Shown here: in pieces, positions 1-20,000 of the stretch | How positions within the stretch are numbered: position 1 is the first letter of the stretch | Layout: every line of letters starts with the position of its first letter | Source: an uncultured virus (IMG/VR IMGVR_UViG_3300036716_001108) | Lineage: Duplodnaviria; Heunggongvirae; Uroviricota; Caudoviricetes | IMG/VR virus record: IMGVR_UViG_3300036716_001108 | DNA: 20,000 nucleotides | Strand: one strand, 5' to 3' | Made by a program: the position numbers and the translations under genes | Notes under the pieces: model-generated | Database searches by the model: none | Seen by the model: only the letters and a program-made list of their open reading frames with translations | Told to the model about the DNA's origin: nothing

Positions 1-351
1 TAAGGTATATTCTTGTTCAAAACCTACCCATTCATCAATATCATCTTCTATATCTATAATGGTTTCTTCTAACATTCTTCTTGTATTTGTTGGGTGTGGT
101 GTATCATCTACATTCCACACTTCACATAAAACTATTGAACCATTGTCGAAAGCTTCCAATGGATTTTTATAAACTCTTACTGGTTTCAACACACAATCAG
201 AATTATGTCCTTCTGCTTGATTTGTAGAACTACCATCGAATCCCCATATTGGAGCTTCTTCATTTTTACCGATTTCTTTTACTATTTTTGTCTTACTTCT
301 AATCTGTGTTGGACTACTACCATCCAACCAAAGATATTCTAATTTATGCAT
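1..351 (-). CDS. glnII: Glutamine synthetase type II (GSII), N-terminal part; runs off the left edge
   Basis: Not in the ORF track. Manual translation from ATG at 351 gives MHKLEYLWLDGSSPTQIRSKTK...PIWGFDGSSTNQAEGHNSDCVLKPV...LCEV...PHPTNTR...WVGFEQEYTL. The EYxWLDG, RSKT, WxFDGSST.QA.G..SD and G.EQEY motifs are typical of GSII. A GGAG Shine-Dalgarno lies just upstream. Confidence 0.93.
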   Translation of the reverse strand, partial: MHKLEYLWLDGSSPTQIRSKTKIVKEIGKNEEAPIWGFDGSSTNQAEGHNSDCVLKPVRVYKNPLEAFDNGSIVLCEVWNVDDTPHPTNTRRMLEETIIDIEDDIDEWVGFEQEYTL

Positions 352-375
352 TTTAAGTTCTCCGAACTTAATAAA

Positions 376-426
376 GTGGGGAGCAAGATAACTTAGTTAA
401 GCTTACTTATCACCAAGCCCCCCAAA
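376..426 (-). terminator. Hairpin / possible intrinsic terminator or processing site between the TonB receptor and glnII
   Basis: On the minus strand an outer GGGG...CCCC stem encloses an inner GATAA...TTATC stem and is followed by a short T run. Confidence 0.4.
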
Positions 427-435
427 CTCTACTTT

Positions 436-3243
436 TTAGAAATTAACACTTAACCCTAAGTTAAAGTATCTTGGTGTACCAAGAAATACTTCAGCATTAT
501 GTGCTGAGTGAGTTTTACTCCCATAGCTATTGTATTGACTATGATCTACTGCATCTTGTACATATGTTTCGTCTAATGCGTTAAACACATGAGCAAATAA
601 AGATATGTCATATCCACTAACTGGTAGTTGATATGAAGCATGTAAGTCCACCTTTGAATAAGATGGTGCTTCCCATACTTGTTCTCTGTCTGCATCTTCA
701 TCTGAACCATCGTATTCACGAGAATCAGGACTCCAATCACTATAGTTCTTATCATAAGAATTCCATAGTGCTGAAATTACTAATCCCTTTACAGGAAAAA
801 TGGTTGCACCAAGTGCATATGAAGTCTGTGGCATATCACCAACATTCAACCCGTCAAGGGCGTATTGATAATCTGTAGTGGTTAAACCAGTTACATTACC
901 GTTTTCATCATATTCATTTGATTGATACTTTCCATGAGCATCACCATCAAACTTCCAAGTACCAAGACTTACTGCTGCATCTAAACGAACCAATTTATGT
1001 AGTTGTGTAGAAGCTTCAATCTCAAGTCCTTGATGTTTTTGTTGAATACCTGTTAAGAAAATGACATCAGTATCACCTGAATCACCTTGTCCTGTGGTTA
1101 CTGCTTTAGTAAGGTTTCTGTCTTTCCAATCTGTATTGTAAACATTTGCCTTAACAGCAAATCTTTCAGATTCGAAATTGACACCAGCTTCTGAACTAAT
1201 GAAACTTTCATTATTTGGATCAGAAGCAACCGTACCATCAAAGTAAATCACATTATCCATGATAGGTGGTTTTTCAACATATCCAATGTTAGCAAAAAGA
1301 CTAACATTATCATCTATGTCGTACATTGCTCCACCTTTGAACTGAGCAGCATAGATAGCATCAGCTTCTATTACTTTATCAGCAACTGAAAAGTGGTCTT
1401 GGTAAGAATATTTAATACTTGATAATCCACCCATACCATATAGATTTAGATTATCTTTACTATAATTACCTTGTACAAATCCACCCAACCAATCAACGGT
1501 AGTTTCATTGTGATAAGCGATTATATCACCTAACCCAACTCTTTTACCATCTGGTGCGTTATCATCAGCAAAATCCAAATAATAATCTCCACCTAATAAA
1601 TCACGAACTTCTCGTGCGTGTTCTATACCTGCGGTTCTCCAATCAATACCTACTTGTAACTTAAACTCATCACTAATATCGTAATTAAGTTTAGAAATTA
1701 CACCATAAGTATTTTGACGATTGATACTATTACGAAGAATACCAACTGATTGATTATTATCAACACCATGTGTTCGTGTAAGAGCTTTCTTATCAACATA
1801 TACTACTGAATCATCTCCAGAATTATATGCTATAAGACTATTCCAATCACGAGTCCAGGGACCACGACCATAATAAAATTTATAGTCATCATCACCAAGA
1901 TTACCATCAGCATCAAATGTAGGAATCTTACCATAAGTTCCTGTTCCACCACCAGAACCACCTGACCAATAAAAGACTGAACTTAAACTTGTCTTATCAT
2001 CTATTGTCCAAAAATGATTTAGATTTACTAATGGTTTGTGAAAGTAGTTTTCTCTTTCGTTTAGATAATCACTTGCGTGTCTATCTTGTAGTCCACTATC
2101 AAAAAGTCCACCTACACCATACATATACCAGTATTGTTTACCTTTATATGATGGGTCAACTGGTGACCAGTTTTGATTAAACTTATGTCCTACATCTGCG
2201 AACTTACCATCTTCACCAAGTGCTTCAGTATCATATCCATCTACACTTGCAGCAAAATCAGCGTCATAAGCACCGATATTCTGTTTGTATAGATTTTGTC
2301 CATGTCGCTGTGGAGCACCGATTGCATATAATTCCAATCGATGGTCAGCATTTACTTGATAACTTGAACCAAAATAATATGCCCAAGCGTCTGTCCATGT
2401 CTTGTCAATGACACCATCACCTGTTTTACGAACTACAGTACCACTTAGGGCGAATTTATCACCAATAAGTCCTGAATTGTAATTCAATGTGGTTTTCAGA
2501 AAACCCCCTGCACCACCTTCCTGTTTAAACTTACCACCTTTTGAAGCGGAAGCAGGATTTGTGATTATGTTCATCGTACCACCAATTGAGGGGGCAGCCA
2601 AGTTAACGGCACTTAATCCACGCTGCATCTGGATAGATTGAGCTGCATCTGCAACTCCATCCCAGTTAGACCAATAGACCCAACCGTTTTCCATATCGTT
2701 TTGTGGAACTCCGTTTATCATTACTGCTACATTCCTCTGATTAAACCCGCGAACATTGATACGGGCATCACCCGCACCCCCACCTTGTTGCGTAGCATAT
2801 ACACTTGGTGTAGTATTTAAAGACATTGGTAAGTCTTGTGAACCAAGACGAAATTCAATTTCTTCTTTACTAACTGTAGTATAAGCAACAGGTGTTTTAT
2901 CATCAGCCCTTGAAGCTAAAACTTCAAGTGCAGACATCTCAAGTGCAGATATTAAAAGTGAGAAGTCTACGGTACTAGCCGTTCCCTCTACCACTTCAAC
3001 CTCTACTGTATGAGATGCATATCCAATTGAAGAAGCTTTAATTGTATAAGTTCCTGCCCCTAAATCAATAGAGTAAGCTCCATCTGCATCAGCAGATGTA
3101 CCTAAATCAGTTCCTTGTACTACAATATCAGCCCCAATCAATGGGTTCTTTTCTGTATCTGTAACTGTTCCGACTACCTGCCCATATAAGAACATTGGCA
3201 TCATCATTGTTAAAAATACAGATATTAGATTATTTTTTTTCAT
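436..3243 (-). CDS. TonB-dependent outer membrane receptor (signal peptide, carboxypeptidase-regulatory-like N-domain, plug, beta-barrel)
   Basis: It has an N-terminal signal peptide and a GTVTD...PLIGA.IVV.GT..G...D.DG.Y N-terminal extension. The plug motif is INVRGF....VAVMINGVP.ND. The protein ends PRYFNLGLSVNF, a terminal-Phe barrel signature. A GAGGAG SD is at 3251-3256. Confidence 0.95.
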   Translation of the reverse strand: MKKNNLISVFLTMMMPMFLYGQVVGTVTDTEKNPLIGADIVVQGTDLGTSADADGAYSIDLGAGTYTIKASSIGYASHTVEVEVVEGTASTVDFSLLISALEMSALEVLASRADDKTPVAYTTVSKEEIEFRLGSQDLPMSLNTTPSVYATQQGGGAGDARINVRGFNQRNVAVMINGVPQNDMENGWVYWSNWDGVADAAQSIQMQRGLSAVNLAAPSIGGTMNIITNPASASKGGKFKQEGGAGGFLKTTLNYNSGLIGDKFALSGTVVRKTGDGVIDKTWTDAWAYYFGSSYQVNADHRLELYAIGAPQRHGQNLYKQNIGAYDADFAASVDGYDTEALGEDGKFADVGHKFNQNWSPVDPSYKGKQYWYMYGVGGLFDSGLQDRHASDYLNERENYFHKPLVNLNHFWTIDDKTSLSSVFYWSGGSGGGTGTYGKIPTFDADGNLGDDDYKFYYGRGPWTRDWNSLIAYNSGDDSVVYVDKKALTRTHGVDNNQSVGILRNSINRQNTYGVISKLNYDISDEFKLQVGIDWRTAGIEHAREVRDLLGGDYYLDFADDNAPDGKRVGLGDIIAYHNETTVDWLGGFVQGNYSKDNLNLYGMGGLSSIKYSYQDHFSVADKVIEADAIYAAQFKGGAMYDIDDNVSLFANIGYVEKPPIMDNVIYFDGTVASDPNNESFISSEAGVNFESERFAVKANVYNTDWKDRNLTKAVTTGQGDSGDTDVIFLTGIQQKHQGLEIEASTQLHKLVRLDAAVSLGTWKFDGDAHGKYQSNEYDENGNVTGLTTTDYQYALDGLNVGDMPQTSYALGATIFPVKGLVISALWNSYDKNYSDWSPDSREYDGSDEDADREQVWEAPSYSKVDLHASYQLPVSGYDISLFAHVFNALDETYVQDAVDHSQYNSYGSKTHSAHNAEVFLGTPRYFNLGLSVNF

Positions 3244-3271
3244 TTATAATCTCCTCTGTTTGTTTGTTTGA

Positions 3272-3305
3272 GACGCATTTTTTCATAGGTGCGTCAACTG
3301 CCTAT
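3272..3305 (-). promoter_or_regulatory. Predicted H-type RNA pseudoknot in the TonB-receptor 5' leader
   Basis: Minus strand reads AUAGG-CAGUU-GACGCA-CCUAU-GAAAAAA-UGCGUC. S1 is AUAGG/CCUAU (5 bp), S2 is GACGCA/UGCGUC (6 bp), and loop 3 is A-rich. It is followed by (CAAA)n and the SD. Confidence 0.6.
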
Positions 3306-3321
3306 TCGGGTATGTGAAATC

Positions 3322-5331
3322 TTAGTTTGCATAATCTTGATCATCGTTATCTCCACTTAATGGTTGAATCTCGCATGAATCATTATTGCAAAATTTATCT
3401 ATTTCAGCCTCTTCATTTTTAATTACACCAAATGAAAGAGGTTTTAATTTTTTTAATTGTTTATTATAAGTTTTCTCATCTATTGCTTCATATGGCATTT
3501 GTTTGTAAGCTCCATAATCATGTCTTGGTAATAATGAAATTCCTTTTAATCTATATTGAAAATAATTCAATACATATGGTAGTTCTTCAGCTTCTGTTTC
3601 AGGATTGAATGTTGCCGTACAACTAACTTGGTTATCTGCCCAATGTCGTTGTAAGAATGCGGCTAAACTGAATTGTTCCCAAATCGAAAGTTCAGCCGCA
3701 GTTCTTATACCTTCACCAACATCTACTGGAACATCTACAACCATAGTTGTATTCTCCGAACCAAATGCTGGCTCTAACTTATAACCTGCTTTTTTCAATG
3801 GTTCTATTAATTCAGATTGATTTGATAATCTTACTCTCCGAATATAGAAACGACTTTCGGGATAATGTAATCCTGGAGTTGCTCCTGCTAATAATGAAAC
3901 CGTTCCACTTGGTTTTACACTTGTGGTTTTAATTGATTTTGGTATGGCGAACCAATCAGAATATAATTTATCCCATTCTTGTATAACATCATATCCATCT
4001 TCTAACCAAGTTTTTAATTTATCTAATCCATGATTAGTAATGAATTGTGCAACTCCACTAACACTACATCCAATTCTTCTATTTCTCAACATAACTCTAT
4101 TTGTATCACTCCAATGAGTTCTACCAAGTGTTACCGTTTTAGCATACAGATAAGCATATTTAAGTGTTCTTTGATAGTCCTCTAATGAGTCGTGATTGTT
4201 TGGAAATGTTTCTACTAAACAACATAACTCATAACTTTCTAATGATTGTTCTAAACAAGGATTTCCACCTGCAACTCTATGGTCTTTATTATCTCCACCA
4301 TTTTGCATACGAGAAAATTTCCTCATATTTTCTAACCAAGCTAAACCAGGTTCTCCATTATCTACGATTCGTTTTGAAACTTCTGTATAATCCATACCAA
4401 GTTCTGCAAATATACTATTGTTTGAAGTCCACCCATATTGTTCTCTGTCTGGATTAACTTTATAATTTTTTAAATCTAAATATTCATCATCATGGGGATC
4501 ACCGAACACAATCTCTGCTGTTCGTCTTACATTCCCTGCTACGACACATTTACCAATTAGGTTCATTATATCCACAATTGTAGTTACGGTAATTAGTTCT
4601 CCACTATTCTTTTCTAATACTTTTCTTATATCTTCGTGAACTTCTTCTAATGGGTCTGGACCACTTGAAACACCGCCAAATCCTTTGATTGGTTCTCCTA
4701 ATGCTCTAATCTTTGTATAATCAAACTCTACTGGGTGTGAACCATGAAAATAACTTTCTAATAATAACCTTAACGAATCTACCCAACCTTCTCTTGTGTC
4801 TGGAATCTGAAATATTGTTGAATCCCTATCTTTATCTATACCTTTAACAAGTATTTCACCAGCACCCTTACAGTCAAATCCAACACCAACACCTAACATA
4901 CTTGCATCCATTAGAAAACAGAATGGTTTTGAGTAATCTTCTTTAAGTGTTTTAGTAGATACGAATGCACAATTATTTAGAGCTGCATATAATTTCTTTT
5001 CTTCTGTGATTGCTGTTCCCATTGCCCATAAACCACGACCAGGTGGTAAAAATTTCATATTGAATATTCTATCATACATATCTTGTGCAGATTTCTGTGC
5101 TTGCCACGGATTCCAACCTAATTGATGAGAATTAATCCAATTCCATTGCATTGAATATGTTCCCTCTACAACTCTTTGGACGGTTTCCCACCATCTCTCA
5201 TTTTTTCCATTCTCTTTTATACGGGAATAGGTTCTCATATAAACCAACTCACCTAAGCCATTAAAACCAAAAGGCGGTTTCTTTCTTTTATACTTATTAA
5301 TAAAATTTTCTGATAACTTAAACTTTTCCAC
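3322..5331 (-). CDS. nrdJ: Class II (adenosylcobalamin-dependent) ribonucleotide reductase, monomeric RTPR type
   Basis: Motifs RTYSR..ERWWET, PPGRGLW, NNCAF, catalytic NPCLEQ..ELCCLVE and TTSVKPSGTVSLL are present, plus a C-terminal redox pair FCNNDSC. No intein is evident at 669 aa. Confidence 0.95.
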   Translation of the reverse strand: MEKFKLSENFINKYKRKKPPFGFNGLGELVYMRTYSRIKENGKNERWWETVQRVVEGTYSMQWNWINSHQLGWNPWQAQKSAQDMYDRIFNMKFLPPGRGLWAMGTAITEEKKLYAALNNCAFVSTKTLKEDYSKPFCFLMDASMLGVGVGFDCKGAGEILVKGIDKDRDSTIFQIPDTREGWVDSLRLLLESYFHGSHPVEFDYTKIRALGEPIKGFGGVSSGPDPLEEVHEDIRKVLEKNSGELITVTTIVDIMNLIGKCVVAGNVRRTAEIVFGDPHDDEYLDLKNYKVNPDREQYGWTSNNSIFAELGMDYTEVSKRIVDNGEPGLAWLENMRKFSRMQNGGDNKDHRVAGGNPCLEQSLESYELCCLVETFPNNHDSLEDYQRTLKYAYLYAKTVTLGRTHWSDTNRVMLRNRRIGCSVSGVAQFITNHGLDKLKTWLEDGYDVIQEWDKLYSDWFAIPKSIKTTSVKPSGTVSLLAGATPGLHYPESRFYIRRVRLSNQSELIEPLKKAGYKLEPAFGSENTTMVVDVPVDVGEGIRTAAELSIWEQFSLAAFLQRHWADNQVSCTATFNPETEAEELPYVLNYFQYRLKGISLLPRHDYGAYKQMPYEAIDEKTYNKQLKKLKPLSFGVIKNEEAEIDKFCNNDSCEIQPLSGDNDDQDYAN

Positions 5332-5384
5332 TACAACTCCTATTTCTACCTGTTAACAACTCGTTTATCTACTTCCTAATATAC

Positions 5385-5396
5385 CTATAATATATA
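5385..5396 (-). promoter_or_regulatory. Putative phage promoter motif TATATATTATAG upstream of nrdJ
   Basis: It matches the TAYWTATTATWG motif also seen upstream of ssb and ncRNA-1. There is no TTGAC -35 at canonical spacing. Confidence 0.4.
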
Positions 5397-5460
5397 TAAT
5401 ATTTTAAACACTATATATACAGTTTTTTAGAAGTTTAAAAAACTTTTTCTTTGAAGTTTT

Positions 5461-5488
5461 AAAAAGTGAACACCAAGTGTGTACTTTT
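5461..5488 (-). terminator. Putative terminator hairpin after the helicase gene
   Basis: An imperfect inverted repeat AAAAGT..ACAC-CAA-GTGT..ACTTTT sits directly after the stop codon. A second inverted repeat is at 5421-5444. Confidence 0.45.
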
Positions 5489-6849
5489 TATTCAAATCCT
5501 TCTCCGTCAAAATCTTTCTTCTTCTGTGCTAATGTTTTTCTAATATATTCATCAGCATTATTCATCTTTCCTTGTACTTCTTTACCACCCTGTGTATTAG
5601 TTTCATAGATTTGTATGTAACCTGTATTAGTATTAATGGTTGCTGGAAATGTAATTCCATCTGGACCAAATCTATTTTTAATCACATGGAATCTACCTGT
5701 ATTTGCTATCTTATCTTCCACTTTTCTACTCATACTCATTACAAAATCTGCAGTCATAACCTTAGAGTAATCTTCTGATACTTTACTAGCATCAATTACA
5801 TCTTCTTCTAATGATGAACGATTTGCTTGTGAAGCTGTCCATATCGGTATATCAAACTCACCTGCCATACCTCTTAACTCTTCATATACATGCCCAATCT
5901 GATGTCTTTTTTCTGTGAAGTTAGATGTTGATTTCATAATATCAGCGTAATCCACAATAACCAAATCTGGTTTTATTCCTTGTAATTCACATTGTTGTAA
6001 ATGTGCAAATATTGTGTTTACACTTGCTGTTCTCGTTGGATAATATTTGATAATAAGATTTCCCTTTAACTTATCAATTGCTCTCTGTACATCATCCTTG
6101 TAGTACTGAAGATTTCCTGTAGGTTGTCCACTTATAATACAATCATATCGTAACCCAACATAAGCCGCATTTAACTCCAATGTATAATGAATTACCGTTA
6201 ATCCTTTTTTCATAGCATGTGTACCGATTGCCTGTAGTGTCCATGATTTACCAATCCCTGCTGGAGCAACTATCACTCCAAGTTCTCCACCACCTAAACC
6301 ACCATCCATTAAATCATTAACACTATCCCATGCAGTTGGTTGAGTATCTCTTGCTTGTTTTGTCATTCTTTCTTCAAACCCAGTAATGTATTCGTGTCCG
6401 ATATCTCTTTCCATACCAGCAGTCATTGCTTTATCTATAATTCCCTTTATATCGTCATATTGTTGAGTTTCCAATAATTCAACTGATTGCATGATTGCAT
6501 TTTTCATTATTTGGTTCTTACAAAACTCTAATGTTTTCTCTTTAACAAATTCTAAATCTGGGTCTTCTCTATGTTGCCAAGCACCTCTCAATGAATCTAC
6601 AATTGCTACCTTTAATACATCATTTTCTACATCATCAACCATTATTTTTATTGATTCCATCGTTGGTTGTGTTTTATATTTAACAAAATAATCCTTAATT
6701 GATTTAACTAAAAATTTATTTGAATCTGTATCAAAATAACTTACTTCAAGAATATCAATAATTTGTTTTACAAACTTTACATCAGTTAATAAACTTGAAA
6801 TAATTTTACTCTGAAAGGAAGTTCCGTATTTTATTAATGATTCACTCAT
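5488..6849 (-). CDS. Replicative DNA helicase, DnaB / T4 gp41-like (SF4)
   Basis: Walker A APAGIGKS, YTLEL, Walker B region IVDYAD, WTASQANR and IKNRFG are present. The likely start is ATG 6849, overlapping the upstream TGA (ATGA), rather than 6861. Confidence 0.93.
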   Translation of the reverse strand: MSESLIKYGTSFQSKIISSLLTDVKFVKQIIDILEVSYFDTDSNKFLVKSIKDYFVKYKTQPTMESIKIMVDDVENDVLKVAIVDSLRGAWQHREDPDLEFVKEKTLEFCKNQIMKNAIMQSVELLETQQYDDIKGIIDKAMTAGMERDIGHEYITGFEERMTKQARDTQPTAWDSVNDLMDGGLGGGELGVIVAPAGIGKSWTLQAIGTHAMKKGLTVIHYTLELNAAYVGLRYDCIISGQPTGNLQYYKDDVQRAIDKLKGNLIIKYYPTRTASVNTIFAHLQQCELQGIKPDLVIVDYADIMKSTSNFTEKRHQIGHVYEELRGMAGEFDIPIWTASQANRSSLEEDVIDASKVSEDYSKVMTADFVMSMSRKVEDKIANTGRFHVIKNRFGPDGITFPATINTNTGYIQIYETNTQGGKEVQGKMNNADEYIRKTLAQKKKDFDGEGFE

Positions 6850-7979
6850 GGTGTTGCCCATCCATCATCTCCGTATGGATTTGGAACATTACTCTCAATA
6901 TGTTTTTCCTTTTTGAATACAAAGATAGGTTCATACTTTGAACCTGAACCCTCACCTTCTCTGGCCATTGTTGATAAATTTAATTTAAGTGTGTTGATAT
7001 GACTATAACCTATTTTTTTTGCTATTTCTAAAGTACCATTTTCAATATTTTTCCCACTCGAAGTGTTCGCTATATTCAATAATAAATATCCATTATCTTT
7101 CGTAGAATCAAAAGTATTTTGTAAAGTTTGAAATAAAAATCCATCTATCCATTCTTGTTCTGTTGGAAATTTAATATAACTTTGAGTTGGTTCATCTGCA
7201 TACTTTTCAGTATTAAAATATGGTGGTGAAGTAAAACATAAATCTACTTTTTCTTTTGGTTTAAATACTTCACTACCAAGACAATGTAATTCTACTTCTT
7301 TACCAAGATAACTAAACTCTTCTTTAATCTTATTCAATCCCTCAAATGTTTTTGTTGAAGGTTCTGTACCAATATACTTTTTAATTCTTTTAGATGAAAG
7401 TGCACCTAATAGTCTTCCACCCCAACCACAACTCATATCCCAAACAACTCCATCTCCACCGTAAGTTTCATAAATGTATTTTGCAGCAGTAGGACGAAAG
7501 TTAGATACGGTTTGTGTTCCACCATATATCTTTATGTTCTGTCTGAATCTATTCTCTGTCCAATGTGGTTTATCACTATGATTGTAATGCCATTTAATTG
7601 TCTTCTTGATAACCTCTTTCAACTTGTCATCATTGTGGAAATTTTCCATTGGTGTGGTTTTTGCATTACCACAAGGAACTTCCCAAAATTGTGGAAAATA
7701 ACTCCAAGCCAACCTCAATCCATTCATTGTCTGAGTTATCTCATCACCATCAAGTATTTGTTCGTGTTTAAAATTCTGTAACTTTCTTATTTGTTCGTGT
7801 TTCTCTTCTTCACGAATTGTATAATGTGGGAATCCATTCTTTCTATAATACTTGAAGATAATCTCAACTGCATCTTCTATTTCTATTTTATCTAAACTAC
7901 TACATACCTTATGATAATCTAAAGATAACTTATCTTCATCAAGAAATTTACTCAATACACTATAGTCTACTGAACTCAT
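6846..7979 (-). CDS. DNA amino-methyltransferase (N4-cytosine/N6-adenine type), orphan
   Basis: The SAM-binding motif WDMSCGWGGRL is followed by the catalytic motif IV FTSPPYF. No adjacent restriction endonuclease is visible. Confidence 0.85.
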   Translation of the reverse strand: MSSVDYSVLSKFLDEDKLSLDYHKVCSSLDKIEIEDAVEIIFKYYRKNGFPHYTIREEEKHEQIRKLQNFKHEQILDGDEITQTMNGLRLAWSYFPQFWEVPCGNAKTTPMENFHNDDKLKEVIKKTIKWHYNHSDKPHWTENRFRQNIKIYGGTQTVSNFRPTAAKYIYETYGGDGVVWDMSCGWGGRLLGALSSKRIKKYIGTEPSTKTFEGLNKIKEEFSYLGKEVELHCLGSEVFKPKEKVDLCFTSPPYFNTEKYADEPTQSYIKFPTEQEWIDGFLFQTLQNTFDSTKDNGYLLLNIANTSSGKNIENGTLEIAKKIGYSHINTLKLNLSTMAREGEGSGSKYEPIFVFKKEKHIESNVPNPYGDDGWATP

Positions 7980-8161
7980 TCCAAGTTCTCATACATATCA
8001 TGTACCTTTTTATCATAAAATTCTTTTCTTTTCTTTTCACGATATCTTTCTCGAGCCTTTGATTTTATCGTATCTGAATTTCTTCTATAATGCTCCATTT
8101 GCCATCTCTTTTGAGCTTCTTTTTTTTCCTTTTTTGTTTTATATTTAATTTTTCTACCCAT
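7976..8161 (-). CDS. Small Lys/Arg-rich hypothetical protein, possibly nucleic-acid binding
   Basis: 61 aa and very basic. It overlaps the methyltransferase start (ATGA) and has a GGGGAG SD upstream. Confidence 0.7.
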   Translation of the reverse strand: MGRKIKYKTKKEKKEAQKRWQMEHYRRNSDTIKSKARERYREKKRKEFYDKKVHDMYENLE

Positions 8162-8164
8162 TTT

Positions 8165-8338
8165 TTAATACTCCCCTGATTGACAAGTGTAACAGGGGCA
8201 ATTCCCATACTTATCGGGATCACCTTTGTATTCATTTACATACTCTCTAAAAGTTTTTATATCTTGTGAACCACCATATTCATATAACCATTTACCATAT
8301 ATGTGTTCTAATTGTTTTTCTGTATAATCTTTATCCAT
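8165..8338 (-). CDS. Small hypothetical protein (57 aa) with a C-terminal CxCxxC motif
   Basis: Below the ORF-track cutoff. Manual translation gives MDKDYTEKQLEHIYGKWLYEYGGSQDIKTFREYVNEYKGDPDKYGNCPCYTCQSGEY*. It fills the gap exactly and its start overlaps the exonuclease stop. Confidence 0.7.
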   Translation of the reverse strand: MDKDYTEKQLEHIYGKWLYEYGGSQDIKTFREYVNEYKGDPDKYGNCPCYTCQSGEY

Positions 8339-9389
8339 GAGTTTTCTCCGCCATGAAATTTAATCTATTAAATGTTGTTGCCAACCAACTATTTAAATTA
8401 GGTAGAGCTGTGTATAACTTATCTTCCAAAAACATTTTTTGAAATTTATGTTTAATAATTCTTTGGATTGGTTGTTCTAATTGATTCTTAACTCTTAACT
8501 TTGAACTGCCAGACATAATACCATCTGTTAAATCCATAAGTTTTTTATTCAAATGTAATTGTTCTTCTGAATCACTAATTATTTCACATACTTTATATTT
8601 GTCTTTATTTACTTGAGAACTTTTCAATATATCTTCTATTGTAATCTCATGTGGTGATTCAAGAAATGGAAACACTTTCAATAATGTTTTTAATCCTGCC
8701 CCTTTTATTCCTGGTATACCATCTGATTTATCACCATCCAATATTCTATACAATAAAAAGTTTTTAGAATTGACTCCATATTCATTTAAGATTCTCTCTT
8801 CATCATACATTAATTTTTTTGTAGGTGAATAGACTTTGATATTTTCATCAACTAATTGTAGAAAATCTTTATCGGTTGACATTATAGTAGATTTTGAATC
8901 TTTGAATAAATGTTTAGCACAATATCCAATCACATCATCTGCTTCTATATTTTCGATATTGGTAATGGTTAAAGGTAAACACTCAAGATATTCAATCACT
9001 CTATTTAATTGAGCAATCATCATCTTGTGTTCATCTTCACGAGTAAGCGAAACACCAGTAGTTCTATTCAAACGAACTGACATCTTCCTGCCCATTTTAT
9101 ATTCTGGAAAGATTTTTCTACGGCGGTTAGACCCACCTTTACCATCAAAAACTATGATGGTTCGTGTGGGTCTTACCATATTAATAGTATAACCAATTGA
9201 CCTTAAAAAACCAACTATTCCACCAATGTGGATCCCGTCCTCATTAGTAGTTGGTATAGCGGAAAAAACTCTAATAAAAGTGTTTAATCCATCAATCAAT
9301 AAAACCGAGTCATTTGGTTCACCACTATCAACCTTTCCGCCAGATTTTTTTATCTCTTCGAGTATAGATAAGTGTTTTTGATTAATCAC
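8331..9389 (-). CDS. 5'-3' exonuclease / flap endonuclease (T4 RNase H-like, PIN fold with H3TH)
   Basis: Motifs LLIDGLN, VFDG, EADDVI, STDKDFLQLV and GDKSDGIPGIKGAG.KT are present. The probable start is GTG 9389 with GAGG 6 nt upstream; the ORF track starts at 9401. Confidence 0.92.
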   Translation of the reverse strand: MINQKHLSILEEIKKSGGKVDSGEPNDSVLLIDGLNTFIRVFSAIPTTNEDGIHIGGIVGFLRSIGYTINMVRPTRTIIVFDGKGGSNRRRKIFPEYKMGRKMSVRLNRTTGVSLTREDEHKMMIAQLNRVIEYLECLPLTITNIENIEADDVIGYCAKHLFKDSKSTIMSTDKDFLQLVDENIKVYSPTKKLMYDEERILNEYGVNSKNFLLYRILDGDKSDGIPGIKGAGLKTLLKVFPFLESPHEITIEDILKSSQVNKDKYKVCEIISDSEEQLHLNKKLMDLTDGIMSGSSKLRVKNQLEQPIQRIIKHKFQKMFLEDKLYTALPNLNSWLATTFNRLNFMAEKTHG

Positions 9390-10482
9390 CGATGACCTCA
9401 TCTGTGAACTCTACATCATCAATACCAAGTTTTTCTTGATATTTTAATATAACCTTATCACAAATGATTTGATACACATATTCTTTTATTTCATCGTTAC
9501 TCGTAATTAACTCTTCCCAATCTTTAGATAAGAATTTATGTTCTTTACCTTTTCCATCTGTGAGAGTGTACCATGCACCACCTGATTTAACTAACTTATG
9601 TTCTTTAAGTACAGTTAACCATGCACCATAATTATCTATTCCTCTATCGAAGTACATATCATAATCGGCATGTCTTAATGGTGGCCCTAATCTATTCTTG
9701 ACAATCTGAGCTCTACACTTCATTCCCAATACATTTTTATCTGTATCTTTGATTTGCCCCATATTCTTTAAACGAATACGAGTTGAAGCGTGAAATGGTA
9801 ATGCTTTTCCACCACTTGTAGTCCAAGGGTCTCCAAACATTACTCCAAGTTTTTGTCTTAATTGGTTGGTAAATATTAAAGCAATTTTCTCTCTACCAAT
9901 CATTTGAGTAATCTTTCTCATAGCCTTCGAGATGATAATTGCTTTGGCTGTTGCCCAACCATCTTTATTAAAGTCCGCTTCTAACTCTACTTTTGTAGTA
10001 GCTCCAGCAAGTGAATCAACCATAATTGTTACCAATCTATCTTTATCTGATTCACGAACTTTTGTTACGATTTCTTCAATCGCTTCAAAGATATCTTCTA
10101 CTGTTTCTAAATGTAGATATAACATCTTATCCATTTCAACACCTATTACTTCCAAAAACTCTTGTGAAACTGAAGTCTCTGTATCTATATAGACAGCGAT
10201 TCCATCTTTCTTTTGAGTTTCTGCTAATATGTGGGCACCAAGTAGAGATTTACCACTTGATTCTAATCCATTGATTTCTGTAATTCTTCCAACTGCAATT
10301 CCACCATCTGGTCTATTTGATATAGCCAAATCTAACATGGAACTACCAGTAGAAATAAAATCTTTGATATCGGTAGGTGTTGTATCCGTACCATCAAGAA
10401 AGTATGCTACTTTAGTATCTTTGAATTTTTTATTTAGTGAGTCGGCTAATGTTTTAGCCAACACATCATTTACTGATGACAT
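9382..10482 (-). CDS. recA: RecA / UvsX-like recombinase
   Basis: ISTGS..LD, GRITEI.GLESSGKS (Walker A), YIDTE, MVDSL, NQLRQKLGVMFGDP.TT.GG.AL.F.AS.RI, VKNR and GGAWY are all present. Confidence 0.95.
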   Translation of the reverse strand: MSSVNDVLAKTLADSLNKKFKDTKVAYFLDGTDTTPTDIKDFISTGSSMLDLAISNRPDGGIAVGRITEINGLESSGKSLLGAHILAETQKKDGIAVYIDTETSVSQEFLEVIGVEMDKMLYLHLETVEDIFEAIEEIVTKVRESDKDRLVTIMVDSLAGATTKVELEADFNKDGWATAKAIIISKAMRKITQMIGREKIALIFTNQLRQKLGVMFGDPWTTSGGKALPFHASTRIRLKNMGQIKDTDKNVLGMKCRAQIVKNRLGPPLRHADYDMYFDRGIDNYGAWLTVLKEHKLVKSGGAWYTLTDGKGKEHKFLSKDWEELITSNDEIKEYVYQIICDKVILKYQEKLGIDDVEFTDEVIGD

Positions 10483-10506
10483 TTTTTTCTCCTATCAATA
10501 ATGTAA

Positions 10507-10568
10507 TTGGGTGGTTAGGCGTACAATAACAGCCAACTCTTGTTCTCAATCTGTGAACTGCCACCCAA
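10507..10568 (-). promoter_or_regulatory. Structured intergenic RNA element between ssb and recA
   Basis: A perfect 8-bp closing stem, TTGGGTGG (10507-10514) / CCACCCAA (10561-10568), encloses two short hairpins (GTTC/GAAC and GGC/GCC). Confidence 0.5.
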
Positions 10569-10583
10569 GTACGGGGTTCTTAT

Positions 10584-11345
10584 TTATGAATTAAATAGAT
10601 CATCGAAAGCATCTGATGTATTAGATACTTTAGACTTTTCCAATTCGGATGAAACAACAGTATCTACTTTAGTAGTAGATTCCTCTTCTTTTGCATCTTC
10701 TTTTGGATTCAACCATTCATTCAAAATCTCTGTCATATCATCATATGACAATTCTTGATAGATTTCTGTAATGTCCTGTTGTTTCTTTACGACCTCTAAG
10801 ACTGCTGGATCATCAGAAATAGGTGTTTGATTTGGTTTAACCCTAATATTTGTTTTAGGGAAACTTGCACCTGTTTCTTCAGCTGATAGAAATTCTACCA
10901 CGACATCACGACCATTTACTGGGTCTGTGATATCACCATAATCTGGGTCAGCAATAATGGAAAGCAACTCTTGATAAACCGTTTTACCAAAACCCCAAAA
11001 CTTCACACCTTGTTTTTCCTCACCTCTAACTATTACTGGAGCAAAAGTTCTCATTTTAGCTTCCAACTTTCGAGAAAGTTGATAGTCTTCTTTACTACCA
11101 CTTCCTCTTAGTTTTTGAGCAAACTCTTCAATAGGGTCTGGTCTACCAAAAGAAATTGGTGAAAGATAAGAACGGTTGTTCAAATTGTAGTGAAAGAATA
11201 ACTCGATAAAAGGATTATCTTTATTAAAAGCGTAAGGTACGATTCTAATTTGTGTTTTTCCTGGTTGTGGTTTCCAAAGACTGGAAGTTCGAGTGTTTGT
11301 GGTTTGTAACTGATTTAAGCGTTTTTTAATTGCATTTAAGTCCAT
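10584..11345 (-). CDS. Single-stranded DNA-binding protein, T4 gp32-like
   Basis: It contains WKP.PG...IRIVP, PF.E.FFHY, KFWGFGKTVY and DITDP.NGRD motifs and an acidic tail ending AFDDLFNS. It lies next to recA and has an AAGGAG SD. Confidence 0.88.
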   Translation of the reverse strand: MDLNAIKKRLNQLQTTNTRTSSLWKPQPGKTQIRIVPYAFNKDNPFIELFFHYNLNNRSYLSPISFGRPDPIEEFAQKLRGSGSKEDYQLSRKLEAKMRTFAPVIVRGEEKQGVKFWGFGKTVYQELLSIIADPDYGDITDPVNGRDVVVEFLSAEETGASFPKTNIRVKPNQTPISDDPAVLEVVKKQQDITEIYQELSYDDMTEILNEWLNPKEDAKEEESTTKVDTVVSSELEKSKVSNTSDAFDDLFNS

Positions 11346-11396
11346 TGTTTAACTCCTTATGTATTATTTGTTATTTTTCATTTGTTAATCAAGTGT

Positions 11397-11414
11397 AACC
11401 TTGATACAATAATA
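11397..11414. repeat. 18-bp direct repeat, copy 1 (AACCTTGATACAATAATA); putative ssb promoter/5' end
   Basis: Identical to 11966-11983. Confidence 0.8.
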
Positions 11415-11459
11415 AGTATCATACCAATAGCTTAAAATGTGATCTATTTTAATTAGATC

Positions 11460-11532
11460 AAAAAAAAAAGGTTCATTTCGTTTTTAAGTCTATTATAAGT
11501 GGAAACTAAAAATCGGTGAGAACCTTTTTTTT
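11460..11532 (-). terminator. Long inverted repeat flanked by A and T tracts; putative, possibly bidirectional, terminator downstream of ncRNA-1
   Basis: A-tract-GGTTC ... GAACC-T-tract outer arms with an internal TTTTTA/TAAAAA pairing. Confidence 0.65.
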
Positions 11533-11534
11533 AA

Positions 11535-11946
11535 ATTTTGGAAATTTTAGGGAATGTAGGATTTGCATACCTACAACTTTCTGCTCAGATTTTATTGCCC
11601 TTGTACCTAACACCCATCAGTTATGATGATTCTTCTCTGTCTGGTTAAGACTATCGAAGTGAGTACAACCTCTGTGTTATTGCCTTATCTCTCTGAGTTT
11701 AGATTGATTCAGCCATGAAAGTAGGATTTCAGTCTTACCCTTACCTACAACAAGGTCTAAAGAATTGCTTCTTTATGTGTTCAGAAAGTACATTAGATGA
11801 TTGATGCCTCAACTACTTAACCATTCGGCCTCGTAGGTTCACCACGAACTCATCTTGGATTACCTTATGGGCTTCTAAAGGATACCCATTGTTCGGTCAA
11901 TTCCATACAGAGTTTATAACTCCCTGTACTTTTCAAAATCCCAAAT
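11535..11946 (-). ncRNA. Large ornate structured ncRNA (ncRNA-1, ~410 nt), family unassigned; size and context reminiscent of ROOL/GOLLD-class phage RNAs
   Basis: No ORF-track ORF here. About ten complementary segment pairs were found by eye, several long-range, plus a 7-bp GCAA tetraloop hairpin and a terminal stem. There is a candidate promoter upstream and a terminator downstream. Confidence 0.7.
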
Positions 11947-11965
11947 TGTCAAAAAACTTTGTATC

Positions 11966-11983
11966 AACCTTGATACAATAATA
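11966..11983. repeat. 18-bp direct repeat, copy 2; putative promoter/5' end of ncRNA-1, overlapping the palindrome TTGTATCAA-CC-TTGATACAA (11959-11978)
   Basis: Identical to 11397-11414, with a 9-bp inverted repeat. Confidence 0.8.
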
Positions 11984-12036
11984 TATATGTATATAAAACC
12001 TCAAAATACATTTTATTTTTATTTTTTTCAAAAAAC

Positions 12037-12477
12037 TTTTGGTGATTCCAGAAGAAGTCGTCTGATCTGATTTCGGACTGCTAGCAGTGATTCTTAATCC
12101 TAATCACCAAAAACTTGTGGTGTCGTGGTTTTCTAACGATTCAAGTCAAAAGACTACCTTTCGGTCAACACCAATTTTGTGGAAAGGTAAGGACTCGAAC
12201 CTTACAGAAGCTTTCAATCGGTATAGTAGATTGATTAAATCTAACACCCTACTCACTCCACCATTATCTTGGTTGATTAATCATCTCAACCTTAACGACA
12301 TACATTCCAATTCTTTGAGATTTCAAATCGGTAGAAATCTCGAAACCACCACTTCGATTTCAAGGACTCGAAGCCCGTCCTAATTCTTGTGCCTTTACGC
12401 CCTTAGACACTTTTCAATCTTATCTCAATCTAATGAGTCGGGCTTTATCTAATTCAATCTTTATCATCCATTTCTTA
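12037..12477 (-). ncRNA. Structured non-coding transcript (ncRNA-2) of tandem modules, including a tRNA-like T-arm unit
   Basis: It lies directly downstream of a consensus sigma70 promoter with no long minus-strand ORF. Consecutive stems are AAGCCCG/CGGGCTT, GAGATTTC/GAAATCTC, GGTTGA/TCAACC, TCAATC/GATTGA, GTAAGG-TTCGAGT-CCTTAC, TGGTGTTG/CGACACCA and TTTTGGTGATT/AATCACCAAAA. Confidence 0.6.
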
Positions 12478-12483
12478 TACTAT

Positions 12484-12512
12484 AATATACAACATATATA
12501 TGAGAAAGTCAA
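12484..12512 (-). promoter_or_regulatory. Sigma70-type early promoter TTGACT-N17-TATATT
   Basis: Near-consensus -35/-10 with an A-rich upstream element. One of three similar copies; it points into ncRNA-2. Confidence 0.85.
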
Positions 12513-12529
12513 GCTTTATTTTCACTTTT

Positions 12530-12778
12530 TTAAGCTAATTCTAACATAGCAAAAGGAACATTATACAACCTACCATTCATATCAACAATAGCCTTCTTGA
12601 TGTTCATCTTAGTGATAACACCAGGAGTTTTCTTTGTCTTCTGAACAACGAATACATTAGCTCCAACAGTTAGTGAAGTTTTACCCAACATAGTCTTACA
12701 ATCATTAACGAATCTTGATAATTCATTTAAATCTGATAGTTTGTCTAATTTCCTTATTTTGTTTTTTATGTTTACCAT
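12530..12778 (-). CDS. Small basic hypothetical protein, possible KOW/SH3-like beta-barrel C-terminus
   Basis: 82 aa with its own promoter and an AAGGT SD. The pattern VGANV.V.......GVITKMNIKKAIV.......NVP..ML suggests the fold (inference). Confidence 0.75.
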   Translation of the reverse strand: MVNIKNKIRKLDKLSDLNELSRFVNDCKTMLGKTSLTVGANVFVVQKTKKTPGVITKMNIKKAIVDMNGRLYNVPFAMLELA

Positions 12779-12803
12779 ATTTATAACCTTTTATTTATAC
12801 CTA

Positions 12804-12833
12804 AATATACAACATAAATAGTATATAAGTCAA
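12804..12833 (-). promoter_or_regulatory. Sigma70-type early promoter TTGACT-N18-TATATT
   Basis: Shares the GCTTGACT...TATGTTGTATATT context with the 12484-12512 copy. Confidence 0.8.
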
Positions 12834-12845
12834 GCACTTTTTTAA

Positions 12846-13064
12846 TTAATTTTCAACTTTATTTATATAAACATGATTCACCGAATATGGTCTTTCTGAG
12901 TATTTAAACTCTTTATTTACTAAATTTGGTATCATATAACCAATAGTAGAGGCGAACCAATTAGCATCTAAATTTTCATTTGGAATTGCTCTATCCCCAC
13001 AACCTTGATCTGGAACATAAATTTCCATAGTACAAGTTACAAAATATCTTACATCTTTAGCCAT
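12846..13064 (-). CDS. Hypothetical protein
   Basis: The probable start is ATG 13064 (MAKDV), in TAATG overlap with the upstream gene; the ORF track starts at 13088. Confidence 0.65.
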   Translation of the reverse strand: MAKDVRYFVTCTMEIYVPDQGCGDRAIPNENLDANWFASTIGYMIPNLVNKEFKYSERPYSVNHVYINKVEN

Positions 13065-13297
13065 TAAAAATCGTGAGAATCTAACCAATCTTCAATTTCT
13101 TGTGGTGTCATTCTCCCGTCCTCTTGTAAATCTCTTCTCCAATCATCTTTTGTCATTCTATCCCACTTCTCAAAGTTTTGATTGGCTGTATGTTGCATAC
13201 TAATATAATTTCCCATTTCAAAGTGTTCTTGTTCTGTAATATTATTTTCTTTTAAATAATCTCTTTTTTCCATCGTTTTTTCGTCCATTTCCATCAT
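13064..13297 (-). CDS. Small acidic hypothetical early protein
   Basis: 77 aa and D/E-rich. It begins a few bases after the promoter -10, so it is nearly leaderless or uses a downstream Met. Confidence 0.7.
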   Translation of the reverse strand: MMEMDEKTMEKRDYLKENNITEQEHFEMGNYISMQHTANQNFEKWDRMTKDDWRRDLQEDGRMTPQEIEDWLDSHDF

Positions 13298-13308
13298 TAT
13301 TACACTAT

Positions 13309-13337
13309 AATATACGAAAAGTATGGCTCAATGTCAA
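13309..13337 (-). promoter_or_regulatory. Sigma70-type early promoter TTGACA-N17-TATATT
   Basis: Perfect -35, 17-bp spacer, and the GTATATTATAG -10 context shared with the 12484 copy. Confidence 0.85.
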
Positions 13338-13345
13338 GCTTTTTT

Positions 13346-13597
13346 TTAACTCGGCATATAACTATGTATATCTTCTATCTTATATTCTTTATCATTTGTA
13401 GCAGTAAATGTTGTTGGTAAATTATCCCATTGTCCTTTAGGTATCTTACCCATATCTGTCATTGAACCTTTCTCTCTTTCGGGCGGTAGTCCTTCTAAAT
13501 CACAATAATCCCATTGTATCCATTCATCTGAATCATCCACTTGAACTAATGGTTTACTTGTTTGGAATTGGTGTAGTTGGTGTAAATGAATTCTCAT
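13346..13597 (-). CDS. Hypothetical protein
   Basis: 83-aa ORF tightly packed behind the upstream gene on the coding strand. Confidence 0.65.
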   Translation of the reverse strand: MRIHLHQLHQFQTSKPLVQVDDSDEWIQWDYCDLEGLPPEREKGSMTDMGKIPKGQWDNLPTTFTATNDKEYKIEDIHSYMPS

Positions 13598-13598
13598 A

Positions 13599-13946
13599 TT
13601 AATAGTATAAAAAAAACCTAAGAATAGGAAATATACCCCATACTACGATACATATTTTTAATAACCAAACAGCTGTTATTATTGGGGCCATAAAATAAAT
13701 TCTTACTAATAAAGCCAATACCATTTTAAATCCCATATTCCAATCACGCAAAGGCCATGTGTGTTCATAATAAAGTACTTTTGGATACCATTGATCATTA
13801 TATACAATATCCTTATCTTCATCATATGTTTCAAAATGAGTAAATGGCCAATCTTTTGTATATATTTTTTTCCAATGTCCTTTAGGCCAAGTTACTCTAC
13901 GATATACCGTATCTGGTGTCTTAGGTAAAGAATCATCCCAACCCAT
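13599..13946 (-). CDS. Hypothetical membrane protein
   Basis: Trp/Tyr-rich N-terminal half and a long hydrophobic C-terminal segment (1-2 TM helices). Confidence 0.7.
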   Translation of the reverse strand: MGWDDSLPKTPDTVYRRVTWPKGHWKKIYTKDWPFTHFETYDEDKDIVYNDQWYPKVLYYEHTWPLRDWNMGFKMVLALLVRIYFMAPIITAVWLLKICIVVWGIFPILRFFLYY

Positions 13947-13947
13947 C

Positions 13948-14568
13948 TTAGTTTCTTCTTGTTACTCTCCGTCCACCTGATGAACTTGATGAAGAAGAAC
14001 TTGTTGAAGAACTTCTTGTACTTGATACATTAGAACTGTTAGTTTGACCACTATTGTTATTACTTGATTCAGAAGTATTAGTTCTCGTTCTCGTAACAGT
14101 TAAATTTGTTCCAGGTGATTTAGTATCTCTTGTCCAAGTTCTTATTTTTGATTTATATAAATCTGTATAAGGTATGTGCATTGTATATCCACCTAAAGTA
14201 TAACTATTATTATAGTATCCACCATTATAATTGTAATATGGATTATAAAAATTGTATCCTCTACCATATCCCATAAACCCACTAAACCTATTATACATCG
14301 TTTGATATGCCATACCTAATGATTGTCCTGCTCCATCTTGAGCATATATCCCAACTGACTTTAGTGGCCCTGCTACTGAATACGAATAGAATTGTTCTAC
14401 CTCTTCATCCAGTTCTGGTGATGGATAAAACATAGAGAGTTGTGTATAACATCCCGATAGAGTCAAGCCCCCAAAGACAAATACACAACTCAGTAATATG
14501 TTTTTAAGTTTCGTTAATATGAAAATTTTAAAATCTATTAATCTGATTAATATGTTTGTAGGTTTCAT
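13948..14568 (-). CDS. Putative lipoprotein with Tyr/Gly/Asn-rich middle and Ser/Thr/Arg-rich tail
   Basis: A hydrophobic stretch is followed by the lipobox LSG|C (GLTLSGCYTQL). The tail is low-complexity (SSSSSSSGGRRVTRRN). The start codon is uncertain. Confidence 0.7.
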   Translation of the reverse strand: MKPTNILIRLIDFKIFILTKLKNILLSCVFVFGGLTLSGCYTQLSMFYPSPELDEEVEQFYSYSVAGPLKSVGIYAQDGAGQSLGMAYQTMYNRFSGFMGYGRGYNFYNPYYNYNGGYYNNSYTLGGYTMHIPYTDLYKSKIRTWTRDTKSPGTNLTVTRTRTNTSESSNNNSGQTNSSNVSSTRSSSTSSSSSSSSGGRRVTRRN

Positions 14569-14756
14569 TAATTATTCCTCTGACTATTAAAGGTATCTTG
14601 TTGTGGTGTATCTTGTATTGGATATGGATTAGATATTGTATATTCTATATTTGAGTAGTCAACCTTTTTAGCTGGTTGACCATCGGTTAATTCAACAACT
14701 ATAAGTGCTGAAATGAACCCTAAAGCGAAATATACAAAAGTTATGTGTGTAATCAT
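14568..14756 (-). CDS. Small hypothetical membrane-anchored protein
   Basis: N-terminal hydrophobic helix; overlaps both neighbours. Confidence 0.65.
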   Translation of the reverse strand: MITHITFVYFALGFISALIVVELTDGQPAKKVDYSNIEYTISNPYPIQDTPQQDTFNSQRNN

Positions 14757-15160
14757 TTTCCATGTTCTTTCACATTTATAATTTGAAAAATCTTTGTCGG
14801 TATTATATTCAGTCCTGTCTCATTAGTAAGTATCAATGAATTCTGAAATTCTGTCCAATCAACCATAAACTTTTTATCCAATATCCCATTATTCTTAGAA
14901 CGAATCACTTCATTTAATGCATTAATTGTATATAATGTATTGGTTTGTTTCTTTCTATGCAGTGAGATTGTATCTATTATACCTTCTTGAAATCCATCAT
15001 CAAACTCTACATTATAAGTACAGATTAATTGTGATGGATCATTTTGATTTGAAAATACATAAATCTTATCATATAAAATATCATTACACTCAATGATAAT
15101 ATTAACAACATCTTCTAAGTCGGTTTGGCGAGTGAATGTACATAGTAGTTGAGTTTTCAT
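14753..15160 (-). CDS. Conserved-looking phage hypothetical protein
   Basis: The QLLCTF...TYNV...TISLHRKKQTNTLYTINALN...NNGILD pattern is one I recall from large phages (not verified). The probable start is ATG 15160 (MKTQ). Confidence 0.75.
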   Translation of the reverse strand: MKTQLLCTFTRQTDLEDVVNIIIECNDILYDKIYVFSNQNDPSQLICTYNVEFDDGFQEGIIDTISLHRKKQTNTLYTINALNEVIRSKNNGILDKKFMVDWTEFQNSLILTNETGLNIIPTKIFQIINVKEHGK

Positions 15161-15161
15161 A

Positions 15162-16865
15162 TTATCCACCCCATTTCGCACTTAACATTTCAAGTGTTGC
15201 CTGTGTTGAACCATTAAATCGAATATTCATTTTTAAAGTACCAGTACCATATGCTTTATTGAAAACCTTAAACTCAAATACAACACCTGCTGCAGTATTA
15301 GTATCAGTAATATTAATCTTTCCTTTTAATTCTAATCCACCACTTGATTGATACTTTTGAACTTTAGCTCCTTTACCCGAAGTACTCCCTACTACCTTAA
15401 AAAAGGTAGGACTATAATCAGTAATTCCAAGAGCAAATGCTGCAGTATCTACAAATGTTGATTTACTTTGTTTTAATAAATCAGCCATAAACTTAAACAT
15501 CTTTAGTGATGCATATTTTTGATATAAGAACTCAGCACTTTTAACACCAGTTAGTTTACCCTTATCATCTATTCCGATGTTAAAATCTGAACCATATTTA
15601 TAAGAATATCTACTACTATCTAATTTACCAGATATTTCTTTTCTCCACTCACTTATTTGGTCTGATACTGAAACTGCCCACCCACTTGGTTCTTCATCAG
15701 GTAATTCTTGTTCACCTTTAGTTAAATTATAATCAAATTTTGTTGTTAAAGAATCCCAACTCTTTAAATATCCTTTTCCTTTACCAGCTTGTGCTTTTGC
15801 CTGTTTTAAAGATACACCGACAATATTACCATCCGTAGCTCCCCAATCGGATACGAATAAATTATTTAATGGAGCAATTCGTTCTACTTCAGAATCACCC
15901 GTACCAGCACTTATTGTAGGTGAACCTTTTACAAGAAAAGCATCTGCTGGATTCCATTTATCAGGATGTAAACCTGTAATACCTTTTGCAGTACTTCTAG
16001 CAGAAGAATGTAATTTATCTCTATCCCACTTCCAAGAACCATAACTTGATTTACATTTTAATGCAATAGATAATGGGTCATTTAATTGATTTAAAATATC
16101 TTTTTTAGGTTTTTCTGTTGGTAATCCACTTAACCATTTCTTTATATCACTTTTTGTTTTAGAACTTTCACCTTGTATTCCACTTATATTCTTTATTAAT
16201 ATAGAAAGAATTTTCTTTATATTTTGTGGTGTAACTGGAGATTTAACATCACTCTGAAACATTAAACCTACCATTCCCTCTTTCATATCAGTAGTAGTTG
16301 CACCTGCAGCTTTACCTGTTTTCAATCCCTTAAATGCTATAAGAATATTAACATACTTTGGTCTCCATGGCAATTTACCACTTACTGATTGTGTATGTTT
16401 TTTCCATCCACCTTTTTGCAATCTAACTTTATTAATAAATATTTTTTGTGCAGCATCAACAACAGGACCTCTACTATCTCTACCAATTTCTTTTAAATCT
16501 AAAACTACTTGTACCGATGGTTCTTTTCCTTTTTTTAAGTTAACCACTTCCATACTTCTAATACTTACTTTTCCACCTGTACTTGAATCTTTAGCTAATC
16601 TTTTAACAAAATCATCTACATATTTTTTAATAGCATCGTGTGGATTATCACCTCGTTTATCACCATAAACTTCACCAAACCCACCACTATCAAATTTAGC
16701 CTCTGTAAGTGTTTTTATTAACTCGATACGAGCATCAGCAGGCCATTTGAATTCTTTCAATACATCATATAATTTAATTAAATGTTGTTCGTTTTCAAAA
16801 TCAGGACTTCCTTCATGAACTCTATAACTTAACTCATTTAATATTTTTTTAATGTCTGTTATCAT
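15162..16865 (-). CDS. Large hypothetical protein with a possible PD-(D/E)xK-like nuclease region
   Basis: DKWNPADAFLV ... VGVSLKQ resembles a PD...SxK active-site variant. Confidence 0.55.
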   Translation of the reverse strand: MITDIKKILNELSYRVHEGSPDFENEQHLIKLYDVLKEFKWPADARIELIKTLTEAKFDSGGFGEVYGDKRGDNPHDAIKKYVDDFVKRLAKDSSTGGKVSIRSMEVVNLKKGKEPSVQVVLDLKEIGRDSRGPVVDAAQKIFINKVRLQKGGWKKHTQSVSGKLPWRPKYVNILIAFKGLKTGKAAGATTTDMKEGMVGLMFQSDVKSPVTPQNIKKILSILIKNISGIQGESSKTKSDIKKWLSGLPTEKPKKDILNQLNDPLSIALKCKSSYGSWKWDRDKLHSSARSTAKGITGLHPDKWNPADAFLVKGSPTISAGTGDSEVERIAPLNNLFVSDWGATDGNIVGVSLKQAKAQAGKGKGYLKSWDSLTTKFDYNLTKGEQELPDEEPSGWAVSVSDQISEWRKEISGKLDSSRYSYKYGSDFNIGIDDKGKLTGVKSAEFLYQKYASLKMFKFMADLLKQSKSTFVDTAAFALGITDYSPTFFKVVGSTSGKGAKVQKYQSSGGLELKGKINITDTNTAAGVVFEFKVFNKAYGTGTLKMNIRFNGSTQATLEMLSAKWGG

Positions 16866-17347
16866 TTAATTTCCTTACTCCACGGCGATACTTTTACTGG
16901 AAGATTATAACCCAATGCCACACCTAACATCAATCGTGTATTTCCACCTAATAAATATAAAGTTCCTTTATTATCTTTAATCACGATAGGTGGTGCAAAT
17001 GGAACTTTCTTTTTAATACCATCTATAATTCTTTTATAATTTTTTTTATATTTTTTAGCCATTTCAATGGCCTTTTCCAATCTATCATCAGGATGAGTAT
17101 CCAATATTTCACCTACATCAGTATTACTTATAGCCCTTAATTCTGTTTCATCAAAAAATTCGTATGGTGCAGTTTTTATACTGCTCCTACCATCATCTCT
17201 ATCTTTCCACATTTTTGGCAATTTGGATTGAGTATAATCATTTCTAAAATACTCATCTATTTCCTCTTCAATTTCATCATGTTTATATGGACGAAAATAT
17301 TTGTAATTTTTTAATGATTCAATTAATATGTCTTTTAAACTATACAT
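16862..17347 (-). CDS. ParB/sulfiredoxin-like domain protein
   Basis: PPIVI......YLLGGNTRL matches the ParB/Srx GxxR motif region. Confidence 0.6.
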   Translation of the reverse strand: MYSLKDILIESLKNYKYFRPYKHDEIEEEIDEYFRNDYTQSKLPKMWKDRDDGRSSIKTAPYEFFDETELRAISNTDVGEILDTHPDDRLEKAIEMAKKYKKNYKRIIDGIKKKVPFAPPIVIKDNKGTLYLLGGNTRLMLGVALGYNLPVKVSPWSKEIK

Positions 17348-18608
17348 TAAATTTCTCTGTTATGTCTCGCATCTCATGATAGTTATCTCCCATTGATACT
17401 TTAGTTGGATATTTACCATCTTGTTCTAATATACCCTTTACTTTCTTTAGATAATCTAACCCATCTTCCTTATCAAAGTCAAGCAAAAAAGAATCGTAAT
17501 TATACAACACTAATCTACTAGCATACTCTCCATTCTCTATCTCTGGTAATAGAGTATTTAAAATCCTAATGTTATTTTCTGTTTCTAACAATTGTACTTT
17601 ATAATTAAATACTTTATTCGGATTCATAGATTGCATATTTTTCCTGTATATTTTCCGATAATAAATATCTGATTCTATGAAATCCTGTCTTTTATATACC
17701 CCCCACAAGTCCTTTATATACTCGTCTACCATACCAAAGAACGGGTTTTCTTTCATTTCAGTAGTTATACCACCATATAAATACTTGAAAGTTAATGATT
17801 TTCCTTCATCATAACTCAATCCATATGTTTTTGCTAAGTGTTCGTGTGCCGAACCATTCGGGAATTCATAACCAATTAAATCTCCAATCAATCTTGGATG
17901 GTATGCATCAAAATCAAACTCAACCAATACACCACCTTTATGTCTACTGATAAATTGTTTTCTACTACCATCTTTTTTATTGAGAGCTGCAAAGTTAGTT
18001 CCACCAAATCTATTACTTGGTCGACCTGTTGATGTGTATGGATTATACTCTGAATATACCACTTTTTCATCTGTAGTGTATAATCCTTTATCTTCTATTT
18101 TTAATAAAACTTCCAAGATAGTTTGGTCATAATCTTTTTCAAAATTTCTAATTAAGTCTTCTGATAAATTACTAAAGTATTCGGCATGTTTTACTAATGG
18201 AATAACATCATTTACATTTTCTTTCTCATAATGTAATCTATAATTATGATGATGTGCATTTGTTAAATGTTTATCAAAATCATATGGTTCATTTGTTTTC
18301 ATATAATGACACCAATTCAAATCATATACTTCTGTTGAATTTATCATTGAACAATGTTTATAAGATTTTAAATCAGATACAAGTATTGTTGAATTAGTAT
18401 CCCATTGTACTGTATCTTCTGAAAACCTTTCATTATGATGAACTGGTATAATATATTCATTCTGTAAAGTTCTAATATAATAACAAGATACACGATTCTC
18501 TTTTGGATGTTTATTCACATCGGAATACATTTGTAAATATATAAGTGGGTGTTTCCGAATCTTCTTTAAAGCATCGGACAACTTTTCCATTGTATTAATT
18601 ATTATCAT
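17340..18608 (-). CDS. Compact family A DNA polymerase-like protein
   Basis: It contains TSTGRPSN, motif A-like FDFDAYHPRLI, motif B-like KSLTFKYLYG, FNYKVQ..E and motif C-like LYNYDSFLLD, in only 422 aa. Confidence 0.82.
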   Translation of the reverse strand: MIIINTMEKLSDALKKIRKHPLIYLQMYSDVNKHPKENRVSCYYIRTLQNEYIIPVHHNERFSEDTVQWDTNSTILVSDLKSYKHCSMINSTEVYDLNWCHYMKTNEPYDFDKHLTNAHHHNYRLHYEKENVNDVIPLVKHAEYFSNLSEDLIRNFEKDYDQTILEVLLKIEDKGLYTTDEKVVYSEYNPYTSTGRPSNRFGGTNFAALNKKDGSRKQFISRHKGGVLVEFDFDAYHPRLIGDLIGYEFPNGSAHEHLAKTYGLSYDEGKSLTFKYLYGGITTEMKENPFFGMVDEYIKDLWGVYKRQDFIESDIYYRKIYRKNMQSMNPNKVFNYKVQLLETENNIRILNTLLPEIENGEYASRLVLYNYDSFLLDFDKEDGLDYLKKVKGILEQDGKYPTKVSMGDNYHEMRDITEKFNV

Positions 18609-19495
18609 TGACCTATCTTATGTTTAACATAAGTAACTATTTGTTCTGCAATATTTGTTTTACAATATTTATCCATTCCTTCAAATCCTGGTGAAGAGTT
18701 AACCTCACATATACTATACGATTCCCCATCAAATAACAAGTCCACTCCTGCTATATCCAAACCAAGTAATCTTGCAGATTCACCACCCAACCATTCTATA
18801 TCTGCATCAATTTGATATGGAATACCTTCACCACCTCTTGTGATATTAGCTCTGAAATCACCATCTACTGATTGTCTCATCATACAACCAACAACTTTAC
18901 CATTGACAACAAGCACTCTCAAATCTTTACCATGAGAATCTTTAATAAATTCTTGAATGATAATATTGTAACTTGGTTTCGTTATCTCTGCCATTTTCAA
19001 TAATTGTTGTAATTGGTTTCTATTCTCACACAGAAATACACCTGCTCCAAAAGAACCACTAAGAGTTTTTATAATTGCAGGATATCCTATGTTCTTTTCT
19101 ACAAATTCTACATTAATTGGGTGTTTAACCAATAGTGTTTTTGGTACTGGTAGATTTGATTGTCCTAATACTTGTTGTGTGTATAACTTATCTTTAACAT
19201 TATCTATCGAATCACTACCATTAATAAGTATCACTCCCAACCGCTCTAAATGTCGAATAATTGCTTTAATAAAGTAAGTTGTTCCACTACCTGTTCGTGG
19301 TATTACAAAATCTGGAAGTGTTCTCGCCTTACCATCAACCAAAATACTTTTCCTATCATCTCTATCTACAAAAATATCTACAGCGTCTGGGTGCACTACT
19401 CGAACCTTAATTTCTTGTTTCTCAAATTCTTCTATAAGTTTTTGAGTTTCCCAAGACTCTTCTATAGGATTTTTATATAATATCCAACCGTTCAT
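18605..19495 (-). CDS. rimK: RimK-family ATP-grasp alpha-L-glutamate ligase
   Basis: VIPRTG, DKL.TQQ.L...LPVPKT, IIK...GSFGAGV, IQEFI....G.DLRVLVV, FRANI.RGG, GVDLL and EVNSSPGFEG motifs are present. Confidence 0.92.
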   Translation of the reverse strand: MNGWILYKNPIEESWETQKLIEEFEKQEIKVRVVHPDAVDIFVDRDDRKSILVDGKARTLPDFVIPRTGSGTTYFIKAIIRHLERLGVILINGSDSIDNVKDKLYTQQVLGQSNLPVPKTLLVKHPINVEFVEKNIGYPAIIKTLSGSFGAGVFLCENRNQLQQLLKMAEITKPSYNIIIQEFIKDSHGKDLRVLVVNGKVVGCMMRQSVDGDFRANITRGGEGIPYQIDADIEWLGGESARLLGLDIAGVDLLFDGESYSICEVNSSPGFEGMDKYCKTNIAEQIVTYVKHKIGQ

Positions 19496-19998
19496 TTATT
19501 AACCTTTGTTATTTTTTCGTACCAGGGACTAAACCAATTCAATACATCTGTTTGACTTCCATACACTTTTAATAAATCTCTTTTCTTTAATAATAAATCT
19601 TGTGGTAATCTAATATCATGATTTTTATCAAAACACCATAATAATTCTGGTCTCAAATGATTCAACACATCATGTAATGCTCTATGTCTTGGATGACCGT
19701 ATTCACCTTGTTTATTATGTGTTACTATCTTTGTATATTTTCTTTCTCTCAATACTCTTAACAGTTCATAGATAAGTTTCTCTCTATAATAATCTTCACC
19801 ACCTTTGTATCCAGTCCAATGTTCATATTCCTTTATACCTATAAATTTCATAGAATTTTTAAGTTCTTTTTTTCTAACTTCATTATGATATTCATCTACT
19901 ACTACAACTTTATATTCTTTTGGGTGTGATAATAATTCAGCACCACCAAATAGTGCTTCATCGTCTGGGTGTGCTACAATCATTATCTTATCAATCAC
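19492..19998 (-). CDS. PIG-L / LmbE-family N-acetylsugar deacetylase
   Basis: Metal-binding motifs VAHPDDE and THN..GEYGHP.H are present. The GTG start is at the window edge and the gene could extend further. Confidence 0.85.
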   Translation of the reverse strand: MIDKIMIVAHPDDEALFGGAELLSHPKEYKVVVVDEYHNEVRKKELKNSMKFIGIKEYEHWTGYKGGEDYYREKLIYELLRVLRERKYTKIVTHNKQGEYGHPRHRALHDVLNHLRPELLWCFDKNHDIRLPQDLLLKKRDLLKVYGSQTDVLNWFSPWYEKITKVNK

Positions 19999-20000
19999 AG

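What the first reader, a model, noticed from the sequence alone, without database searches (positions are those of the whole stretch)
11535..11946. Candidate large ornate ncRNA (~410 nt) with its own promoter and terminator beside the phage replication module
Seen in sequence (+ coordinates): complementary pairs 11925-11932/11785-11792 (8 bp), 11850-11855/11795-11800, 11750-11755/11599-11604, 11692-11697/11584-11589, 11674-11679/11608-11613 and 11900-11904/11551-11555. There is also a 7-bp hairpin with a GCAA (GNRA) loop on the minus strand (11758-11775), a CATCA/TGATG hairpin (11615-11628), and a terminal stem joining ~11537 to ~11945. Some pairs cross each other, which implies pseudoknots. 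The region has no ORF, an 18-bp repeat/promoter upstream and a terminator downstream. Established: phages carry large ornate RNAs of unknown function (ROOL, GOLLD). Inference: this is either a compact relative of those or an undescribed large RNA class. I could not find RNase P, tmRNA or group I/II intron signatures.
Basis: partly seen in the sequence, partly recalled or inferred. Interest (0 to 1): 0.85.

Follow-up and report, generated by a model that had tools for sequence, protein, structure and literature searches.

The report
Fused double manA RNA in phage
The gene-free stretch of a marine phage encodes a real folded RNA of about 400 bases made of two fused copies of the known "manA" RNA that have swapped one helix strand with each other, a natural linked pair from a family recently reported to build RNA-only cages in the test tube.

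Summary
The RNA is real, but it is neither ROOL/GOLLD-like nor a new class. Rfam manA (RF01745) matches its 3' half (11551-11731, minus strand, 62.5 bits, cut-off 55.2). The whole ~410 nt is conserved: in 48 non-redundant homologs, 71 of 105 pairs show compensatory change, in both halves. The 5' half is a second, diverged manA copy. A manA-core model built without it finds it at the predicted start in 26 of 26 loci (13-32 bits, background at most 12.6), and in distant relatives Rfam itself matches the first copy (L344) or both copies (L463). The copies are locked by strand-swapped P8 helices and two covarying loop contacts, of the kind that a 2026 cryo-EM preprint reports between manA subunits. 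Single cyanophage manAs carry no second copy (0 of 32). A terminator-like hairpin and variable downstream genes argue for a stand-alone RNA, not a riboswitch. Assembly and function are inferred, not shown. This scan noted double manAs before on other DNA (e1-6191320, e1-6209056); I found none in the papers searched.

The parts
11981..12006 (-). Conserved promoter-like element (T-rich/GAG block, then a TATATA run); not shown to be a promoter
   Evidence: Recurs just upstream of the RNA in most of the 46 homolog flanks printed; no sigma70 consensus above chance
11966..11983 (-). 18-bp repeat, copy upstream of the RNA; overlaps a small variable palindrome/hairpin
   Evidence: Exact repeat; sequence varies in homologs while the palindrome is kept
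11947..11958 (-). boxA-like element just 5' of the RNA (likeness to the rRNA antitermination boxA is recalled, not tested)
   Evidence: Motif found in 131 of 136 distinct cores; also upstream of distant double forms
11934..11945 (-). P0 leader strand, pairs with trailer 11537-11549 (terminal stem)
   Evidence: Own partner beats mean cross partner in 44 of 48 and 95% of shuffles in 41 of 48; same stem predicted in distant forms
11721..11929 (-). manA unit 1 (diverged): P1 hairpin 11905-11929, P2 5' strand 11900-11904, P3 11862-11897, P4-P7 junction 11795-11855, P8 strands and L8 hairpin 11750-11789, P9 11721-11748
   Evidence: Covariation in every helix except the L8 stem; model R1 second hit 11742-11899, 19.4 bits, E 0.0065; 26 of 26 homolog loci
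11551..11715 (-). manA unit 2: P3 11682-11713, P4-P7 junction 11608-11679, P8 strands 11576-11604, P9 11556-11574, P2 3' strand 11551-11555
   Evidence: Rfam RF01745 11551-11731, 62.5 bits, E 5e-14; covariation
11782..11789 (-). Swapped helix B: unit-1 P8 5' strand pairs with unit-2 P8 3' strand (11576-11583)
   Evidence: 6 of 8 pairs change on both sides, 98.4% paired; swapped pairing beats own-unit pairing in 48 of 48
11750..11755 (-). Swapped helix A: unit-1 P8 3' strand pairs with unit-2 P8 5' strand (11599-11604)
   Evidence: 4 of 6 pairs change on both sides, 96.9% paired
11693..11697 (-). Loop contact 1: L3 of unit 2 with strand 11584-11588 (L3-L8 type)
   Evidence: 100% paired, 3 of 5 pairs change on both sides (helix 16)
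11766..11768 (-).
   Evidence: Three core pairs 48 of 48 paired, with 22, 10 and 5 compensatory cells (helix 10)
11460..11532 (-). Terminator-like hairpin with U run; carries a conserved internal TTTCCAC motif
   Evidence: 28-nt inverted repeat; stems differ between homologs and stay paired; motif within 90 nt downstream in 109 of 132
11397..11414 (-). 18-bp repeat, copy upstream of the SSB gene, suggesting that gene has its own start
   Evidence: Exact repeat; similar motif before SSB in most printed homologs
10584..11345 (-). gp32-like single-strand DNA binding protein, first gene of the SSB-uvsX-exonuclease-helicase module; usual but not obligatory neighbour
   Evidence: PHROG 1192, E 1.2e-16; downstream of the RNA in 76 of 102 distinct cores

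Best explanation
A stand-alone phage ncRNA of about 380-410 nt that arose by tandem duplication of a manA gene and folds as a covalently linked pseudo-dimer. SHOWN by comparative evidence: two manA cores; their P8 helices have exchanged strands so the cores are joined head to head; L3-L8-type and L8-L9-type loop contacts are kept by compensatory change; the halves have specialised (unit 2 lost its L8 hairpin, unit 1's L9 became a near-invariant extended loop). INFERRED: it is transcribed from its own promoter, with a boxA-like signal and a leader-trailer stem as in stable RNAs, and ends at the hairpin 11460-11532. INFERRED from the manA cryo-EM preprint: the loop contacts let chains assemble into a closed RNA-only particle, in which the swapped helix supplies a built-in pseudo two-fold link (for example 5 chains = a decamer of cores, 4 = an octamer). 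Most likely role (weakly inferred, about 0.35 on its own): a stable multivalent scaffold or decoy that binds a host protein during infection, not a metabolite switch.
For: Rfam manA on unit 2. 71 of 105 pairs covary, both halves. Unit 1 found by a core model that never saw it: window E 0.0065; 26 of 26 loci at the predicted first base, 15 of 26 at E below 0.05, 10 of 26 over exactly the predicted span, best background 12.6 bits. Five distinct distant double forms with two R1 hits each; Rfam matches the first copy end to end in L344 (47.9 bits, E 4.8e-10) and both copies in L463 (47.3 and 25.9 bits). Swapped P8 beats own-unit P8 in 48 of 48; helix B is also predicted with compensatory changes in four distant forms. 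Downstream gene differs in 26 of 102 and lies on the opposite strand in L344. RNA-library contigs of three studies bridge both units. Preprint 10.64898/2026.07.01.735769 reports L5-L7', L8-L9' and L3-L8' kissing loops building manA pentamers, decamers, octamers and a 60-mer.
Against: Sequence-only HMMs do not show unit 1 to be manA (0 of 48 above the best shuffle), and a model from cyanophage manAs alone finds unit 2 in 26 of 26 but unit 1 only at background level (5 of 26 listed, 8-11 bits): unit 1 of this family is recognised only through unit 2 and the distant forms. R1 E-values are rough and the homologs are related. Candidate L5-L7 contacts are complementary but show no compensatory change, so the contact shared by both cryo-EM pentamers is not shown here. 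Covariation cannot tell a contact within a chain from one between chains. Contigs give no strand, ends or levels; one X3 contig (11419-11610) runs across the terminator-like hairpin. In distant forms my duplex test favoured swapped helix A but not clearly helix B, with crude segment limits.
Confidence: 0.6

Rival explanations
1. Same fused double manA, but it acts as a closed monomer: both loop contacts are satisfied inside one chain, so the fusion replaces oligomerisation and the RNA is a rigid single-chain scaffold.
For: Both covarying loop contacts can be drawn within one chain; unit 2 lacks an L8 hairpin and unit 1's L9 has no complementary partner (alignment); L5-L7 contacts show no covariation.
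Against: The same contact types are intermolecular in single manAs; near-invariant loops (L5 and L7 of both units, L9 of unit 1) remain free for further contacts.
Confidence: 0.25
2. A tandem riboswitch or 5' leader that regulates the SSB-uvsX replication operon, as the original cis-regulatory annotation of manA would suggest.
For: Weinberg 2010 classed manA as cis-regulatory and probable riboswitch; SSB follows on the same strand in 76 of 102; tandem aptamers are known in riboswitches (recalled); the weak alternative helix could be a second conformation.
Against: The terminator-like hairpin lies wholly outside the structure, with no overlapping antiterminator seen; the SSB gene has its own copy of the upstream motif; 26 of 102 have other genes downstream; L344 faces an opposite-strand gene; L345 and S-CREM1 copies are followed by tRNAs.
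Confidence: 0.07
3. The RNA, or its downstream hairpin, serves phage DNA replication (origin transcript, primer or SSB/UvsX-binding RNA).
For: Usual position directly before the replication module; conserved TTTCCAC motif in the downstream hairpin, 109 of 132.
Against: Neighbourhood is not obligatory; only 6 of 43 loci with more distant SSB relatives (74% identity or less) showed the RNA, though many are short; distant double forms lie beside unrelated genes and tRNAs.
Confidence: 0.05
4. A compact relative of ROOL or GOLLD, or an unrelated new class whose 3' half merely resembles manA.
For: Size, pseudoknots and phage origin fit; unit 1 has no Rfam match in this window.
Against: No ROOL or GOLLD match at E up to 10; manA above its gathering score; both halves map helix for helix onto manA.
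Confidence: 0.03

Closest known systems
manA RNA motif (Rfam RF01745; Weinberg et al. 2010, PMC2864571; cryo-EM preprint 10.64898/2026.07.01.735769)
   Same: P1, P2, P3, the P4-P7 junction, P8 and P9 in the same order; same signature sequence at the start of P3 and in P9; L3-L8 and L8-L9 loop contacts; marine phage origin.
   Different: Two copies in one ~410-nt chain instead of one ~190-nt unit; P2 closes both units; P8 strands are exchanged between units; one L8 hairpin lost; L9 of unit 1 extended and near-invariant; flanked by a boxA-like element, a terminal stem and a terminator-like hairpin. The cryo-EM constructs were all under 200 nt.
ROOL and GOLLD RNAs
   Same: Long, pseudoknot-rich, stand-alone RNAs; reported to form RNA-only cages (as summarised in the preprint).
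   Different: No Rfam match; shorter; built from a duplicated manA fold. It may work like them but is not a member.
EGFOA strand-exchanged dimer (same preprint)
   Same: Two RNA subunits linked by exchange of a helix strand.
   Different: There the exchange is between separate molecules at the 3' end; here it is fixed inside one chain at P8 and kept by covariation.

Membership tests
manA (RF01745) | Covariance-model score at or above the gathering cut-off | tested here: met
   Unit 2: 62.5 bits against 55.2; 11 of 20 loci fetched by the SSB protein also pass (3 of those 20 had no RNA match)
manA (RF01745) | Core P3 plus P4-P7 junction with covariation | tested here: met
   Both units; unit 1 recognised by R1 but not by the cyanophage-only model
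manA (RF01745) | Single unit of about 190 nt with P8 closed within the unit | tested here: not met
   Two units; P8 swapped in 48 of 48; of 103 metagenome loci anchored at the 3' end, 72 are full double forms, 31 lack upstream DNA, 0 are single
manA (RF01745) | L3-L8 and L8-L9 loop contacts | tested here: met
   Helices 16 and 10
manA (RF01745) | L5-L7 loop contact | tested here: inconclusive
   Two cross-unit candidates, 94.6% and 100% paired, no change on both sides
manA (RF01745) | Position in the 5' UTR of metabolic genes (proposed cis-regulator) | tested here: not met
   Terminator-like hairpin follows; downstream gene is SSB or varied; opposite strand in L344
manA (RF01745) | Self-assembly into pentamer-based cages in vitro | not testable with these tools
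   Needs SEC-MALS or cryo-EM
ROOL / GOLLD | Match to the Rfam models | tested here: not met
   None at gathering score in the window or at E up to 10 in 11300-12600
RNase P RNA, tmRNA, group I/II introns | Match to Rfam models; tmRNA call by ARAGORN | tested here: not met

The most novel reading that the evidence does not exclude
The double manA is a natural covalent building block of an RNA-only cage made in infected cells: the swapped P8 helix fixes a pseudo two-fold link between two specialised cores, so the particle is built from half as many chains (5 for a decamer, 30 for a 60-mer), and the covarying loop contacts are genetic evidence that manA subunit-subunit interfaces are under selection in nature, much as protein homo-oligomers turn into internally repeated chains.
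Probability: 0.3. Interest if true: 0.87.

Novelty: new variant of a known kind. Interest (0 to 1): 0.64.

Why it matters
manA has been filed as a riboswitch candidate since 2010, and its cages are so far known only from in vitro cryo-EM of single units under 200 nt. A widespread fused double form (136 distinct cores here, plus five distant forms) shows that the family can be a stand-alone gene, that two cores work side by side, and which interfaces evolution keeps. Because the halves differ in sequence, contacts that are symmetric and ambiguous in a homo-oligomer become assignable by covariation and mutable one at a time. It also predicts even-numbered core stoichiometry, a direct cryo-EM test, and shows that Rfam reports only half of these genes.

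Tried and rejected
blastn of the region against 50,697 cultured-phage records gave only short matches to the AT-rich flank; three distant double forms gave no match, so no cultured phage carrying one was found. The nearest cultured phage by UvsX (Microcystis phage Mel-JY01, 55.7%) gave no R1 match, but that search also missed known copies in G002, so the blank is weak. No whole genome is held for the window. One pattern scan of GTDB genomes gave a single locus, a contig with the same phage gene order inside a Pelagibacter MAG: probably a binned phage contig, not host evidence. Sequence-only HMMs and the cyanophage-only model failed to see unit 1. Junction-pattern scans had many false hits: 3 of 8, 7 of 15 and 23 of 24 loci had no R1 match. 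A last scan for relatives of L454 found nothing because my gap was set too long. Contig depth over the RNA was higher than on flanking contigs in 3 of 4 RNA runs (550 against 21-25, 52 against about 2, 69-94 against 2-7; 4 against 2-4 in the fourth), but the runs were chosen for holding 11400-12520 and the tool states that contig depth cannot rank genes, so I do not count it as a measure of expression. A loose end at 11931 in X3 looks like a template-switch adapter (recalled) and may mark a 5' end two bases before P1, but it is one contig at depth 4. The 8-bp helix as a stable element and the GNRA reading were rejected. A sigma70 promoter was not found above chance.

Full report
Setting. The window is part of a large, uncultured, T4-like marine phage: SSB, UvsX, exonuclease, DnaB-like helicase and ribonucleotide reductase genes lie on the minus strand. 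The finding sits in an ORF-free gap (11346-12086 for ORFs of 50 aa or more) directly upstream of the SSB gene. The host is unknown.

Observation. All six complementary pairs, both hairpins and the 18-bp repeat are in the sequence as stated. Alone, the sequence folds only modestly better than shuffles, and on both strands (z -2.39 minus, -2.21 plus). Rfam gives one match in the whole window: manA (RF01745), 11551-11731, minus strand, 62.5 bits against a cut-off of 55.2. Nothing else reaches a credible score in 11300-12600 at E up to 10; ROOL, GOLLD, RNase P, tmRNA and introns are absent. The Rfam match covers only the 3' half.

Homologs. Of 97 first loci (17 by a DNA pattern, 80 by the SSB protein), 53 matched; wherever enough DNA was present both halves matched together. 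The RNA is patchy among phages with more distant SSBs (6 of 43 loci at 74% identity or less, many of them short). Of 216 loci, 159 held the full element and 15 were cut by contig ends; these gave 48 sequences under 95% identity. A scan anchored only on the 3' end gave 103 metagenome loci: 72 full-length long forms, 31 with too little upstream DNA, none of another architecture. In all, 136 distinct cores were collected.

Structure. Mutual information and RNAalifold agreed on the helices. The resulting 105-pair structure is 96.8% paired, 71 pairs change on both sides, no shuffle of 500 reaches the score, and slid controls give 34-44% paired (the structure was derived from this alignment, which favours it on cells paired, but not on the 875 compensatory cells against 75-115 in slid controls). 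The 8-bp helix 11925-11932/11785-11792 is 84% paired with 5 compensatory cells and excludes two better helices; it may at most be a transient fold. The GCAA loop varies and covaries with the loop of the 3' hairpin, so it is a kissing loop, not a GNRA tetraloop. The stem under that loop is the weakest helix (79% paired, ragged alignment). The terminal stem is supported.

The 5' half is a second manA. I fetched 66 non-redundant single manAs of cyanophage type; of the 40 printed, most begin right after a sigma70-like promoter, and all run P1-P2-P3 without any insert. Against these, the 5' half of the long RNA repeats the order P3, P4-P7 junction, P8 strands, P9. A covariance model of the core (R1; 24 unit-2 and 24 single sequences, no unit 1) finds unit 1 as the second hit in the 20-kb window (19.4 bits, E 0.0065; next 10.1) and in 26 of 26 long-form loci, always from the predicted first base, at 13.0-31.6 bits against a best background of 12.6; 15 of 26 have E below 0.05 and 10 of 26 cover exactly the predicted span. 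None of 32 single-manA loci has an adjacent second copy. Against this: sequence-only HMMs give no significant unit-1 match (0 of 48) and a model from single manAs alone sees unit 1 only at background level. Independent support comes from five distant double forms found by a junction pattern (L344, L345, L454, L460, L463): each has two R1 hits, Rfam's own model matches the first copy end to end in L344 (47.9 bits, E 4.8e-10) and both copies in L463 (47.3 and 25.9 bits), all below the cut-off.

How the units are joined. In single manA, P8 is a stem-loop after the P4 junction. Here the P8 5' strand of unit 1 (11782-11789) pairs with the P8 3' strand of unit 2 (11576-11583), and the 3' strand of unit 1 (11750-11755) with the 5' strand of unit 2 (11599-11604). 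Both helices covary strongly, and swapped pairing is more stable than own-unit pairing in 48 of 48 (mean -9.1 and -8.4 against -1.7 and -2.0 kcal/mol). The result is two cores linked head to head: an outer core (P2, P3 and P4-P7 of unit 1, P9 of unit 2) and an inner, circularly permuted core (P9 of unit 1, P3 and P4-P7 of unit 2). RNAalifold predicts the outer swapped helix in four distant forms too; my duplex test there favoured the inner helix and was unclear for the outer one. Two loop contacts covary: L3 of unit 2 with 11584-11588, and L8 of unit 1 with L9 of unit 2. Candidate L5-L7 contacts are complementary but do not covary. Helix names follow my reading of the Rfam structure; I could not see the preprint's numbering figures.

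Transcription unit. Upstream lie a conserved AT-rich element and a boxA-like motif (131 of 136 cores; the likeness to rRNA boxA is recalled; I saw only passages of PMC3177189). Downstream lies a hairpin with a U run whose stems differ between homologs but stay paired. SSB follows in 76 of 102 cores, a count inflated by the SSB-based fetch; other genes follow in 26, and in L344 the next gene is on the opposite strand. Of 21 listed runs, 20 hold part of 11400-12520, 16 on record as RNA, in 12 studies. I laid 4 of them, all as contigs: contigs from three studies bridge both units (X2 11539-12117, X15 11584-11888, X3 11597-11931), X2's contig stops at the predicted 3' end, and one X3 contig crosses the terminator-like hairpin. 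Contigs show presence in RNA libraries, not strand, ends or level.

Mechanism. Shown: a conserved two-core fold with swapped P8 and two loop contacts. Inferred: a stand-alone stable RNA. Inferred from the literature: the preprint 10.64898/2026.07.01.735769 (I read the abstract, introduction, section 8 and passages; supplements closed) reports that single manAs under 200 nt form pentamers, octamers, decamers and a 60-mer through L5-L7', L8-L9' and L3-L8' kissing loops. Two of these three contact types are under compensatory selection here. I therefore favour assembly of the fused pairs into a closed particle with an even number of cores, acting as a multivalent scaffold or decoy; a closed single-chain pseudo-dimer is the main rival, since covariation cannot separate cis from trans contacts. 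A riboswitch role, proposed for manA in PMC2864571 (passages and supplement search seen), fits poorly.

Novelty. Searches for 'manA RNA', 'manA motif', 'RF01745', manA with GOLLD and ROOL, and manA with tandem/covariation/phage terms returned no paper describing a double manA; 'tandem' does not occur in the preprint's main text. The library lacks most subscription journals, and supplements I could not see may bear on this. I also saw passages of PMC9964418 and PMC7779021. This scan's earlier notes record a tandem manA in a jumbo phage, a nested double manA in a marine phage and an enlarged manA; I formed my reading before seeing them, and they are unchecked AI notes, not independent evidence.

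Verdict. Observation confirmed; interpretation partly supported. New variant of a known kind: a fused, strand-swapped double manA. Interest 0.64.

Noticed in passing
window 12035-12480 (-): A second ORF-poor, folded-looking element with its own sigma70-like site (12512-12484), two T-loop-like motifs and a tRNA-like arm not called by ARAGORN or Rfam; z -1.45; near-identical in L005 and L009, rearranged with internal repeats in L011 and L019; covered by X2 contigs. Possibly a separate modular RNA gene.
   Followed up: partly
window 11462-11532 (-) and homologs: The terminator-like hairpin holds an inner stem with a conserved TTTCCAC loop motif (109 of 132 cores), more conserved than a terminator needs; may be a protein-binding site or its own element.
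   Followed up: partly
window 11726-11743 (-): L9 of unit 1 is extended and almost invariant in the main family, with no complementary partner found; a candidate protein- or ligand-binding surface. (The pattern selected on it, but it was already near-invariant.)
   Followed up: no
L454, L460, L463, L344: In the distant double forms both units keep an L8-region hairpin and the L3 loops appear complementary to the other unit's P8 linker, unlike the main family; suggests a less specialised, earlier stage of the duplication.
   Followed up: partly
L069:3230-3325, L095, L096, L381: An extra ~75-nt hairpin domain lies between the promoter-like element and the boxA-like motif, and a different 3' hairpin replaces the usual terminator.
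   Followed up: no
L217-L336 (single manAs): Most of the 40 single manAs printed start immediately after a sigma70-like promoter, and some abut tRNAs (S-CREM1), which also questions the cis-regulatory annotation of the family.
   Followed up: partly
L409 and L343, about 150-330 nt downstream of the RNA: Another conserved non-coding-looking stretch follows the terminator in these two loci.
   Followed up: no
window 436-3243, 1-351, 18605-19495 (-): The phage carries a TonB-dependent-receptor-like gene and a glutamine-synthetase-like gene (both read from the sequence, recalled likeness) and a RimK-like ligase (PHROG 2599).
   Followed up: no
L338: A contig in a GTDB Pelagibacter MAG has the same phage gene order and the double manA; probably a binned phage contig.
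   Followed up: partly

What the first reader, a model, noticed from the sequence alone, without database searches (positions are those of the whole stretch)
12037..12477. A strong early promoter fires into ~440 nt of back-to-back RNA structure rather than a gene
The TTGACT-N17-TATATT promoter at 12484-12512 matches those driving neighbouring early genes, yet only a 15-codon SD-less micro-ORF follows. The transcript parses into five consecutive modules. (a) A multibranch closed by AAGCCCG/CGGGCTT (12439-12445/12371-12377). (b) An 8-bp hairpin at 12317-12341. (c) A tRNA-like unit at ~12180-12308. (d) A junction closed by 8 bp (12118-12173) with an ACC-GAAA-GGU tetraloop hairpin and an AGUC-UUUU-GACU hairpin. 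(e) A module closed by a perfect 11-bp stem (12037-12047/12102-12112). Inference: an early-expressed array of small RNAs, for example decoys or antitoxin mimics against host defences, or a second large RNA acting with ncRNA-1.
Basis: partly seen in the sequence, partly recalled or inferred. Interest (0 to 1): 0.75.

Follow-up and report, generated by a model that had tools for sequence, protein, structure and literature searches.

The report
Shuffled phage small-RNA cassette, pseudoknot head
Large ocean bacteriophages use a strong early promoter to make a chain of small folded RNAs that are swapped between phages like building blocks, led by a knot-shaped RNA with a tiny reading frame that stops right at its foot, probably a ribosome-assisted protective cap.

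Summary
Real, and richer than reported. The region is one copy of a non-coding cassette of large T4-like marine phages (110 distinct copies found). Its head is conserved: promoter (99 of 104), then a mini-ORF whose stop ends exactly 0, 3 or 5 nt before a pseudoknot (83 of 84 leaders; shuffles 7). That pseudoknot, module a, covaries strongly, is single-copy in one complete genome and has no Rfam match. The payload behind it is shuffled, duplicated and deleted (51 orders in 103 cassettes): pseudoknots matching the last pseudoknot of these phages' tmRNA, T-arm-bearing tRNA-like RNAs, covarying junction RNAs and true tRNAs, joined by A/U-rich linkers. RNA-library contigs cover it but show no strand or ends. 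Best model (0.45): a ribosome held at the pseudoknot shields the 5' end, linkers are cut, and tRNA/tmRNA-shaped RNAs back up or shield translation. Function is untested. The scan had no note on this DNA family.

The parts
12484..12512 (-). sigma70-type promoter-like site (TTGACT-N17-TATATT) of the same family as those at 12833 and 13337
   Evidence: such a site lies within 110 nt upstream of module a in 99 of 104 loci vs 10% background, median 41 nt from -10 to GCCC
12449..12457 (-). mini-ORF TTG-AAT-TAG, stop ending 5 nt before the pseudoknot (a 5-codon ATG ORF at 12471-12454 overlaps it)
   Evidence: 83 of 84 distinct leaders have start..stop ending 0, 3 or 5 nt before GCCC, shuffles 7 +/- 2.5; coordinates. 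Translation itself is inferred
12389..12443 (-). module a, conserved head: H-type pseudoknot, S1 GCCC 12443-12440 with GGGC 12402-12399, hairpin P2 12437-12424 in loop 1, S2 12410-12406 with 12393-12389
   Evidence: S1 swapped to CCCC/GGGG in L160, L277, L534; one copy in complete G004
12382..12388 (-). A/U-rich linker AAGAATT, candidate endonuclease site
   Evidence: RNWUU in the 22 nt after module a in 71 of 89 vs 39 +/- 4 shuffled; the RNase E consensus is recalled, cleavage inferred
   Evidence: 7 distinct sequences, GGAC/GUCC alternating with GAGAC/GUCUC
   Evidence: in G004 it occurs only inside the RF00023 match
12180..12308 (-). module c, 129-nt tRNA-like RNA: 6-bp acceptor-like stem with a U.U pair, two internal arms, 6-bp T-stem with UUCGAGU loop (12205-12187); no canonical D-arm or conserved anticodon, no encoded CCA
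   Evidence: 7 homologues incl. one partial; covariation inconclusive
12118..12173 (-). module d, small multi-way junction: 7-bp closing stem, GNRA hairpin, optional hairpin, conserved UGAA(A/U)C then GU(A/U)-AGAA-(U/A)AC hairpin
   Evidence: 22 sequences; pair table over 19
12037..12112 (-). module e, three-way junction of the 'g' family (P1-AG-P2-ACUG-P3-CUGG-P1) with an inserted loop shared with another module; followed by a U-tract at 12036-12031
   Evidence: 23 sequences
11975..12010 (-). separate AT-rich promoter-like element in front of ncRNA-1, kept in relatives that lack the cassette
   Evidence: promoter role inferred
11540..11950 (-). neighbour, not part of the cassette: ncRNA-1, 3' half matches Rfam manA (11731-11551, 62.5 bits)

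Best explanation
A phage early stable-RNA cassette made of a fixed head and an exchangeable payload. SHOWN (comparative): promoter, a 2-13-codon mini-ORF that stops at the foot of a conserved pseudoknot, then a variable chain of structured modules with A/U-rich linkers. INFERRED: (1) host RNA polymerase transcribes it early as one precursor; (2) a ribosome loads on the mini-ORF and meets the pseudoknot as the stop codon arrives, so ribosome plus pseudoknot form a persistent obstacle that shields the otherwise untranslated RNA from 5'-end-dependent decay, with further b-type pseudoknots as extra blocks; (3) host RNase E and RNase P cut at the linkers and tRNA-like ends and release stable 35-130-nt RNAs; (4) the payload, shaped like parts of tRNA and tmRNA and sometimes true tRNA, backs up or shields translation, e.g. 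as decoys for host RNA-cutting defences, which would explain its fast shuffling. The anatomy is about 0.9 certain; the confidence given is for the whole mechanism.
For: Stop geometry: 83 of 84 leaders, 24 of 25 leader clusters; at offset 5 the triplet is TGA 23, TAG 21, TAA 11 and never TGG; four control offset sets give 0-1. Only 1 of 85 head promoters is followed by an ORF of 25 codons or more vs 77 of 110 sister promoters. Pseudoknot a. Modularity: 51 orders in 103 cassettes; b in 58, g 24, d 21, c 6, tRNA-Tyr 5, tRNA-Pro 3. Linkers: (c 6 of 6, c2 9 of 9, g 10 of 11, d 8 of 15, b0 3 of 6; shuffles 1.3, 3.1, 4.3, 2.7, 1.0). b pseudoknots also sit between a last gene and an intrinsic terminator in L159, L162, L164, as expected of stabilisers. 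PMC9943677 (abstract and passages): H-type pseudoknots and 6-codon uORFs block RNase E scanning in E. coli reporters, and freezing the ribosome increases protection. RNA-library contigs cover the array with 0-2 differences (X2, X3).
Against: No function was tested. Contigs show no strand, ends or processed pieces, X2 and X3 are one study, and array depth (22-47) is like that of flanking genes, far below ncRNA-1 (550-2300), although depths cannot rank genes. A variant in X3 lacks module a (joint 12382-12470) and L143 carries payload without it, so the head is dispensable in some lineages. At offsets 0 and 3 a terminating ribosome should melt S1 (recalled channel geometry), which fits a switch better than a fixed block. 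In 6 of 110 loci a protein ORF follows within 40 nt, and 24 of 103 cassettes had no module that my patterns recognise. Protective blocks and designed cleavage sites pull in opposite directions. The host and its nucleases are unknown. Leaders are related, so counts overstate independent events. No partner protein found: no SmpB, Ro60, RNA ligase or CCA-adding hit among 135 of 208 G004 ORFs scanned.
Confidence: 0.45

Rival explanations
1. The head is a transcription switch, not a cap: a put-like antiterminator or a translation-sensing attenuator. Efficient translation to the stop melts S1; when host translation fails the pseudoknot stays folded and lets RNA polymerase read the rescue RNAs.
For: Single copy, nearly always first, fixed 39-50 nt behind the -10 box; invariant single-stranded UGAAAA and GUAAA suggest a bound partner; offsets 0 and 3 put S1 inside the ribosome; it also precedes protein genes in 6 loci. 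An unchecked scan note (e1-282178) reads another phage early-leader pseudoknot this way.
Against: No conserved terminator or alternative helix found; the GGGYU partner follows in only 18 of 110; mini-ORF peptides and codons are not conserved; no likeness to put RNA was tested.
Confidence: 0.22
2. The main job is antitoxin mimicry: tandem 34-36-nt b pseudoknots neutralise a type III toxin-antitoxin or similar RNA-inhibited nuclease, as pseudo-ToxI does.
For: b units are 34-36-nt H-type pseudoknots in 1-3 tandem copies (23, 25 and 10 cassettes); copy-number expansion of pseudo-ToxI lets phage PhiTE escape ToxIN (PMC3475682, passages).
Against: No ToxI-family match at E up to 10; b is the phage tmRNA pseudoknot; only 2 real matches among 15 in the species-level genome collection, both on short MAG contigs, so no cellular antitoxin to mimic was found; stem sequences vary freely; it leaves a, c, d and e unexplained.
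Confidence: 0.12
3. Only the head and the true tRNAs matter; the other modules are recombination hitchhikers from tRNA and tmRNA genes in a hypervariable early region.
For: Free loss, duplication and reordering; c lacks a conserved anticodon and CCA; G004 has the head but b only in its tmRNA.
Against: Free-standing b, d and g copies keep compensatory pairs and invariant loops; linkers are conserved in type.
Confidence: 0.12
4. One large RNA that folds or acts with the manA-containing ncRNA-1, or a protein-coding region.
For: Adjacency here; one X3 contig bridges module e and ncRNA-1; a 98-codon antisense ORF exists.
Against:: unlinked in most relatives, no complementarity, no conserved frame, module order not fixed.
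Confidence: 0.04

Closest known systems
Phage T4 tRNA cluster with rnaC/rnaD (species 1 and 2 RNA)
   Same: Phage operon of small stable RNAs mixing true tRNAs with RNAs of unknown function; rnaC is 139 nt with a T-arm and an imperfect acceptor-like stem like module c.
   Different: No sequence likeness beyond the T-arm; T4 rnaC/rnaD are classed as late RNAs of unknown function (PMC9697503, passages); no mini-ORF/pseudoknot head or comparable shuffling is known to me there (recalled).
tmRNA (RF00023), last pseudoknot
   Same: Module b matches the element just before the closing helix of these phages' tmRNA; the order stop codon, pseudoknots, T-arm unit echoes the 3' part of tmRNA.
   Different: No RF00023 or ARAGORN call on the cassette; no 5' tRNA-like half, no tag peptide; module a is not detectably like any tmRNA pseudoknot; the order is not fixed.
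pseudo-ToxI repeats of phage PhiTE (type III toxin-antitoxin mimic)
   Same: Phage non-coding RNA with tandem ~36-nt pseudoknots of variable copy number (PMC3475682, passages).
   Different: No ToxI match; heterogeneous payload; no cognate host antitoxin found.
uORF and pseudoknot obstacles to RNase E scanning
   Same: Both elements protect downstream RNA in E. coli reporters (PMC9943677).
   Different: There tested separately in engineered reporters; here they are naturally coupled at fixed spacing, and protection is untested.
HK022 put RNA (recalled; also named in scan note e1-282178)
   Same: Structured RNA just behind an early phage promoter.
   Different: put is two stem-loops acting on RNA polymerase (recalled); module a is a pseudoknot tied to a stop codon; no Rfam match.
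manA RNA (RF01745)
   Same: Neighbour in this genome; known from marine metagenomes and T4-like cyanophages (PMC2864571, passages).
   Different: The match is at 11551-11731, outside the finding; the cassette has no manA likeness.

Membership tests
tRNA (module c) | cloverleaf with D-arm and 7-nt anticodon loop | tested here: not met
   ARAGORN finds none in the window; the loop varies in length and sequence; one homologue gets a marginal tRNA-Val call from an internal register
tRNA (module c) | T-arm stacked on an acceptor stem | tested here: inconclusive
   6+6 bp possible, UUCRAGU loop kept, but 2 of 6 homologues lose two T-stem pairs and covariation is not significant
tRNA (module c) | 3' CCA and aminoacylation | not testable with these tools
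   CCA is not encoded after the discriminator; addition by the host enzyme cannot be seen in contigs
tmRNA | tRNA-like domain plus tag reading frame in one or two pieces | tested here: not met
   (nearest record G001: no RF00023 match)
tmRNA | last pseudoknot before the closing helix (module b only) | tested here: met
   b profile hits 13 of 13 extracted phage tmRNA regions (these were found by the b pattern), not E. coli or G002 tmRNA; independently present in G004's tmRNA. The name pk4 is from recalled tmRNA anatomy
type III antitoxin / pseudo-ToxI | tandem 34-36-nt H-type pseudoknots | tested here: met
type III antitoxin / pseudo-ToxI | sequence likeness to a known antitoxin family | tested here: not met
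type III antitoxin / pseudo-ToxI | binds and inhibits a toxin | not testable with these tools
   needs host and assay
T4 rnaC/rnaD | sequence homology | tested here: not met
   only T-arm matches, at most 7 bits; none for c
known riboswitch, ribozyme or other Rfam family | covariance-model match at gathering score | tested here: not met
   window, sub-window and 10 homologous loci
rRNA-fragment mimic | significant likeness to 16S, 23S or 5S rRNA | tested here: not met
   a shares a 10-nt word with 16S (E 1.7); d best E 3.7; one b0 hit (E 0.011) is on the opposite strand; model R1 finds nothing in two rRNA operons
put-type antiterminator | lets RNA polymerase read through terminators | not testable with these tools
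   needs a transcription assay

The most novel reading that the evidence does not exclude
A new kind of RNA-only phage system: an interchangeable array of small RNA effectors (free tmRNA pseudoknots, tRNA-like and junction RNAs) under a ribosome-operated head, where a ribosome terminating at the foot of a pseudoknot senses the state of host translation and thereby controls release of RNAs that counter tRNA- or tmRNA-cutting defences.
Probability: 0.25. Interest if true: 0.9.

Novelty: new variant of a known kind. Interest (0 to 1): 0.74.

Why it matters
It adds at least four covarying RNA motifs with no Rfam match (a, free-standing b, d, g/e) from an abundant group of uncultured ~200-kb marine phages, and shows a stop codon held at a fixed distance from a pseudoknot where no protein follows, a natural device that can be tested directly in an E. 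coli reporter. It also shows a tmRNA pseudoknot existing as a free, repeated module, and RNA modules shuffled as fast as anti-defence genes. If the payload is counter-defence, phage non-coding arrays are a missed class of anti-immunity factors, and the old question of what tRNA-like phage RNAs such as T4 rnaC do gains a large comparative set.

Tried and rejected
No whole genome is held for the window. blastn against named phage records gave only 28-42-nt AT-rich hits (18 records). rRNA-mimic ideas (16S word in a, L1-stalk likeness of d, 5S loop E likeness of c; all recalled leads) were not significant. Likeness of a to tmRNA pk1 or pk2 is topological only. CRISPR-repeat, hammerhead, pistol, twister, SAM-II/V and purine-riboswitch resemblances were considered from memory and dropped: no Rfam support. 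b as a coding repeat: rejected, 1-nt indels. Base pairing with ncRNA-1: none of 10 nt or more. The 82-aa gene upstream as partner: present in only 4 of 65 head loci with enough upstream DNA. First cassette catalogue cut arrays short at false promoter matches; redone. nhmmer between the two halves of ncRNA-1 printed nothing, so the tandem reading rests on G004 only. No contig of the 4 runs covers 13007-13340; this proves nothing, since the strains differ there. Literature: nine searches listed no paper on this cassette; the library lacks most subscription papers, and I opened no supplements, so motif lists in supplements (e.g. of PMC2864571, PMC8040213) could hold some of these modules.

Full report
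Setting. The window is AT-rich phage-like DNA with all long ORFs on the minus strand: gp32-type SSB, UvsX-like recombinase, ribonucleotide reductase-like and TonB-dependent receptor genes. A complete 216-kb relative that carries the same head, G004, has T4-type capsid, tail-sheath and gp32 genes, a tmRNA and five tRNAs. The receptor's nearest Atlas clusters are viral and Fidelibacterota (Marinimicrobia), a lead to the host only.

Observation. Alone they are weak: folding z = -1.31, promoter-like sites no more than chance, no ARAGORN or Rfam call. Rfam finds manA next door at 11731-11551 (62.5 bits).

Homologues. Among 80 loci kept from 593 SSB relatives, 35 carry the manA-containing RNA but only L002 carries this array. 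Pattern scans found more: L085, L143, L151, L152, L154, L155 and L156 hold the same modules in other orders, with duplications and losses. Over all loci 180 matches were found; 170 had at least 4 of 5 S2 pairs and were kept, giving 110 distinct cassettes, two of them near-copies of the window. In the 103 with at least 150 nt downstream, my patterns gave 51 module orders, one of them empty (24 cassettes with no recognised module); b occurred in 58, g in 24, d in 21, c2 in 13, b0 in 9, c in 6, tRNA-Tyr in 5 and tRNA-Pro in 3.

Head. A promoter-like site precedes module a in 99 of 104 loci with 100 nt upstream (background 10%), median 41 nt from the -10 box. Only 1 of 85 such promoters is followed by an ATG ORF of 25 codons or more, against 77 of 110 sister promoters. 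In 62 of the 79 short-hairpin forms aligned (long forms left out), 96% of cells pair, all five S2 pairs and four P2 pairs change on both sides, and 0 of 500 shuffles reach the score. S1 was fixed by my search pattern, so it shows no variation there; a covariance model then found L160 and L277, and a further scan L534, with CCCC/GGGG in place of GCCC/GGGC, probably one event. Model R1 finds one copy in each of G001, G004 and G005 and none in fragments G006 and G007.

Mini-ORF. In 83 of 84 distinct leaders (L386 dropped for a duplicated GCCCG) a start codon (ATG 63, TTG 18, GTG 2) runs 2-13 codons, mostly 2-7, to a stop that ends 0, 3 or 5 nt before S1; shuffles give 7 +/- 2.5, four other offset sets give 0-1, and 24 of 25 leader clusters conform. 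All three stop codons are used at offset 5 and TGG never is. The peptides are not conserved. L160, L277 and L534, found later, conform too. This is the strongest sign that a ribosome is meant to terminate at the foot of the pseudoknot (inference).

Payload. Module b is an H-type pseudoknot: in 140 of 149 distinct contexts that pass a stem filter, the outer pair of the crossing helix is Watson-Crick in 116 (shuffles 54 +/- 5), in all four types; 8 of the misses are double-counted alternative registers. The same element is the last pseudoknot of these phages' tmRNAs and in G004 occurs only there. In the species-level genome collection the exact pattern gave 15 matches, of which 2 are real, both on short MAG contigs. 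b also sits between a last gene and a terminator in other loci. b0 is a second small pseudoknot. d covaries in its closing stem and hairpins. e is a g-family three-way junction. c has a T-arm and an acceptor-like stem but no conserved anticodon or encoded CCA, and its covariation is inconclusive. An RNWUU word, the recalled RNase E consensus, is enriched after a (71 of 89 vs 39 +/- 4) and before c, c2, g, d and b0.

RNA evidence. 20 of 21 listed runs hold part of 11400-12800, 18 on record as RNA. I laid 4. X2 and X3 (one study) cover most of the array with 0-2 differences at depth 22-47, ncRNA-1 at 550-2300; X6 has two short pieces at depth 2; X1 may be DNA. One X3 contig skips module a. Contigs show presence only.

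Mechanism. Best reading (0.45): ribosome plus pseudoknot cap, linker cleavage, and a payload that backs up or shields translation. PMC9943677 (abstract and passages) shows that H-type pseudoknots and 6-codon uORFs impede RNase E scanning and that a frozen ribosome protects better. Rivals: transcription switch (0.22), antitoxin mimic as in PMC3475682 (passages; 0.12), hitchhiking payload (0.12), single large RNA or coding (0.04). No partner protein emerged from 135 of 208 G004 ORFs scanned.

Comparison and verdict. It works like the T4 cluster of tRNAs and rnaC/rnaD, which PMC9697503 (passages) calls RNAs of unknown function, but shares only the T-arm with rnaC. It is not a tRNA, tmRNA, ToxI or any Rfam member. 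Nine paper searches listed nothing on it; PMC2864571 and PMC9964418 were read in passages for manA, other titles were seen only as listings, and no supplement was opened. The scan's notes held no look-alike sequence. Verdict: real, new variant of phage stable-RNA operons with an undescribed ribosome-coupled head; interest 0.74.

Noticed in passing
window 11540-11950 (-); G004:C1:181814-182193: ncRNA-1 is about twice the length of Rfam manA, conserved over its whole length in many relatives, and G004 has two adjacent manA-like matches, so it may be a tandem manA RNA; its contigs reach depth 550-2300 in two RNA libraries.
   Followed up: partly
L023, L031, L033, L035 upstream of ncRNA-1: A different promoter-led non-coding insert of about 270-330 nt, closed by a GGUAGUAAA/UUUACUACC stem, occupies the same position.
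   Followed up: no
L159, L162, L164 and similar loci: Two or three pseudoknot-like modules sit between the stop codon of an early gene and an intrinsic terminator.
   Followed up: partly
L179, L223, L233, L260, L261, L273, L464: Phage tmRNAs with unusually long reading regions ending in ...AYA-stop; L082 and L088 hold a permuted tmRNA.
   Followed up: no
L278, L280, L290, L310, L345, L347: A further conserved module of roughly 200 nt ('n') and several other T-arm-bearing families (c2, c3, c4) in the same cassettes.
   Followed up: partly
window 12530-12778 (-): 82-aa early protein predicted as a helix plus Tudor/PWWP/KOW-like barrel (pLDDT 76; best Foldseek E 0.008, none at 0.001); not a regular neighbour of the cassette.
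   Followed up: yes
module a, alignment A2 columns 34 and 49: These two unpaired positions covary (A with U in 29, G with A in 19 of 62), a possible tertiary contact or shared ancestry.
   Followed up: partly
L357, L364, L367: A ~50-codon ORF starts 0-7 nt after module a without a ribosome-binding site, hinting at re-initiation across the pseudoknot.
   Followed up: no
window 12076-12087: Perfect 12-nt palindrome in module e of this phage, absent from most relatives.
   Followed up: no
window 436-3243 (-): Phage-borne 935-aa TonB-dependent receptor, also in G004; nearest clusters viral and Fidelibacterota.
   Followed up: partly
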